NCBI GenBank assembly: GCA_965199715.1 | Contig: OZ241322.1 | Location: 768,001-832,000, forward strand | Direction of reading: 5' to 3' | Origin: Vicinamibacteria bacterium | GTDB lineage: Bacteria > Acidobacteriota > Vicinamibacteria > Marinacidobacterales > Marinacidobacteraceae | DNA length: 64,000 nt | Shown here: one piece after another, positions 1 to 64,000 of the stretch | How positions within the stretch are numbered: the stretch's first letter is position 1 | How the letters are laid out: the number at the start of each line of letters is the position of its first letter | Made by a program: the position numbers and the translations under genes | Notes under the pieces: generated by a model | The model's database searches: none | What the model saw: only the letters and a program-made list of their open reading frames with translations | Told to the model about the DNA's origin: nothing

Positions 1-584
1 TCCGGGTAGGAACTCGCCCGCTCCCCGAGCCGGATGGCCCCCTCCTTGAGCACGTCGAGCGCCTTCCCCGCGCGCCGCCCGGCCTCTTCCAGCTCGTCGG
101 TCCGCCAAACCTGCCGGAGGATCGCGCTCCGGTCGGTCGGCTTGTCCTCGACCAGGAGGCGGGCGAAGCGGCCCTGCGGGAGGATCACCGTGCGCAGGAA
201 CGCATCGCAGTCGAGACCGAGCAGCCGCTGGACGCGATCGTTGACCTGGCGAACCTGCTCCACCTGTTCGACCGGCTCGGTGAGGCGGCGGATCTGGGCG
301 CCGCTCAGACCCTTCCGCTCGAGGCGGACGATTTCCCAGGTCGCCTCGCCCACCTGGAACTCGAAGACCACGCGCATCTTCTCGGACTGGTGGTTCCGAA
401 GCTCCGCGTTGCGCCCCGCGAACGTCGTCCGCCCGTACAGCGCGTAGGTCATCGCCTCGAGGATCGACGACTTGCCGGCGCCGGTGTCGCCGACGATCGC
501 GATCCGGTCCCGATCCTCGAAGTCGATCGCCACCGGGGCGCGGAAGGACCGCAGGCCCTCGATCGTCAGCTTCAACGGTCGCAC
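1..584 (-). CDS. sbcC: SbcC/Rad50 SMC-family ATPase, N-terminal part (continues beyond left edge)
   Basis: Manual translation from GTG at 584: MRPLKLTIEGLRSFRAPVAIDFEDRDRIAIVGDTGAGKSSILEAMTYALYG (Walker A GDTGAGKS). Start overlaps the sbcD 3' end. Not in the ORF track. Confidence 0.9.
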   Translation of the reverse strand, partial: MRPLKLTIEGLRSFRAPVAIDFEDRDRIAIVGDTGAGKSSILEAMTYALYGRTTFAGRNAELRNHQSEKMRVVFEFQVGEATWEIVRLERKGLSGAQIRRLTEPVEQVEQVRQVNDRVQRLLGLDCDAFLRTVILPQGRFARLLVEDKPTDRSAILRQVWRTDELEEAGRRAGKALDVLKEGAIRLGERASSYP

Positions 585-1768
585 TTCAGCGCCTCCAACG
601 CCTCGTCGGTGCGCGACCGCAGCGCCTCGAGATCGAAATCCGCCGCCCCGAGCGCTTCGGAGAACAGCGCGGGGACGTCCCGGTGTCCGCCCTTCGGTCG
701 TGTCCCCCACCATTCCGCGAACAGGGCCTCCAGCGACGGCTCCGACCCCTCGCCGGCCCCTTCCACCGCCTTCGCCGTCTGGTTCTTGACCGGGTTCGCC
801 AGGTCGAACACCGCGCAACCGGGCGACCACTCCCTGAGCCGGTCCGCCAGGTCGGGGACGGGATCGTCGGAGGCCACCCGCGCCTTCAGGATCGCCCCCT
901 CGAACCGGCCGGTCCGGGCGCGGCGCTCGAACTCGTCCAGCCCGCCGGCGAATTCGACGAGCGGCCGCCCGCCGGGGAGATCCCGTGTCTTCACCTGGAC
1001 GTCATGGCCGATCTCGACGACCACCGCCTCCTTCGTCTGCTCGACCTCGCCGAAGTCCAGCGGGATGAGCGACCCGGCGTAGCGTCCCCGGGCGATTCCC
1101 CCGGGCAGGAGCTGCGGATCGTGGATGTGGCCGAACGCGGCGTAGAGCGCCTTGTCGAGCCCCGCCGGGTGGGTCGCGTAGTCGTCGCCCACGGTGATCC
1201 GCCGCTCCGACTTCCCCGGCCGCGCCCCGTGTACGTGGAGATGCGCCGCGTAGATGACGACGCCCCGCGAGCCCGCCGCCTTTCGCGCCCTCTTGAGCAG
1301 GTTCGCATTAAGTGACCGGATGCCGTCGGCGTAGCTGCCCGCGAACGTCGCCGGATCGTCGGTGGCGTACCGCGCCACCGCGCCCGGCGGGATGAACGGA
1401 ACGCACGCGACGTGCGCGTCGCCGAGCGACTGGACCTGCGGCTCGCTCAGAAACCACAGGCGGCGCGGCTCGCCGGCCGACGCCAGATCGTCGAGCGCCC
1501 GGAAGAGCTCCTTCGAGTCGTGGTTGCCCGCGAGCACGACGGTCGGCGCGAGCGCCGAGAGCCGCCCGAGCGCCCGGATTCCCATGCGGAGCGCGTCGTA
1601 GGGCGGCCGCGCCGCGTCGAAGAGATCCCCCGTGTGGAGGATGAGGTCGGGCCGCTCGCTCTCGGCGACGGCCAACAACCCCTCAAGCGCCGCCTCGTGA
1701 TCGGGGGCCCGGTCCAACCGGCCGAGCCGCGCCCCGAGGTGCCAGTCGGATGTGTGGAGCAGCTTCAC
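572..1768 (-). CDS. sbcD: SbcD/Mre11 nuclease subunit
   Basis: MKLLHTSDWHLG, GDLFD, AGNHD and FGHIH metallophosphoesterase motifs. GTG start at 1768 overlaps the herA stop (GTGA). Confidence 0.93.
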   Translation of the reverse strand: MKLLHTSDWHLGARLGRLDRAPDHEAALEGLLAVAESERPDLILHTGDLFDAARPPYDALRMGIRALGRLSALAPTVVLAGNHDSKELFRALDDLASAGEPRRLWFLSEPQVQSLGDAHVACVPFIPPGAVARYATDDPATFAGSYADGIRSLNANLLKRARKAAGSRGVVIYAAHLHVHGARPGKSERRITVGDDYATHPAGLDKALYAAFGHIHDPQLLPGGIARGRYAGSLIPLDFGEVEQTKEAVVVEIGHDVQVKTRDLPGGRPLVEFAGGLDEFERRARTGRFEGAILKARVASDDPVPDLADRLREWSPGCAVFDLANPVKNQTAKAVEGAGEGSEPSLEALFAEWWGTRPKGGHRDVPALFSEALGAADFDLEALRSRTDEALEALKCDR

Positions 1769-3537
1769 GAGGTCGCCGCCAGGTTGTTCAGGATGCGGTC
1801 GGTCTCGGCCTCGTCCGCGTCCTCGTCGCGCTCCGCCTCGTCGGGGTTCGTCGCGAACGGCGGGAACGGAAACCGCACCGGAATCGGCTCGGGCACGATC
1901 GGCTGCGAGACGACCATCGTCCCGGGCATGAACCGGGTGGCCCGCTCCCGGAGCGCCGGGGTCAGGAACCGGTAGGCGTCGGACTCGCTCGCGTCGAGCC
2001 GGCCGGCGACCTTGAGGGCGGCGTTGCGGGGAAGCGCCGGCGCGACCGCGGAAGCCGCCTGCTGCGCCCCGATCAGAAGCACGCCGAGCGATCTCCCGCG
2101 TTCGGCGATGTCCACGAGCAGCTCCTTCAGCGGCGAGAAGCCCTTGGCCGGCGCGTACTTGTTCAGCTCGTCCAGCACGACGAAGCGCAAGGGCACCCGC
2201 CCCGTCCCCTGTTTCTCGCGCCAGACCCGGTCGAGAAGCGCCCCGACCACGAACCGCTGGGCGTCGTCGTGGAGCGTCGAGATGTCCACCACGTGGAGCC
2301 GGGCGTTCTCCGCCGAGACCGGGGTCAGCCCGCAGCCGATGAGCCGCCCGAGGCGGTTCCGCAGCTTCCCGAGGCGGCGCAGGAATGCCTGCCGGGTGAC
2401 CGCCGCGACGCGCCCGAACCACTCGGTCTCGGCGGACTCATCCATCTCAAGCTGCTCGAGGAGGGCGACGAGTTCGCCGAAGTTACGGATGACGTGTCCC
2501 GCTCCGGCGGAAGCCTCCTCCGGCTCCCTTGCCGCCAGCCGGTCCGGGTTGTATCCGGTTCCCTCGGGCGGCTGGTTCAGGATCACGACCGCCCCGGTGG
2601 AGTCGCCGGCGAGCCGCCGCAACCGGCGAAGGAGCTGGATCCGAACCTGCTGCTCGACGATCCCTATGTGGGTGGAACGGTCGTCGTCGGCGGTGAAGCA
2701 GAACTGGAGGAGCTGCTCCCGAATGAACTGCTCGGGGGTCCAGCCGTAGGCGCGCACCTCGGCGGTCTTGCGGGAGCGGACCGACGCCACGACCGTGTCG
2801 GCGGTCGCCGGCGCGTAGAGCCGCACCGAGCGGAAGGGGCCCGGCTCCAGTACGCCGAGCGTCGTCCAGCCCTTGAGCGCCTCCGGTTTCCCCGCGAACT
2901 CGCGGTTGCCGCGGTCGATGTGCAGCAGGTCCTCGCCCTTCGTGTTGAAGACGAGCGCCCGGACGCCCTCGCGCTCGGCCCTGCCCCCGAGGAGGTCCAT
3001 CCCGCGGTCGGTCTCCAGCAACTGGTAGAGGAGGAACAGCGCGTAGGAGGTCTTGGTGGCCACTCCCGAAATGCCCGAGATCGAGACGTGGCCGCCCGAG
3101 CGCCCGTCCACGAAGCGCATGTCGGCGTGGACCGGCTCTCCGCCGAGGTCGAGCCCGACGGGCAGCATCCCCCGCGTCATCTCGTCCTCGAACAGCGCGG
3201 TGCGGCGGTGATCGCCGACCGCCCGCTCCACGCTGGCTCCGGCGTGCGGGGCCACGAAGATCTCGGGCACGACCCGCAGCACGCGGACCTCGGCCCGCCG
3301 GACGTGCTCCGCCGGCAGCGTGCGATCGGCGACCCGCTGCGTGTCCGACGGGAGGTCCGCGCCCTCGAGCCGCGATCGCAGCTCGGTGACGATGCCGTAG
3401 TGCGTCACGCTGCGCCCGCCGGGAAGCGGGGTCGTGACCGCCACCAGCTCGTCAAGCTGGACGAGCGCGTCCGGCTCCAGAACCACATGGAAGACCCGCG
3501 AATCGCTGTCCACCGACCCGTCAACGAGTCCGATCAT
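1765..3537 (-). CDS. herA: HerA-family ATPase/DNA translocase
   Basis: N-terminal HAS-barrel-like region, variant Walker A SGISGVATKTS, Walker B VVLDELNKY, RGRSLGV and AQQ motifs. Lies between nurA and sbcD. Confidence 0.88.
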   Translation of the reverse strand: MIGLVDGSVDSDSRVFHVVLEPDALVQLDELVAVTTPLPGGRSVTHYGIVTELRSRLEGADLPSDTQRVADRTLPAEHVRRAEVRVLRVVPEIFVAPHAGASVERAVGDHRRTALFEDEMTRGMLPVGLDLGGEPVHADMRFVDGRSGGHVSISGISGVATKTSYALFLLYQLLETDRGMDLLGGRAEREGVRALVFNTKGEDLLHIDRGNREFAGKPEALKGWTTLGVLEPGPFRSVRLYAPATADTVVASVRSRKTAEVRAYGWTPEQFIREQLLQFCFTADDDRSTHIGIVEQQVRIQLLRRLRRLAGDSTGAVVILNQPPEGTGYNPDRLAAREPEEASAGAGHVIRNFGELVALLEQLEMDESAETEWFGRVAAVTRQAFLRRLGKLRNRLGRLIGCGLTPVSAENARLHVVDISTLHDDAQRFVVGALLDRVWREKQGTGRVPLRFVVLDELNKYAPAKGFSPLKELLVDIAERGRSLGVLLIGAQQAASAVAPALPRNAALKVAGRLDASESDAYRFLTPALRERATRFMPGTMVVSQPIVPEPIPVRFPFPPFATNPDEAERDEDADEAETDRILNNLAATS

Positions 3538-4487
3538 GGGGAGTTCCTCCGCATCGCCGCCTCGCGCACCGCCCGCAGCGCGAGCCGGGCGTCGCCCTGC
3601 AAGTGATGGAGATGGCGTTCCAACCCGGCGATGGGGGTCAGGTTGACGGGAGCCCGGGCGTCCCGATGGAGCGCCGAGCCGAATCCGGGAAGCCAGCCCG
3701 AGGCCCGGTCCGCGATCGCGACGGCGGCCTCAAGGCCGACGGCGGCCCCGACCTCGATGCGGGCGATCCCCGACCACGGGGCGGCCCAGAGGCCGGGGTC
3801 GCCGATCCGGAGATAGCAGGCGTAGTCGTCGCCGAGCGCGAACAGGCCCGACCGCTCCCCGACGGCGAGCTCGGGGACGCGGGCCCAGTGCTCGGGCGCG
3901 AGCGTCCGCCGGCGATGCGTCTTCACGTAACCGAGAACCGGGACCGTCCGATGCTGGCGGATGTTGTGGAGCGGGCCGTCGAGGACCGTCAGCCATCCAT
4001 CGCCCGCGAGCGACTCGGCGGTCTCGGCCTCGGCGTCGCGCATCAGCCGCTGGTGCGCTTGACGGGCGTCGGCGAAATCGCCGCCGGGCGTGGCGTGCGC
4101 CTCCCAGCTCCACGCGCCCCGATCCGGGAGGGACACCGTTGCGCCGCCGGTGAAGACGGTGACGCGCCCGACCGCGACCCGGGCGAAAGTCGCCGGCGGA
4201 TCGGGAGTCACGAGAACCGCGCCCGAGGCCCAGCTCCCCGCGACGCCGGTGCGCACGGTCCCGTCGGGCGCCGTCAGGGTGAGCCGCGCCTCGGTCCGCA
4301 TCACGCCGTCCACGAAGGCGATCCGCTCGGGCGCGTCGGCCCGCCGCGGCCGATGCGCGACGAACGCGCCGCCGTCCTCGGCCAGCTCGCACTCCACGTC
4401 CAGCTCGGGGCTTCCGCCGGCCTCGTAGGCGGCGCCGTACGCGGGATCGAAGGCGTCCACGCCGATCCGGCCCGAGGGTCGCTCCAT
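3534..4487 (-). CDS. nurA: NurA-family nuclease
   Basis: FVDGVMRTE, VLDGPL, GYVKTH and C-terminal RAPVNLTPIAGLERHL motifs. ATG at 4487 chosen; stop overlaps the herA start. Confidence 0.82.
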   Translation of the reverse strand: MERPSGRIGVDAFDPAYGAAYEAGGSPELDVECELAEDGGAFVAHRPRRADAPERIAFVDGVMRTEARLTLTAPDGTVRTGVAGSWASGAVLVTPDPPATFARVAVGRVTVFTGGATVSLPDRGAWSWEAHATPGGDFADARQAHQRLMRDAEAETAESLAGDGWLTVLDGPLHNIRQHRTVPVLGYVKTHRRRTLAPEHWARVPELAVGERSGLFALGDDYACYLRIGDPGLWAAPWSGIARIEVGAAVGLEAAVAIADRASGWLPGFGSALHRDARAPVNLTPIAGLERHLHHLQGDARLALRAVREAAMRRNSP

Positions 4488-4575
4488 CTTCGCGGGGAAC
4501 CGTAGCCGAGCGCTGCGACGCCTTCGGTCACGCCGGCCCTCCCGGATACACTCGCGCCCCGCCCGGAGGAACCCC

Positions 4576-5865
4576 ATGACCCGACTCGTCGCGATCCTGC
4601 CGCTGCTCGCCTCCCCCGCCGCCGCGCAGACGGGAGCGTGGGACGAGCGCATCCAGGCGGCGGTCGCCGAGTTCGAAGAGGAGACGGTGGCCTTCCGGCA
4701 GCACGTCCACCAGTACCCCGAGCTCGGCAACCGCGAGTTCGAGACGGCGCGGATGGTCGCCGACCACCTCATCGCGCTCGGCTTCGACGACGTCCGCACC
4801 GAGGTCGCGCACACCGGCGTGGTGGGCGTGCTGCGGGGCGGCAAGCCCGGGCCGGTCATCGCCGTCCGCGCCGACATGGACGCGCTGCCGGTGACCGAGG
4901 ACACCGACCTTCCCTTCGCCTCGAAGGTGCGGACCACCTACAACGGGCTGGAAGTCGGCGTGATGCACGCCTGCGGGCACGACGTCCACACGGCGGTCCA
5001 GTACGGAGTCGCGAGCGTCCTCACTTCCATGCGGGAGGACATCCCCGGCACGATCCTGTTCATCTTCCAGCCCGCCGAGGAGGGGCCGCCGCCGGGCGAG
5101 GAGGGCGGCGCCGAGCTGATGCTCCGGGAGGGGGCCTTCGCCGATCCGAAGCCGCAGGCGGTCTTCGGGCTGCACACGCTTTCCGGGCTGCCGCTCGGGC
5201 AAGTCGGCTACACGTCGGGTCCGGCGCTCGCCGCGGTGGATCACTTCCAGGCGACGATCACCGGCGTCCAGACCCACGGGGCCCAGCCGCAGGCCGGGAT
5301 CGATCCGGTCGTGATGGCGGCGCAGGCGATCCTCTCGCTGCAGACGATCGCCTCGCGCAACGTCCACCCGCTGAAGCCGGTCGTCGTGACCGTGGGCATG
5401 GTCCACGGCGGCGAGCGCTTCAACATCATCCCCGACGCGGTCGCGATCGAGGGCACCGTCCGCAGTTACGACCCCGACGTGCGCGATCTGGTCGAGGCCC
5501 GGATGGCCGAGGTGCTCGACGGCATCACGAGCTCGGGCGGCGGCTCGTACGAGCTCGACTACTCCCGCGGCTTCCCCGCGACGATCAACAACCCCGAGCT
5601 CACCTCCGAGAGCCTCGTGACGCTGCGGGCGGTCGTCGGCGACGACAACGCGCTGGAACTCGATCCGACCATGGGCGGCGAGGACTTCTCGTACTTCGCC
5701 AACGAGGTGCCGGGCTTCTTCTACCGGCTGGGCATCCATCGGGAAGGCACCCGAACCGGACCGCACCACTCGCCCTTCTTCCGGGCGGACGACGCCTCGG
5801 TGGGCATCGGGATGCGCGTGATGGCGAACGTGCTCATGGACTACCTGCTCCGGAACTCGGACTGA
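4576..5865 (+). CDS. Secreted M20D-family amidohydrolase (hippurate/aminoacylase-like)
   Basis: Signal peptide (LLASPAAA-Q), HQYPELG, RADMDALP, MHACGHD, FQPAEE, GEDF and HHSP motifs. GGAGG SD upstream. Confidence 0.9.
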   Translation: MTRLVAILPLLASPAAAQTGAWDERIQAAVAEFEEETVAFRQHVHQYPELGNREFETARMVADHLIALGFDDVRTEVAHTGVVGVLRGGKPGPVIAVRADMDALPVTEDTDLPFASKVRTTYNGLEVGVMHACGHDVHTAVQYGVASVLTSMREDIPGTILFIFQPAEEGPPPGEEGGAELMLREGAFADPKPQAVFGLHTLSGLPLGQVGYTSGPALAAVDHFQATITGVQTHGAQPQAGIDPVVMAAQAILSLQTIASRNVHPLKPVVVTVGMVHGGERFNIIPDAVAIEGTVRSYDPDVRDLVEARMAEVLDGITSSGGGSYELDYSRGFPATINNPELTSESLVTLRAVVGDDNALELDPTMGGEDFSYFANEVPGFFYRLGIHREGTRTGPHHSPFFRADDASVGIGMRVMANVLMDYLLRNSD

Positions 5866-6819
5866 GTGGCGCTCCGCGTCGCGTTCGCCGAGCGGCCGCC
5901 GGCCCTCGTGCAGGCCGTGGCCGGGGAGGCCTTTGCCGAGTTCGACCTGCGGATTCCCGAGGCCGACGGGGACGTTCCGCGAGCCGACGCGCTGATCGCC
6001 CGCAAGCGCCGGGTCGGCGCCGGGGAACTGGAAGCGGCTCGCCCCTCGCTCGTGGTCGCGCTCGGGCGGTATCCCATCGCCGTCGATGAGGACGTCGCAG
6101 TTCCCGTGCGGTGCGTGCCGCACCCGGGCGCGATGGCGGTCGCCGACCACGCGATGGCGCTCCTCATGGCGGTGGCGCGGCGGATCGTCGAGGGCGACGC
6201 CGGCGTGCGGGCCGGGGCGTACCGGGAGCTCGGGCTGGCCCCGGCGGTCACGACCGAGCGCTCGTTCGCCTTCAACTGGCTCGGGCGGAAGGACATCGTC
6301 CTCCTCGACGGGCTGCGGCTCGGCCTCGTCGGCTTCGGCTCGATCGGCCAGGAGGTGGCGCGGCGCGCCGCCGGGTTCGGGATGCGCGTCCGCTACTTCC
6401 AGCGCCGGCCCCTGCCCGACTCGTGGAACCGCCGGCTCGGGGTCGAGCCGCTGCCGTGGGACCGCCTCCTCGCCGAGTCCGACGTGCTGAGCCTCCACGC
6501 CCCGCACACCGAAGCCACCGAGAACCTGATCGACGGCGCCGCGCTCGACCGGACGCCCGCGGGCGCGATCCTCGTGAACACCGCCCGCGGCGGCCTCGTG
6601 GACGAGGCGGCGCTCGTCGAGCGGCTCCGCAGCGGACGGCTCGGCGGCGCCGGGCTGGACGTGTTCCGGGAGGAGCCGCTTCCCGCGGGCCACCCCTTCA
6701 TCGACGCGCCGCGCCTCGTGCTCGCGCCGCATGCCGGCGGCGCCGGGGCGGGCGGGCAGCGGCAACTCTTCGCCCGGGTCGCGGACGCGATCCGGAGCCA
6801 TTTCGGAGACGACGCATGA
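5866..6819 (+). CDS. D-isomer-specific 2-hydroxyacid dehydrogenase
   Basis: GFGSIG Rossmann motif; NTARG, DVFREEP and PHAGG catalytic motifs. Confidence 0.88.
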   Translation: MALRVAFAERPPALVQAVAGEAFAEFDLRIPEADGDVPRADALIARKRRVGAGELEAARPSLVVALGRYPIAVDEDVAVPVRCVPHPGAMAVADHAMALLMAVARRIVEGDAGVRAGAYRELGLAPAVTTERSFAFNWLGRKDIVLLDGLRLGLVGFGSIGQEVARRAAGFGMRVRYFQRRPLPDSWNRRLGVEPLPWDRLLAESDVLSLHAPHTEATENLIDGAALDRTPAGAILVNTARGGLVDEAALVERLRSGRLGGAGLDVFREEPLPAGHPFIDAPRLVLAPHAGGAGAGGQRQLFARVADAIRSHFGDDA

Positions 6820-7820
6820 GCGAACTCGCCATCGGCCCGGTGCGCTGCGCCGCCGGGGGACGGGCCGCCGGATTCGTGCCGGCCATCGAGCGGGTGGACG
6901 GAGCGCCGCTCGGGTTCCCCGTCCTGATCGCCAACGGCGCGAGGCCCGGCCCCACGCTGCTCCTCGACGGCGGCATCCACGGCGACGAGCAGGAGGGGAC
7001 CCTCGCCGTGACCGAGTTCGTCCGGGAAGTCGATCCGACGGCGCTCGCCGGAGCGGTCGTCGCGGTTCCGGTGATGAACACCGGGGCGTTCGAGGCCATG
7101 TCCCGCGGCAACCCCCGCGACACGCACACGTTCGACATGAACCGGATCTACCCCGGACGGGCGAACGGCTACCTCACCGACCGGGTGGCCGCGGTCCACG
7201 CCGAGACCGCCGCCGCCGTCGCCGACGTCGAGATCACGATCCATTCGGGCGGGAACATCTGCTACCTCGGCGAGACGATCTTCACGACTTCGGGCGACCC
7301 GCTGGGGCTCGCGCTCGCGCAAGCCATGGGGCCCGGCTGGGAGATCGTGCTGGACACGCCGCACCCCGCCGGCTCGCCCATGGCGGCGATGACCCCGAGG
7401 GGCAAGGCCGCGATCACGGTCGAGCTCGGCGGCGGCGCGGCGACGATGCCGGGGCGGCTGCGGGAGAACGTCGACGTCCTCAAGCGCGCCGTCCTGAACG
7501 TCTGCCGCCACTACCGGATGCTCGAAGGCGACGCCGCTTACGCGCCGAAGCTCTGGCGCGGACGGCAGAGCGTGGTGATGGCGTCGCGCAGCGGGATCCT
7601 GAGTCCGGGGGCCGGGCTCGCCGGGGAGCGGCTCAAGGAGCCGATCCGCAAGGGCGAGCGGCTGCTGCAGGTCCACGACCTGCTCGGGAACCCGATCGAG
7701 GACCTGAACGCTCCCTGCGACGGGGTGCTCTTCGGCTTCCGCACCTACCCCTCGACGACCGCCGGCGACTGGACGCTGTTCTGCGGCGACGCCGAGTTCG
7801 TGGAGGTCTCGCCCCCGTGA
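6816..7820 (+). CDS. Succinylglutamate desuccinylase/aspartoacylase (M14 AstE/AspA) family protein
   Basis: GIHGDE, DMNRIYPG, IHSG and ITVELGG motifs. ATG at 6816 overlaps the upstream stop (ATGA). Confidence 0.88.
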   Translation: MSELAIGPVRCAAGGRAAGFVPAIERVDGAPLGFPVLIANGARPGPTLLLDGGIHGDEQEGTLAVTEFVREVDPTALAGAVVAVPVMNTGAFEAMSRGNPRDTHTFDMNRIYPGRANGYLTDRVAAVHAETAAAVADVEITIHSGGNICYLGETIFTTSGDPLGLALAQAMGPGWEIVLDTPHPAGSPMAAMTPRGKAAITVELGGGAATMPGRLRENVDVLKRAVLNVCRHYRMLEGDAAYAPKLWRGRQSVVMASRSGILSPGAGLAGERLKEPIRKGERLLQVHDLLGNPIEDLNAPCDGVLFGFRTYPSTTAGDWTLFCGDAEFVEVSPP

Positions 7821-8959
7821 TCTCCACGCCCATCGTGCTGCTCGCGTTCCTGCTGCTGCTGGTGGCGGGGGCCCGCGAGTTCGAGGAGCGGTCGCCGCTC
7901 ATCCAGAAGATCAGCTCGGCGGTCGTCTGCACCCTCGTCGGCATCCTGCTCGCGAACGTCGGAATCCTCCCCCGCGGCGGCGAGTTCATGGACGATATCG
8001 CCCGCTACGCGATCCCGTACGCGATCGTGCTGTTCGTCCTCTCGACGCGCCTCGCCGACCTGAAGAAGGCGGGGCCGCGGATGGTGTTCGGCTTCCTCCT
8101 CGCGGGACTCGGAACCTTCGTCGGAGCGTTCGCCGCGAGCCTGCTCTTCGCCGGGATCCTCGGGGAGGAGACGTGGAAGCTGGGCGGCACGTTCGCCGGG
8201 GCCTTCTGGGGCGGCGGGCTCAACTTCGCAGCGGTGGGCCGGGGGCTCGAGATGACCGAGAGCCTGTTCGCCGGCGCCTTCGTCGTGGACAACCTCTCGA
8301 CCGTGCCGTGGATGCTCGCCCAGGTGGGCCTCGCCTCCGCGCTCGGAGTCACGTTCGCCCGCCGGGCGCTCGCGTCGGGGCCGAGCGAGGACGGGGACGA
8401 CGGCGACGCGCAGGAGCTGCGGAAGACGTGGACCGAAGGGGCGCTGTCGATCACGCACCTCGCGGTGCTCTCGGCGATCCCGCTGCTCGCGCTCGGGGCG
8501 GCCGGAGTCCTCGGCCAGTGGATGCCGGGCGTGCCCGAGGTCCTCTGGCTGACCACGATCGCGCTCGCGCTCGGCCAGGCGCCGGCGATCCAGCGCCTGC
8601 GCGGCGCCGGGATGCTCTCCTACTTCGCCCTCCACATCTTCTTCATCGTGATCGGGGCGGCTTCCGACGTGCGCGAGGTGCTGGCCGCCGGCCCGTGGCT
8701 CTTCCTCTACATGATCCTCATCATCGCGATCCACGCGCTGGTCGTGTACGGGATCGGCTGGCTGGCGCGCTTCGACCTCGCGACGGTGACGCTCGCGAGC
8801 CAGGCCGCGGTCGGCGGTCCGGGGTCGGCGCTCGCGCTCGGCATGGCGCTCAAGTGGAAGGAGCGCATCGCCCCGGCGGTGATCGTGGGCATCTTCGGGT
8901 ACGGGTTCGGGAATTACCTCGGCTTCTCCACGGCGTGGCTGCTGCGCAGCGTCCTCTGA
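7817..8959 (+). CDS. DUF819-family integral membrane protein (probable transporter)
   Basis: About 10 hydrophobic segments; GGGLNFAAV and ASQAAVGGPGSA motifs. GTG at 7817 in a GTGA overlap. Confidence 0.82.
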   Translation: MISTPIVLLAFLLLLVAGAREFEERSPLIQKISSAVVCTLVGILLANVGILPRGGEFMDDIARYAIPYAIVLFVLSTRLADLKKAGPRMVFGFLLAGLGTFVGAFAASLLFAGILGEETWKLGGTFAGAFWGGGLNFAAVGRGLEMTESLFAGAFVVDNLSTVPWMLAQVGLASALGVTFARRALASGPSEDGDDGDAQELRKTWTEGALSITHLAVLSAIPLLALGAAGVLGQWMPGVPEVLWLTTIALALGQAPAIQRLRGAGMLSYFALHIFFIVIGAASDVREVLAAGPWLFLYMILIIAIHALVVYGIGWLARFDLATVTLASQAAVGGPGSALALGMALKWKERIAPAVIVGIFGYGFGNYLGFSTAWLLRSVL

Positions 8960-9651
8960 TCCTCGACGGGACGACGGCGCTCGTGACCGGGGCCGCGCGC
9001 GGGCTCGGGCGGTCCGCCGCCCAGGCGCTCGGGAACGCCGGAGCCTCGCTCACGCTGCTCGACTGCGAGGCGGAGGAACTGGCTTCGGTCGCCCCCGGCG
9101 CGACGCTCGTCGTCTGCGACCTCGCCGACCGGTCGAGCTTCCGGCGGGTCGCCGGCGAGTACGACTTCTTCCTCCACTGCGCCGGAGTCCTCACGCGGAA
9201 GCCGCTCGCCGAGACCTCCGAGGCCGAGTGGGACCGAACGCTGGCGGTGAACCTGACCGCCGCGTTCCTGCTGCTGCGGCAGGTGCAGGCGCGATCGGTG
9301 CTGCTCACCAGCTCTCGCGCCGGAGTGACGGGGTTCGCCGGGGAGACCGCCTACTGTGCCAGCAAGTTCGGCATCGAGGGCCTCGCCCGGTCGCTGGCCG
9401 CCGAACGGCCGGGAACTCCGGTCAACACGATCACTCCGGGCGCACGCATCAAGCCGACCGGCTTGCCGCAGGAGGCACGGGGCTCCTGGGGATCTTCGGA
9501 GCCGCTCGGGCCGGCATTCACCGCCTTCGCGCTGCTCGCCGGTTCGTCCGCTCCGACCGGGCGAAGGTTCCGGGCCGACCGGGTGGCCGAGCGGGTCCGG
9601 CGCGACGGACTGCCGCTTGGAGAAGCGGCTTGGGAGGAACTCGCCGAGTGA
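8956..9651 (+). CDS. Short-chain dehydrogenase/reductase (probable CTG start)
   Basis: TGAARGLG, SSRAG and YCASK motifs. The only start that keeps beta-strand 1 is CTG at 8956, overlapping the upstream TGA. Confidence 0.8.
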   Translation: MILDGTTALVTGAARGLGRSAAQALGNAGASLTLLDCEAEELASVAPGATLVVCDLADRSSFRRVAGEYDFFLHCAGVLTRKPLAETSEAEWDRTLAVNLTAAFLLLRQVQARSVLLTSSRAGVTGFAGETAYCASKFGIEGLARSLAAERPGTPVNTITPGARIKPTGLPQEARGSWGSSEPLGPAFTAFALLAGSSAPTGRRFRADRVAERVRRDGLPLGEAAWEELAE

Positions 9652-11318
9652 GTCATTTCTGTCCGATTCCGGTGGCCGACCGGGCGCAGGCGCTCCCCGA
9701 GCCGGAGCTCCTTCCCGACTCGGCCGCGGTTCTCGCTCCCGAGCACGCCCGGGCGCTGCGGAACGCGCTTCTCGGCGGCGAGACCCACTACACCCCGCGC
9801 CCCGGGCTTCCCGAACTGCGCGAGCGGATCGCCGCGCTCCTCGTCGAGGCGGGAGCTCCGCCGGGCGGGCAGGTGGTCATCACGGCGGGGCGGCAGGAGG
9901 CGCTCTTCGTCGTCCGCGGAGTCGATCCGGTCGTGGACCTCGGCGACCGGTTCCCCGAGGCGGACCTTTCCGGGGTCTCGCCGGACGCCGTGCTGGTCGG
10001 TTCGCTCGACGCCTTCCCCGAGCTGGCCCCGTTTCGGCTCGGATTCTTCCGCTCGCCCGACGCGCTGCTTGCGCGGCTCCGCGGCCTGAAGCAGGCGATC
10101 TCCATTTGCACCGCGGCCCCGTCGCAACGGGCGGCGGCGCTCGTGCTCGGGGCGGAGCGGACGGCGCGTCCGCCGGAGATACGGACGCGGAAGGACGACT
10201 CGCGCTATTCGCTGATGGAACTTGCGGCGCAGATCCCCGACGTGGTGAGCCTCGGGCGGGGCGATCCCGACGCCGACGCCTCGAGAGCCGTCATCGAAGC
10301 GGCCGCCGCGACGCTCGGCGAGACCGAGGCGCTCGATCCGAGGGGGCAGCGCTGGCTGCGGGAGGCCATCGCCGAGCGGGAGGAGGCGCGGATCGGGGTC
10401 CGGTTCGATCCCGACTCCGAGATCGTCGTGACCAACGGCGCGCAGGAGGGGATCACGGTCGCCATGCTGGCGCTGCTGGGCGAGCGCGAGGACGTGATCC
10501 TCGCCGACCCGTACTACACGTCGTACCTTCAGGCCATCGACCTCGCCGGGGGGAAGCCGGCGCTCGTGCCCGCTGCGGGCGGGTCCGATTTCGGGATGCG
10601 CGCGGACGCGGCGACCGAGGCGTTCGGCCGCGCCGAACGGCCGCGCCTGCTCGCGATCGTGAACTTTTCGAATCCGACCGGAGCCCGCACTCGGGCGGAG
10701 GAAGTGCGCGGGCTCGCGGAACTCGCCGATCGCGGGCATCTGTGGGTGCTTTCCGACGAGGTCTATGGGGACATGACGCTCGACGGCGAGGGGCCGATCC
10801 TGTCCCCGGCGACGCTGCCGGGGATGAAGGGCCGGACGCTCACGCTCGGCAGCGTCTCGAAGAGCTACGCGATGACCGGGTTCCGGATCGGCTACCTGAC
10901 CGGCCCCGCCGACGCGATCGCCGCCTGCGCCCGGGTGAAGGCGGCGCTGTCGGGTCCGTCGCCGCTCTTCTCGCAGCGGGCCGCGGCGCTCGCGCTCGGC
11001 GGCGGCGAGGAGTTCCCCGCACGGATGCGCCGCATCTACGCCCCCCGGCGGAAGTTGCTGCTCGACGGTCTCCGTGACCTCGGCATCCCGACCGCCGACC
11101 ACGGGGGCGGATTCTTCGTCTGGGCGGATATCTCCCGCTTCGGGCTTCCGGCCGGGGATTTCTGCCGGCGGCTCCTCATCGAGGCGCGGGTGCTGATGTT
11201 CCCGGGAACCGCATTCGGAGCGCGCTGGGACCGGTACGTCAGGGTCTCGATGCTCCAGACCGAGGAGCGAATCAAGGAAGCGCTGGCGCGGATGAAGACG
11301 TTCGGAGGACGAACATGA
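9648..11318 (+). CDS. Class I/II PLP aminotransferase with a fused N-terminal degenerate aminotransferase half-copy
   Basis: The C-terminal ~370 aa carry NPTG, SDEVY, SVSKSYAMTGFRIGY (Lys codon 10860) and YVRVS. The N-terminal ~180 aa repeat HYTPRPGLPELRERIA, TAGRQEAL and FRLGF but lack the Lys. Confidence 0.88.
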   Translation: MSHFCPIPVADRAQALPEPELLPDSAAVLAPEHARALRNALLGGETHYTPRPGLPELRERIAALLVEAGAPPGGQVVITAGRQEALFVVRGVDPVVDLGDRFPEADLSGVSPDAVLVGSLDAFPELAPFRLGFFRSPDALLARLRGLKQAISICTAAPSQRAAALVLGAERTARPPEIRTRKDDSRYSLMELAAQIPDVVSLGRGDPDADASRAVIEAAAATLGETEALDPRGQRWLREAIAEREEARIGVRFDPDSEIVVTNGAQEGITVAMLALLGEREDVILADPYYTSYLQAIDLAGGKPALVPAAGGSDFGMRADAATEAFGRAERPRLLAIVNFSNPTGARTRAEEVRGLAELADRGHLWVLSDEVYGDMTLDGEGPILSPATLPGMKGRTLTLGSVSKSYAMTGFRIGYLTGPADAIAACARVKAALSGPSPLFSQRAAALALGGGEEFPARMRRIYAPRRKLLLDGLRDLGIPTADHGGGFFVWADISRFGLPAGDFCRRLLIEARVLMFPGTAFGARWDRYVRVSMLQTEERIKEALARMKTFGGRT

Positions 11319-12064
11319 ATCGAATGGAAGGGCGGTGCGCCGTCGTGACCGGCGCGGCCCATGGCATCGGGCGGGCGACCGCCGAGCTGTTCGGCGAGGA
11401 GGGAGCGCGGGTCGTGCTCGCCGACATCGCCGCCGAGGTGACCGAGGTCGCGGCCGGCGTATCCGGAGCGCGGGCGGTGGTCGCCGACGTGTCCACCGAG
11501 GCCGGAGTCGAGGAGGTCGTCGCGACCGCCGAGCGCGCGTTCGGCTCGGTGGAGGCGCTCGTGAACAACGCCGGGGTCGAGCTGAAGAAGCTGGTGGAAG
11601 ACACGAGCCTCGCCGAGTGGGAGCGCGTGCTCCGCGTGAACCTGACCTCGGCGTTCCTGATGTCCCGCCGGGTCGTGCCCGGCATGAAGAAGCAGCGCCG
11701 CGGCGTGATCGTCATGAACTCGTCGGTCGGGAACTTCATCGCCGCGACGAGGAGCTCCGCCTACGGAGCCTCCAAGTCCGGGATGATGGCGCTCGCCCGA
11801 GGTCTGGCGCTCGAGGGCGCGGAGTACGGCATCCGCGTGAACGCGGTCTGCCCCGGAGTCATCGACACGCCGATGAACCAGCGCAACCTCTCCCGCGCCG
11901 ACGATCCCGAAGCGATGCACCGCTCGTGGTACGAGGTCACCCCGCTCGGACGACTCGGCACGGCCCGCGACGTGGCGCAGTCGATCCTGTTCCTTGCGTC
12001 CGACGAATCGTCCTTCGTGACCGGGCTGCCGCTCGTGATCGACGGCGGCCGGCTGATCCAGTAA
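11315..12064 (+). CDS. Short-chain dehydrogenase/reductase (FabG-like)
   Basis: TGAAHGIG, NNAG, YGASK, NAVCPG and IDGG motifs. Confidence 0.93.
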   Translation: MNRMEGRCAVVTGAAHGIGRATAELFGEEGARVVLADIAAEVTEVAAGVSGARAVVADVSTEAGVEEVVATAERAFGSVEALVNNAGVELKKLVEDTSLAEWERVLRVNLTSAFLMSRRVVPGMKKQRRGVIVMNSSVGNFIAATRSSAYGASKSGMMALARGLALEGAEYGIRVNAVCPGVIDTPMNQRNLSRADDPEAMHRSWYEVTPLGRLGTARDVAQSILFLASDESSFVTGLPLVIDGGRLIQ

Positions 12065-12111
12065 CTGGCGAATCCGGTGCTAGGCTCCTCCCCGCTCAGG
12101 AGCGCGACCCA

Positions 12112-12600
12112 GTGACGCACATCCCCCTCTTCTTCCGATTCGAGGAGGACATTCCCGGGCCGGGTTTCGTCGCCAGAGTTCGTTTCTTGGGCCGGGTAAC
12201 CTGCACCCGCGAGTTCGGCTCGACTTGGATGTACGGCGTGAACCCGGGCGCGATCGCCGAGGAGGGAGATGGAATTCGGGCCGCGTACGTGAATTTCAGG
12301 GCGTCACTCACTGAGATCTTTCTTGACTTGGCCGAGGAGTCGTCCGACATCGGGGAGTTCCGTGCGGACGCTCGGTCCTTTTTCGACGCTACCGACGAGA
12401 CGAGCGTTCGCGAATGGGAGTCGGCTCGACAGGCGGTCCGCGCTGGCGAGGAGCCGGGCTTGGATCCCGGATTGACGCTGGATCGGGAAACGGGAGGAAC
12501 GGACGCAGATTTCCAGGTGACCACATCGAGCGGGCCCGCCACGAGTCAAGAGGTGAGATCAACTTCCGAGCGCGAGCCCCGCGCCCTGCTCGCAGCGTAG
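12112..12600 (+). CDS. Hypothetical protein with a HicB-like antitoxin core
   Basis: AGGAG SD then GTG at 12112. WMYGVNPGAIAEEGDGIRAAYVNFRASLTEIFLDL resembles the HicB partial RNase H fold. Codon usage is more A/T-rich than the flanks. Confidence 0.5.
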   Translation: MTHIPLFFRFEEDIPGPGFVARVRFLGRVTCTREFGSTWMYGVNPGAIAEEGDGIRAAYVNFRASLTEIFLDLAEESSDIGEFRADARSFFDATDETSVREWESARQAVRAGEEPGLDPGLTLDRETGGTDADFQVTTSSGPATSQEVRSTSEREPRALLAA

Positions 12601-12615
12601 AACTCGGCGCCCGGA

Positions 12616-12837
12616 GTGACCAATACCGGGCCCCTTCCTTGGAAAAGGGTCAAGCAGTGCTTCGACGAGCTGCTCCCGGGGTGGTCCATGCGGCGGTCCA
12701 CGCATCGCTTCCTTCTGTCCTGCAAGGCCATTCGCCCGGAGAACTTCCCCTTGAACAAGGGCAAACACGGAAGCAAGGTTCCAAGCGTGCGGCCGAGCGA
12801 ACTGCGAAGAGTGCTCAGGTTCTTTCGTAGAGAGTGA
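12616..12837 (+). CDS. Small basic HicA-like toxin candidate
   Basis: 73 aa, strongly basic. Pattern helix-GW-x-STH-beta...H...helix(ELRRVLRFF) matches HicA dsRBD-like topology. Directly follows the HicB-like ORF. Confidence 0.5.
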   Translation: MTNTGPLPWKRVKQCFDELLPGWSMRRSTHRFLLSCKAIRPENFPLNKGKHGSKVPSVRPSELRRVLRFFRRE

Positions 12838-12892
12838 CCCAAGGATTCCGATCTCCTCCACCAGTCAAGCGGATCCCGTACCGTTTGCTCGC

Positions 12893-14401
12893 TCAGGCCG
12901 CGTCGCCGACGACGCGCACCCGGACCCGGCGCGCATCTCCCGGGAGGTAGGCGAGCGGCAGGTCCTCGCGCTCGACCATCTCCAGCCGTCCGGCGTCCGC
13001 TCCGGCGGCCGCGGCGCGTTGCTCGGCCTCCTCCGTCGCGAGCCGGAACGCCTCCTCGCGCCCCACTCCGTGAAAGATGCGATCCACCTCGCCGCCAACT
13101 CGGGCGATCGCCGCGCCCACCGCGTTCGCAACCTCGCCCCCGGGAACGCGGACCGTCTCCGACACTCCCTCGAGTTCGTCCGGGACGAGAAACGCGCCGC
13201 CGCCCACGGCGAGCAGCGGACACGCCCGGGCGTCCGGCTTCATCCGGTCCACGGCCTCGCCGATGCGCTCCCGCACGGTCGCCTCGAACCGCCGGACGGT
13301 CGAAGCCGACAATCCCCGCACGCGCTCCGGATCCCCGAGGCGGATCCAGCCGGCCGCGACGCCGAGATCGGTCGCGGTCAGGGTCTCCCCGCCGAAGGCG
13401 AGTCCGCGCTTCGGCAGCCGGAACCCGACGCTCGCAGGCCCCACCGCCGCCCCGTCCGCCGTCGCGAGGCTCCCGCCGCCGAGCGCGATCGAGAGCAGGT
13501 CGGGCATCCGGAACAAGGTCCGCACGCCGCCGACCTCGACCTCGCGCGGCGCTTCGCGGGGGAACCCGGCCCGAAGCGCTCCCACGTCGGTGGTCGTGCC
13601 GCCGACGTCCACGACGACCGCGTCGGTCGCGCCCGTGAGAAACGACGCGCCGGTCATCGAGTTCACCGGACCGGACGAGATGCTCAGCACCGGCGCCTCG
13701 GCGGCCGCCTCGACGCTCGCGATCGTCCCGTCGTTGCGGGCGAGGAAGAGCGGCGCCCCGGCGATCCCGGCGAAGGCGCCGGCGAGGCGGCGGGCGAGCG
13801 GCCGCAGCGCCGCGTTCAGGAGACCCGCGTTCTCGCGTCCAAGCAGGCCGATCCGTCCGAGTCGGCGCGACTCGGTGATCGAGGCGTCCGGGTGCTCCTC
13901 GCGCAGGATCTCGGCCGCCCGCGCCTCGCCGCCGCCGTCGAGCGGCGAGAACACCGCGCTGACCGCGATCTCCCGGATCCCGGCTTCCCGGATCGCGCGC
14001 CCGGCGCGGGCGACCGCGCGCTCGGCGAGCGGGACGATCGGGCGGCCGTCGCACTCGTGCCCGCCCTCGACCATGAACACGGGCCCCCGCACGATCTCCC
14101 GCAGGCCCTCGGGCCAGTCGCAAAACGGCGGCAGCGACGCGCTCGCCGGGAGCCCGACCCGCAGCGCCGCGACGCGCTCGAGCCCCTCGCCGGTCAGCAC
14201 CGCGTTCGTGAAGTGCGTCGTCCCGATCACGACCCGGGACGCGGGCCCCTCCCCCACTCCGGCGAGCGCCGTCCGGACGCCTTCGAGCACGTCGGGCGTG
14301 GTCTCGGTCTTGGAGCTGCGCAGCGCTTCCGCGCCGCGCATCCGGACCGCGTCGGTGTGCGTGCCGCCGACGTCCACGCCGATCCGGTCGCGGGGGCTCA
14401 T
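12893..14401 (-). CDS. Hydantoinase A/oxoprolinase family protein (ASKHA ATPase)
   Basis: IGVDVGGTHTD, GTTHFTNA, SGPVNS, DVGGTTTD and ANAVGAA motifs. ATG at 14401 overlaps the DUF917 stop. Confidence 0.92.
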   Translation of the reverse strand: MSPRDRIGVDVGGTHTDAVRMRGAEALRSSKTETTPDVLEGVRTALAGVGEGPASRVVIGTTHFTNAVLTGEGLERVAALRVGLPASASLPPFCDWPEGLREIVRGPVFMVEGGHECDGRPIVPLAERAVARAGRAIREAGIREIAVSAVFSPLDGGGEARAAEILREEHPDASITESRRLGRIGLLGRENAGLLNAALRPLARRLAGAFAGIAGAPLFLARNDGTIASVEAAAEAPVLSISSGPVNSMTGASFLTGATDAVVVDVGGTTTDVGALRAGFPREAPREVEVGGVRTLFRMPDLLSIALGGGSLATADGAAVGPASVGFRLPKRGLAFGGETLTATDLGVAAGWIRLGDPERVRGLSASTVRRFEATVRERIGEAVDRMKPDARACPLLAVGGGAFLVPDELEGVSETVRVPGGEVANAVGAAIARVGGEVDRIFHGVGREEAFRLATEEAEQRAAAAGADAGRLEMVEREDLPLAYLPGDARRVRVRVVGDAA

Positions 14402-15471
14402 GCGAACAGCGGGCGGAAATCGAGGTCGAAGCCGAACGCCCGCGGCCCGACCCGGCGGAGCGCGGCCTCGGACTTGAGGACGCTGGGAGCGTCGAGCGCG
14501 AGCACGCGGACCCGCTGGCCGTAGCCGATGACCTCGGTCCCGAGCGCCTCGCCGGTGTTCGTATCGACCACGCAGAGGATCTCGGGGGTCGTCGCGACGG
14601 GCTCGCCGTCCCGGAACGCGACCGCGAACTCGTTGCGGAAGTGGAGCTCCAGCTCGCTTCCCCGGTCGGGGCCGAGCCCGGCGATCCGGGCCGACCCCTT
14701 GAGGAACCCGCGCGTCGTGCGCCGGTCGATGTCCGCCACCTTGCCGGTGAACAGCAGCAGGCCGCGCTCGCGCCCGAGGATCGCCGCCACCGGGTCCTCG
14801 CCGGCGCGGCGCGCCGCCCGGACCGCCGCGCCGATCCCGATGGCGCGGGAGACCGATCCCAGCACCGCGTGGTCCTTGATCTCGCGCCCGGTGCGCGGCG
14901 CCTTCGCAGTGGCCGCGATCGAGCCGACCTCGGTGACCGCGACCCGGCCGAGCCGCTCCTGCCACTCCCAGCTCGCCGCCCGGTCCACGATCACCACGTT
15001 GTCGCGCACGTCCACGAGGCAAGACGGCCAGTTGCGCAGCTCGGCGATCGCGAACGTCGTCATCTGCGCTTCGGGGAACGCCCGCCCCATGCAGTCGGCG
15101 TCCACCACCGGGAGACCGGTTCGCGCCGCGACCATGAAGCTCTGGAGCGCGTTCGAGCCCCCGATCTCGAGCGACATCACCGCGGCGAAACGCTTCCCCA
15201 GGCGCTCCTCGAGCGCGCGCACCGGCTTCGCGGCGATCTCCGGGTCGGGCAGCCGCTCCTCCCCGACGAGCGGCGCGCCCATGGTCGAGACCACGGCGAC
15301 CAGGTTCTCGTCGCCGAGTTCGGACGCGGAGAGGAGGGTCGGCTCGAATCCGCGGGCGGTCTCGATCCGCAGGTTCAACAGCGAATGCGCGGGGTTGCCG
15401 CCGCCCCCGGCCCCGAGAACCCACGCGCCGACGGCGAGATCCTCGATCTCCTCGGGAGCGAGCCGGCGCAT
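14398..15471 (-). CDS. DUF917-family protein (family includes thiohydantoin desulfurases)
   Basis: LGAGGGG, MGAP, EIGGSN, DADCMGRAFPE, NEF and PEILC motifs. Coupled to the hydantoinase gene, the typical pairing. Confidence 0.88.
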   Translation of the reverse strand: MRRLAPEEIEDLAVGAWVLGAGGGGNPAHSLLNLRIETARGFEPTLLSASELGDENLVAVVSTMGAPLVGEERLPDPEIAAKPVRALEERLGKRFAAVMSLEIGGSNALQSFMVAARTGLPVVDADCMGRAFPEAQMTTFAIAELRNWPSCLVDVRDNVVIVDRAASWEWQERLGRVAVTEVGSIAATAKAPRTGREIKDHAVLGSVSRAIGIGAAVRAARRAGEDPVAAILGRERGLLLFTGKVADIDRRTTRGFLKGSARIAGLGPDRGSELELHFRNEFAVAFRDGEPVATTPEILCVVDTNTGEALGTEVIGYGQRVRVLALDAPSVLKSEAALRRVGPRAFGFDLDFRPLFA

Positions 15472-15480
15472 CGGGCGGCC

Positions 15481-15490
15481 ATGCTACCTT
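15481..15490. promoter_or_regulatory. Overlapping back-to-back -10 elements (bidirectional, leaderless-type promoter)
   Basis: ATGCTACCTT. Plus strand: TGcTACCTT lies 7 nt before the AroM GTG. Minus strand: TAGCAT lies 9 nt before the DUF917 ATG. The gap is only 26 bp and has no SD. Confidence 0.55.
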
Positions 15491-15497
15491 CCGGCGG

Positions 15498-16139
15498 GTG
15501 CTCCACTTCCTCACCATCGGACAGGCGCCGAGGCCGGACGCGACCCCCGAGATCCTCGAGTTCATGGGGATCGAAGACGGGCCGGTCGTCGAGGCGGGCG
15601 CGCTCGACGGGTTGGACCGGTCCGGGATCCCCGCGCCCGAATCCGGAGACATGCCGCTCGTCACCCGGCTCGCGAGCGGGGAGGAGGTCCTCGTCGGCGA
15701 GAGCTTCATCGAGCGGCGGATGCGGGCGCTCGTGGATCGGGTTCCGCCCGGCGACGCGGCGGCGATCCTGTGCACCGGTCCCTTTCCCGGGATCCCGGAG
15801 CGGCCCGGGCTCGTGAAGGCGGGGCCGGAGTTCGACCGCGCGCTCGCCGCCGCGTGCTCCCCCGGCATGTCGGTCTCGATCCTGATCCCCGATCCGGGGC
15901 AGGAGGAGGACGCCCGGCGCCGGGTTCCGGCGGGCTGCCGCGTCCTCGTCGGGGTGGGCTCGCCCTACTCGGACGACGCCGACTGGCTCCCCGACGGGTT
16001 CGGCGACGCGGACCTGGTCGCGCTCAACTGCCTCGGCTACGACGGCCGCATGGAGCGCGCGCTCGCCGCCGCGACCGGCAAGCGGATCCTGCTGGCCCGC
16101 CGGGTGCTCGCGGAGCGGCTCGCCGAGGCGGCGGCGTGA
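15498..16139 (+). CDS. AroM-family protein
   Basis: TIGQAPRPD, LVTRLASG, ILCTG, SPY and LNCLGY motifs typical of AroM. Confidence 0.85.
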   Translation: MLHFLTIGQAPRPDATPEILEFMGIEDGPVVEAGALDGLDRSGIPAPESGDMPLVTRLASGEEVLVGESFIERRMRALVDRVPPGDAAAILCTGPFPGIPERPGLVKAGPEFDRALAAACSPGMSVSILIPDPGQEEDARRRVPAGCRVLVGVGSPYSDDADWLPDGFGDADLVALNCLGYDGRMERALAAATGKRILLARRVLAERLAEAAA

Positions 16140-16966
16140 GATACGCGCCGCTCGCGCTGCTTCTCGCCTGCGGCGCTCCGACGCCCGACGGACCGGCGCC
16201 GCTGGTGCTCGCCGCCGACGTGGGGTTCGCGCCGCACGCGATGATGGCGGCGAACGGCGACGTCGAGGGCTTCAACGTCGATCTCGCGAACGAGATCGCG
16301 GCGCGGATGGGCCGCCCCGGGGCGCGCATCGTGGACTCGGAGTGGTCGTCGATCTTCTCCGGCCTCTACGCCGGCAAGTTCGACTTCGTGATCGCTCCCA
16401 CGACGATCACCGAGGGGCGGGCGGCGCGGGTGCTCCTCTCCGAGGGCTACCTCGACACCGATCCGGTCTTCCTCCGGCGGAGCGACCAGCCGGTGCTCGA
16501 AGGGCTGGACGAACTGCGCGGACGGACGGTGGCCGTGAACAACGGCTCGGCCTACGACCTGTGGGCGACCGCCAACGCCCGCCCGCTCGGGTTCGAGGTG
16601 CTGCGCTACGGCAAGAACGCCGACGCGGTGCAGGCCGTGCTCTCCGGGCAGGCGTCCACGAACCTCGTCGGCGAGTCGGTGGGCCTGTGGGCGGTGGACC
16701 GGAACCCCGACCTGCGCGCCGACTACCGAATCTCGGCCGAAACCGCCTTCGCGATCGCGTTCCGCAACGAGGACCGCGAGCTGCGCAACGAGGTCGAAAC
16801 CATCCTCGAATGCCTCAAGACCGAGGGCGTGCTCGCGCGGATCCATCACGAATGGCTCGGCGTGGAGCCGACCCCCGGATCGGCGGCGGTCACGCCGTTC
16901 GAGGGGTTCGGGCCGCCCGGACTGACCGGCTTCGAGCCCACGCCGGGACGCCGGCCCTGCGGGTGA
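16136..16966 (+). CDS. Polar amino-acid ABC transporter substrate-binding lipoprotein
   Basis: Lipobox LLAC; GFNVDL, TITEGRA and NNGS family-3 binding-protein motifs. GTGA overlap at the start. Confidence 0.88.
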   Translation: MRYAPLALLLACGAPTPDGPAPLVLAADVGFAPHAMMAANGDVEGFNVDLANEIAARMGRPGARIVDSEWSSIFSGLYAGKFDFVIAPTTITEGRAARVLLSEGYLDTDPVFLRRSDQPVLEGLDELRGRTVAVNNGSAYDLWATANARPLGFEVLRYGKNADAVQAVLSGQASTNLVGESVGLWAVDRNPDLRADYRISAETAFAIAFRNEDRELRNEVETILECLKTEGVLARIHHEWLGVEPTPGSAAVTPFEGFGPPGLTGFEPTPGRRPCG

Positions 16967-17694
16967 CGGCGCCGGTCCTCGAACTCCGCGGCGTCGGCAA
17001 GGACTTCGTCGGCGCGCCCGCGCTGCGGGGGGTCAGCCTCGCGGTGGGGGAGGGCGAACTCGTCGCGCTCATCGGGCCCTCGGGATCGGGCAAGAGCACG
17101 TTGATCCGCTGCTGCAACCGGCTCGCCGAACCGGACGCCGGCGAGATCTTCTTCGAGGGGCGGCCGGCCCCGACCGCGGGCGCGGATCTGGCGCTGCTGC
17201 GCCGCCGGATGGGGATGGTGTTCCAGGCGTTCAACCTGTACCCGCACCTGAGCGCGCTCGGCAACGTCGCGCTCGCGCCCCGCCACGCCGCGGGGCTTCC
17301 GGCCCGGGAGGCGGAGCGGCTCGCGCGGGAAGCGCTCGACCGAGTCGGGCTCGCGGATCGCGCCGACGCGCGGCCGGACGAGCTTTCCGGCGGGCAGCAG
17401 CAGCGGGTCGCGATCGCGCGGGCGCTCGCGCTGAAGCCGCGCCTGCTGCTGCTCGACGAGCCGACGAGCGCGCTCGACCCGGAGCTCGTGGGGAGCGTGC
17501 TCCGGGTGATCCAGTCGCTGAAGCGCGACGGCGTCGCGATGCTCATCGCCACGCACGAGATCGGGTTCGCCCGCGAGGCCGCCGACCGGATCGTCTTCCT
17601 CGAGGAAGGCCGGATCGCCGCGGAGGGGCCGCCGGAGACGATGCTGGACCGGCCCGAGAACGAGCGGCTGCGGGCGTTTCTCGGCCGGCTCTGA
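16963..17694 (+). CDS. Polar amino-acid ABC transporter ATP-binding protein
   Basis: GPSGSGKS, FQAFNLYPH, LSGGQQQRVAIARAL and DEPTSALDPE motifs. Confidence 0.95.
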   Translation: MTAPVLELRGVGKDFVGAPALRGVSLAVGEGELVALIGPSGSGKSTLIRCCNRLAEPDAGEIFFEGRPAPTAGADLALLRRRMGMVFQAFNLYPHLSALGNVALAPRHAAGLPAREAERLAREALDRVGLADRADARPDELSGGQQQRVAIARALALKPRLLLLDEPTSALDPELVGSVLRVIQSLKRDGVAMLIATHEIGFAREAADRIVFLEEGRIAAEGPPETMLDRPENERLRAFLGRL

Positions 17695-18347
17695 TGGGCG
17701 CATTCCTCGACCCCGAGGTCCTCCGGGCGGCGTGGCCGGGCGTGCGCTCGGGCCTCGGCGTCACCGCCGCGCTGGCGCTCGCGTCGATCGCCGGCGGAAC
17801 CGCGCTCGGCCTGCTGCTCGCCGTCGTCCGGGCGCGGCTGCCCCGGTTCGGCGGACTGATCGCCGGATACGCCGACGTGGGCCGCGCGATTCCGCCGCTC
17901 GTGCTGCTGGTCGTCCTCTACTTCGCCGCGCCCTTCGCCGGGATCGAGCTGAGCGGGTTCGCGGCCGCCTTCGCCGCGCTCGGACTGGTGCTCGGCGCGT
18001 CCAGCGAGGAGATCTTCTGGGCGGGGATCGCGTCGGTGGACCGGGGCCAGTGGGAAGCGGCGCTCGCGACCGGCCTCGGCCGGGGCCGGGCGCTGCGCCT
18101 CGTCGTGCTTCCCCAGGCGATCCGGCTGACGATCCCCCCGCTCACGAATCGGGCCATCGCGACCGGCAAGAACACGGCGCTCGCGTCGGTCGTCGCCGTT
18201 CCCGAAGTGCTGAGCCAGGCGACGAGCGTCCAGGCCCAGACCGCGAGTCCGGCCCCGCTGCTGCTGGCGGCCGCCGTGTACCTGGTCCTCTTCCTGCCGC
18301 TGGTGCGCTTCGGGCGCTGGCTCGAGACCCGGTTCCCCTCGCCGTGA
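17694..18347 (+). CDS. Polar amino-acid ABC transporter permease
   Basis: RAIPPLV, GQWEAALATG (EAA loop), LPQA and KNTALASVV motifs. Confidence 0.92.
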   Translation: MGAFLDPEVLRAAWPGVRSGLGVTAALALASIAGGTALGLLLAVVRARLPRFGGLIAGYADVGRAIPPLVLLVVLYFAAPFAGIELSGFAAAFAALGLVLGASSEEIFWAGIASVDRGQWEAALATGLGRGRALRLVVLPQAIRLTIPPLTNRAIATGKNTALASVVAVPEVLSQATSVQAQTASPAPLLLAAAVYLVLFLPLVRFGRWLETRFPSP

Positions 18348-19015
18348 CCGAGTTCGTCGAGACGTTCCTGAACCCCGGGGTGATGGGGGAGAGCGCCGGG
18401 CTGCTGCTGCGGGGCCTCGTCGTGACGGTCGAGGCGTGCCTGATCGCGATCCCGGGGGGGCTTGCGTTCGGCGGCGCGCTCGCGGCGGCCGCGACGCTCG
18501 CGCCCCGGGGGCCGGGGCTCGTCCTGTCGTGGTGGGTGGACCTGGTGCGGGCGTTCCCGCCGCTCGTGCTGCTCGTGCTGATCGTCCACGGGCTGCCGTT
18601 CGTCGGGATCGAGCCGCCCCCGCTCGTAGGCGTCGGGATCGCGCTCACGATCAACACCTCGGCCTACTACGGCGAGATCCTGCGCGCCGGGATCCAGAGC
18701 GTGGGGCCGGCCCAGTGGGAGGCGGCGCGGTCCACCGGCCTCACGACGCTGCCGACGCTGCGGCGCGTCGTGCTCCCGCAGGCGGTCCGCAACGTGCTCC
18801 CCGACCTCGTCGGCAACACGCTGGAAGCGGTGAAGCTGACCTCGCTCGCGAGCGTGGTCGCGCTGCCGGACCTGTTGCGGATGGCCCGGATCGCGCAGGG
18901 AGTCCACTTCAACCCCTCGCCGCTGATTCTCGCCGCCGCGCTCTATCTCGCGCTGGCGTGGCCGCTGGTGCGGCTGATGCGCCGCCTCGGCGGGCGGGCG
19001 ACGCTGCCGGCGTAG
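18344..19015 (+). CDS. Polar amino-acid ABC transporter permease
   Basis: SAYYGEILRAGIQSV, QWEAARSTG and KLTSLASVV motifs. GTG at 18344. Confidence 0.92.
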   Translation: MTEFVETFLNPGVMGESAGLLLRGLVVTVEACLIAIPGGLAFGGALAAAATLAPRGPGLVLSWWVDLVRAFPPLVLLVLIVHGLPFVGIEPPPLVGVGIALTINTSAYYGEILRAGIQSVGPAQWEAARSTGLTTLPTLRRVVLPQAVRNVLPDLVGNTLEAVKLTSLASVVALPDLLRMARIAQGVHFNPSPLILAAALYLALAWPLVRLMRRLGGRATLPA

Positions 19016-19933
19016 CTACTCGGGCGGAACCGGCGCGGTTCGTTCGACGATGAGGCCGTAGTGCTCGACCCGCCGGTGGCGGGCGAAGTCGAACACGTGC
19101 TTCTTGTTGTGCGTCCCGAGGTCGAGGTCGGCGTCGGCGATCACCAGCTCGTCGGCTTCGGTACGTCCCCGGGCGACGATCTCGCCGTTCGGCGACACGA
19201 CGACGGAGCCGCCGATGAGCTGCTGGCCGTCCTCGACGCCGGCCTTCGCCGACGCGACGACCCACGTGGCGTTCTGGTAGGCGCCCGCCTGCAGCGAGAG
19301 CAGGTGGTGGAACATCCGCAGGTGCGGGGACTCCCGGTGGTGGATGTTCACCTCCGGGGTGTTGTAGCCGAGCATCGCCAGCTCGACTCCCTGCAGCCCG
19401 AGCACCCGCCAGGTCTCGGGCCAGCGACGGTCGTTGCAGATGCACATGCCGACGACCCCGCCGAACGCCCGCCAGACCGGGAACCCGAGGTCCCCCACGT
19501 CGAAGTAGCGCTTCTCGAGGTGCTGGAAGGGCACGCCGGAAAGCGGCTCGGAGTGCCCGGGAAGGTGCACCTTGCGGTACTTGCCGACGATCGCGCCCGA
19601 GGCGTCCACGAGGATCGCCGCGTTGAACCGGCGCGCCCCGTCCCGCTCGGCGTACCCGAGGTGGAACCCGACCCCGAGCCGCCGCGCCGCCTCGAAGAGC
19701 GGCCGGGTGTGGGGCCCGGGCATCGCGGCCTCGAACCAGCGGTCGCGCTCCGAGTCCGTGAGGACGTAACGGGGGAAGAAGGTCGTGAGCGCGAGCTCGG
19801 GGAAGACGACGAGGCCGCACCCGGCGGCGGCGGCGTTCTCCAGCAGGGCGAGGAGCCGTTCGACGACCTCGGCGCGTGAGTGGGTCGGCTGGATGGGACC
19901 GAGCTGGGCGGCGGCGACCCGGACGACGCGCAT
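19016..19933 (-). CDS. N-carbamoyl-D-amino-acid amidohydrolase (D-carbamoylase)
   Basis: Nitrilase triad FPELALTTFFPR / YRKVHLPGH / ICNDRRWPE, plus QHLEKRYF, GYNTP and QAGAYQN. ATG at 19933. Confidence 0.93.
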   Translation of the reverse strand: MRVVRVAAAQLGPIQPTHSRAEVVERLLALLENAAAAGCGLVVFPELALTTFFPRYVLTDSERDRWFEAAMPGPHTRPLFEAARRLGVGFHLGYAERDGARRFNAAILVDASGAIVGKYRKVHLPGHSEPLSGVPFQHLEKRYFDVGDLGFPVWRAFGGVVGMCICNDRRWPETWRVLGLQGVELAMLGYNTPEVNIHHRESPHLRMFHHLLSLQAGAYQNATWVVASAKAGVEDGQQLIGGSVVVSPNGEIVARGRTEADELVIADADLDLGTHNKKHVFDFARHRRVEHYGLIVERTAPVPPE

Positions 19934-19961
19934 GGTCAGTTGTTCAGCATTAGCGAGAAAC

Positions 19962-19988
19962 GTTGAATAGCGCGCTACGCTATTCAAC
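19962..19988. promoter_or_regulatory. Perfect 11-bp inverted repeat, probable operator upstream of fic
   Basis: GTTGAATAGCG-cgcta-CGCTATTCAAC in an A/T-rich divergent intergenic region. TTGACA follows at 19994-19999. Confidence 0.65.
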
Positions 19989-20091
19989 TGAGCTTGACAA
20001 GCGGCTTCGCCAAGGACTCTTGTTCAGCGTTTCCGCGGAAGTGTTCATGACAATGACCGTCATCCACCCCATCGCATAAGGAGTTTCTCCC

Positions 20092-21327
20092 GTGGCCGAA
20101 CGCGAGACGGGACGATACCGCAGCTCAATCGCCGGCAGCGAGACCGTGCGCGCGTTCGTTCCGCATCCGCTCCCGCCGCGGCCGCCGCTGGATCTCGCGG
20201 CGCTGCAGTCCCGGCAGGAAGCCGCGCTTCTCGCTGTCGGACGTTTGGACAGCATCTCGACCTTCCTGCCGGACACGCGCCTGTTCCTCCACGCCTACAT
20301 CCGAAAGGAAGCGGTTCTTTCGTCACAGATCGAAGGGACGCAGTCCTCGCTGTCGGATCTGCTGCTCTTCGAATTGGATCACGTGCCAGCGGTTCCCGCG
20401 GGCGACGTGCAGGAGGTCTCCAACCACGTGGGGGCCCTCCAACACGGGCTGCGCCGGCTCCGCGAGGGCTTCCCGCTCTCCAACCGCCTGATCAGGGAAA
20501 TCCACGGCCTCTTGCTGCGGAGCGGCCGAGGCGCCGACAAGACCCCGGGCGAGTTTCGGCGCACCCAGAACTGGATCGGCGGCCGCAGGCCCGGAACGGC
20601 GCGATTCGTTCCGCCGCCCGCCCCCGACGTCGAAGATTGCATGTCCCACCTGGAGGGGTTCCTCCACGCAGAGGGCGCCGGCCTCCCACTGCTGCTGCGC
20701 GCCGGCCTCGTGCACGTCCAGTTCGAGACGATCCACCCCTTCCTCGACGGCAACGGTCGAGTCGGCCGCCTGCTGATCGCCCTCATGCTCCACGAGGGCA
20801 AGGCGCTGCGCGAGCCCCTGCTTCACTTGAGCCTGTGGTTCAAGCGGCATCGGGAGGAGTACTACGCACTCCTTGACCGCGTCCGGAAGACCGGGGACTG
20901 GGAGACGTGGCTGGAGTTCTTTCTTGAGGGGGTCGCCGAAACCGCCGAACGCGCCGTGGAGACCGCCCGGCGGCTACAGTCGCTGTTCCTTGATGATCGG
21001 GAGCGGCTCCGACAGGTCGGCCGAAGATCGGCGTCGGCGCTGCGGGTACACCGAATCCTCCAGGAACGCCTGATGACGTCGGCGCCGCAGGCCGCAGCGC
21101 ACACGGGACTGTCCTACCCCGCCGCCGCCGCCGGCCTGCGCGAGCTCCTGCGACTGGAGATCGTGAGCGAGTGGACCGGGCGGAAGCGGAATCGCGTATT
21201 CGGCCATGACAAGGGCCTCGAGGCGCTCATGGAAGGCGCCGACCAGACGGCCATCCCAGTCCAGGCCCGCGACTCGTCGCGCGGCCCCCGCCACTCGCCG
21301 TCGTCGGGCAAGACGACCGGGCGGTAG
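20092..21327 (+). CDS. Fic-family protein (class II, Fic_N + Fic + C-terminal wHTH), possibly eroding
   Basis: Canonical HPFLDGNGRVGR, inhibitory SSQIEG motif, AAGGAG SD. C-terminus extends into the convergent ORF. Confidence 0.92.
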   Translation: MAERETGRYRSSIAGSETVRAFVPHPLPPRPPLDLAALQSRQEAALLAVGRLDSISTFLPDTRLFLHAYIRKEAVLSSQIEGTQSSLSDLLLFELDHVPAVPAGDVQEVSNHVGALQHGLRRLREGFPLSNRLIREIHGLLLRSGRGADKTPGEFRRTQNWIGGRRPGTARFVPPPAPDVEDCMSHLEGFLHAEGAGLPLLLRAGLVHVQFETIHPFLDGNGRVGRLLIALMLHEGKALREPLLHLSLWFKRHREEYYALLDRVRKTGDWETWLEFFLEGVAETAERAVETARRLQSLFLDDRERLRQVGRRSASALRVHRILQERLMTSAPQAAAHTGLSYPAAAAGLRELLRLEIVSEWTGRKRNRVFGHDKGLEALMEGADQTAIPVQARDSSRGPRHSPSSGKTTGR

Positions 21328-21545
21328 CGATACCGCGCCCGCGGCGGCAATTCGACGCCGTTCTCGGGTCCGAAGCGCCGCGCGAACACTTCGGACGGCA
21401 GAGGCTGGAGCTCGCTCCTCGTCCGCCGCCCCCGAATGAGTCGCAGCACCACTTCCTCGATCGGGGCGCGAGCGCGCCGCGACTCCCGCCGCAACCACCC
21501 CTGATCCTCCGCGCCGAGGTTCCGGATTCGGATCGCGCCACCCAT
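21114..21545 (-). pseudogene. Orphan FitA-like ribbon-helix-helix antitoxin with lost stop
   Basis: IRIRNLGAEDQGWLRRESRRARAPIEEVVLRLI...FGPENGVELPP resembles FitA/plasmid-stability RHH antitoxins. No PIN toxin follows, and the frame reads through into fic. Confidence 0.55.
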
Positions 21546-21588
21546 CGCCGCCATGCTGCTCCTCCCCCGCCTTCGCCATAATCGCCCC

Positions 21589-23235
21589 GTGCGCCCCCTC
21601 CTCCCCCTCGCCCTGACCGCCCTCGCCGGCTGCGCCGCCCCGGCTCCCGAGCCGGCGCCGCCCAACTTCCTCGTGCTCATGGCCGACGACCTCGGCTACA
21701 CCGACATCGGGGCCTTCGGCGGGGAGATCCGCACGCCCGAGCTCGACCGGCTGGCCGCCGCCGGCACCCGGTTCACGAGCTTCTACACCGCCGCCACGTG
21801 CTCTCCGACGCGCGCGATGCTGCTGTCCGGCGTGGACCACCACCGGGCCGGCCTGGGCGGCATGGCCTCGCTGATGGGCGACGACCTCGAGGGCCGGATC
21901 GGGTACGAGGGCTATCTGAACGAACACGTCCACCACCTGCCGGCGCTGATGCGCGACGCGGGCTACCACACCTCCATCGCCGGCAAGTGGCACCTCGGCC
22001 AGGCCGACGACCAGAGCCCGCCGACCCGCGGATTCGACCGCTCGTTCGTGCTCCTCACCGGCGCCGCGAGCCACTTCGAGGACGCCGCCCCGGTGGATTC
22101 GTTCGACCCGATCCGCTACCGCCGGGACGGCGAGGTCGTCCCGCTTCCCGAGGGCTTCTACTCCACCCGCGCCTACACCGACGAGATCATCGGCTCCATC
22201 CGCGAAGCGTCCGAGGCGGGCAAGCCGTTCTTCGCGCTCGGCGCCTACACCGCCCCGCACTGGCCGCTGCAGGTTCCCGACGAGTTCCTGGACCTCTACG
22301 CCGGCGCCTACGACGACGGCTGGGAGGCGCTCGTCGAGCGGCGCGTCGCCGGGGCGCGGCGGACGGGCGTGATCCCCGAGACCGCCGTCGCTCCGCCGCT
22401 GCCCGACTACGCCCGGCGCTGGGACGACCTCGATCCCGACCAGCAGCGCGTCGAGGCCCGCAAGATGGAGCTCTACGCGGCGATGGTCGAGCGCCTCGAC
22501 CACCACGTCGGTCGGCTGATGGACGCGCTGCGGGAGATGGGGCTCTACGAGAACACCATCATCCTCTTCTTCTCGGACAACGGCGCCTCGGGCGCGAACG
22601 TGCTGGAACTCGCCGACAACGCGACCTTCGTCCCCGAGAACTTCGACCTCTCCTACGAGCGGATGGGCCGGATGAGCTCGTTCGCGTTCACCGGGCCCGA
22701 GTGGGCGCACGCCTCCACCGCCCCGTTCCGCCTCTTCAAGCAGTTCGTGTACGAGGGCGGCGTCCGGGTGCCGGCCTTCGCGGTGCTGCCCGAAGGCATG
22801 ACCGATCGCCTGCCCGGCGCGACCAGCGGGGCGTTCGTCCACGTGACCGACCTGTTCCCCACCTTCCTCGAGCTCGCCGGCGCCGCCGAACCCACCTTGG
22901 AGCGCATCGCGCCCACCGGGCGCTCGCTCGTTCCGCTCCTCGCCGGCGCGGCCGAGCGGGTCCACGACGAGATCGCCTTCGGCTGGGAGATCTTCGGACG
23001 CCGGGCGATCCGCCGGGGGCCGTGGAAGGCCAACTGGATGGCCCCGCCGATGGGCGAGGGCGCCTGGCGCCTCTACAACCTCGACGAGGACCCCGGCGAG
23101 CTCACGGACCTGGCCGCCGAGCGGCCCGAGGTCCTCGAGGAAGTCCTCGCCGAGTGGGACCGCTACGTCGAATCCGCCGGAGTCATCGTCACCGACGAGG
23201 ATCGCGGCTTCGGCCGCCCGGTCCCGATCCGCTAG
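21589..23235 (+). CDS. Arylsulfatase lipoprotein (Cys-type, FGly-dependent)
   Basis: Lipobox LAGC; ADDLG, CSPTRAMLLSG, GKWHLG and SDNG motifs. CATAAT lies 6 nt before GTG 21589. Confidence 0.93.
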   Translation: MRPLLPLALTALAGCAAPAPEPAPPNFLVLMADDLGYTDIGAFGGEIRTPELDRLAAAGTRFTSFYTAATCSPTRAMLLSGVDHHRAGLGGMASLMGDDLEGRIGYEGYLNEHVHHLPALMRDAGYHTSIAGKWHLGQADDQSPPTRGFDRSFVLLTGAASHFEDAAPVDSFDPIRYRRDGEVVPLPEGFYSTRAYTDEIIGSIREASEAGKPFFALGAYTAPHWPLQVPDEFLDLYAGAYDDGWEALVERRVAGARRTGVIPETAVAPPLPDYARRWDDLDPDQQRVEARKMELYAAMVERLDHHVGRLMDALREMGLYENTIILFFSDNGASGANVLELADNATFVPENFDLSYERMGRMSSFAFTGPEWAHASTAPFRLFKQFVYEGGVRVPAFAVLPEGMTDRLPGATSGAFVHVTDLFPTFLELAGAAEPTLERIAPTGRSLVPLLAGAAERVHDEIAFGWEIFGRRAIRRGPWKANWMAPPMGEGAWRLYNLDEDPGELTDLAAERPEVLEEVLAEWDRYVESAGVIVTDEDRGFGRPVPIR

Positions 23236-24701
23236 CGGAGGAAGTCGTCCGCGCCGAAGCGGCGGGCGAGCGCGACGGCTTCCGACGGCCGCCCGAGCGG
23301 CGCGGCGGACTCCGGCCGGCTCCGGACGAGGAACCGCCCGCCGCCGCGCTCGGCGCACGGCTCGAACGCCTCAGCGACGACCTCGCCCCGGCGCAGCACC
23401 GTCTCCGGGAACCCCTTGATCCGGCGGTCCTCGTAGGGCGAATACCCCACGTTGTCGTGGAGGTCCTCCCACCGGACCGTCACCTCGTGGTCCGGATCCC
23501 ACAGCGCGAAGTCGGCGTCGCTCCCCGGCTGGATCGCGCCCTTCGCCGGATACGCGCCGAATAGACGCGCCGGCGCCTCGCAACCGACCTCGACGAACCG
23601 CTCGAGCGAGAGCCGCCCCTTCCCCACCCCTTCGGAGAACAGCAGCGGCAGCCGCAGCTCCACCCCTGGAACCCCGTTGCAGATCTTCGTGAACGGCGGC
23701 TCGGGGCCGTGGGCGAGCTTCCCCTTGTCGTCGAAGCTGTACGGAGCGTGGTCCGAGCTGACCACGTCGAAGGTCCCGTCGGCGACCCCCTCCCACAGCG
23801 CGTCCTGGCAGGCCTCGTCCCGGGGCGCCGGGCTGCAGCAGAACTTCGCGCCCTCCATGCCCGGTCGGTCGAGGTCCTCGGCGGTCAGCAGCAGGTACTG
23901 GGGACAGGTCTCGGCGAACACCTTGAGCCCGCGCCGGCGCCCCGCCCGGATGGCCGCCGCCGCCTCCTTCGACGAGACGTGGACGACGTACACCGGGGCG
24001 TCCACGAGCTCGGCCAGATCGATGGCCCGGGCGGTCGCCTCGCTCTCGGCGAGCTGCGGATGGCCGGGGGCGTGGAACTTCGGCGCGACGTGCCCGCCTT
24101 CGACGAGCCGCCCGCTCATCCAGCCGATCATGTCGTGGTTCTCGGCGTGGACCATCGTCAGCGCCTTCAGCCGCCGCGCCGCCTCGAGCACGTCGAGGAA
24201 CTGGCGGTCGTCGAGACGCACGAGGTCATAGGTCATGTAGATCTTGAAGGACGTCACGCCCGCGGCCACGAGCTCGGGGATCTCGGTCTCGAGCGCCTCG
24301 GGAGTCGGGTCGGTGACGATCAGGTGGAACCCGTAGTCGGAGACCGCCTTCGGGCCGGCGAGCCGGTGGTAGTCGGCGACGACCTGCCGGGGCGACTCGC
24401 CCCGGCCCTGAACCGCGAACGAGATCACCGTGGTGGTGCCGCCGCACACCGCCGAGACGGTCCCCGAGTGGTAATCGTCGGCGCACATGAGTCCCATCGA
24501 GGAACGCTGCTCGATGTGGGTGTGAGCGTCCACCCCGCCGGGAAGAACAAGCCGCCCGCGGGCGGAGATCTCGCGGTCCCCGCGCCCGAGCCCGGGCCCG
24601 ACGGCCCGGATCACGCCGCCCGACACCCCGACGTCCGCGGCCCGGAGCCGCCCGCCCGAGAACACCTCGCCGCCCCTCACGACCAACTCGAACTCAGCCA
24701 T
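23232..24701 (-). CDS. hydA: Dihydropyrimidinase / D-hydantoinase
   Basis: GGVDAHTH, GGTTT, SFKIYMTY (carboxylated Lys), VHAEN, VHVS, ETCPQY and SSDHAP motifs. ATG at 24701. Confidence 0.93.
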   Translation of the reverse strand: MAEFELVVRGGEVFSGGRLRAADVGVSGGVIRAVGPGLGRGDREISARGRLVLPGGVDAHTHIEQRSSMGLMCADDYHSGTVSAVCGGTTTVISFAVQGRGESPRQVVADYHRLAGPKAVSDYGFHLIVTDPTPEALETEIPELVAAGVTSFKIYMTYDLVRLDDRQFLDVLEAARRLKALTMVHAENHDMIGWMSGRLVEGGHVAPKFHAPGHPQLAESEATARAIDLAELVDAPVYVVHVSSKEAAAAIRAGRRRGLKVFAETCPQYLLLTAEDLDRPGMEGAKFCCSPAPRDEACQDALWEGVADGTFDVVSSDHAPYSFDDKGKLAHGPEPPFTKICNGVPGVELRLPLLFSEGVGKGRLSLERFVEVGCEAPARLFGAYPAKGAIQPGSDADFALWDPDHEVTVRWEDLHDNVGYSPYEDRRIKGFPETVLRRGEVVAEAFEPCAERGGGRFLVRSRPESAAPLGRPSEAVALARRFGADDFLR

Positions 24702-24742
24702 AGGGGCGGCGATTCTACCGGCGGCTGGCATGATGCCCGCCC

Positions 24743-26266
24743 TTGACCCGCCGCGCCCACCCCTCGATCCTCGAGCCGGGCGCGCTGCTGCTCGCGATCC
24801 CGCTCGCGCTGCTCGGCGCGGTGGTGGGGATGGAGCTGCTCACCCGCGTCGGGGTCACGCCCAACAGCTCGATCATCGGCGCGGTGCTCGCGATCGCGGT
24901 AGGGCGGATTCCGCTGGCGGCGACCCGCCGCTTCGCCTCGGTCGAGCGCCAGAACCTCCTCCAGACCGTGAGTTCGGCCGCGACGTTCGGCGGCGCCAAC
25001 GCGGTGCTCCTCCCCGCCGGGGCGGTCTGGCTCTTCGGGCGGCCCGACCTCGTCCCGGCGATGGTGCTCGGCGCGGTGCTCGGCGCGCTCCTCGACGTGA
25101 TCCTGCTGGTGCGGCTGTTCGGCACGCGGATGTTCCCCGCCGAGGGCCTCTGGCCGTCGGGCGTGGCCACCGCCGAGTGCATCCGCGCCGGCGACGAGGG
25201 CGGCGGCCGGGCGAGGCTGCTCGGGGCGGGCGCGGCCGTCGGGGCGTTCGGGCGCTGGCTCGGCGTCCCCGCCGACATCGTCGGGATCTGCTGGATCGGC
25301 AACCCGGTCGCGCTCGCGAGCTTCGCGATCGGCCTGACGCTCGCCGGCCACGCGCCGGGCTGGTTCGGCCTCGACCTCGGCGCGCTGCGCATCCCCCACG
25401 GCGTGATGATCGGGGCGGGAGCGGTCGCGCTCCTCCAGATGGGCCGGTCGCTCGCCGGGCGGAGCGGCGGCGCGAGCGCGCGGGTGTTCGTCGCCGGCTA
25501 CGTCGGGTTCGCGGCGGCCGCGGCGCTGCTCGCGGGAGTCGCCGGGATCGCGGCCGGGCTCGGTCCGCTGGGCGTGGTCGGGTTCGCCGCCTTCGGGGCG
25601 CTCGGGGCGCTCGTCTCCGAGCTGCTGGTCGGCCTCTCGGCGATGCACTGCGGCTGGGCGCCGGCGTTCACGACCGCGCTGCTGTTCCTGCTGATCGGGA
25701 TGCTGCTCGGATTTCCGCCGGTCGCGCTCGTGCTGCTGGCCGGGTTCATCTCCTCGACCGGAATCGCGTTCGCGGACACCGGCTTCGACCTCAAGGCCGG
25801 CTGGATCCTGCGCGGGAAGGGACGCGATCCCGACTACGAGACCGAGGGCCGGCTGCGCCAGCGCGCCGCCGAGATCCTCGGTCTGCTCACGGCCGCGGGG
25901 CTCGTGTTCCTGACCTACGAGCTCTACTTCGCCGCGGACCTGTTCCCGCCCTTCGACCGGGCGCTCGTGGCCACGATCGAGGCGGGCGGCGATCCGGAGC
26001 TCGCCCGCGACCTGCTGCTGTGGGCGGTTCCCGGAGCGCTCATTCAGGTCGTCGGCGGCCCTTCGCGCATGGTGGGGTTCCTGTTCGCCACCGGCCTGCT
26101 CATCAGCAGCCCCGCGGCGGGATGGACGGCGCTCGCGGCGCTCGCGCTCCGGCCGGTCGCGAGGCGGCGGCTCGGCGCCGACCTACCCGTCGTCGCCGGC
26201 GGCCTCATCGCCGGAAGCGCGGTCTTCTCGTTCTTCTCCGGCACTGCGGCGAGACTCTTCCGATGA
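24743..26266 (+). CDS. OPT/YSL-family oligopeptide-type transporter
   Basis: GVTPNSSIIGA, ERQNLLQTVSSAATFG, FPAEGLWPSGVATAE and DLKAGW motifs; many TM segments. Confidence 0.8.
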   Translation: MTRRAHPSILEPGALLLAIPLALLGAVVGMELLTRVGVTPNSSIIGAVLAIAVGRIPLAATRRFASVERQNLLQTVSSAATFGGANAVLLPAGAVWLFGRPDLVPAMVLGAVLGALLDVILLVRLFGTRMFPAEGLWPSGVATAECIRAGDEGGGRARLLGAGAAVGAFGRWLGVPADIVGICWIGNPVALASFAIGLTLAGHAPGWFGLDLGALRIPHGVMIGAGAVALLQMGRSLAGRSGGASARVFVAGYVGFAAAAALLAGVAGIAAGLGPLGVVGFAAFGALGALVSELLVGLSAMHCGWAPAFTTALLFLLIGMLLGFPPVALVLLAGFISSTGIAFADTGFDLKAGWILRGKGRDPDYETEGRLRQRAAEILGLLTAAGLVFLTYELYFAADLFPPFDRALVATIEAGGDPELARDLLLWAVPGALIQVVGGPSRMVGFLFATGLLISSPAAGWTALAALALRPVARRRLGADLPVVAGGLIAGSAVFSFFSGTAARLFR

Positions 26267-27402
26267 CGCCCGATCCGATCGCGTACCTCAAGGCCGCCGA
26301 GGCCGAAGCCGTCGAGGTCGGCGGGCCGCCCGCGATCGAACGGATCGGGATTGTCGGGTTCGGGACGATGGGCCGGGGGATCGCGCTCGCGGCCGCCGGC
26401 GCCGACTTCCCGGTCGCGGCGCACGAACCGGACGAGGCCGCGCGGACCCGCAGCCTCGACGCGCTCGAGGGAACGCTCGACCGGGCGGTCGCCCGGGGGC
26501 GGCTGTCCCCGGACGAGGCCGAGGCCCGGCGGGACCGCATTCGCGCCGGCTCGCTCGAAGACGCGGCGGGGGCCGGGTTCGTGGTGGAGGCGGTCTTCGA
26601 GGATCTCGACCTGAAGCGCCGGGTCTTCGCCCGGCTCGACCGGCTCGCGCCGACGGCGACGATCCTCGCGACGAACACGTCGTCGCTGGACCCGGACCGG
26701 ATCGCGGCGGCGACGAGTCGCCGCGACCGGGTGATCGGGGCGCACTTCTTCTCGCCGGCGCACGTGATGCGCCTCGTCGAGGTCGTGGTCGGGCGACGCA
26801 CTTCGCCGGCCACGCTCGAAACCACCCGGCGGCTCGCCGTCGCGCTCGGCAAGGTTCCGGTCGTCGTCGGCGTCTGCCCCGGCTTCGTCGGGAACCGGAT
26901 GCTCTACGCATTCCGCCGCGCCGCCGACCGGCTGCTGCTCGAGGGCGCCTCGCCGCGGAGCGTGGACGCCGCGCTGCGGGGGTTCGGGTTCAAGATGGGG
27001 CCGTTCGCGGTGGCGGACCTCGCCGGGCTGGACATCGGCCGAGCCGCCCGGAAGCTCGCCGGGACGCCCGAGGTCGTCGCCGACCGGCTCGCCGCGGCCG
27101 GGCGGCTCGGCCAGAAGACCGGGCGCGGCTTCTACCGCTACGACGGCTCGCGGACCCCCGTCCCCGATCCCGAGGTCGCCGCCGTGATCGCCGCGGAGTC
27201 GGAGCGCGCCGGCGTCGACCGCCGAAAGGTCTCCGCCGGCGAGATCGTCGAGCGATGCGTCGGGGCGCTCGCCCGGGAGGGCCGGCGCGTCCTCGCCGAG
27301 GGAGTCGCCCGGCGCGAGGCCGACGTGGACCTGATCTGGACTCTCGGCTACGGGTTCCCGAAGGAGCGCGGCGGCCCGCTGTTCCACGCCCGCAACGGAT
27401 AG
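26263..27402 (+). CDS. 3-hydroxyacyl-CoA dehydrogenase (no enoyl-CoA hydratase domain)
   Basis: GFGTMG, EAVFE, ATNTSSL, HFFSPAHVMRLVE, GFVGNR, LGQKTGRGFY and GYGFP motifs. ATGA overlap at the start. Confidence 0.9.
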   Translation: MTPDPIAYLKAAEAEAVEVGGPPAIERIGIVGFGTMGRGIALAAAGADFPVAAHEPDEAARTRSLDALEGTLDRAVARGRLSPDEAEARRDRIRAGSLEDAAGAGFVVEAVFEDLDLKRRVFARLDRLAPTATILATNTSSLDPDRIAAATSRRDRVIGAHFFSPAHVMRLVEVVVGRRTSPATLETTRRLAVALGKVPVVVGVCPGFVGNRMLYAFRRAADRLLLEGASPRSVDAALRGFGFKMGPFAVADLAGLDIGRAARKLAGTPEVVADRLAAAGRLGQKTGRGFYRYDGSRTPVPDPEVAAVIAAESERAGVDRRKVSAGEIVERCVGALAREGRRVLAEGVARREADVDLIWTLGYGFPKERGGPLFHARNG

Positions 27403-27681
27403 CTCGCGAGGCGAAGAAGAACGCCCACGCCCGGAGGTTCTCGAAGTCGAGGAAGCGACGCCGGACGCCGGCGGGCGCGAACAGGCAGTCCCCCGGCCCG
27501 AACGCGACGGTCTCGTCCCCGAGCTGGAAACGCCCGGAGCCCTCGGCGATCACGTAGCACTCTTCCCGGTCGCGCGGCTGCTGCGGGTCGTCTCCCTCCG
27601 GCGCGTACCGGCCTCGAGCGCGACGAGGTAGCGGTCCTCGGGCAGCCGGGCGACGCAGTCCTCAAGCGCGAACCACGTCAC
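27403..27681 (-). pseudogene. Cupin-domain pseudogene (frameshifting deletion, metal His residues lost)
   Basis: GTG 27681 gives MTWFALEDCVARLPEDRYLVALEAGT, then another frame gives YAPEGDDPQQPRDREECYVIAEGSG...PGDCLFAPAGVRRRF. Frame switch at about 27605. Confidence 0.7.
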
Positions 27682-27989
27682 TGGTTGGCCCGGATCGCGT
27701 CCCGGACGAACTCCGCGAGGCCGGCGACGCGGTCGTCATGGCGCTTGCGGAAGCGCGGGTAGAACCAGCGGTCGATCCAGCGCCGGCGCTCCTCGGCGAG
27801 GCCGGTCGCTTCGGGGCTTGTCGGTTCGACGCCGCGGCGCAGCGCCTCGGCCAGCCCGGCCTCGATCCGGTCCGCCTCGTCGTGGATCCGGCGCAGTTCG
27901 TCGGGGCCGTAATTTTCGGCCCGCCGCCGGAACTCCCGCCATGCGGCGGCATGGCCCCACCGCGCCTTCGCCTCGCTCTCGATGTTCAT
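27678..27989 (-). pseudogene. TipAS antibiotic-recognition domain protein with internal deletion
   Basis: GGGAGG SD + ATG 27989. EAKARWG, PTSPEA, WIDRWFY and GLAEFVRDAIRAN match TipAS, but the Cys-containing segment between WFY and RF is missing. Confidence 0.7.
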
Positions 27990-28019
27990 GACGGCCTCCC
28001 TCGGGCCGAGCGCTCCAGC

Positions 28020-28965
28020 CCGCGTCAGGCGGCTGCCAATACCGAGCGCGCGCCGTATTCCCAGCACCTGGCCGGGCCACTTGGTGACGTCCGTCAGGGT
28101 CGTCGAGGCGAAAGCCTTCCCTTTCGCATCGATTCCGCCAGGAATGTTGGATTTCCAGTCCACGTCACGACGATGGGGTCCCGGATCGAATCCCTCGTCG
28201 TACCGGGGAATCGCCCTTGACGACCCCATGACCGACGACAAGCTGGTCGCCCTTCTTGACGAAGATCGCATCGCCGGGCTTCACCACTCGGGAAACCTCC
28301 CAACCGGCCAAGACGTTCTGAAAGCCCAGTCCACTACGCCTTTCCAGGTCGTCCCTCGTCTTGCACTCCGTGAGGTCGTCGTTCTGTCCGAAACCGATGC
28401 GCGCGATCCCCTCTCGGCGACACCGATCCCAGTGCTTGGCGCCCTCGCCCGGCGCCATCAGCCAAAATCGAGGCGACTCCGGTGGTTCCGGGGAACCTGG
28501 GCCCATCGCAAGCGCACTTCGCACCTGATCCAGCCGCTTGGAATCCGTCGAAATGTTCTGAAGCAAGATGGGAGAGAACATCTTCGGCGACTTCAACTCC
28601 CGCCCCTCGGGATGATTCGACTGCCACTCAGCATCCCGTACGTGCGCGAACTCGCCCCGCTCGTCCCGATAGCGGTGTCGGGACGTGACGACGCCGTGCC
28701 CCCAAACGGCCGTCAAGCCCTTCTTCATGAACGGGATGTCGCCTTCTCTCACGTGATTGCTGAAGTCAAGGCACATTTCCGCAATCCACGGTCCACGCCC
28801 GGATTCCTCCATCTCCGTCGGCTTCTCGCATTGGGACCAGTCGCCGATCTTGGTCCTTCGGGAGCTCACGGCGATGACCCCTTCTTCCTTGCGGCACGCC
28901 TCCCAGTCCCGGACGCAGCGGTTCCCGGTGAGCCAGTACCGCTTTCCGTCAGCCACGACATTCAC
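28020..28965 (-). pseudogene. Tandem two-copy McrB/Mrr N-terminal-like (EVE/PUA-like) domain gene, frameshifted
   Basis: Two repeats of (Y/F)W...W..C...G.....D....C...GD..F.KKG....GHGVV....RY......H.RD..W. One extra base in the G4 run at 28205-28208 breaks copy 2. A/T-richer than the flanks. Confidence 0.55.
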
Positions 28966-29756
28966 TCCAGTTCATTCAGAAAATCCCCGAGCGTCCACCA
29001 GTTCGAAGGACTCGCTCCGCCCCCCTCGGCGTACACCAGCACCAGGTCCCACGACAGCCCCGCGTCCCCGCCGATCTCCGCGTCCAGGAAGATCGCCTCG
29101 CGCCCGGCGTCCAGCAGCGCGCACCGGCCGAACTGCACCCCCTGGAAGAACAGCGTCTCGGCGCGGTCCGGCTCGCCCCGCAGCGCCGCCTCGACGATGG
29201 GTTCGATCGTGTCCAGGTCTTCGCAGCCGGGCGCGCCCTCGAGTTCGAGCGTGACCTCGGGGCTCTCGAACGTCGCGTCCAGCAGCACGTTCTCGCCGGG
29301 CGCGAAGCGGGCGAAGACGCGGTGGTCCGGGTTGGGCGGGATCGCCGGCAGGCTCAGGTCGATCGGCTGGGAGTCGAGCGTGATGCTCCCGCCGTCCGAG
29401 AGCGCGATCTCGCCGCCGGGCACGCTCACTCCGTCGGCGTCGTGGTCGCCCCGGCGGAGGCGGTAGGCGAACTCCAGCCGCTCGCCCTCGATGGGCCGCA
29501 GTTCCGCGACCTGCCGCGAGAGGCCCAGATCGAACTCCAGCCACGCGGAACCCGCGGCCTCCAACTCGCCGCCGCGGGCGAGCGTGACCCCGAACACGAG
29601 CTCCTCGTCCACAAGGTACGTGCTTCCCCGTTGCGGCGCGGAAAGGATCTCGATCCGGTCCACCACCGGGTCCGGCGCGAACGGATCGGGCAGCGACGGG
29701 CCGACGCCGTTCTCGCAGCCGACGAGCAGCAGGAGTCCGGCGAACAGCCTCCTCAT
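28962..29756 (-). CDS. Lipoprotein with an Ig-like/adhesin-type domain
   Basis: Lipobox LVGC; beta-rich domain with LEFAYRLRRGDHDADGVSV...GGSI, followed by a small Cys-containing C-terminal domain. Confidence 0.65.
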   Translation of the reverse strand: MRRLFAGLLLLVGCENGVGPSLPDPFAPDPVVDRIEILSAPQRGSTYLVDEELVFGVTLARGGELEAAGSAWLEFDLGLSRQVAELRPIEGERLEFAYRLRRGDHDADGVSVPGGEIALSDGGSITLDSQPIDLSLPAIPPNPDHRVFARFAPGENVLLDATFESPEVTLELEGAPGCEDLDTIEPIVEAALRGEPDRAETLFFQGVQFGRCALLDAGREAIFLDAEIGGDAGLSWDLVLVYAEGGGASPSNWWTLGDFLNELE

Positions 29757-31240
29757 CGGCGCGCCCACGCCGCCGCCCGGTCGATCTCCTCCGCGCCGCG
29801 CGCTTCCTTCGGCGTGAGCAGGCTGGCGACGACCGCCGCCGCGAACCCGGCCCCGAACCCCACGACCATCTCGTACAGCTCGAAGAACTGCGGCTTGCCG
29901 TAGAGGTACCACAGCACCGAGGTCCCGAACCCGACGATCATCCCCGCCGCCGCGCCGGCGAGCGTCATCCGCTTCCAGAACACGCCGAGGATGGCCACCG
30001 GCGCGAACGCGCAGCCAAGGCCGGACCACGAGAACAGCACGAAGAAGAACACCACGCGGACCTCGGGCAGCGCGACCGCGACGCCGACGATCCCGAGCCC
30101 GAACGTCACCCACTTGCCGACGCGGACCACCCGCGCCTCGTCGGCGACGAAGCGGGCGAGCCGGCCCCCGCCCTCGCCGACGAGCTTCTGGAGCACGTCC
30201 CGCACCGCTGCGGACGAAGCGAGCAGCAGCACCGAGTCGGCGGTGGACATGATCGCCGCCAGCACCGCGACGAGGAACAGCCCGGTCACCAACGGCGGCG
30301 TCAGCTCGGACGCGAGGAACGGCAGGATTCCCTCCGGGTCGGCGATCCCCGGATAGAGCACCCGGCCCGCCATCCCGGTCAGGACCGCGCCGAGGTCGAA
30401 CAGGATGATCACGATCGTGGCCATGAGACCGCCGTCGGAGAGCGTCCGCCGGTTCTTCGAGGCCATGAAGCGGACGAGAAGCTGCGGCGCCCCCAGAAAC
30501 GCGAGCCCGACGCCGAGATGGCTCGCCACGTTGGCGATCCCCTGCCCCGACCAGCCGTCGGACCCGAGCGGGCGCAGCAGGCCCGGATCCGCGGACGCGA
30601 GCGCCGAAGCGAGCGCGCCGAGACCGCCGATCTCGGAGATCGCGACGAGCGGCAGCGCGACGAGCGCGGCGGCCATGAGCGTGGCCTGCATCAGGTCGCT
30701 CCACGCCACCGCCTTGAGTCCGCCGAGGCTCGTGTAGAAGAGGATGACCACGGCGCCGATGAGCACGCCCGCCTCGTAGGAGATCCCGGTGAACGACTCG
30801 AAGGTCTTGCCCGAGGCCGTGAGCTGGGCGGCCATGTACGTGCCCGCCATCACGAGGATCACGACCGACCCGATCATCCGCAGGATGCGGCGGCGGTCGG
30901 CGAACCGCTCCTCCATCCAGTCGGCCACGGTGATCGCCCGGTAGCGGTCGGCGAGCGCCTTGAACCGGGGGCCGACCACCATCCACGCGATCGCGGTGGC
31001 CAGCACCTCGCCGAACACGATCCACAGCGCGTTCACCCCCAGCACGAACCCCATGCCGGTGAGCCCGAGCAGCAGCCATGCGCTCTCGCCGGTGCTGGCC
31101 GCCGAGAACCCGACGACCGCCGCCGGCAGCTTCCGTCCGGCGAGGTAGTAGCCGGCGAGGTCCCCGGTGCTGCGCGAGCTCCAGATCGCGAGGCCGAACA
31201 GGATCGCGAGATACGTCCCGAGGACGATCCAGATCTCCAC
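29753..31240 (-). CDS. Sodium:solute (proline-like) symporter, SSS family
   Basis: YYLAGRKL, ESAWLLLGL, YTSLGGLKAVAWSD and AAIMSTADS motifs; about 13 TM segments. Confidence 0.92.
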   Translation of the reverse strand: MEIWIVLGTYLAILFGLAIWSSRSTGDLAGYYLAGRKLPAAVVGFSAASTGESAWLLLGLTGMGFVLGVNALWIVFGEVLATAIAWMVVGPRFKALADRYRAITVADWMEERFADRRRILRMIGSVVILVMAGTYMAAQLTASGKTFESFTGISYEAGVLIGAVVILFYTSLGGLKAVAWSDLMQATLMAAALVALPLVAISEIGGLGALASALASADPGLLRPLGSDGWSGQGIANVASHLGVGLAFLGAPQLLVRFMASKNRRTLSDGGLMATIVIILFDLGAVLTGMAGRVLYPGIADPEGILPFLASELTPPLVTGLFLVAVLAAIMSTADSVLLLASSAAVRDVLQKLVGEGGGRLARFVADEARVVRVGKWVTFGLGIVGVAVALPEVRVVFFFVLFSWSGLGCAFAPVAILGVFWKRMTLAGAAAGMIVGFGTSVLWYLYGKPQFFELYEMVVGFGAGFAAAVVASLLTPKEARGAEEIDRAAAWARR

Positions 31241-31241
31241 G

Positions 31242-31346
31242 TCAGCCGCCCCGGCGGACGCGCCACGCGTTCCAGGCGGCGAGCGTCAGCCCGGGGATCA
31301 CGGCGACCGCCGCGAGGATCCAGGCGCTCGCCGGGAAGCCGCTCAC
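31242..31346 (-). CDS. 34-aa single-TM microprotein preceding the SSS symporter
   Basis: GTG 31346 overlaps the upstream stop: MSGFPASAWILAAVAVIPGLTLAAWNAWRVRRGG. Its stop is 1 nt from the symporter start. Confidence 0.6.
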   Translation of the reverse strand: MSGFPASAWILAAVAVIPGLTLAAWNAWRVRRGG

Positions 31347-34300
31347 CGACCCGGCTCGCGCCGGATCGGGCGGTCGTCGTCGCGGTACATCGTCTCGTCG
31401 AGCCACGGATGGCCGCCATAGGGACGCGCCTCCGGCCAGATCTCGTCGAGGGTGTCCCCGTCGTACACCCGCCCGTCCTTGACGACGTACCGGACGTCCG
31501 CGGTGGCGCGGATGTCCTCGAGCGGGTTCCGGTTCAGCACCACGAGATCCGCCAGCTTGCCGGCCTCGACGGTGCCCGTCTCGTCGAGCAGCCCGAGGAA
31601 CAGCGCCCCCTGCCGGGTCGCGAGGTCGAGCGCTCCCTCCGCCCCCATCGCCGCCTCGGCCATCCAGATCTCCCAGTGCGAGCCGATCCCGTGGTGCTGC
31701 CCGTGCGCTCCGATCGCGCCCGAACCGCCCTCGGCGACGACGTCCTGGAGCCCCTGCGCCAGCAACGGGAAGCTGTAGTCGGTCTCGGGACGCAGCGGAC
31801 GGCGCCGGGTGTGCGGCAGCAGCATCCGCCAAGGCAGCCAGCGCCGCTGCTTCGGGTCGCGCCAGTTCGCCGACTCCTGCCAGAAGTACTCCTCGTTCCA
31901 GACCGACGGCCCGCCCACGACGAAGGTGATCGAATAGACCGTGCTCGTCCGCCCGAAGAAACGCGCCGCGTCCGAATAGAGCGGGACGTAGCTGAGCGGG
32001 TGCTCCCAGCCGGTCTGGCCGTCGAGGATCAGGCCGACGTTGTACACGAGGCTGCCGCCCTCGCCGGTGAGCATCAGGTTCCGCTCGCGCGCGATCGCGG
32101 CGATCCACTGCCGCTGGTCGCGCCTCGGCTGCATGTACGACTTGATCGCGGGCGCGCCCCACGACGTGAGCCGCTCCACGTTGTCACGGGCGTCCTCGAA
32201 GCTGCGGACGTCGTTCTGGCGCGAGCCGTCGCCGTTGTACATCGGGTCGCCGGTGCTGAAGGTGCGCGGCCCCACCATCTCGCCGGCCTCGATCAGCTCG
32301 GCCGCCGAAAACACGTTCTGGGACCACTGCGAGTTGTCGAGCGTGGTGGTCATCCCGTAGGCGAGATAGACCGCCGACTCCCAGTTCCGCCGCGGGATCA
32401 CGCCGGTGTGGTCCCGGTGGTGGTGGGCGTGCATGTCGATGAGGCCGGGGATCACGGTGCGCCCCGCCAGATCGACGACGCGGTCGCCGTCCCCGGCCTC
32501 GCAGGCGCCCACGCAGGCGATCCAGCCGTCCTCGATCCGGACCGCGCCGTTCTCGATCGTCCCCTCGGGTCCGAGGGTCACGATGCGGCCTCCGGTCAGG
32601 AGCAGGCCGCCGTTCGCCCGATGCCGCGGCAGCCGCAGGTCCACCTCGTAGCGCGTGGTCTCGCCGGAGTCGGGGTCGTAGGCGCTGATGCGGGGCCCGC
32701 TCCCGAAATGGAGGCGGCCGTCGGCGCTCCAGCGCGGGAACATTCCGCCGTCCCGCGACAGCGTCCGCACCGGAAGCGACGGGTTCCGGCGGTCCACGTG
32801 GGGCGGCTCGGCGCCGGCTCCCGGCCACGGCAGCGCGACGAGATAGACGTTGTCCCCCTCGGAGAAGGCCGCCCAGGCGCCGTCGGGCGAGGGCGCGACC
32901 TCGTCGGCGAACGGGAACGTCAGATGGATGCGGCGGTCGGAGCCGTCCGCCCGCACCGACACGAGGCGCGTCACGTCCTGCCGCCGGCCGTCGCGCATCC
33001 AGGAGTCCTGCTCGGGGAAGAACAGGCGCCCCTCGGGTCCGAAGGAAGGCGCGACGATCTGTCGGCGGGGCATCAGCGGGCGCCCCGCGTTGAAGGGCCG
33101 CAGCGTCCGGGTCAGGAACGTCGCCTCGCCGCCGTCCGCCGGAATCCGCACGAGGTCGTAGTGGAGGTTCGCAGACCACGAGCGGCCCCGGGCCGGCGCG
33201 CCCTCGCCCCGAGCCGCGACGATCCCCGTCCCGTCGGGGGTCCACGCCGGGTGGAGGTACGGAGCCGCCTCGACGGAGAGCCGGGTCGGCGCGCCGCCTT
33301 CGGCCGGAACCCGCATCAGGGCCCCGACCGCGTCGTCCCACGACGCATAGGCGATCCACGCGCCGTCGGGGGAGAACGCCGGCGAGAGTTCGAAGGCGTC
33401 GTCGCCCGAGACCAGCCGCTCGGGAACGCCGTCCGGCAGGGTCATCCGGTACAGGCGGCCGGCGGCGTGGAACACGGCGGTCGTCCCGTCGGGGGAGATC
33501 GTCGGCCAGCGGATCATGCGCGCCCGGAACTCGGGCTCGCGGACGCTCAGTTCGGCCCGCGCCTGCTCCGAGACCGTGCGCCGCACCTCGGCGGTGAACG
33601 GGATCTCGGCGGTCTCGCCGGTCTCGACGTCCACCCGGACGATCCCGCCGCCCCGGGTGAGGAAGACCGCGCGGCTGTCGGGCGCCCACGAATAGCCGGG
33701 GAGCACGCGCTCCACCTTCATCCCCTCGGCGACGTCGGTCTCGATCGGGTCGGCGAGAAGCCGCTCGGCCCCGGTCGCGAGATCGCGTAGGAAGAGCGCG
33801 GTGCGCGGGCCGAAGCGATGCCCCTTGAACGAGATCGTCCCGCCCGGGATGCGCCGGGCGAAGGCGAGGAAGCGCCCGTCCGGAGACGGCTCGGGCGCGA
33901 TCGCGCCCCCGCTGGACCCCTGGTACTGCTGCTGGGCCTCTCCGGCGGTGACGTCCTCAGTCATGCCGGTGCGGAGATCGAACCGCTGGATCTGCATGCC
34001 GCCCCGGATCGGATCCCGCTCCGACGTGGGCGAGTAGTGGAAATAGAGCCCGGTCCCGTCTGGGTCGGGCGCCGGCCACGAGGCGCGGGCGCGGTCCTCG
34101 CCGAGAAGGGGAACCCCGCTGCCGCCTTCGGGATGGAAGAGGGTCAGGCCCGAGCGCCGGGGCGCGGAGAGCGTGAAGTGGCGGACGACGATCCCCTTTC
34201 CGTCGGGAAGCCACGCCGGAGTCGCCACCCGCGAGTTCCCGTCCTCGTGGACGGGCCTTGGGTCGCCGCCGTCGGCGTCCATCAGCCACAGGTTCGCCTG

Positions 34301-34627
34301 GCCGCCCCGGTCCGAGACGAAGGCGATCGTGGTTCCGTCGGGCGACCAGCGCGGGTGGTAGTTCACCGCCACGCCGCTGTCCTGCGTGAGGCACTCGGCG
34401 CGGCCGCCGGTCGCGGGAACCCGGTAGACGTGGCCGAGCAGGTCGAACACGAGGTTCCGCCCGTCGGGAGAGACGTCGAGGGACATCCACGTCCCCTCGG
34501 AGGTCTCGAAGGCGACCTCGTACGCGTCCCCGCGAGCGAGGGTCGGATCCCAGCCGGAGTCGTCGGTCAGCCCGCCCTGCGCCAGCAGGCCGAGCGCGAT
34601 GGTCAGTGCGAAGCTCATGGGCGTCAC
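31343..34627 (-). CDS. Secreted amidohydrolase with N-terminal TolB/PD40 beta-propellers
   Basis: EGTWMSLDVSPDG, repeated P.(W/F)SPDG, then PGLIDMHAH, IKSY, GAHGQ and GKLADLVVL motifs. Confidence 0.9.
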   Translation of the reverse strand: MTPMSFALTIALGLLAQGGLTDDSGWDPTLARGDAYEVAFETSEGTWMSLDVSPDGRNLVFDLLGHVYRVPATGGRAECLTQDSGVAVNYHPRWSPDGTTIAFVSDRGGQANLWLMDADGGDPRPVHEDGNSRVATPAWLPDGKGIVVRHFTLSAPRRSGLTLFHPEGGSGVPLLGEDRARASWPAPDPDGTGLYFHYSPTSERDPIRGGMQIQRFDLRTGMTEDVTAGEAQQQYQGSSGGAIAPEPSPDGRFLAFARRIPGGTISFKGHRFGPRTALFLRDLATGAERLLADPIETDVAEGMKVERVLPGYSWAPDSRAVFLTRGGGIVRVDVETGETAEIPFTAEVRRTVSEQARAELSVREPEFRARMIRWPTISPDGTTAVFHAAGRLYRMTLPDGVPERLVSGDDAFELSPAFSPDGAWIAYASWDDAVGALMRVPAEGGAPTRLSVEAAPYLHPAWTPDGTGIVAARGEGAPARGRSWSANLHYDLVRIPADGGEATFLTRTLRPFNAGRPLMPRRQIVAPSFGPEGRLFFPEQDSWMRDGRRQDVTRLVSVRADGSDRRIHLTFPFADEVAPSPDGAWAAFSEGDNVYLVALPWPGAGAEPPHVDRRNPSLPVRTLSRDGGMFPRWSADGRLHFGSGPRISAYDPDSGETTRYEVDLRLPRHRANGGLLLTGGRIVTLGPEGTIENGAVRIEDGWIACVGACEAGDGDRVVDLAGRTVIPGLIDMHAHHHRDHTGVIPRRNWESAVYLAYGMTTTLDNSQWSQNVFSAAELIEAGEMVGPRTFSTGDPMYNGDGSRQNDVRSFEDARDNVERLTSWGAPAIKSYMQPRRDQRQWIAAIARERNLMLTGEGGSLVYNVGLILDGQTGWEHPLSYVPLYSDAARFFGRTSTVYSITFVVGGPSVWNEEYFWQESANWRDPKQRRWLPWRMLLPHTRRRPLRPETDYSFPLLAQGLQDVVAEGGSGAIGAHGQHHGIGSHWEIWMAEAAMGAEGALDLATRQGALFLGLLDETGTVEAGKLADLVVLNRNPLEDIRATADVRYVVKDGRVYDGDTLDEIWPEARPYGGHPWLDETMYRDDDRPIRREPGR

Positions 34628-34650
34628 CGCGCCGCATAATACCCGCGCCC

Positions 34651-35592
34651 ATGCCCGCTCCCTTCATGGTGGAGCCGCCCGGATGGGCGGAAGCGGAGGC
34701 CGCGGCGCGCCGGCTCCGCGCGGTCTTTCCGCCGAGTCCCCTGGTCCCGGCGGACGGCCTGCTGCTGAAGTTGGAGACCCTGCTGCCGACCGGCTCGTTC
34801 AAGGTCCGGGGGATCCTCGACGCGGCGTCGCGGCTTTCCGACGAGGCGGTCGCGGCGGGGCTGCTGACCGTCTCCGCCGGCAACACGGCGCTCGCGCTTG
34901 CCTGGGCGGGACGCAGGCGGGGCGTTCCGGTCCGGTCGCTGCTCCCGGAGACGGCGCCGCGCGCGAAGGTGGAAGGGTTTCGGGCGGCGGGCGGCGAGCC
35001 GCGCCTCGTACCCGTTCCCGAGCTGTTCCGTTTCCTGAAGGAGCGCCTTTGGGAAGCGGAGCCCGAGGCGTTCGTCCACCCGTGGATCGAGCCCGCGGTC
35101 CACCGGGGGCACGCGAGCCTCGCCGTGGAGCTGCTGGAGGCCGCGCCGGACCTCGAGTCGGTGTTCATTCCGGTGGGCGGCGGCGGCCTCCTGACCGGGG
35201 TCGGCGGGGCGCTGAAGGACCGCCGCCCCGACATCCGGATCTACGCGGTCGAGCCCGCCGGATGCTGCGCGCTCCATGCGAGCCTCGAGGCCGGGCTGGC
35301 GGTGGCCGCGCCCTGCCGGACGATCTGCGACGGGGCCGCCGTTCCTTACCTCGCGGCCGAGCTCTTCCCCGCGCTTCGGCGGCTCGTGGATCGCACCGTG
35401 CTCGTTCCCGACAAGGACACGCTCCGGGCCTCGCGGCGGCTCCTGCTCGAAACGAAGATCGTGACCGAGCCGTCGGGCGCGCTCGCGGTCGCGGGAGCCC
35501 GGTCGGTTCCGGCGGCGGAGCGCGGGCGGAGCGCCGCGATCGTGACGGGAGCGAGCGTCGGCCCCGACGGAATCCGCAGGCTCCTCCCCTAG
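34651..35592 (+). CDS. Fold-type II PLP enzyme, threonine/serine dehydratase-racemase family
   Basis: KLE..LPTGSFKVRG, SAGN, PVGGGGL and EPSGA motifs. Confidence 0.87.
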   Translation: MPAPFMVEPPGWAEAEAAARRLRAVFPPSPLVPADGLLLKLETLLPTGSFKVRGILDAASRLSDEAVAAGLLTVSAGNTALALAWAGRRRGVPVRSLLPETAPRAKVEGFRAAGGEPRLVPVPELFRFLKERLWEAEPEAFVHPWIEPAVHRGHASLAVELLEAAPDLESVFIPVGGGGLLTGVGGALKDRRPDIRIYAVEPAGCCALHASLEAGLAVAAPCRTICDGAAVPYLAAELFPALRRLVDRTVLVPDKDTLRASRRLLLETKIVTEPSGALAVAGARSVPAAERGRSAAIVTGASVGPDGIRRLLP

Positions 35593-35604
35593 ACTCCCCA
35601 CTCC

Positions 35605-36405
35605 ATGAGCCTGCTCGGCGCCCTCATCGGCGGCACGCTGGGGTTCACGCTGGGCGGCCCGCTCGGAGCGCTTCTGGGCGCGTCGCTCGGGTCTTCGCTC
35701 GGGAATGCGGCGCAGGCGCAGGCCCGGGCCCAGCCGCGGCGGGGCCGCGGGGCGCCGCCGCGGCAGGATCCGAACGAGGTCCGCCGGGTCACCTTCTTCG
35801 TGGCCACGTTCGGCGTGATGGGCCACATCGCGAAGGCCGACGGGCGCGTGAGCGAGGAAGAGGCGGAGCTCGCCCGCGCCGTGATGCGCGGCCTCGGTCT
35901 CGACGCCGAGGACCGCCGGCTCGCCAACGACCTCTTCAACCAGGGGAAGTCGCCGAACTTCGACCTGAACGCCGCGCTGCGGCAGTTCAAGCGGACCATC
36001 GGACAGCGGCGGAACCTCGCCCGCGCGTTCATGGAGATCCAGTTGAAGGCGGCGTGGGCGGACGGCCGGGTGCATCCGGCGGAGCGGCGCATCCTCGACC
36101 ACGTCGCCGACTACCTGGGCTTCTCGCGGTCCGAGGTGGCGCAGATGGAGCGGCTCGCCGCGGCGGCGTTCCAGCCCGCCGGCCCGTCGCCCGAGGAGAA
36201 GCTCGCGGGCGCCTACGACGCGCTCGGGGTCGGCAGGGACGCGAGCGACTCCGAGCTGCGCGACGCCTACCGGCGGTTGATGCGCCAGCACCACCCCGAC
36301 CGGCTCGCGGCGCAGGGGCTCCCCGAGGCGATGAAGGAGGAGGCGACGCGGCGAACGCAGGAAATCCAGGAGGCGTGGAGAATCGTCCGCGACGCGAGGA
36401 AGTGA
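35605..36405 (+). CDS. djlA: Co-chaperone DjlA (TM + TerB-like + J domain)
   Basis: Gly-rich N-terminal TM, GHIAKADGRVSEEE, ADG and HHPDRLAAQGLPE motifs. Confidence 0.9.
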   Translation: MSLLGALIGGTLGFTLGGPLGALLGASLGSSLGNAAQAQARAQPRRGRGAPPRQDPNEVRRVTFFVATFGVMGHIAKADGRVSEEEAELARAVMRGLGLDAEDRRLANDLFNQGKSPNFDLNAALRQFKRTIGQRRNLARAFMEIQLKAAWADGRVHPAERRILDHVADYLGFSRSEVAQMERLAAAAFQPAGPSPEEKLAGAYDALGVGRDASDSELRDAYRRLMRQHHPDRLAAQGLPEAMKEEATRRTQEIQEAWRIVRDARK

Positions 36406-36716
36406 TCGCCAAGGTGCTCGCCGGCCCGCTCGGCGGAGCGTTGATCGGCTTGGTGCGTCAAGCGGCGGGCGCAGTCAAGGAGGGGAAGGCGGCCCCGTCT
36501 CCCGACCGGCAGGTCGGGGCGGCTAGCGCCGCGCTCGGACCGAAACCCGGCGCGGGGCTGCCGAGAGTGCGCATCGCGCACTCCCGCCTCCGTCGCCGAC
36601 ACGACCCCGACCGACTCGCCGCGCAGGGACTCCCGGAAGAGATGCGGCCCGAAGCGAAACGGAAGGCCCAGGACGTCAAGACGGCCCACTGGACGATCCG
36701 GGGCAGGCCGAGCTGG
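36402..36716 (+). pseudogene. Degenerate mini-DjlA paralog (TM + J domain, HPD changed to DPD, no own stop)
   Basis: GTG overlaps the djlA stop: VIAKVLAGPLGGALIG...RHDPDRLAAQGLPEEMRPEAKRKAQDV. The TerB domain is absent and the frame runs antisense through the EamA gene. Confidence 0.65.
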
Positions 36717-37634
36717 CTAGCTCCGCCCGTGCAGGATGTGCGGGAGGTCGCGCTCCTTCCGCCGCACGCCCGCCTCGCGCCACTGCAGGATCGCGACCGG
36801 AACCACGATCATCGCGAGCGCGACGAGCGCCCTCGAGCTGACCTCCTCGCCCGCGACCAGCCAGCCCAGGAACACCGCGACCAGCGGGTTCACGAAGGCG
36901 TAGGTCCCGACGAGCGCCGGCTCGACCCGGCTCAGCAGCCAACTGTAGGAGAGGAACGCGATCACCGATCCGAAGACGATCAGGTAGAGGAACAGCAGCA
37001 GGTGGAACCGGCCGAGCGAGCTCCAGTCCACCTTCGCCCAGTCGCCCGACGCGGTCGCGAGCCCGAGCAGGACCGAGCCGCCGACCATCTTCTGGGCGCC
37101 GACGGACAGCGGCAGGCAGCGCGGCATCGTCCTGCGGCGCGCCCAGAGGCTGCCCGTCGCCCACGCGATCGGGGCGAACAGCAGCGCGACCACGCCCGCC
37201 GGGTGCAGCGCCGCCTCGGTCCGCCAGGGCGCGACCAGCACGACCACGCCGAGGAACCCGCAGGCGATGCACAGGACGGCCGCCAGCGAAGGCGCCCGCC
37301 GGCTCACGAAGACCGCGTCCAGCCCGACCAGCCAGAACGCGACGGTCGCCACGAGCACGGCCGCCGCGCCCGAGGGAACCCGCACCTGCGCCCAGTGGCC
37401 GAGCCCGTGGGTGCAGGCGAAGAAGAAGACGCCGGCGACCGCCGTCTCCATCCACTCGCGCCGGGTCAGCGGCGCTTCGCCCCGCCGCGCCCAGAGGTAC
37501 AGCAGGAGGCCGGCCGTGAAGAAGCGGCAGCCGGCGAGGAGGAACGGCGGAAGCTCCGCGACCCCCATGCCGATCGCGAGGTAGGCAGCCCCCCAGATCA
37601 GGTAGATCGCGGCGAACGCGAGGGCCTTGCGCAT
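36717..37634 (-). CDS. EamA/DMT-family transporter (YedA-like)
   Basis: IYLIWG, PPFLLAGCRF, YLIVFGS and YAFVNPLVAVFLG motifs; about 10 TM segments. Confidence 0.92.
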   Translation of the reverse strand: MRKALAFAAIYLIWGAAYLAIGMGVAELPPFLLAGCRFFTAGLLLYLWARRGEAPLTRREWMETAVAGVFFFACTHGLGHWAQVRVPSGAAAVLVATVAFWLVGLDAVFVSRRAPSLAAVLCIACGFLGVVVLVAPWRTEAALHPAGVVALLFAPIAWATGSLWARRRTMPRCLPLSVGAQKMVGGSVLLGLATASGDWAKVDWSSLGRFHLLLFLYLIVFGSVIAFLSYSWLLSRVEPALVGTYAFVNPLVAVFLGWLVAGEEVSSRALVALAMIVVPVAILQWREAGVRRKERDLPHILHGRS

Positions 37635-37653
37635 TCGGCCGCGCCCCGGCGAT

Positions 37654-39696
<2,043 letters not shown>

Positions 39697-39796
39697 GATG
39701 GGAGCCTCCCGGAAGAATGGCGGACGGTCACCGGCGCGGGCCGGCCCACCCCTCCGGCCCCGCGTTCGCCGCGCGGAGCGGCGGAACGAAGCGTGG

Positions 39797-39833
39797 ATCG
39801 TACCAAGCCGTTGGTTGCGACAGATGCTGTCGC
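39797..39833 (-). promoter_or_regulatory. Extended -10 for hppA plus a 7-bp inverted repeat over the -35 region
   Basis: Minus strand TGgTACGAT (hexamer 39797-39802); GCGACAG-atg-CTGTCGC at 39817-39833. Confidence 0.45.
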
Positions 39834-39859
39834 GCCCGCTCCGGACGGGGCACCAGGAT

Positions 39860-39970
39860 TTGGGAGCGAGCGCCGAGACCCACGAAATCGTCTTCGAGGT
39901 GACCGAGGCCGCCGAGGGCGGCTACGACGCCCGCGCGATCGGGCACGACGTCTTCACGCAGGGCGACGAC
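39860..39970 (+). pseudogene. 5' fragment of a HicB-like antitoxin
   Basis: [29 protein letters not shown], then abrupt loss of similarity. Confidence 0.65.
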
Positions 39971-40521
39971 GCGCGGATCCACCCCATGAACAGGTGTCGG
40001 CTGATGTCCTGGGCCACGTCCCGCGAGGCTTGGCGGATGCGCACCCGATTCACGTCGCGCAGGCGCGCCGGCGCTGGATCTCCCCGGCCTCCGACGACGA
40101 TGGGGATCCCGTCCAGAGTCCCCTCTCCGGAGAAGGGACCGAACTGCGGCTCGCCGGGCGGCGCGTCGGGGTGGAAGCGCAGCAGGCCTTCGTCGCCCTC
40201 TGACGCCAGGTCGGCGCTGGCGGAGTCTTCCGCCGGGAATCGCTCCATGGCTGCGCGGGCCTCGAGCGCGTTCGCCGGCCCGGCGCCGGCCATCACCGCC
40301 GCGAGGCGCTCGTTCACTGCGGTCGCCGCGTCGGGCTTGACGGTCATCTCGGCCTCGATGCTCCCCGGCTTGACGCCCCGGAGGTGCACGCCGTTCGTCT
40401 CGCCGAGCAGCGTCGCGAGGTGCTTCAGGCACTGCGCCAGGCGCGCCATCGGCTTGGTCTCCGGCGTGTGTTCACGGATGCGGAACCGGAGCGCAACCGG
40501 GTCGGCCGATGCGTCCGCCAT
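39922..40521 (-). pseudogene. 3'-truncated conserved hypothetical protein (family I recall next to PIN-domain genes)
   Basis: GAGGAGG SD + ATG 40521; TPET.PMARLA..L..LA.LLGE...VH.....PGS and LDG...VGG motifs. Similarity ends at about 39970, against the HicB fragment. Confidence 0.5.
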
Positions 40522-40605
40522 TTCGTCCTCCTCTTCCCGCGGCTTCGCGGGGCCGCGATTCCAGGCCCCCGACTGATAGAGTGCCCTGCCGCCCGGAACG
40601 CCCGT

Positions 40606-41412
40606 TTGCTCTCCGCCATCGCCCTTGGGACAGTCGCGCCGGCCGTCTTCCTCACGCTCGCGGCGACCGAGGAGCTTCAGTACCCGGTGGACGTGGCGGT
40701 AGCCGCCGACGGGGCGATCCTCGTGGCCGACCTCGAGGCGGCGGCGGTGCTGCGGTGGAACGGCTCCGACTTCGAGGTCGTGGCGCGCGGCGAGGGCCTC
40801 CCCCGCACCCCCCTCTTCGGCATCCGCCACATCGCTCCGGACGCGGACGGCACGCTCGTGGCGAGCGATCCCGCGACCATGGCGCTGTACCGCCTCGGAG
40901 CCGCCGGCGAGATCGAGCGAATTCCGGACGACGAGCATTTCGTGACTCCGTGGGGCGTCGCGCTGCCGCCGGGCGGCGGGGTGCTCGCGGTGGACCGGGT
41001 GACCCGGCGCCTGCGGCTCCTCTCGGAGAGCGGGATCGAGGACCTCGCCGAGATCGAGGCCGGACGCGCCATCCTGCCGGGGGCGGACGGCGAGCTTTTC
41101 GTTCTGACGGACCGGAACATCGTGCGCGTGCGGGACGGCGCCCTCGAGCCGCTGATCCAGTCGTCCCCGTTCGAGTTCCCGCACGACCTCGCGCGGGGCG
41201 GCGACGGCACCTTCTTCGTGACCGACGGCTACGCCCGCTGCGTGTGGGCCGTCAGCCCCGAAGGGCGGGTCTCCAAGCTGGCCTCGGGAACCCCCTTCAT
41301 GAGTCCGCAGGGGCTCGCCATGACCGGCGACGGCGCGTTGCTGGTCGCGGACGCCCACGCCCGAGCCATCTTCCGGGTCTCCCCGGACGGCTCGATCTCA
41401 CCGCTCGACTAG
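40606..41412 (+). CDS. Secreted NHL-repeat beta-propeller protein
   Basis: Hydrophobic leader; repeats YPVDVAVAADG.ILVAD, TPWGVAL, FPHDLA...FFVTD and SPQGLAM...LLVAD. TTG start uncertain. Confidence 0.8.
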   Translation: MLSAIALGTVAPAVFLTLAATEELQYPVDVAVAADGAILVADLEAAAVLRWNGSDFEVVARGEGLPRTPLFGIRHIAPDADGTLVASDPATMALYRLGAAGEIERIPDDEHFVTPWGVALPPGGGVLAVDRVTRRLRLLSESGIEDLAEIEAGRAILPGADGELFVLTDRNIVRVRDGALEPLIQSSPFEFPHDLARGGDGTFFVTDGYARCVWAVSPEGRVSKLASGTPFMSPQGLAMTGDGALLVADAHARAIFRVSPDGSISPLD

Positions 41413-41427
41413 CAAGGGATCGGAACC

Positions 41428-42789
41428 ATGGCCACCGAACGAGGCAACTGGGGCTCCCGACTCGGGTTCATCCTCGCCGCCACCGGCTCCGCCGTGGGGC
41501 TCGGCAACGTCTGGGGGTTCCCGACGCAGGCCGGACAGGGCGGCGGCGCCGCCTTCGTGCTCGTGTACCTGATCTGCGTGGTGCTCATCTGCTCGCCGAT
41601 CGTGTTCGCCGAGGTGCTGCTCGGACGCTACGCGCAGCTCGGCCCGGCGGGCGCGGTGCGGCGCATCACTCCGCAGCGCTTCTGGTGGGTGCTCGGCGCG
41701 CTCGCGGTCTCGGCCGGCGTGTTCATCCTCTCGTTCTACTCGGTGATCGCCGGTTGGACGCTGCGCTACCTGTGGCTTGCGGTCACCGGCGGGCTCGCCG
41801 CCGACGCCGAGGGCTCGGCCGCGCTGTTCGGCCAGGTCTCCGGCGACGGCCTGATGAGCGTCGTCTTCACCGCGTTGTTCCTGCTCGCGACCGCGTGGTG
41901 CGTGAACCAGGGAATCCGCAAGGGCATCGAGAAGGCGGCGCGGATCATGATGCCGCTGCTGCTGGGCCTGCTCGTGATCCTCGCGATCCGGGCGGTCACG
42001 CTGCCGGGCGCGGCGGAGGGCCTGCGCTACTACCTCCAGCCCGACCTCTCGAAGGCCATGGACCCGACGGTCATGGGCGCGGCGCTCGGGCAGGCGTTCT
42101 TCTCGCTGAGCCTCGGCATGGGCGCCCTCATCACCTACGGCAGCTACCTGCACCGGCAAAGCGCGATCAAGTCCGCGGCGATCGCGATCGTGGGCATCGA
42201 CACCGGAATCGCGCTGCTCGCCGGATTCATCATCTTCCCGGCCGGCTTCTCGATCGCGGGATTCGACCCGTCGGCGGGCGGCCCCGGACTCATCTTCGCG
42301 GTGCTGCCGCAGCTCTTCGCCACGCTGCCGGGCGGCCTCGTCTTCGGCGCGGCGTTCTTCGTTCTTCTCGCGGTCGCGGCCTTCACCTCGACCATCTCGC
42401 TGCTGGAGGTTCCGACCGCGCACGCGATCGACCGCTGGAACTGGACCCGCAAGCAGGCGGTCGCGCGGATCACCGCGTTCACCCTCGCCGCCGCGATCCC
42501 GTCGGCGCTCGCGTTCGGAACGGTCGGATCGCTGACCGAACTCCCGGTGATCGGCGGGAGCTTCTTCGACCTGATGGTGAACGTCTGGAACGAAAACGCG
42601 CTGCCGATCGGCGGCGTGCTGATCTGCCTGTTCGTCGGCTGGAAATGGGGCATGAAGGCCGCCGCGCCCGAGTTCGATCGGGGCGGCGAGAGGTTCCCGA
42701 GCGCGGCGCTGTGGGGATTCCTGATCCGGTTCGTCTCTCCCGCCGCGATCCTGCTCATCGTGATCCAGCACGTCGTCGGCTGGTTCTGA
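41428..42789 (+). CDS. Neurotransmitter:sodium symporter (NSS/SNF) family transporter
   Basis: WGSRLGFILAATGSAVGLGNVWGFP, QAFFSLSLG and GPGLIF motifs. Confidence 0.95.
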   Translation: MATERGNWGSRLGFILAATGSAVGLGNVWGFPTQAGQGGGAAFVLVYLICVVLICSPIVFAEVLLGRYAQLGPAGAVRRITPQRFWWVLGALAVSAGVFILSFYSVIAGWTLRYLWLAVTGGLAADAEGSAALFGQVSGDGLMSVVFTALFLLATAWCVNQGIRKGIEKAARIMMPLLLGLLVILAIRAVTLPGAAEGLRYYLQPDLSKAMDPTVMGAALGQAFFSLSLGMGALITYGSYLHRQSAIKSAAIAIVGIDTGIALLAGFIIFPAGFSIAGFDPSAGGPGLIFAVLPQLFATLPGGLVFGAAFFVLLAVAAFTSTISLLEVPTAHAIDRWNWTRKQAVARITAFTLAAAIPSALAFGTVGSLTELPVIGGSFFDLMVNVWNENALPIGGVLICLFVGWKWGMKAAAPEFDRGGERFPSAALWGFLIRFVSPAAILLIVIQHVVGWF

Positions 42790-42814
42790 GTTCCCGTCGT
42801 AACGGGAGGCATTC

Positions 42815-44179
42815 ATGTCCGAATTCTTCGCCTGGGCGTCCAACGCCATCTACCAGTGGTACGCGCTGCCGCTGCTTCTCGTCGTCTGCGGCCTCTACCT
42901 GACCGTCCGGACCGGCTTCATCCAGGTCCGCGGCTTCGCGGCCGGGATCCGGCAGGTCTTCCGCGGCATGTCGCACGACCAGAAGGGCGCCGAGGGCGAG
43001 ATCACGCCGTTCCAGGCGCTCTCCACCGCGCTCGCCTCGACCGTCGGCAACGGCAACATCGGCGGCGTGGCGACCGCGATCCTCGTCGGCGGCCCCGGCG
43101 CCATCTTCTGGATGTGGGTCACCGCGGTCTTCGGCATGGCCACCAAGTACGCCGAGGCGGTCGCCGGCGTCAGCACCCGCGTGCGCAAGGAAAGCGGGCA
43201 CTTCGCGAGCGGCCCGATGTACTACATCCTGGCCGGCGTCCCGTGGCCGGGAGTCGCGAAGGCGCTCGCGGTGATGTTCTGCGTCTTCGGCGCCGCGACC
43301 GCGCTTCTCGGAACCGGGAACATGGCGCAGTCGAACACGATCGTGGTCACGGCGGTGGCGGCGGCCGCCGACATGGGGGTCACCCTGACCCCGTGGGTCC
43401 CCGGCCTCGTCATCACCGCGCTGGTCGGCGCGGTGCTGCTCGGCGGCATCAGCCGGATCGCGTCGGTGGCCGAGAAGCTGGTTCCCGCGATGCTCGTGAT
43501 CTACCTCGGCATGGCGGTGACGTTCCTCGCGATCAACGTCTCGAGCCTCCCGGCGGTGTTCCAGACCATCATCGCCCACGCCCTGACGCCGCACGCGGCG
43601 GCCGGCGGCTTCCTTGGCGCGAGCGTGCGCCAGGCGATCGCCGCGGGCATCAGCCGGGGCGTGCTCTCGAACGAGGCTGGGCTCGGCAGCGCCCCCATCG
43701 CCCACGGCATCGCCCAGGTGAAGCACCCGGCGCAGCAGGGCCTCGTCGGCGTCTTCGAGGTGTTCGTGGACACCATCGTGGTCTGCAGCATGACGGCGTT
43801 CGCGATCATCTCCTCGGGGCTGTGGACGTCGGGCGACTTCGCGAGCGGCGACCTGACCGCCGCCGCCTACAGCACGACGTTCGGGTTCGCCCCGGTGGTG
43901 ATCGCGGTCTGCTCGCTGCTGTTCGGCTTCTCGACCATCATCGGCTGGTACTACTACGGCGAGACCTGCTGGGAGTACCTGTTCGGCGCGAAGGGCATCT
44001 TCTCGTACCGGGTGATCTACGTGGTGCTGCTGCTCGTCGGCGGCCTCGTGGCCGTCGAGACGGTGTGGAACGTGGGCACGCTCCTCAACGGGTTCATGGC
44101 GTTCCCCAACCTGATCGGCCTGCTCTTCCTCGGCGGCATGGTCGCGAAGAAGACGAAGGAGTACGACCTGCGGTCCTGA
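42815..44179 (+). CDS. Alanine/glycine:cation symporter (AGCS)
   Basis: STVGNGNIGGVA, GGPGAIFWMW, SNEAGLGS, FVDTIVVC and PNLIGL motifs. Confidence 0.95.
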   Translation: MSEFFAWASNAIYQWYALPLLLVVCGLYLTVRTGFIQVRGFAAGIRQVFRGMSHDQKGAEGEITPFQALSTALASTVGNGNIGGVATAILVGGPGAIFWMWVTAVFGMATKYAEAVAGVSTRVRKESGHFASGPMYYILAGVPWPGVAKALAVMFCVFGAATALLGTGNMAQSNTIVVTAVAAAADMGVTLTPWVPGLVITALVGAVLLGGISRIASVAEKLVPAMLVIYLGMAVTFLAINVSSLPAVFQTIIAHALTPHAAAGGFLGASVRQAIAAGISRGVLSNEAGLGSAPIAHGIAQVKHPAQQGLVGVFEVFVDTIVVCSMTAFAIISSGLWTSGDFASGDLTAAAYSTTFGFAPVVIAVCSLLFGFSTIIGWYYYGETCWEYLFGAKGIFSYRVIYVVLLLVGGLVAVETVWNVGTLLNGFMAFPNLIGLLFLGGMVAKKTKEYDLRS

Positions 44180-44191
44180 CCCCCGCGCCGC

Positions 44192-45976
44192 CTACTCGGG
44201 CGGGATGATCGGGAGCACGACCTTCGACGGCCGTTCGGTGTCGTGGTGGATCGTGTTCTCCGCGACGACGACGGGCATGTCCTCGTCCATCTCGCGCCCG
44301 GTGTTCCCGTTCGGATACCACTTGGGGAACGAGCTGCTGGAGACGGTCATGCGGATCCGGTGTCCGGCCTTGAACAGGTTCGAGATCGGGTACATCTCGA
44401 TCGTGAACTTGTACGTTTCGCCGGGAGTCATCAGCGTCGGAGCCTCGTCGCCGTCGCGGTAGCGGGCGCGCAGGATGTTCTGCCGCAGCGTCTGCGAGTA
44501 GCCGTCCGGATGCACGTCGGTGATCGTGACGGTCCAGTCGGTGTCCACCGCGCTGGACGAAGCCCACAGCTCCACGGTGGGCATGCCGGTGACCTCCGTG
44601 TCCTCGGTGAGCGCCGGGGTCGTGAACGTCAGGCTCCGCCGCTCGGCGGGCCGGTTGTCCCGGGCCCCGTTCGGCTCGATGAACAGATCCCCGCCGATCG
44701 AGGGAACCGGGTCGTTCGGGTCGTAGGCGAAGCTCGTCGGCGGCTCGGCGCCCGGCGGCTCGGTCCGCAGCGTCCCGTCGTTCAGGGAGTCGATCGATCC
44801 CGAGGACTCGGCCGAGAAGAAGTAGTCGGTCCGGACCTCCCGGGCCAGCGGGTACTCGTGCTCGCCGCGCCAGGAGTTCGCGCCCATCACGAAGAGGCTC
44901 ACCCGGGGCTCGTCCATGACCCCGTTCTCGATCCCCTTCAGGTGGTGGTCGAACCAGCGCGCCCGCAGCGCGTTGTAGTCGATCGCGGCCTCGGGGCCGA
45001 AGTCGAGGTCGCCGATCACGCGCGCCGTGACGGCGCCGGCTCCGTGGAGCCACGGGCCGATGAACAGCTTCTGGGCGTCGCGGGCGTTCGGCCCGCCCTC
45101 GGCCTGGATGCCGTTGAAGTGGGCGACCTGCGAGTGGGGGTAGCGGTCGTACCAGCTCGCGTAGTGGAAGATCGGAACGTCGATCTGGTCCCAGCGCTCA
45201 TCGACCGCGTACTGGCGCCAGTAGTCGTTGTAGTACGGGTTCTCGATCATGTCCGTCATCATCCGGGTGAGCATGCTCTTGCCGAAGTTCATGCCGGTCT
45301 CGAGGCGCCGCTCGTGCCAGCGCCGCCACGCCTCGTCCCCGCCGACGTAGCCGCCACGCCGGCCCGGGTCGTAGAGCGGAACCGGCTGGACCATCTCGTT
45401 CTGGGTCAGCAGCCACGTCGGCATGATCATGTGGAGCGCCCCGCCGGCCCAGTAGAGATCGCGGTAGGCGTTCGCCGCCGAGTGGGCGCAGAACATCGCG
45501 GCGAGGTGCGGCGGGCGGGTCGGAGCGGTCAGGTACTGGTTGAAGCAGGTGAAGGAGAGGCCCATCGTGCCCACCTTCCCGGTGGACCACGGCTGGGTCC
45601 CCGCCCACTCGATCGTGTCGTGGCCGTCCTGCCGCTCGTGCCACGCCTCGTCCAGCAGCCAGTAGTACACGCCCTCCGAGTTGTAGCGGCCGCGCTCGTC
45701 CTGGACGACCGTGACGTAGCCCCGCTGCGCGAAGTACGGCGCGTGCCGGTGCTCGCAGCCGCCCTTGTTGTAGGGCGTGCGCTCGAGGATGACCGGGAAC
45801 GGGCCGTCGCCCTGCCCCATGGGCATGTACACGTCGGCGGCGAGGCGGACCCCGTCGCGCATGGGAACCATGACCTCGCTGCATTCGTACCCCTGGGCCA
45901 ACGCGCTCCCGGCGGCAAGGAGGAACGCGCCGGCGAAACCGGCGAGGATCGTGAGGAAACGGCGGTTGCGGCTCAT
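44192..45976 (-). CDS. Secreted CocE/NonD-family serine hydrolase
   Basis: MRDGVRLAAD, RTPY, QDERGRYNSEG, GLSF nucleophile elbow, SWYD, GPWLH and SSFP motifs; signal peptide. Confidence 0.92.
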   Translation of the reverse strand: MSRNRRFLTILAGFAGAFLLAAGSALAQGYECSEVMVPMRDGVRLAADVYMPMGQGDGPFPVILERTPYNKGGCEHRHAPYFAQRGYVTVVQDERGRYNSEGVYYWLLDEAWHERQDGHDTIEWAGTQPWSTGKVGTMGLSFTCFNQYLTAPTRPPHLAAMFCAHSAANAYRDLYWAGGALHMIMPTWLLTQNEMVQPVPLYDPGRRGGYVGGDEAWRRWHERRLETGMNFGKSMLTRMMTDMIENPYYNDYWRQYAVDERWDQIDVPIFHYASWYDRYPHSQVAHFNGIQAEGGPNARDAQKLFIGPWLHGAGAVTARVIGDLDFGPEAAIDYNALRARWFDHHLKGIENGVMDEPRVSLFVMGANSWRGEHEYPLAREVRTDYFFSAESSGSIDSLNDGTLRTEPPGAEPPTSFAYDPNDPVPSIGGDLFIEPNGARDNRPAERRSLTFTTPALTEDTEVTGMPTVELWASSSAVDTDWTVTITDVHPDGYSQTLRQNILRARYRDGDEAPTLMTPGETYKFTIEMYPISNLFKAGHRIRMTVSSSSFPKWYPNGNTGREMDEDMPVVVAENTIHHDTERPSKVVLPIIPPE

Positions 45977-46013
45977 GGGAGACCTCCCGGCGGCTGGCGA
46001 AACGCGGGAGTCG

Positions 46014-46043
46014 AGAGTAGGAGGGCCGCCGCGCCCCTGTCAA
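46014..46043 (-). promoter_or_regulatory. Sigma70-type promoter for the CocE gene
   Basis: Minus strand TTGACA-18 nt-TACTCT, then a short leader with a GGGAGG SD. Confidence 0.6.
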
Positions 46044-46059
46044 TCGCCGGCCGGCGAGG

Positions 46060-46716
46060 TCACTTCCTGGTCAGCTTCGGCCCGACGTACACCACGACCA
46101 CCGGTTCGCCCGCCCGGATCGGCCAACTGTGGTGAATCCGCAGGGTCATCCGGCTGACCTTGCCGTGCCACGGGAACATGCGCTTCGCTCCGGGATTCGC
46201 CGGATCCGAAAAGGTCAACTCCCTGCGGAACCTGTTCTTCTCGCGATTCGAAGAGTCCGGGAACGCCGCCCGATCCCCGGTGAAGTAGTCTTGGAAGATC
46301 GCGTGGCCCTCCGCACTGCGAGTCCCATCGGCGCCGAAGGCCCCCGCCAAGCGGTTCAGGACGCCAATTCAAGGGCCAACGAAAACGACCGCCCGGAACT
46401 GAGCTGATCCGTTACGTCCCGCACTCTCCCCAGTCGCACCACCGCTCCGTTCAGGACCAAGCGCCGGGACCACTCGCGCTCGCGCATGGTCTGGTGCACC
46501 AAGCCGAGCGCCTGCATCACCGAGGATTTTCCGGACGCATTGCGACCGCTCAGCACCGTAAGCGGCTCCAGCCCGCAGTTCAGCCGGTCAAAGGTGGGTT
46601 GACCGGATAAGCATGTCATCCAGCGGATAGTCGCCCCACGAAGCGGCCTCGGCTTCCATCCCCTCTGGTTCGGGCCGCTCGTCAGTAACTGCGGCTGAGT
46701 TCTTGTCGATGGACAT
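46060..46716 (-). pseudogene. Collapsed three-gene defence operon remnant (DUF262 5' end / ABC-ATPase 5' end / effector 3' end; Menshen-like)
   Basis: ATG 46716 ...WGDYPLDDMLIR; then LTVLSGRNASGKSSVMQAL (Walker A) stopping at 46356; then ...FTGD...WHGKV...RIHHSWP...VVYVGPKLTRK. Confidence 0.65.
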
Positions 46717-46744
46717 GAGCGAAACTCCGGTGGAGGCGAATCGA

Positions 46745-47599
46745 TTACTTTAGCCGGTCGTACTCCCGAACCACGCAAGCCTTGCCGAAGCCCGGCGTGA
46801 TCGTGTTGTTCCGGGAGAGCTTGCCGAAATCCATCCGCAGCAGGCGGGCGAGGGCGGCGGGCGAGTGGGCCTTGAAGAGGATCCACTGCGTCGTGCGCTC
46901 GCAGCGGTCCGCGTCGGTCTCCTTGCGCCCGTAGTCCTGGTAGCCCTGACGGGGCACCGCGAAATCGAAGCCGTTCCCGAACACGTGGAGCGCCTGGCGC
47001 GTGTTGTTGTACTGCCACATGTCGAAGTCGGGGTGGCGGATGGGGGGCGGCTGGCGAAGCCGGAGATCGGGGTAGCCGTGGCCCGGCGCGCGGGTCCAGA
47101 CCTGGAACTCGGCGTTCAGTCGATAGTCGGGGTTGTCGGGGGTGTAGAACGCGCTTTCGGGCAGCGCGTGCGTCGCGATCCACTGGAGGTCGGGGCGGAG
47201 GTTCCGGTGGACCGAGTACTTGCGGAACTGCACCGGGACGATCATGGCGATCGTGCTCGCGAATTCCGCGGCCCGGTTGAAGAAGCGGGTCGCGAGCCGG
47301 GCGCGGTGTCCGAAGGGCGGGTTGCCGACGACCGCCGTGCGGTCCGGTTCCGCCTCGGGCGGACGCCACGTCAGGAAGTCCTCCCGGCGGACGCCGTCGG
47401 CTCCCGGCTCCACGTCCATGCCGATGCGGCGGGACTCGGGCAGCAGCCGGAAGAACGCCCCTTCGCCGGCCGAGGGTTCGACCCACAGGAGTCGGTCCCA
47501 GTCGAGGAAGTCCCGCGCGACCGCGCGCAGGAACCGGAGGCAGTCCCGCGCCACGGCGCCCTTCGTGTAGAACTGGTCCAGCCGCCGGGCGCGGTGCAT
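46745..47599 (-). CDS. Orphan N6-adenine DNA methyltransferase-like protein
   Basis: Motif order DQFYT (X), EPSAGEGAF (I), DF, GNPPF (IV), i.e. gamma-type. ATG at 47599. Confidence 0.8.
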   Translation of the reverse strand: MHRARRLDQFYTKGAVARDCLRFLRAVARDFLDWDRLLWVEPSAGEGAFFRLLPESRRIGMDVEPGADGVRREDFLTWRPPEAEPDRTAVVGNPPFGHRARLATRFFNRAAEFASTIAMIVPVQFRKYSVHRNLRPDLQWIATHALPESAFYTPDNPDYRLNAEFQVWTRAPGHGYPDLRLRQPPPIRHPDFDMWQYNNTRQALHVFGNGFDFAVPRQGYQDYGRKETDADRCERTTQWILFKAHSPAALARLLRMDFGKLSRNNTITPGFGKACVVREYDRLK

Positions 47600-47604
47600 C
47601 GGCG

Positions 47605-50517
47605 CTACTCCTCGTTCAGCACCTCGAGCGCCTCCCGGATGATCCCGGTGAGCCGCTCCGCTTCGTCCCGGTGGAGCGGCTCCGGCGGATGCAGCGTTCC
47701 CTGCCGGACGGCGTCGCCGGTGAAGCCCCCGTAGAGGCGGGCGAGACGGGCGAGCGCGGAGGGGTTGCGGAACCCGCCGGTCGGGCTGAGTTGGTCGAGC
47801 GCCTCCTGCGCCTCGTCGCTCAGGTCGTCCTCGCCCTCGAGGCCCGCCGCGACCGCGCACGCCTCCATGACCGTCGCGTGGATCTCCTCGAGGAACTCCG
47901 AACGCTCCGCGTACTGCTCCTCGGTCACGGTCTGGCCGGCGTCGAGGACGACCTCGATCGGGGCCGTGCGGGTCGCGGTCTCGGTCTGGAGGCGCGCCTG
48001 CCAGGCGCCGGTCGCGACCCGCGGCCCGGCGATGCGGCAAACCCCCGGCGCGTCCTCGGCTCCGCCAGCGCGGCGCAGGTCCCAGGCCACGCGCTGGAAG
48101 CCGCGCCGCTCCTCCACCTCCACGTCGGCGACGACGTTCTCGTCCTCGTCGAGGATCTGCAGCGAGACCGGCGCCATCGAGTCGGGGGTGGTCAGGTACA
48201 CGGTGAGCAGCGCCCCGTACGGCGGGTTCTCGCCGGCGTAACGAGCCTGCGCCTCGTAGCTCTCGTCCTTCCACGGCAGGAACACCTCGGCCGGCTTCGG
48301 CTCGAAGAGGAGCGAGCCGTCGGTCGTGCGCCGCGCGATCGGGCCGCTGTCGTCGAGGATGTAGATGGACCGCCCGTGGGTGCCGAAGACGAGATCCAGC
48401 TCGGTGGGGTGGATCTCGACGTCATCGACGGGGACGTCGGGAAGCCCGCCGGCGAACCGGACCCACGACCGGCCCCGGTCGAAGGTGATCGACGCGCCGG
48501 CCTCGGTGCCCGCGATCAGCACGTTCTCGCCGGCGGGGTGCTCGACGATGTCGTTCACCCACGCCCGGGGGAGCCCGAGCGAGATCGGGCTGAAGCGTCC
48601 GCCGCGGTTCTCGGAAACGAGGACGTAACCCGAGAAGTCGCCGGACTGGTGGCGGTCGATGGCGACGTAGAGCCGGTCCTCCCGGTGCGCCGAGGGGGTG
48701 ATCCGGCTGATCGCGTGCCGCTGGGTGTCGAGCGGCAGGTTCCGCTCCACGAATCTCCACGACTCGCCGCCGTCTTCGGACCGGGCCAGCCGGCCGTCGT
48801 CGGTGCCGACGTAGATGAGCCCCGCCACGAGCGGCGACTCGGCGAGCGTCGTGATGGTTCCCCACGCCGCGACGCCGTCGTGCATCGACAGCATTCCCTC
48901 CGCCGGGCGCACGCCGAGGATCGGCAGCTCGCTGCGGTCCTCGCTGCGGGTGAGGTCCTCGCTGGCGGTCCACGTGCCGCCGAGGTCGTCCGACGCGAAG
49001 AAGCGGTTTCCGCCGACGAAGATGCGCCCCGGCTCGTGCGTGGAGGAGGCGATCGGCGAGAGCCAGTGGAAGCGGTAGCGATTCTCGTCCGGCCCCGGCG
49101 TCGGGCGGATCGACATCCGGTTCCCGGTGCGGACGTCCAGCCGGACGAACCCGCCGTTCTGCGACGAGGTGATCGCGGTTCCGGCCACGCCGGGAACCGA
49201 CTCCTGATCCATGCCGTCGCCGAAGTTGATCTGGATCCAGTCGCTGTTCAGGATCCCGGCCTGCCGGCGGGTCTGCGACGGCCCCATCCACGAATGGGTG
49301 TCCTGCGCGCCCGCGTAGATGTTGTAGGGGGTCTCCGCATCCAGCGAGATCGCGTAGAACTGGGCGAGCGGGATGTTGTTCAGCTTCCGCCACGACCTGC
49401 CGCGGTCCCACGACTCGTGGACGCCGCCGTCGTTGCCGAGCAGGAGGTGGTGGTTCTCCTCGGGATCGACCCACAGCGCGTGGTGGTCCCCGTGCACCCC
49501 GATGTCGTAGGTCGGGGTCATGTCCTCGTTGCGCGTGAACGTCTCGCCGTGGTCGTCCGAGTAGTAGAACGCGGACCCCAGCACGTACACCCGCGCGTCG
49601 TCCACCGGGTCCACCTCGATGTGCGAGTAGTACATCGGGCGCGGGTTCAGGTCGTTCACCTTCGCCCAGTTCTGCCCCCGGTCCGGAGACCGGTACGTGC
49701 CCGACTCGGTCGCGTGCTCGATGGTCGCGAAGAGGACCGCCGGGTTCGACGCGGCCACCTCGACGCCGATCCGTCCCAGCGGGCCCTCGGGGATCCCGTT
49801 CTCGAGACGGTCCCAGGCGTCGCCGCCGTCGAAGGTGCGCCAGAGCCCGCCTTCGGGGCCGCCGCCGTTGAACCCCCACGCCGTCCTCCGGCGGGTGTAC
49901 ACGGCCGCGTAGAGGATCGTGGGATCGGTGGGATCCATCTCGATATCGACGGCGCCGGTGTCCGCCGAGATGTCGAGGACGTGCTCCCAGGTCTCGCCGG
50001 CGTCCGACGTCCGAAAGACGCCGCGCTGTCCGCCGGAGCGCCACAGCGGCCCAAGCGCCGCGACATAGACGAGATCGGGATCCTCCGGGTGGACGAGGAT
50101 GCGGCCGACGTGTTCGGACTGCGCGAGTCCGACGTTCTCGAACGTGTCCCCGCCGTCGCGCGAGAGATAGATCCCGTTGCCGAAGGAGGAGCTCTGACGG
50201 TTCGTCGGCTCGCCGGTCCCGACCCAGATCGTCTGCGGGTCGGACGGCGCGACCTCGACGGCTCCGAGCGAGGTCGTCCCGTAGTGGTCGAAGATGGAGT
50301 CCCAGGTGATCCCGTTGTTGCGGGTGCGGAACAGGCCGCCCGACGCCGTGGCCACGTAGAAGTGGTGGGGCCGTCCGGGAACCACGGCGAGGTCGGTGAC
50401 GCGCCCGGCCATCACCGCCGGACCGATCGCGCGCAGCGGGAGGTCGTCGAAGGCCTCCGTCTGGGCGGCGGCCGGAGCGGCGAGGAGAAGCGAGGCGAGC
50501 AGGGCGAGCCGGGTCAT
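47605..50517 (-). CDS. Secreted BNR/Asp-box (VPS10/sortilin-like) repeat glycosyl hydrolase-like protein
   Basis: Signal peptide, RAIGPAVMAGRV, many S.DGG.TW boxes, HGDHH, GNDGG, THGRS and ENPP motifs. Confidence 0.88.
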   Translation of the reverse strand: MTRLALLASLLLAAPAAAQTEAFDDLPLRAIGPAVMAGRVTDLAVVPGRPHHFYVATASGGLFRTRNNGITWDSIFDHYGTTSLGAVEVAPSDPQTIWVGTGEPTNRQSSSFGNGIYLSRDGGDTFENVGLAQSEHVGRILVHPEDPDLVYVAALGPLWRSGGQRGVFRTSDAGETWEHVLDISADTGAVDIEMDPTDPTILYAAVYTRRRTAWGFNGGGPEGGLWRTFDGGDAWDRLENGIPEGPLGRIGVEVAASNPAVLFATIEHATESGTYRSPDRGQNWAKVNDLNPRPMYYSHIEVDPVDDARVYVLGSAFYYSDDHGETFTRNEDMTPTYDIGVHGDHHALWVDPEENHHLLLGNDGGVHESWDRGRSWRKLNNIPLAQFYAISLDAETPYNIYAGAQDTHSWMGPSQTRRQAGILNSDWIQINFGDGMDQESVPGVAGTAITSSQNGGFVRLDVRTGNRMSIRPTPGPDENRYRFHWLSPIASSTHEPGRIFVGGNRFFASDDLGGTWTASEDLTRSEDRSELPILGVRPAEGMLSMHDGVAAWGTITTLAESPLVAGLIYVGTDDGRLARSEDGGESWRFVERNLPLDTQRHAISRITPSAHREDRLYVAIDRHQSGDFSGYVLVSENRGGRFSPISLGLPRAWVNDIVEHPAGENVLIAGTEAGASITFDRGRSWVRFAGGLPDVPVDDVEIHPTELDLVFGTHGRSIYILDDSGPIARRTTDGSLLFEPKPAEVFLPWKDESYEAQARYAGENPPYGALLTVYLTTPDSMAPVSLQILDEDENVVADVEVEERRGFQRVAWDLRRAGGAEDAPGVCRIAGPRVATGAWQARLQTETATRTAPIEVVLDAGQTVTEEQYAERSEFLEEIHATVMEACAVAAGLEGEDDLSDEAQEALDQLSPTGGFRNPSALARLARLYGGFTGDAVRQGTLHPPEPLHRDEAERLTGIIREALEVLNEE

Positions 50518-51590
50518 GGCGAATCCTTGGGCGCGGTTCCGGCGAGCCGGAGCGTGACGGCCGCGAGCGCCACCCGCGGCGGAACCGAAGTGGACTTCAA
50601 CTTGTGGTCAACATCCGCGATCTGGATGAGGAGGATTCCGAGCGCCTGCCGGTCGAAGCGAGAAGCCGCCCGGGCGATCCGATCGCCGACGGCGGTCGGA
50701 ACTCCGAGAAGCTCGTGGACGGATTCGCCCCGGGGAGCGAAGCGCACGATCTGGATGCGCACGGCTAGATTGTAAAGAAGGTTCAAGAGCGCAAGCGGCG
50801 ATTCCCCCTCGGCGAGCAGCGAATCGAGCAGCGCGAGCGCCTCCGCCGGGCGCCCGGCCTCGACCGCGTTCGAGAACCGGAAGCGGTCGCGGGCGCTCCC
50901 CTCGCCGAGGAGCCCGCTCAGGTCGTCGAGCGTCGGCTTGCCGTCGGAGGACCAGACCGAGAGCTTCTCCAGCTCGTTGTGGATGCGGCGGACGTCGCGG
51001 CCGAACCGCGAAACCAGCAGCGCCGCCGCGCCCTTCGGGAGGGTCAGCCGGAACGAGGCGGCGTGACGGGAGATCCACGAACCGAGCGCCCGTTCCGGCG
51101 GCGGGTCGCAGTCGAACGCACGCAGATGGCCGGCCTTCACGGCGGCCCGAAGCGCCTTCTCGATCGCCGACCACTCCTGCCCCGGACTCTTCTCCCACTC
51201 GAGGATCAGGACCGCCGACTTCGGCGCCTTCACGAGCTCCGGGAAGACATCGTACAAGCGCTTCTTCCTGTCCGGACGGGTCAGCCGGACCGAATCGCGG
51301 ACCACGACCACCGAGCCGCCGCTGAACCCCGCCGACCGGACCGCGCCGAGGACGTCGTCGCGCGAGGCCGTGGCGCCGTTCAGCCGGCGGAGGCGGAACG
51401 AGGTCTCGCCGTCCTTGCCGAGGTGGTGCCGGACGCAGTGGCGGATGACCCGCTGGCGCAGCCAACTGTCCGAGCCGCCCACGAGCACCACGCTGGGAGT
51501 GCCGGGCGGAGGCAGTTTCGGGGCGCGGCTCGCCGCCGAGACCGGCGCGAGCGCCCGGAAGCGGTCCGAAAAGCCCTTCCCCCGGGCCAT
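50514..51590 (-). CDS. holA: DNA polymerase III subunit delta
   Basis: NELEKL, GESPLALL and ADVDHKLKS motifs; conserved leuS-lptE-holA order. Confidence 0.85.
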   Translation of the reverse strand: MARGKGFSDRFRALAPVSAASRAPKLPPPGTPSVVLVGGSDSWLRQRVIRHCVRHHLGKDGETSFRLRRLNGATASRDDVLGAVRSAGFSGGSVVVVRDSVRLTRPDRKKRLYDVFPELVKAPKSAVLILEWEKSPGQEWSAIEKALRAAVKAGHLRAFDCDPPPERALGSWISRHAASFRLTLPKGAAALLVSRFGRDVRRIHNELEKLSVWSSDGKPTLDDLSGLLGEGSARDRFRFSNAVEAGRPAEALALLDSLLAEGESPLALLNLLYNLAVRIQIVRFAPRGESVHELLGVPTAVGDRIARAASRFDRQALGILLIQIADVDHKLKSTSVPPRVALAAVTLRLAGTAPKDSP

Positions 51591-52105
51591 CAGAAGCCCT
51601 CGAGGATGGCCACGACGAGCGAGTCGGCGAACGCCTGCGAGATGCGCCTGAACGCGAGGCCCTCGCGGTCGAACGCCGCGTCGGGGTCGTCCCCGATCGC
51701 GAACTCGTCGCGCAGCGTGAACTCCTCGGCGGAGAACAGCTCCACGTCGTTCACCACGTCCTCGAGGACGACCTCGGCGCGCACGACCACAAGATACGTG
51801 GAAGCGACCCCGGACGCCGAATCAAGCTGGGCCGGCGAGAAGTCCACGCTGTTGATCGTCGCCCGCAGCACCGCCTGCGCCCCCTCCTCGAAGTCCTGGA
51901 CGTCGAAGCCGCCGCGCCGCTGGAACAGTTCGATCAGCGCGTCGGTCATGCCGTCCTCGATCTCGGGGAACGCGCTCTCGTTGGTGAACGGCGGGACGCC
52001 GAGGATCTCGACGTGCCCCGGAAGCCCGCCGCCGACTCCGGCGAGGCGGTAGCCGCACCCGGCGAGAAGAAGGATCGCCGCGGCTCCGGCGCGGGTCCGG
52101 CTCAC
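51590..52105 (-). CDS. lptE: LPS-assembly lipoprotein LptE
   Basis: Lipobox LAGCGY, VPPFTNES; located between leuS and holA. Confidence 0.85.
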   Translation of the reverse strand: MSRTRAGAAAILLLAGCGYRLAGVGGGLPGHVEILGVPPFTNESAFPEIEDGMTDALIELFQRRGGFDVQDFEEGAQAVLRATINSVDFSPAQLDSASGVASTYLVVVRAEVVLEDVVNDVELFSAEEFTLRDEFAIGDDPDAAFDREGLAFRRISQAFADSLVVAILEGF

Positions 52106-54567
52106 CGGACCACGAGGTTCACGAGCCGGTCGGGCACGACGATCACCCGGGCGAACTCCCGTCCGGCGACGGCGCGGACCACCCCCGGATGCTCCTTCGC
52201 CAGCTCGCCGAGGCGGTCGCGCTCGAGCCCGACCGGCGCCTTGATCCGGGCGCGGAGCTTGCCGTTGACCTGGACCGCGACCTCGACCTCCTCCTCCCGG
52301 GCGAGATCCTCGTGGCACTCCGGCCACGGCGCTTCGACCAGCATGCCCTCTCCGCCGAGCCGCTCCCACAGCTCCTCGGTCAGGTGGGGAGCCATCGGGT
52401 TGAGGAGCGTCAGGATGGTCTCGGCCGCCTCCCGCGCCGCGCGCCGCGCGCCATCCGTCTCGGCCTTCGGCAGGCGGGCGTGGAGCGCGTTCCACAGCTC
52501 CATGATCCGGGCGATCGCGGTGTTCGGATGGATGCGCTCGCCGAGGTCCCGGGTGACCGCCGCGATCGTCTGATGCGTCCGCCGGCGGAGCGCGACGTCC
52601 TCGGGAGCGAAGTCCTCGTCGCCCGACGGCGGCTGCGTCGAGGCGAGCCACGGAGCGTCGCCGGGAAAGGCGCGGTCAAGGCGGCGGAGGAAGCGGGCCG
52701 GCCCGCCCAGGCGGGCGTCGGTCCAGTCCATTTCCTTCTCGGGCGGCGCCTCGAACAGGACGTAGAGCCGGATCGCGTCGGCCCCGTGCTTCTCGACGGC
52801 CTCGTCGGGATCCACGACGTTCCCCTTGCTCTTGGACATCTTGGCCCCGTCCTTGACGACCATGCCCTGGCTGAGCTGGCGGACCACCGGCTCCTTCACA
52901 TGCACGAGGCCGAGGTCGTGCATCATCCGGGTCCAGAAGCGGCAGTAGATCAAGTGGAGGATGGCGTGCTCCACGCCGCCGATGTAGAGGTCGATCGGGA
53001 ACCACGCCCGCGCCCGCTCGGCGTCGAACGGCGCCTCGTCGTTCCGCGCGTCGAGGTAGCGGTAGAAGTACCAGGACGAATCCACGAAGGTGTCCATCGT
53101 GTCCGTCTCGCGCCGGGCGGCCTTGCCGCACCGGGGGCAGTCCACTTCGAGGAACGCGGCGCTGCGGGCGAGGGCCGAGCCGCCCTTGCCGGTGATCTCG
53201 ACGTCCCGCGGAAGCTCGACCGGAAGGTCCGCCTCCGGCACCGGAACCGCGTCGCAGTCGTCGCAGTGGATCATCGGGATCGGCGTGCCCCAGTACCGCT
53301 GGCGCGAAACGCCCCAGTCGCGGAAGCGCCAGGTGGTCCGAGCCTCGCCGAAGCCCTCCGCCGCCGCGTGCGCGGTCATCGCGTCGCGCGCCTCCTCGGT
53401 GGGCAACCCGCTGAACCAGCCCGAGTCCACGACGGTGCCGTACTCGACGAAGGCCGCGTCCTGGTTGTCCGCCTCGCCGTCCGAGTCGTTCGGGACGACC
53501 ACGGTGCGGATCTCGAGGCCGTAGCGGCGGGCGAACTCGTGGTCGCGCTCGTCGTGCGCCGGAACCGCCATGACCGCCCCGGTCCCGTACTCCATGAGCA
53601 CGTAGTCGCCGACCCAGATCGGGATCTCCTCGCCGGAGAAGGGGTTCACCGCCCGGACCGGGGTCGGGACGCCGGTCTTCCCGACCTCGAGCCGATCGCT
53701 TCCGGCGCGGTGCGCCTCGACCCGGGCCACGTATTCGCGCACCTGCGAGTCGTCTTTCGCGATCTCCTCGGTCGCCGGATGCTGCGGCGCGAGGACCAGC
53801 GCGGTGGCCCCGTAGATGGTGTCCACCCGGGTGGTGAAGACCGCGATCTCCCGGTCCAGCGCCGGAACCCGGAAGCGGACCTCGGCGCCGGTGGAGCGTC
53901 CGATCCAGTTCCGCTGGAGCGTGCGGACGGTCTGGGGCCAGCCGGGCATGCCGTCGAGCGCGTCGAGGAGGTCGGGCGCGTAGTCGGTGATGCGCAGGAA
54001 CCACTGCGGCAGCTCGCGCAGCTCGACCGGCGAGTCGCAGCGCCAGCAGGCGTCGGCGACGACCTGTTCGTTCGCGAGCACGGTCTCGCAGTCGGGGCAC
54101 CAGTTGACTTCGCCGTTCTTCCGATAGGCGAGGCCCTTCTCCCACATCTTGAGGAAGAACCACTGGTTCCAGCGGTAATAGGAGGGATCGCAGGTGGCGA
54201 ACTCCCGGTCCCAGTCGTAGCCGAAGCCGAGCCGCCGGAGCTGGCGACGCATGTGGTCGATGTTCTCGTGGGTCCAATCGTGCGGGTGCGCGCCCTGCTT
54301 CAGCGCCGCGTTCTCGGCCGGCAACCCGAGCGCGTCCCACCCGATCGGGTGCATCACCGAAAAGCCGCGCCGCTTCAGGAAGCGGGCGACCGCGTCGCCA
54401 ATCGTGTAGTTCCGCACATGGCCCATGTGGATGCGCCCGGACGGATAGGGCAGCATCTCGAGGCAGTAGAAGCGCGGCCCGTCGGGGACGTCCGGCGCGC
54501 GGAAGGCCCCCGCCTTCTCCCAGCGCTCCTGCCAGCGCAGCTCGATGCTCTCGTGGTTCGCGCTCAT
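52102..54567 (-). CDS. leuS: Leucine--tRNA ligase
   Basis: PYPSGRIHMGH, FTTR editing domain, SRQRYWG, DTMDTF and KMSKS motifs. Confidence 0.97.
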   Translation of the reverse strand: MSANHESIELRWQERWEKAGAFRAPDVPDGPRFYCLEMLPYPSGRIHMGHVRNYTIGDAVARFLKRRGFSVMHPIGWDALGLPAENAALKQGAHPHDWTHENIDHMRRQLRRLGFGYDWDREFATCDPSYYRWNQWFFLKMWEKGLAYRKNGEVNWCPDCETVLANEQVVADACWRCDSPVELRELPQWFLRITDYAPDLLDALDGMPGWPQTVRTLQRNWIGRSTGAEVRFRVPALDREIAVFTTRVDTIYGATALVLAPQHPATEEIAKDDSQVREYVARVEAHRAGSDRLEVGKTGVPTPVRAVNPFSGEEIPIWVGDYVLMEYGTGAVMAVPAHDERDHEFARRYGLEIRTVVVPNDSDGEADNQDAAFVEYGTVVDSGWFSGLPTEEARDAMTAHAAAEGFGEARTTWRFRDWGVSRQRYWGTPIPMIHCDDCDAVPVPEADLPVELPRDVEITGKGGSALARSAAFLEVDCPRCGKAARRETDTMDTFVDSSWYFYRYLDARNDEAPFDAERARAWFPIDLYIGGVEHAILHLIYCRFWTRMMHDLGLVHVKEPVVRQLSQGMVVKDGAKMSKSKGNVVDPDEAVEKHGADAIRLYVLFEAPPEKEMDWTDARLGGPARFLRRLDRAFPGDAPWLASTQPPSGDEDFAPEDVALRRRTHQTIAAVTRDLGERIHPNTAIARIMELWNALHARLPKAETDGARRAAREAAETILTLLNPMAPHLTEELWERLGGEGMLVEAPWPECHEDLAREEEVEVAVQVNGKLRARIKAPVGLERDRLGELAKEHPGVVRAVAGREFARVIVVPDRLVNLVVR

Positions 54568-55601
54568 GTCGGGTCGGTCGGCGCCGGAGTGTAGCCGCCT
54601 CCGGCGAGGGTCTTGGCGAGCAGCGAGCCGCTCGGAATCCGGTCGAGGTCGGCCTCGGAAACGAAGCGTCCGGGCGGCGGTTTCGGGCCGTCGAGCGCGG
54701 CCCGGAACGGGATGACTCGATACCGGCGATTCATGATCGCGTGCCGGAATTCCGGCAGCGGCGCGAGGCCGCGGACGCGCATCCCGTAGCCCCGCGCGAC
54801 CCGTCGAAGCGCGGCCTCGGGCTCCTCGCCGGGGCGGCACGCGCCGCCAGGAAGCTCCCACATTCCTTCGAGCGGCGGCTCGGTCCGACGGAACACGAGC
54901 ACCCGGCCCTCGGCGTCCGCGACCACCGCCTCGACGAACCGCACCCGCTCGGGGCTCGGGCGCGGCGGCCGCTCGGGATATGCATCGACGCAGCCCTCGG
55001 CGCGGGCCGCGCAGACGCTCTCGACGGGGCATGCGCCGCAGCGCGGGGAGCGGGGAAGGCAGACGAGCGCGCCGAGCTCCATGAGCGCCTGGTTCCACTC
55101 GCCGGGATCCTCCGCGCCGCCCGACTCCATCAGCCGCGCCGCGGCGGAGCGCACGTCCCGGCCGGAGATCCGGAACCAGCGCGCGAGCACCCGGACGACG
55201 TTGCCGTCAATCGCCGGGACCGGCTCGCCGAAGGCGATCGAGGCCACGGCGGAAGCGGTGTACTCCCCGACTCCGGGGAGTTCCTTCAGGCCCGCGGCGT
55301 CGCGGGGGAAGCCGTCCGCCTCGATCATGCGGGCCGTTCGGTGGAGGAACCGGGCGCGCCGGTAGTAGCCGAGCCCCGACCACGCGGCCACGGCGTCGTC
55401 CTCGGCGACTCGGGCGAGGCTCGCCGGATCGGGAAAGCGCTCCACGAAGGCCCGGTAGCGGTGCTCCATGGCCCGGACCCGAGTCTGCTGCAGCATGAAC
55501 TCGGACACGAGGACGCGCCACGGGTCGGGCCCGTCGCGGAAGGCGAGCGGACGCCGGCGGCGGCGGAACCAGTCCCGAAGCGCCCGCGCGGCGTCCGTCA
55601 G
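54564..55601 (-). CDS. mutY: A/G-specific adenine glycosylase (probable CTG start)
   Basis: VSEFMLQQT, WSGLGYY, LPGVGEYTA, DGNV and the 4Fe-4S motif CLPRSPRCGACPVESVC; C-terminal NUDIX-like domain. Confidence 0.92.
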   Translation of the reverse strand: MTDAARALRDWFRRRRRPLAFRDGPDPWRVLVSEFMLQQTRVRAMEHRYRAFVERFPDPASLARVAEDDAVAAWSGLGYYRRARFLHRTARMIEADGFPRDAAGLKELPGVGEYTASAVASIAFGEPVPAIDGNVVRVLARWFRISGRDVRSAAARLMESGGAEDPGEWNQALMELGALVCLPRSPRCGACPVESVCAARAEGCVDAYPERPPRPSPERVRFVEAVVADAEGRVLVFRRTEPPLEGMWELPGGACRPGEEPEAALRRVARGYGMRVRGLAPLPEFRHAIMNRRYRVIPFRAALDGPKPPPGRFVSEADLDRIPSGSLLAKTLAGGGYTPAPTDPT

Positions 55602-56599
55602 TCGAGCAGCGCCTCGCCGATCCGGCGGTAGTAGCCGACGGCGTCCACCAGATCGCTCTTCGCCACGGTCTCGTCGGCGGTGTGCGCGTCGTGAATGCTC
55701 CCCGGGCCGATCAGCAGCGGGACGCCCCAGCGGTCCATGAAGGGAATGTCGGTCGAGTACTTCACCGCGGTCGTCTCGAAGCCGGGGAGCGTGCGGCAGT
55801 GGACGGCGTCGTTCAGGCCGACCAGCTCGAAGCTGGTCCGCGGCTCGGCCCGAAGCAGCGACTCGACGCGCTGGCGGGCCGGATCGGCCTCGCCGACGAG
55901 CCGCCAGTAGAGCGTCGCGGCCGCGTGGGGCGCGAGCACGTTGCCCGCCACGCCGCCGGAGATCTCGCCCACGTTCAGGGTGACCTCGCCGAGCGCGCCG
56001 CGCTCCCATTCGAGGGCGCGGAGGCGCTCGAGGAGCCCGAGCAGCCGATGGATCGCCGAATCCCCGACCTCCGGGTAGGAGGAGTGCGCCGGAGTTCCCT
56101 CGATCTTGATCTTGATCCGCAGCGTGCCCTTGTGGCCGAGCGCCATGACGCCTTCGGTGGGCTCGCCGCAGACGAGGTGCCCGCGCCCGGAGCCGCGGGG
56201 ATTGAGGTGGATCGCTCCGGCGCTGTCCACCTCCTCGCCCACGGTGAACACGAGGCCGAGGCCGGTCGCGCCGGCGTCCACGAGCTCCCGCGCCGCGAAC
56301 AGCATCGAGGCGAGGACGCCCTTGGCGTCGCACGAGCCCCGCCCGCCGATGCGCGTCCCGGTCTCGTTCGAGGGGAAGAACGGCGGCACCGTGTCGAGGT
56401 GGGTGCAGAACCAGACGTTCGGCTCGCCGCCGGGATGGCGCGCGATCAGGTTCGGCCGGCCGGGAGCGATCTCGTCGCGCTCCACCGCGAGGCCGATGGC
56501 CTCGAGGTCGGCTCCCACGCGCTCGGCCACGGCCGCCTCGTCGCCGGTGACCGACGGGATGTCCACGATCTCGCGGACGTAGCGGAACAGCGCGTCCAT
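55598..56599 (-). CDS. M20A acetylornithine deacetylase/ArgE-like hydrolase
   Basis: THLDTVPP, GRGSCDAKG, GEE, GEPT and GPGSIHDAHT motifs. Confidence 0.88.
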   Translation of the reverse strand: MDALFRYVREIVDIPSVTGDEAAVAERVGADLEAIGLAVERDEIAPGRPNLIARHPGGEPNVWFCTHLDTVPPFFPSNETGTRIGGRGSCDAKGVLASMLFAARELVDAGATGLGLVFTVGEEVDSAGAIHLNPRGSGRGHLVCGEPTEGVMALGHKGTLRIKIKIEGTPAHSSYPEVGDSAIHRLLGLLERLRALEWERGALGEVTLNVGEISGGVAGNVLAPHAAATLYWRLVGEADPARQRVESLLRAEPRTSFELVGLNDAVHCRTLPGFETTAVKYSTDIPFMDRWGVPLLIGPGSIHDAHTADETVAKSDLVDAVGYYRRIGEALLD

Positions 56600-56602
56600 G
56601 GG

Positions 56603-57844
56603 TCAGCCCGCCTCGCCAATGATGAGCGAGGCGTTCATCCCGCCGAACCCGAAGGAGTTCGAGAGCATCGTCTCGAGGCGGGCCGGCCGGGCCTCGTTCG
56701 GCACCACGTCCAGTTGGCAATCGGGGTCCGGATCCTCGTAGTTGATCGTCGGGGTCATGACCTGGTGCTTGAGCGACAGGCAGCAGATCGCGGCCTCGAG
56801 CCCGCCGGCGGCGCCCAGCAGGTGCCCGGTCATGGACTTCGACGAGCTCACCGGCGTCCGGTCGAGCGCCTCGCCGAAGACCGTGCGCAGCGCCTTGGTC
56901 TCGGTGGCGTCGTTCAGCTTGGTGGAGGTGCCGTGGGCGTTCACCGCGCTGATCGCGGCGGGGTCGAGGCCGCTCTCGTCGAGCGCGGCGCGCATCGCCC
57001 GGACCGCGCCGTTTCCGTCTTCGGCGGGCGCGGTGGCGTGGAAGGCGTCCGCGCTCATGCCGTAGCCGAGGATTTCGGCGATCGGCTCGGCGCCGCGCCG
57101 AAGCGCGCGTTCGCGCTCCTCGAGGATGAGGACGCCGGCGCCCTCGCCCACGACGAAGCCGTCGCGCCCCCGGTCGAACGGTCGCGAGGCCCGCTCGGGC
57201 GCGTCGTTGCGGGTCGAGAGCGCCCGCATCGAGGCGAACCCGCCGACGCCGAGCGCGGTGATCGTGGCCTCGGCGCCGCCCGCCACCATCGCGTCGGCGT
57301 AGCCGTGGCGGATCTGGCGGAAGGCGTCGCCGATCGCGTGCGCGCCCGCGGCGCAGGCGGTCGCCGGAGCCGTGCTCGGCCCGGCGGCGCCGAAGCGGAT
57401 CGAGACCTGCCCGGCGGCGAGGTTCACGACCATCGCCGGAATGAAGAAGGGCGAGATCCGGCGCGGGCCGCGCTCGCGCAGCTTCGTGTGCTCGTTCTCG
57501 AAGGTCTCGAAGCCGCCGATGCCCGACGCGATGACGACCCCGACCCGGGCCGGGTCGGCGACGGGAAGCGCAAGCCCGGCGTCCTCCGCCGCCATGAGCG
57601 AGGCCGCCACCGCGAAGTGGGTGAAGCGGTCCATCTTGCGGACGTCCCGCCGCCCGATGAAGTCCGCGGGCTCGAATCCCTTGACCTCGCACGCGAACCG
57701 CACCGAGAAGGCCTCGGCGTCGAAACGGGTGATCGGCCCGGCGCCGGACCGGCCCGCGAGCAGGCCCTCCCACGTGGGGGCGGTCCCGACGCCGAGCGGC
57801 GAGATCGCCCCGACGCCGGTGACGACGACGCGTCTTGGGGTCAT
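56603..57844 (-). CDS. fabF: 3-oxoacyl-ACP synthase II
   Basis: [21 protein letters not shown] and NSFGFGG motifs. Confidence 0.96.
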
Positions 57845-57860
57845 GGCCTCCGGTTGCGGC

Positions 57861-58133
57861 TCAGCCCTTGAGCCGCTGCTCGATGAACCCGATCGAGTCG
57901 CCCACGTTCTGGATGCGCTCGGCCTGGTCCTCGGAGATCTCGATTCCGAACTCCTCCTCGAGCGCCATCATCAGCTCCACCATGTCGAGCGAGTCGGCGT
58001 TGAGGTCGTTCACGAAGGTGGCGTCGTCGGTCACCTCGGAGGCGGACACCGAGAGCTGTTCGCAGATGATCTCGGCCACTCGGTCGCGGATGGACTCCTC
58101 CGCCTCGGGCCGGCCGTTTGTTGTTTCGGACAT
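57861..58133 (-). CDS. acpP: Acyl carrier protein
   Basis: DLNADSLDMVELMMALEEEF. Confidence 0.96.
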   Translation of the reverse strand: MSETTNGRPEAEESIRDRVAEIICEQLSVSASEVTDDATFVNDLNADSLDMVELMMALEEEFGIEISEDQAERIQNVGDSIGFIEQRLKG

Positions 58134-58176
58134 GGGGTCTCCTGTGTCGGGATGCGGCGGCTGCGGCCTCCGCGGG

Positions 58177-58911
58177 CTAGAGCGCGAGACCTCCGTGGAT
58201 CTCGAGTACGGAACCGGTGACGTAGCTGGCCGCCGGGGAGGCGAGGAACGCGGCGGCCGCCGCCACCTCGTCGGGCGTACCGTAGCGCCGCATCGCGATC
58301 CGCTTCACCGCCTCGGTCCGCGCCGCCTCGGGAAGGCCGTCGGTCATGGCGGTCCGGATGAATCCCGGCGCGATGGCGTTCACGGTGACGTTGCGCCGCG
58401 CCACTTCCTTCGCGAGCGCCCGGGTGAAGCCGATGATTCCGGCCTTGGACGCGGTGTACGCGGTCTGGCCGGCGTTGCCCCGAAGCGCCACGATCGAGCT
58501 CAGGTTCACGATGCGCCCGTAGCGGGCGCGGATCATGGGCCGGATCGCGGCCCGACAGGCGACGTAGAGCCCGTCGAGGTTCGCGCCCAGCACGGCGCGC
58601 CAGGCCTCGAACGACTGCGAGGCGAGAAGGCCGTCGCGGGTGATCCCCGCGTTGTTCACGAGGACCTGGAGCCCGCCGCCGTCGGCGACGACCTGGCCGA
58701 CGGCCGCCTGGACCGACTCCGGATCGGCGAGGTCCATGCCGATCCCGTGGACCTCGCCGTCCATTTCTTCGGCGACGACGGCGGCGCGCTCGGCGTCCGT
58801 GCCGGTGAGCCACACGCGGGCGCCGGCCCCGGCGAGGCGCTCGGCGACGGCGCGGCCGATGCCGCGGGTTCCCCCGGTGACGAGGGCGATCTGGCCTTCG
58901 ATTCCGCTCAT
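58177..58911 (-). CDS. fabG: 3-oxoacyl-ACP reductase
   Basis: TGGTRGIG, NNAGITRD, GNAGQTAYTASK and APGFI motifs; fab operon context. Confidence 0.94.
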   Translation of the reverse strand: MSGIEGQIALVTGGTRGIGRAVAERLAGAGARVWLTGTDAERAAVVAEEMDGEVHGIGMDLADPESVQAAVGQVVADGGGLQVLVNNAGITRDGLLASQSFEAWRAVLGANLDGLYVACRAAIRPMIRARYGRIVNLSSIVALRGNAGQTAYTASKAGIIGFTRALAKEVARRNVTVNAIAPGFIRTAMTDGLPEAARTEAVKRIAMRRYGTPDEVAAAAAFLASPAASYVTGSVLEIHGGLAL

Positions 58912-59840
58912 GCGGCGAAACGCTCCAGATCCTCGGGAGCGGCGACCGCGAAGCGATCCACTCCGCGCATCGCCCGCCGGGCGAGTCCGGTGAGCACCTT
59001 CCCCTCGCCGACCTCCACGACGGACGTGACGCCGGCCTCGACGAGCCCGCGCTGGATCTCCTCCCAGCGAACCGGGGCCTCCACCTGGCGCTTCAGGCCG
59101 TCCCGGACCGCCTCCGCGTCCCGCACCGGCGCGGCGTCCGCGTTGTTCCACAGCGGAACCGAGAGATCCCGGAAGTCGGCCGCGTCGAGATGCGGCGCGA
59201 GCCCGGCCGCGGCGGGGGCCATGAGGCGAGTGTGGAAGGGGGCGCTCACCGGGAGCCGCACCGTGCGCCGCGCGCCGGCGTCGCGCAGGCGCGCCTCGGC
59301 GGCCTCGACCGGCGCGACCTCGCCGCCGATCACGACCTGGCCGGCGCCGTTGAAGTTGGCCGGCTCGACCACCCCGCCCATCTCCGCCTCGACCTCGCGG
59401 AGGATCCGGACGACTTCCCCGGCGTCGAGGCCGAGCACCGCCGCCATCGCGCCCGTGCCCTCGGGGGCGGCCGCCTGCATCAGGTCACCGCGCATCCGGG
59501 TGAGGCGCAGCGCGTCGGCGAAGCGCAGCCCGCCCGCCGCGACCACCGCGCTGTACTCGCCGAGGCTGTGCCCGGCCACCGCGTCGAAACTCGCCGCGCC
59601 GCGCGCCTGAAGCGCCCGGAGCGCGGCGACGCTGACCGTGAGCAGCGCCGGCTGGCTGTTTCGGGTGCGGGTCAGCTCCTCCGCCGATCCCTCGAACACG
59701 AGCTGCGCGAACGGCTCGCCCAATACGTCGTCCGCTTCCTCGAACACGTGGCGCGCCTCGGGGAAGGCGTCGTGGAGGGCGCGCCCCATTCCCGGCCGCT
59801 GGGAGCCCTGGCCCGGAAAGACGAAGGCGATCCGGCTCAA
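58908..59840 (-). CDS. fabD: Malonyl-CoA:ACP transacylase
   Basis: FPGQGSQ, GHSLGEY and VSAPFH motifs. TTG start overlaps the rpmF stop. Confidence 0.95.
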   Translation of the reverse strand: MSRIAFVFPGQGSQRPGMGRALHDAFPEARHVFEEADDVLGEPFAQLVFEGSAEELTRTRNSQPALLTVSVAALRALQARGAASFDAVAGHSLGEYSAVVAAGGLRFADALRLTRMRGDLMQAAAPEGTGAMAAVLGLDAGEVVRILREVEAEMGGVVEPANFNGAGQVVIGGEVAPVEAAEARLRDAGARRTVRLPVSAPFHTRLMAPAAAGLAPHLDAADFRDLSVPLWNNADAAPVRDAEAVRDGLKRQVEAPVRWEEIQRGLVEAGVTSVVEVGEGKVLTGLARRAMRGVDRFAVAAPEDLERFAA

Positions 59841-60022
59841 GATGCGCTGTTGCCCTCGACCGCCTTGCGGCCCCGGTAGGTTCCGCAGTGCGGGCAGACC
59901 ACGTGGGGGCGGATCAGGTTCTGGCAGTCGTTGCACACGGACATGCCGGGAACCGCGAGCCCGTCGTGGGCCCGCCGCATGTTGCGCCGGGAGCGGGAGT
60001 GCCGTCGCTTGGGATGGGGCAT
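59837..60022 (-). CDS. rpmF: 50S ribosomal protein L32 (Zn-ribbon form)
   Basis: MPHPKRRHSRSRRNMRRAH...CNDC...CPHCGTY; AAGGAGG SD. Confidence 0.95.
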   Translation of the reverse strand: MPHPKRRHSRSRRNMRRAHDGLAVPGMSVCNDCQNLIRPHVVCPHCGTYRGRKAVEGNSAS

Positions 60023-60061
60023 CGCTTGAATCCTCCTTGTCTCGAACGGGTCGTCGCCGGC

Positions 60062-60649
60062 TCAGCGCGAGCCGAGCAGTTCCCGGAGGCCGCCGAAGGC
60101 TCCTCCGCCGGAATCCGCCGCGTCGCACCGGCAGCGGGAGTCCAGATTCCGGTTCTCGCCGCAACCGGGGCACAGGCCGCGGCACGCGGACGCGCACAGA
60201 GGCTGGAACGGGAGGGCCAAGTGACTCTGTTCCCAGACGGTTTCGGCGAGTAGCAACCGGTCCCCGGTGAAGAACGAGACGTTCATTTCATCCTCGCCCA
60301 ACCCCTGCTCGCCGCCGGAGCGGCTGCGCGCGGAACCCGATGCGGCGGGATGATAGCCGGAATCCGCGCCTCCCGGCAGGAACACGAGGTCCAGCGGCTC
60401 GGCGATGGCGAAGCGGAACGGCTCGAGACAGCGCACGCACTCGAGCCCCACGTCGCCCTCCAGCTCGCCCACGAGGCGGAAGCCGCCGCCCTGAACCCTT
60501 CCGATGCGGCCCGAGAGCCGCAGCGGCCCGCCCAAGTCGAAGCCCGCCTCGCCGAAGTCGAGGTCGGCCGCCGAGGCGGTGAGGTCGAAGGACAGCCCGT
60601 GCTCCGGGATCTGGGCCGGATCCACGGAAAACCGGGGCCGCTCGGGCAT
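60062..60649 (-). CDS. yceD: YceD/DUF177 metal-binding protein
   Basis: CVRCLEP and PLCASACRGLCPGCGEN motifs; upstream of rpmF. Confidence 0.92.
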   Translation of the reverse strand: MPERPRFSVDPAQIPEHGLSFDLTASAADLDFGEAGFDLGGPLRLSGRIGRVQGGGFRLVGELEGDVGLECVRCLEPFRFAIAEPLDLVFLPGGADSGYHPAASGSARSRSGGEQGLGEDEMNVSFFTGDRLLLAETVWEQSHLALPFQPLCASACRGLCPGCGENRNLDSRCRCDAADSGGGAFGGLRELLGSR

Positions 60650-60706
60650 CGCCAAGCCAGTCTATCCCCGCTCCGCCGGGTTCGCGGGGTTGCATACAAT
60701 CGGCCC

Positions 60707-61660
60707 ATGCGTCAGGTTCTCGGGCTGTTCCTTGTGTCTCTCATGGGATGCGAGGCCGAGGTTCCGCCCGAGCCGGAGCGGCAACCCTGGCAGTGGACCG
60801 AGGCCGAATGGCGGGCGCCCATCGAGGCCGTGCGCGCGGGGCGGCGGCTCGCCCCCGAGTCGTGGCCGGGCGGAGCCAGGGTCGCGGTGACGCTGTCCTT
60901 CGACTTCGACAACGAAACGGTCTCGCTGCGCGACAACGTGACCACGGCGTCGAACCTCTCGCGCGGCCAGTACGGCGCGGTCGCCGGCCTTCCCCGCGTG
61001 CTGGACCTGCTCGAGCGCAAGGAAATTCCGGCCAGCTTCTTCATCCCCGCGGTCAGCGCCCTGATCTACCCCGACGACGTGCGGGCGATCGCCGGCGCCG
61101 GACACGAGATCGGCGTGCACGGCTGGATCCACGAGCGCAACTCGCTGATTCCCGGCGACGTCGAGCGCGAGCTCATCGAGCGGTCCATCGAGACGCTGAC
61201 CGAACTCTCCGGCACGCGACCGGTCGGGATGCGGACCCCGTCGTGGGACTACAGCCCGAACACCCTCCAGATCGTCCGCGATCTCGGGTTCCTGTACGAC
61301 TCCAGCCTGATGGCCGACGACTGGCCCTACGAGATCGTCGCGAACGGCGAACCGACCGGAGTCGTCGAGCTTCCGGTCGAGTGGATCAACGACGACGCCC
61401 CGTACTTCGGCTTCAGCCGCTACGCGGCGATCCGGCCCCACAGCACGCCCGACGACGTGCTTTCGATCTGGCGGGCCGAGTTCGACGTGGCCCACCAGGA
61501 GGGCGGGATGTTCCTGCTGACGATGCACCCGCACGTCATCGGGCACCGCTCCCGCATCGTGATGCTGGAGAAACTGATCGACCACATGAACGCCGTCGGA
61601 GACGTCTGGTACGCGACCCACGAGCAGGTCGCCCGCTACGCGCTCGCGAACAGCCAGTAG
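60707..61660 (+). CDS. Polysaccharide deacetylase family (PuuE/PgdA-like) lipoprotein
   Basis: Lipobox LMGC; SFDFD, HEIGVHGWIHE, RTP, YDSSLM and TMHPH motifs. TACAAT lies 6 nt before ATG 60707. Confidence 0.88.
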   Translation: MRQVLGLFLVSLMGCEAEVPPEPERQPWQWTEAEWRAPIEAVRAGRRLAPESWPGGARVAVTLSFDFDNETVSLRDNVTTASNLSRGQYGAVAGLPRVLDLLERKEIPASFFIPAVSALIYPDDVRAIAGAGHEIGVHGWIHERNSLIPGDVERELIERSIETLTELSGTRPVGMRTPSWDYSPNTLQIVRDLGFLYDSSLMADDWPYEIVANGEPTGVVELPVEWINDDAPYFGFSRYAAIRPHSTPDDVLSIWRAEFDVAHQEGGMFLLTMHPHVIGHRSRIVMLEKLIDHMNAVGDVWYATHEQVARYALANSQ

Positions 61661-61696
61661 AGCGCCCCGGACGCGTTTCCGGGGGAAGGACGCACC

Positions 61697-62983
61697 ATGA
61701 AGCGCATCGCCCTGTCCCTGGCGGGTCTATTCCTGCTTGCGGCGCCGCTCGGCGCCGAGACGACGGCCGACGAGGCCGCGACCATCGCGCTCGAGGCGGA
61801 AATCCGGGGCGAGATCGACTCGCTCCGCGACCGCATCGACGCCCTCGAGGAGATGCTGGTCACGCTCGTCGCGGCCCGCACCCCCGCGCCCGCTGCGCCG
61901 GCGACGGCTCCGGTCACGGCGGCCGCGCCCGCCCAGGACGAGTCGATGGGAGCGGTGCGGACCGGCGGGCAGCCGCTGTCCTTCACCGGCGTGGTGGACA
62001 CCTACTTCACCCAGAACACGAACAGTCCGGCTTCCGGCAACAACGATCTCTACTACACGAACCCGAACGCCCGGGGATTCGGGTTCAACCAGTTGAAGCT
62101 CGAGATGGAGACGACCGGCGACGGGCCGATCGGCTTCCGCAGCGACCTTTGGTTCGGTTCGGGCGCGCGCCTCTTCCGGGACGGGCTCGAGCCGGGGCCG
62201 CTCGCGGACGTGCTCTACCTCCAGCAGGCGTACGGCTACTACCGGGATTCCGGCGGCGGCCAGTTGGACGTGGGTCTGTTCGGCACCGTGGCCGGGCTCG
62301 AGGTCGCGGAGTCGCACCTCAACTGGAACTACAGCCGGGGCATCCTGTGGGCCTGGAACGAGCCGTTCTCGCACCTCGGCGCCAAGTACAGCCGCCCGGT
62401 GTCCGACACGTTCACCGGCGCCGTGCTGCTGGTCAACGGCTTCGACAACGCCTTCGACCAGAACAGCGGGAAGAGCTACGGCCTCCAGGGATCGCTCGCT
62501 CCGAGCGATGCGTTCAACACCACCCTGACGTGGATCCACGGGCCGGAGAACGAGGGGACGACGAGCGGCTGGCAGCGCGACCTGAGCTGGAACGCCTACC
62601 TCGGGATCAGCGACCGGCTGGAGACCATGGTGAACATGGACGCCATTCAGGCGGTCTCCCCGGACGGGGCGACGGCGCTCACGTGGGGACTCGGCGGCTA
62701 TCTCCGGTTCCACCTCAACGACCAGTGGCGGCTCGCCGAGCGGTTCGAGTTCATGAACGACCGCGAGGCCCGCTCCACCGGCGTCGAACAGATGCTCATG
62801 GAGAACACGATCACGCTGGAGTTCCAGCCGATCGCCGACGACGCCCGGATGCTGACCCGCTTCGAGGTGCGGCGCGACTGGTCGGACGTGGACTTCTTCG
62901 ACTGCCCGAGCTGCACCGACGGGCTCTCCAGGTCGCAGACCACGTTCACCATCGGGCTCTCGTGGGTGTTCGGTCCGAAGTAA
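61697..62983 (+). CDS. Outer-membrane beta-barrel porin (BBP2/OmpL-like) with N-terminal coiled coil
   Basis: Signal peptide, coiled-coil segment, LQQAY, GLEVAES..NWNYSRG and EP.SHLG motifs, amphipathic strands with an aromatic C-terminus. Confidence 0.8.
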   Translation: MKRIALSLAGLFLLAAPLGAETTADEAATIALEAEIRGEIDSLRDRIDALEEMLVTLVAARTPAPAAPATAPVTAAAPAQDESMGAVRTGGQPLSFTGVVDTYFTQNTNSPASGNNDLYYTNPNARGFGFNQLKLEMETTGDGPIGFRSDLWFGSGARLFRDGLEPGPLADVLYLQQAYGYYRDSGGGQLDVGLFGTVAGLEVAESHLNWNYSRGILWAWNEPFSHLGAKYSRPVSDTFTGAVLLVNGFDNAFDQNSGKSYGLQGSLAPSDAFNTTLTWIHGPENEGTTSGWQRDLSWNAYLGISDRLETMVNMDAIQAVSPDGATALTWGLGGYLRFHLNDQWRLAERFEFMNDREARSTGVEQMLMENTITLEFQPIADDARMLTRFEVRRDWSDVDFFDCPSCTDGLSRSQTTFTIGLSWVFGPK

Positions 62984-62987
62984 CCGG

Positions 62988-63656
62988 TCACCCGAAGCCG
63001 CCGGTCAGGACATCGGTCACGAACCGGGCCACCTGACCGGCGACCTGCTCACGCACGGCCTCCTGAGTGCGTCCGTCGCGGTGCGCCTTCGCGACGCGGA
63101 AGCCATGGTCGGCCCCGGCGATCCGCACGACGCGCTTCCATTCGTCCCCGACCCGCTCCAGCAAGCCGGGCGGCGCGAACGGATCGCGGCCGCCACTGAG
63201 GAAGAGCGCAGGCGTCCTGATCCCGGGCAGGTGCTCGACTCGGTTCGGCGGAACGTCCGGCTTTCCGGGCGGGCGCAGCGGATAGGCGAGGAAGATCGCA
63301 CCCCGCACCGCAGGCGGCTCGGAGCTGGCGAGGACTTCCGAGACCATCCGCCCGCCGAAGGAGCGTCCGCCGAGAAAGAGCGGAGCCGGCCCGGCCAGTC
63401 CGCGAGCGACCGAAGCGATGCAGCGGGCGGCGACCGCCGGTCGATCCGGTCGGCGGCGTCCCGCCTCGGCGGCGGGCAGGTTGAACCGCACCACGCGGAA
63501 CCCGCTCCGGGCCAGCGCGAGCCCGAGCGCGACGAGTCCCGGGGTCTCCCGGTCGCCGCCCGCGCCGTGGGTGAGCGCGATCCGGGCGGCGGCGGGGCCA
63601 TCCGGCAGGTGCTCGAACGCGCTGATTCCGGCGAGCGCGAACTCGCGTCCGCTCAT
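62988..63656 (-). CDS. Alpha/beta hydrolase (KANL3/Tex30-like)
   Basis: THGAG, GGRSFGGRM, AYPL.PPGK, G.RDPF and ADHGF motifs. ATG overlaps the NYN stop. Confidence 0.87.
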   Translation of the reverse strand: MSGREFALAGISAFEHLPDGPAAARIALTHGAGGDRETPGLVALGLALARSGFRVVRFNLPAAEAGRRRPDRPAVAARCIASVARGLAGPAPLFLGGRSFGGRMVSEVLASSEPPAVRGAIFLAYPLRPPGKPDVPPNRVEHLPGIRTPALFLSGGRDPFAPPGLLERVGDEWKRVVRIAGADHGFRVAKAHRDGRTQEAVREQVAGQVARFVTDVLTGGFG

Positions 63657-64000
63657 TTCCATGCGTCGGGCCTTGTGATGGATGTTCCGGGAATCGGCGA
63701 GGGAAGCTGACAGCGCCTGAGCTGGGCCCGGTGGATGTAGCGGATTCGCGTCGCGACCTCGCGTGACGGAAGCGCGGCCGGCAAGCGCCCGGGACACGCG
63801 ACCGTGATGGGCTTGCGCTCGGCGACCATGCCGATCGGCGTGACGAGATCGGTGTCGTTCGAGATCACGACCGCCTCGTCAAAACGGTCGTTCCAGAGGT
63901 CGTCCAGCAGGTACGCAGCCAGATTGACGTCCGACGCCTTCTCCTCCCGTGTTTGGAATTCGGCGACCAGGGCGTCCGGTGGGAGGGCCGTCCGGTTTGG
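63653..64000 (-). CDS. NYN (LabA/DUF88 PIN-like) domain protein, C-terminal part (starts beyond right edge)
   Basis: Manual translation: REEKASDVNLAAYLLDDLWNDRFDEAVVISNDTDLVTPI. Confidence 0.85.
   Translation of the reverse strand, partial: PNRTALPPDALVAEFQTREEKASDVNLAAYLLDDLWNDRFDEAVVISNDTDLVTPIGMVAERKPITVACPGRLPAALPSREVATRIRYIHRAQLRRCQLPSPIPGTSITRPDAWK

Follow-up and report, generated by a model that had tools for sequence, protein, structure and literature searches.

The window, the whole 64,000-nucleotide stretch of DNA analysed here, contains an open reading frame in which a reduced aminotransferase copy (N-module) is joined by a linker to a complete one (C-module). This frame and its neighbours are arranged as follows:

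7700..8959 (start approximate), + strand: upstream gene for a DUF819 membrane protein (PF05684, E 1.1e-55), a conserved neighbour by synteny
8950..9651 (start approximate), + strand: upstream short-chain dehydrogenase, SDR1 (PF00106, E 1.8e-27), a conserved neighbour by synteny
9634..9638, + strand: GGAGG, Shine-Dalgarno-like, 9 nt 5' of the GTG start
9648..11318, + strand: whole ORF, 556 aa (P0001), GTG start at 9648, TGA at 11316-11318
9648..10151, + strand: N-module, residues 1-168, a Lys-less, internally deleted and C-truncated remnant of a class I aminotransferase large domain (pLDDT about 89-96 in the full-chain AF2 model)
10152..10196, + strand: linker, residues 169-183 (~15 aa), variable in length and sequence among aligned homologues (pLDDT blocks 61 and 69)
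10197..11315, + strand: C-module, residues 184-556, a complete class I aminotransferase that begins at the conserved DDSRYSLMELAA arm
11315..12064, + strand: downstream SDR2 (PF13561, E 4.9e-64), its start overlapping the stop of the aminotransferase as ATGA

The GTG start overlaps the TGA (9649-9651) of the upstream SDR gene as GTGA, and the starts of the homologues, which begin with M(N/T)HFCPIPV, align with that of the ORF. The original prediction that one unbroken frame holds both copies is borne out from GTG 9648 to TGA 11316-11318, and the motifs quoted with it are all found, namely HYTPRPGLPELRERIA (residues 47-62), TAGRQEAL (residues 79-86), ICTAAPSQRAA (residues 153-163) and GSLDAFPELAPFRLGF in the N-module, and GSVSKSYAMTGFRIGY, ETEALDPRGQRWLREAIA and ATG 10215 in the C-module. 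A stop between the halves, visible in reads, had been raised as a possibility. There is none, and the same unbroken fusion is present in 25 independent MAG records. Consistently, a DNA contig of a second study spans 9300-10415 with 15 substitutions and no indels. These independent records and the contig without indels indicate that the frame is no assembly artefact. In the other study's strain, all six N-module substitutions fall at third codon positions, and the only residue changes are I7M and D93E. The junction of the halves is also covered by contigs from RNA libraries, in which DNA may be present. Flags reading "1 TGA inside" were rejected as internal stops, because these TGAs are terminal stops. 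A join of 9405 to 10620, seen in one contig each of runs X1 and X4, has only 22 letters on one side and was taken as an unrelated contig. P0004, a second assembly of this sequence, has a frameshift in the late part of the C-module.

By textbook account, fold-type I PLP enzymes are obligate dimers, in which each active site borrows residues of the neighbouring subunit. The PLP phosphate of AspAT is bound by both Tyr70 and Arg266, which belong to different subunits (PMC6612543 and PMC6715241). Three regions of the N-module correspond to parts of such an enzyme:

9777..9818, + strand: Tyr loop, G44-L57 (GETHYTPRPGLPEL), with Tyr48 encoded by TAC at 9789-9791
9999..10046, + strand: remnant of the PLP-lysine strand, residues 118-133 (GSLDAFPELAPFRLGF), with Ala122 at the Lys position
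10089..10130, + strand: second interface loop, K148-R161 (KQAISICTAAPSQR), the SICTAAPSQR loop of the N-module

The N part scores 19.5 bits against Pfam PF00155 (E 6.1e-4), just below the cut-off of 19.7, and matches NCBIfam in two collinear stretches (residues 41-89 to profile positions 26-76 and residues 110-167 to 225-282, E about 3e-10). BLASTP aligns it with the C part at 22 of 65 identical residues (E 5e-6), and a profile of 11 N-modules matches class I aminotransferases among PDB sequences with E values of 1.8e-14 and weaker. On these scores, the aminotransferase homology of the N part exceeds chance. The Pfam, NCBIfam, BLASTP and PDB-profile matches together identify it as an aminotransferase large domain with losses: about 105 profile positions are deleted internally (roughly 110-215, including NPTG), and everything beyond profile position ~285, the small domain, is gone. 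Tyr48 is present in 70 of the 71 fused homologues, the remaining row being truncated, and in 11 of 11 N-modules taken from fused and split forms; in P0122, a fused homologue, Cys stands where Tyr48 is expected. The Lys position is occupied by G (66), A (4) or W (1) in the 71 fused homologues and never by K, which is also absent from all 11 N-modules, fused and split. R130, the Arg266 equivalent, is kept in 70/71, and K148, Q149, A150, S152, I153, C154, P158, S159, Q160 and R161 of the second loop are invariant in the 11 N-modules. The N-module has no PLP lysine, no small domain and no complete large domain. Judged by its sequence, it is homologous to class I/II aminotransferases yet is not an enzyme.

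The C-module contains two further features of note for the active site:

10317..10349, + strand: loop GETEALDPRGQ, residues 224-234, at the place of the Tyr70 loop (before G-x-x-x-LR), without Tyr
10860..10862, + strand: AAG for Lys405, the PLP Schiff-base lysine (K in 71/71 fused homologues)

The C-module matches PF00155 at 203.5 bits against the cut-off of 19.7 (E 7.4e-60), with residues 198-548 aligned to profile positions 2-360 of 361. Its structural matches include 1gd9_A in Foldseek (E 7e-31, TMt 0.90) and 4my5_A in VIA (Z 45.2, rmsd 3.0, 382 aligned). GSVSKSYAMTGFRIGY (residues 401-416) is the lysine strand of the C-module and the counterpart of GSLDAFPELAPFRLGF in the N-module. The same-subunit catalytic set K405, N342, D370, Y373, R413 and R532 occurs in 71/71 fused homologues; we take it to be the PLP Lys and the equivalents of Asn194, Asp222, Tyr225, Arg266 (phosphate) and Arg386 (carboxylate) in AspAT numbering. 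ETEALDPRGQRWLREAIA (residues 225-242), the region of the Tyr loop, has no Tyr at the matching position, and the matching loop has a Tyr in none of the 71 fused homologues. Paralogues in the same genome and ordinary aminotransferases retain this Tyr, and the C-module loop is 1-2 residues shorter than that of the paralogues. The proposed complementary degeneration of the two halves thus holds for the loss of Lys from the N-module and of Tyr from the C-module, but not for the second loop, which the C-module has conserved as well (S435, F441, S442, Q443 and R444 are nearly invariant). None of the NCBIfam equivalogs compared with the C-module (GntC, PRK07777, DapC and others) reached its cut-off, the best scores being 229.9 against 415 for GntC and 229.8 against 553 for PRK07777, so that no specific substrate is assignable. 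ATG 10215 (Met190) is an internal conserved Met of the DDSRYSLMELAA arm and not a start: it is preceded by no Shine-Dalgarno sequence, and C genes of the split form start 5' of the matching Met.

A search for the same architecture yields 71 fused homologues, in which Lys is present in every C-module and in no N-module and the Tyr pattern is reciprocal. The dN/dS values over 11 genome pairs are 0.11-0.32 for the N-module and 0.08-0.22 for the C-module. An unconserved N-module would have spoken against the original prediction; these values, the near-invariant Tyr48 and the invariant motifs agree instead with its view of the N-module as a conserved, selected partner rather than junk. The survey of 61 genome loci comprises 25 fused loci, 22 split loci, 3 at a contig edge, 2 missed by the pattern and 9 ordinary aminotransferases. 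In the 22 split loci, which belong to Acidobacteriota and Gemmatimonadota, the N-module gene is separate and lies directly upstream of the C-type gene. Metagenomes contain at least 32 split pairs in which a short Lys-less paralogue lies beside a complete aminotransferase; the pattern-based sorting of the metagenome loci was set aside as noisy, since its anchor often misses short partners. The occurrence of the same halves in split and fused forms implies a physical partnership between them. A quick tree of the C-modules requires at least two fusion events and groups 26 fused rows, including that of the window, into a single clade (SH-aLRT 100) that lies within the split forms. The short partners (150-153 aa, as in P0109; a 168-aa module here) have lost the middle region and kept both loops, and this loss appears to be an independent reduction.

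The AF2 model of the full chain is one compact body (pLDDT 88.4, pTM 0.91), within which the N-module is modelled confidently. Folded alone, the N-module has a pLDDT of 70.3, with low confidence at residues 1-50 and 156-169, which are confident in the full chain, although the two models were made from alignments of unequal depth (11 vs 71 rows). This isolated model has no PDB match in Foldseek at E <= 1e-3; the best is 6l1l_A at 5e-3, and the top rows are all fold-type I aminotransferases with high rmsd. Prediction of the C-module with PLP and the N-module as a complex gives an ipSAE of 0.95 in 3/3 runs, against 0.00 for the best of 3 controls, under a custom alignment and a riding ligand that differ from the conditions of the tool's calibration. 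The ipSAE mark is reached by 58/80 solved complexes and 2/110 mismatched pairs; however, the score may reflect aminotransferase homodimers of known structure that the model has learned. The runs share at least 96% of contacts, with a partner pLDDT of at least 90. The predicted interface is pseudo-twofold: N150-159 faces C411-413 of the phosphate-Arg strand, C439-442 faces N128-130, N150-159 also touches C439-442, and N46-49 lies within the interface. On the C-module, the surface used (residues 263-278, 408-413 and 426-445) is the canonical dimer face. The packing expected at the outset is therefore reproduced in the prediction, with the N-module docked on this face and its Tyr and SICTAAPSQR loops in the interface.

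The ORF product is thus probably a single-chain pseudo-heterodimer with the class I (AspAT-like) aminotransferase fold, which has one active site per chain and requires its N-module. This reading is based on homology and conservation, on purifying selection, on how split and fused forms are distributed, and on the complementary residues. The C-module would be the sole catalytic unit, providing the PLP lysine, one Arg each for the phosphate and the alpha-carboxylate, and the Asn, Asp and Tyr that form the pyridine pocket, and would be without the Tyr that a partner subunit normally extends to the PLP phosphate. The N-module would derive from a second, tandem aminotransferase gene that has lost the lysine, the small domain and, in the genus of the window, most of the middle of the large domain, while the parts of the dimer face (the N-terminal arm, the Tyr loop and the KQAISICTAAPSQR loop) would be retained. 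The short linker would let the N-module fold back on the C-module to complete one active site per chain. We infer that Tyr48 contacts the PLP phosphate, that activity occurs only with the N-module, and what the stoichiometry is. The initial idea that the N-module supplies only the elements acting in trans is too narrow, because it also keeps a four-strand core, R130 and an N-terminal arm that belongs to the predicted interface.

Pairing between chains is an unlikely arrangement, in which the N-module docks on the C-module of another chain to form a swapped dimer or a dimer of pseudo-dimers rather than a monomer. With about 15 aa, the linker is short, and its model confidence is low. Both of the nearest precedents assemble further, which leaves the monomer of the original prediction as no more than a candidate state: SerTA joins two heterodimers into a heterotetramer (PMC11726168), and for the single-chain P-protein an alpha2 dimer has been modelled (PMC7259800). 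However, the compact single-chain model (pTM 0.91) indicates that intramolecular docking is sterically possible. A still less probable arrangement is that the C-modules homodimerise in the ordinary way, with the N-module as an accessory that regulates the enzyme or docks the SDR or a substrate carrier, outside the active site. SDR1 is a conserved neighbour and in one lineage is fused to the aminotransferase as SDR1-N-C (P0072, 925 aa), and the short subunit of SerTA is also proposed as a carrier-protein binder (PMC11726168). However, the predicted interface between the modules occupies the canonical dimer face of the C-module, and the Tyr acting in trans is missing from 71/71 C-modules and present in 70/71 N-modules; because the C-modules do not have it, their homodimer would have no such Tyr at either site. 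Finally, long spurious open frames are common in GC-rich DNA, and the N part is heavily deleted and scores just under the Pfam cut-off, but a decaying duplicate remnant whose frame a GC-rich genome has kept open by chance, with the true start at ATG 10215, is highly improbable in view of the dN/dS of 0.11-0.32, the motifs invariant in fused and split forms, the 25 fused loci without an internal stop, the GGAGG before start 9648 and its agreement with homologue starts, and the position of ATG 10215 within the conserved arm.

Several known systems are related in principle to the single-chain pseudo-heterodimer. SerTA (Ser4/Ser5) of Serratia sp. ATCC 39006 is a heterooligomeric aminotransferase described in 2024, in which the gene of a complete aminotransferase stands in tandem with that of a short paralogue (~210 aa) that has no Lys and consists of the large domain only. 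Its heterodimer has a single active site, and activity requires residues of the dead subunit, which also contribute to holding the PLP phosphate (PMC11726168). The split relatives found here likewise have a short Lys-less paralogue gene beside a complete aminotransferase gene. However, SerTA belongs to the sugar-aminotransferase branch (DegT, GDP-perosamine-synthase-like) and to a carrier-protein pathway, whereas both modules here match class I families only. SerTA is encoded by two genes, whereas the enzyme of the window is one chain, and partners in the present family can be smaller (150-168 aa). The 58 PDB sequences that match the N-module profile include no SerTA chain, so the two systems probably arose independently. 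The enzyme is predicted from the models to work like SerTA outside the SerTA lineage, and both the heterodimer and the dependence on the dead subunit have the standing of predictions here.

The P-protein of glycine decarboxylase (GcvP/GLDC) occurs as a two-subunit alpha/beta or a single-chain form (PMC7259800). It resembles the present enzyme in being a fold-type I PLP protein with a Lys-less N-half and a catalytic C-half, separate or in one polypeptide and in the same order, but it belongs to another family with another reaction, and neither of its halves is reduced, each having about 450-500 aa, whereas the dead half here is ~1/3 of that. In a wide VIA search with the whole model, the best 50 rows are single aminotransferase chains and include no P-protein, a depth that is uninformative on kinship with GcvP. 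LCB1 of serine palmitoyltransferase (SPT) is without the PLP lysine. The reference for the single-chain viral SPT of coccolithoviruses is reportedly Han et al. 2006. This single-chain viral form is described in PMC5371807, and LCB1/LCB2 SPT resembles the present system in pairing a catalytic with a paralogous subunit and in having split and fused forms in related genomes. Unlike the present enzyme, SPT is a membrane-associated alpha-oxoamine synthase of eukaryotes or viruses with a full-size partner. Homodimeric class I aminotransferases (such as 1gd9, 1bjw, 2o0r and 4my5) share the fold and the same-subunit residues (TMt about 0.9, VIA Z 45.2-32.5), but they have two sites with a partner Tyr each, whereas the C-module is without this Tyr and has a dead partner in cis. 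A literature search that covered few subscription journals and no supplements found no report of a heteromeric or pseudo-dimeric class I aminotransferase, nor of any single-chain one. The original claim that the architecture is undescribed overstated its novelty, because the principle has been published for other fold-type I families. What appears to be new here is the dead-partner principle in class I aminotransferases; the principle itself is already known from P-protein, LCB1/LCB2 and SerTA.

We lean slightly towards the view that obligate heteromeric class I aminotransferases form a widespread, hitherto unrecognised family, in which a catalytic subunit without the Tyr depends on a Lys-less paralogue, and that the gene of the window is its most reduced single-chain member. 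The full-length end of the reductive series would then, by a modest balance of probability, lead from tandem pairs that both have Lys to a full-length dead partner (~375-390 aa). Its short end would, with about the same guarded preference, pass from a partner without the small domain (~205-280 aa) to a minimal one of 150 aa and at least two independent fusions. If so, the series would define the minimal second-subunit contribution in fold-type I catalysis. A partner whittled down to about 170 residues (150 in split relatives) reveals which parts of a second subunit are truly required, and illustrates tandem duplication followed by subfunctionalisation, with Tyr lost in one copy and Lys in the other. 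It may also serve as a scaffold for monomeric or single-site transaminases in biocatalysis. The family extends SerTA, the only experimentally studied case, to an unrelated aminotransferase branch that is frequent in Acidobacteriota and Gemmatimonadota.

Retention of the carboxylate Arg makes an alpha-amino or alpha-keto acid that undergoes transamination the most likely substrate. The enzyme probably acts together with the SDR, whose gene is co-transcribed, and with the DUF819 membrane protein. NCBIfam gives no match for the DUF819 gene and the ORF at 12106-12597, and generic matches only for SDR1 and SDR2. Outside the genus of the window, SDR2 is a conserved neighbour in a single order-level relative; within the genus it is kept. 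The genes for the short partners are currently annotated as ordinary or partial aminotransferases, a mislabelling that the present assignment would correct.

The window's aminotransferase is encoded in a single open frame, and the motifs and coordinates quoted for it in the original prediction, all read in the sequence, are correct:

9648 (GTG) to 11316-11318 (TGA), + strand: aminotransferase ORF (P0001), single open frame, 556 aa
9789, + strand: TAC codon of Tyr48, the N-module counterpart of AspAT Tyr70
10215, + strand: internal ATG
10860, + strand: AAG codon of Lys405, the PLP lysine of the C-module

The GTG start and the TGA of the gene before it overlap as GTGA. The start lies 9 nt downstream of a GGAGG, and the starts of homologues, which begin M(N/T)HFCPIPV, align with it. 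A full PF00155 domain covers residues 198-548 (Pfam, E 7.4e-60), and residues 1-189 alone score 19.5 bits, just below the PF00155 cut-off of 19.7. NCBIfam models match two collinear segments of the N part (E about 3e-10): residues about 41-89, corresponding to profile positions about 26-76, and about 110-167, corresponding to about 225-282. BLASTP aligns the N part with the C part around the lysine strand (22/65 identities, E 5e-6), and the N-module profile matches solved class I aminotransferases with E 1.8e-14 and weaker. These matches indicate, at the level of sequence, that the N part is an aminotransferase large domain lacking the NPTG stretch, the Schiff-base lysine, whose position is occupied by Ala122, and the whole small domain.

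Residues 1-200 retrieved 81 proteins in a word-index search, most of 560-673 aa, and 70 of these were aligned with the window's protein in 71 rows. Tyr48 and His47 are present in 70/71 rows, the remaining row being N-terminally truncated, and so is Arg130 (70/71). The N-module lysine position holds Gly in 66 rows, Ala in 4 and Trp in 1. In the C-module, Lys405, Arg413, Arg532, Asn342, Asp370 and Tyr373 are invariant (71/71), and the loop 222-236 is without Tyr throughout (0/71). The proposed two-halved frame with a complementary Tyr/Lys pattern is thereby confirmed. By the Nei-Gojobori method, dN/dS across 11 genome pairs ranges from 0.11 to 0.32 in the N-module and from 0.08 to 0.22 in the C-module. 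A stop between the halves, which the original prediction had linked to a heterodimer or a pseudogene, is not seen in the fused loci and public contigs covered: the 12 loci examined contain no internal stop, and a public contig from a second study spans 9300-10415 gap-free, with 15 substitutions, the six in the N-module all being at third codon positions. Because conservation, dN/dS, stop-free loci and public contigs agree, it is very unlikely that the N part is a pseudogene. Contigs from two RNA libraries span 9639-10072 and 10052-10232, the latter crossing the N/C junction; since an RNA library can hold DNA, they give no more than a hint of expression.

Among fused homologues, P0122 (616 aa) is an exception to the Tyr rule: its N-module reads GETECS (Tyr to Cys) and its junction lacks the DSRYSLMELA/GRGDPD arm, so that it is possibly a decayed or misassembled member. 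P0004, a 476-aa protein from another assembly, matches at 100% identity as far as ...AALSGPS, beyond which it continues in another frame (window about 10950-11077). The cause is a single-base indel late in the C-module, which is either a misassembly or a broken allele; contigs of four public runs have no indels inside the ORF.

The N- and C-modules occur both as one chain and as two genes. With one genome scanned per species, 61 loci were obtained and classified by pattern. Homologues of the same architecture do exist: 25/61 loci are fused, and each of these comes from a Vicinamibacteria or Candidatus Marinacidobacterium-type MAG. Another 22 are split (Marinacidobacterales, Vicinamibacterales, other Acidobacteriota and Gemmatimonadota), 9 are ordinary aminotransferases of other phyla, 3 are cut by a contig end and 2 escaped the pattern. 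Genome G033, flagged as unpublished, enters only a separate tally, and none of the conclusions depends on it. Six order-level relatives carry the N-module as a gene of its own, which ends a few residues past SIC(T/S)xxPSQRAAL, with a C-type gene directly 3', mostly in another frame; in a seventh, N and C share one frame with a TGA between them. These separate partners have 153 to about 257 aa. By eye, no adjacent C gene of the classified loci has a Tyr between the GDPD motif and G-x-x-x-LR, and the same Tyr is kept in own-genome paralogues and one ordinary aminotransferase. When 1.84 billion representatives were searched with an N-module profile, 4601 matched at E <= 1e-3 (64 at E <= 1e-30). 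The best 150 of the 4601 are mostly stand-alone proteins of 120-290 aa, with only four full fusions (616-655 aa); the short partners are named 'aspartate/methionine/tyrosine aminotransferase' or 'hypothetical protein' at source. A quick maximum-likelihood tree of 62 C-modules, midpoint-rooted for drawing only, requires at least two fusion events: the 26 fused rows that include the window's form one clade nested among split forms (SH-aLRT 100), and P0130 and P0153 make up another fused clade, which sits among pairs whose partners are full-length.

N-module size varies within the window's genus. Locus L002 (genome G001) lacks the first ~27 residues, including the HFCPIPV arm, and has the same large middle deletion as the window; L004 (G002) and L003 (G003) keep 30-40 residues more, and in other genera of the family 65-85 more are retained. 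Reduction of the N-module appears to be ongoing. Metagenome loci in the range L113-L161 (e.g. L117, L121, L131, L133, L137, L139, L140, L161) carry full-length Lys-less aminotransferase genes (~375-430 aa stop-to-stop) that keep the GETHYT loop and have Ala, Asp, His, Glu or Ser for Lys, each followed 27-65 nt 3' by a class I aminotransferase with Lys and without Tyr. The downstream gene is present at 32 of 45 loci with the partner motif; 9 others have <600 nt of contig left and 4 have 600-700 nt. Such pairs resemble an earlier step in this partnership. Five tandem pairs (L116, L136, L138, L143, L150), whose upstream genes still carry Lys as well as Tyr and whose downstream genes have Lys, with the loop DHYTHP (L116) or DHATHP (L136, L143), are possible intermediates preceding the partner's lysine loss.

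AF2 with the 71-row alignment predicts the full chain with pLDDT 88.4 and pTM 0.91, low confidence being restricted to residues 1-4, the linker and 341-344. When the C-module (181-556) with PLP and the N-module (1-175) were predicted as a complex, ipSAE was 0.95 in 3/3 runs and 0.00 in the best of three controls. The ipSAE mark is attained by 58/80 solved complexes and 2/110 mismatched pairs, in a calibration from which this run departs by our own alignment and a riding ligand. The runs share at least 96% of contacts, with partner pLDDT of at least 90. The predicted interface is pseudo-twofold: N150-159 contacts C411-413, the G-F-R strand with the PLP-phosphate Arg, and N128-130, the N-module equivalent of that strand, contacts C439-442. 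N46-49 (T-H-Y-T) and the N-terminal arm 5-29 also lie within it. In AspAT, the PLP phosphate is bound by Tyr70 and Arg266 of different subunits (PMC6612543, PMC6715241). The suggested structure prediction thus places the N-module, Tyr48 included, at the C-module interface; this pass may reflect model memory, since solved homodimers of the aminotransferase family exist. Given conservation, selection, split and fused forms and the predicted dimer-face docking, the pseudo-dimer interpretation is probably largely right, with a putative monomeric state.

The suggestion that such an architecture was undescribed is overstated. The principle of one live and one dead partner is already published for three systems, all of fold-type I: the glycine cleavage P-protein, which occurs as a single chain or as alpha/beta and has no lysine in its N half (PMC7259800); serine palmitoyltransferase LCB1/LCB2, with viral genes both fused and split (PMC5371807); and SerTA, in which a short Lys-less sugar-aminotransferase paralogue and its full-length neighbour form a one-site heterodimer, which its authors present as the first heterooligomeric aminotransferase to be studied (PMC11726168). 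In the literature searched, which was largely open-access, no heteromeric or single-chain class I aminotransferase was found, and within it P0001 is the first class I and the first single-chain aminotransferase case. Judged from the sequences, the partner in this family is unusually small and a reductive series is preserved.

The cassette of a DUF819 membrane protein, the short-chain dehydrogenase SDR1, N and C is kept in the family and order-level relatives; the downstream dehydrogenase SDR2 is kept only in the genus and one relative. In one lineage, P0072 (locus L045) joins SDR1, N-module and C-module in one 925-aa chain (PF00106/PF13561/PF08659 plus PF00155). Such a fusion speaks for joint action of the SDR and the aminotransferase. 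Neither the aminotransferase nor the SDRs reach any NCBIfam equivalog cut-off. The alpha-carboxylate Arg is retained, which points to an alpha-amino or alpha-keto acid as substrate; coupled hydroxy-acid, keto-acid and amino-acid conversion is a guess. At position 11437 in SDR2, one base is missing in one RNA-library contig (run X7), which may be an error given its depth of 3.5. An ORF 3' of SDR2 (12106-12597, + strand, 164 aa) has no Pfam or NCBIfam family and is kept in two same-genus genomes at 51-66% identity. A long ORF on the - strand (12893-15868) matches the hydantoinase/oxoprolinase families PF05378 and PF01968 over its C-terminal half; its first ~490 residues have no domain assignment and may be a spurious GC-rich extension.
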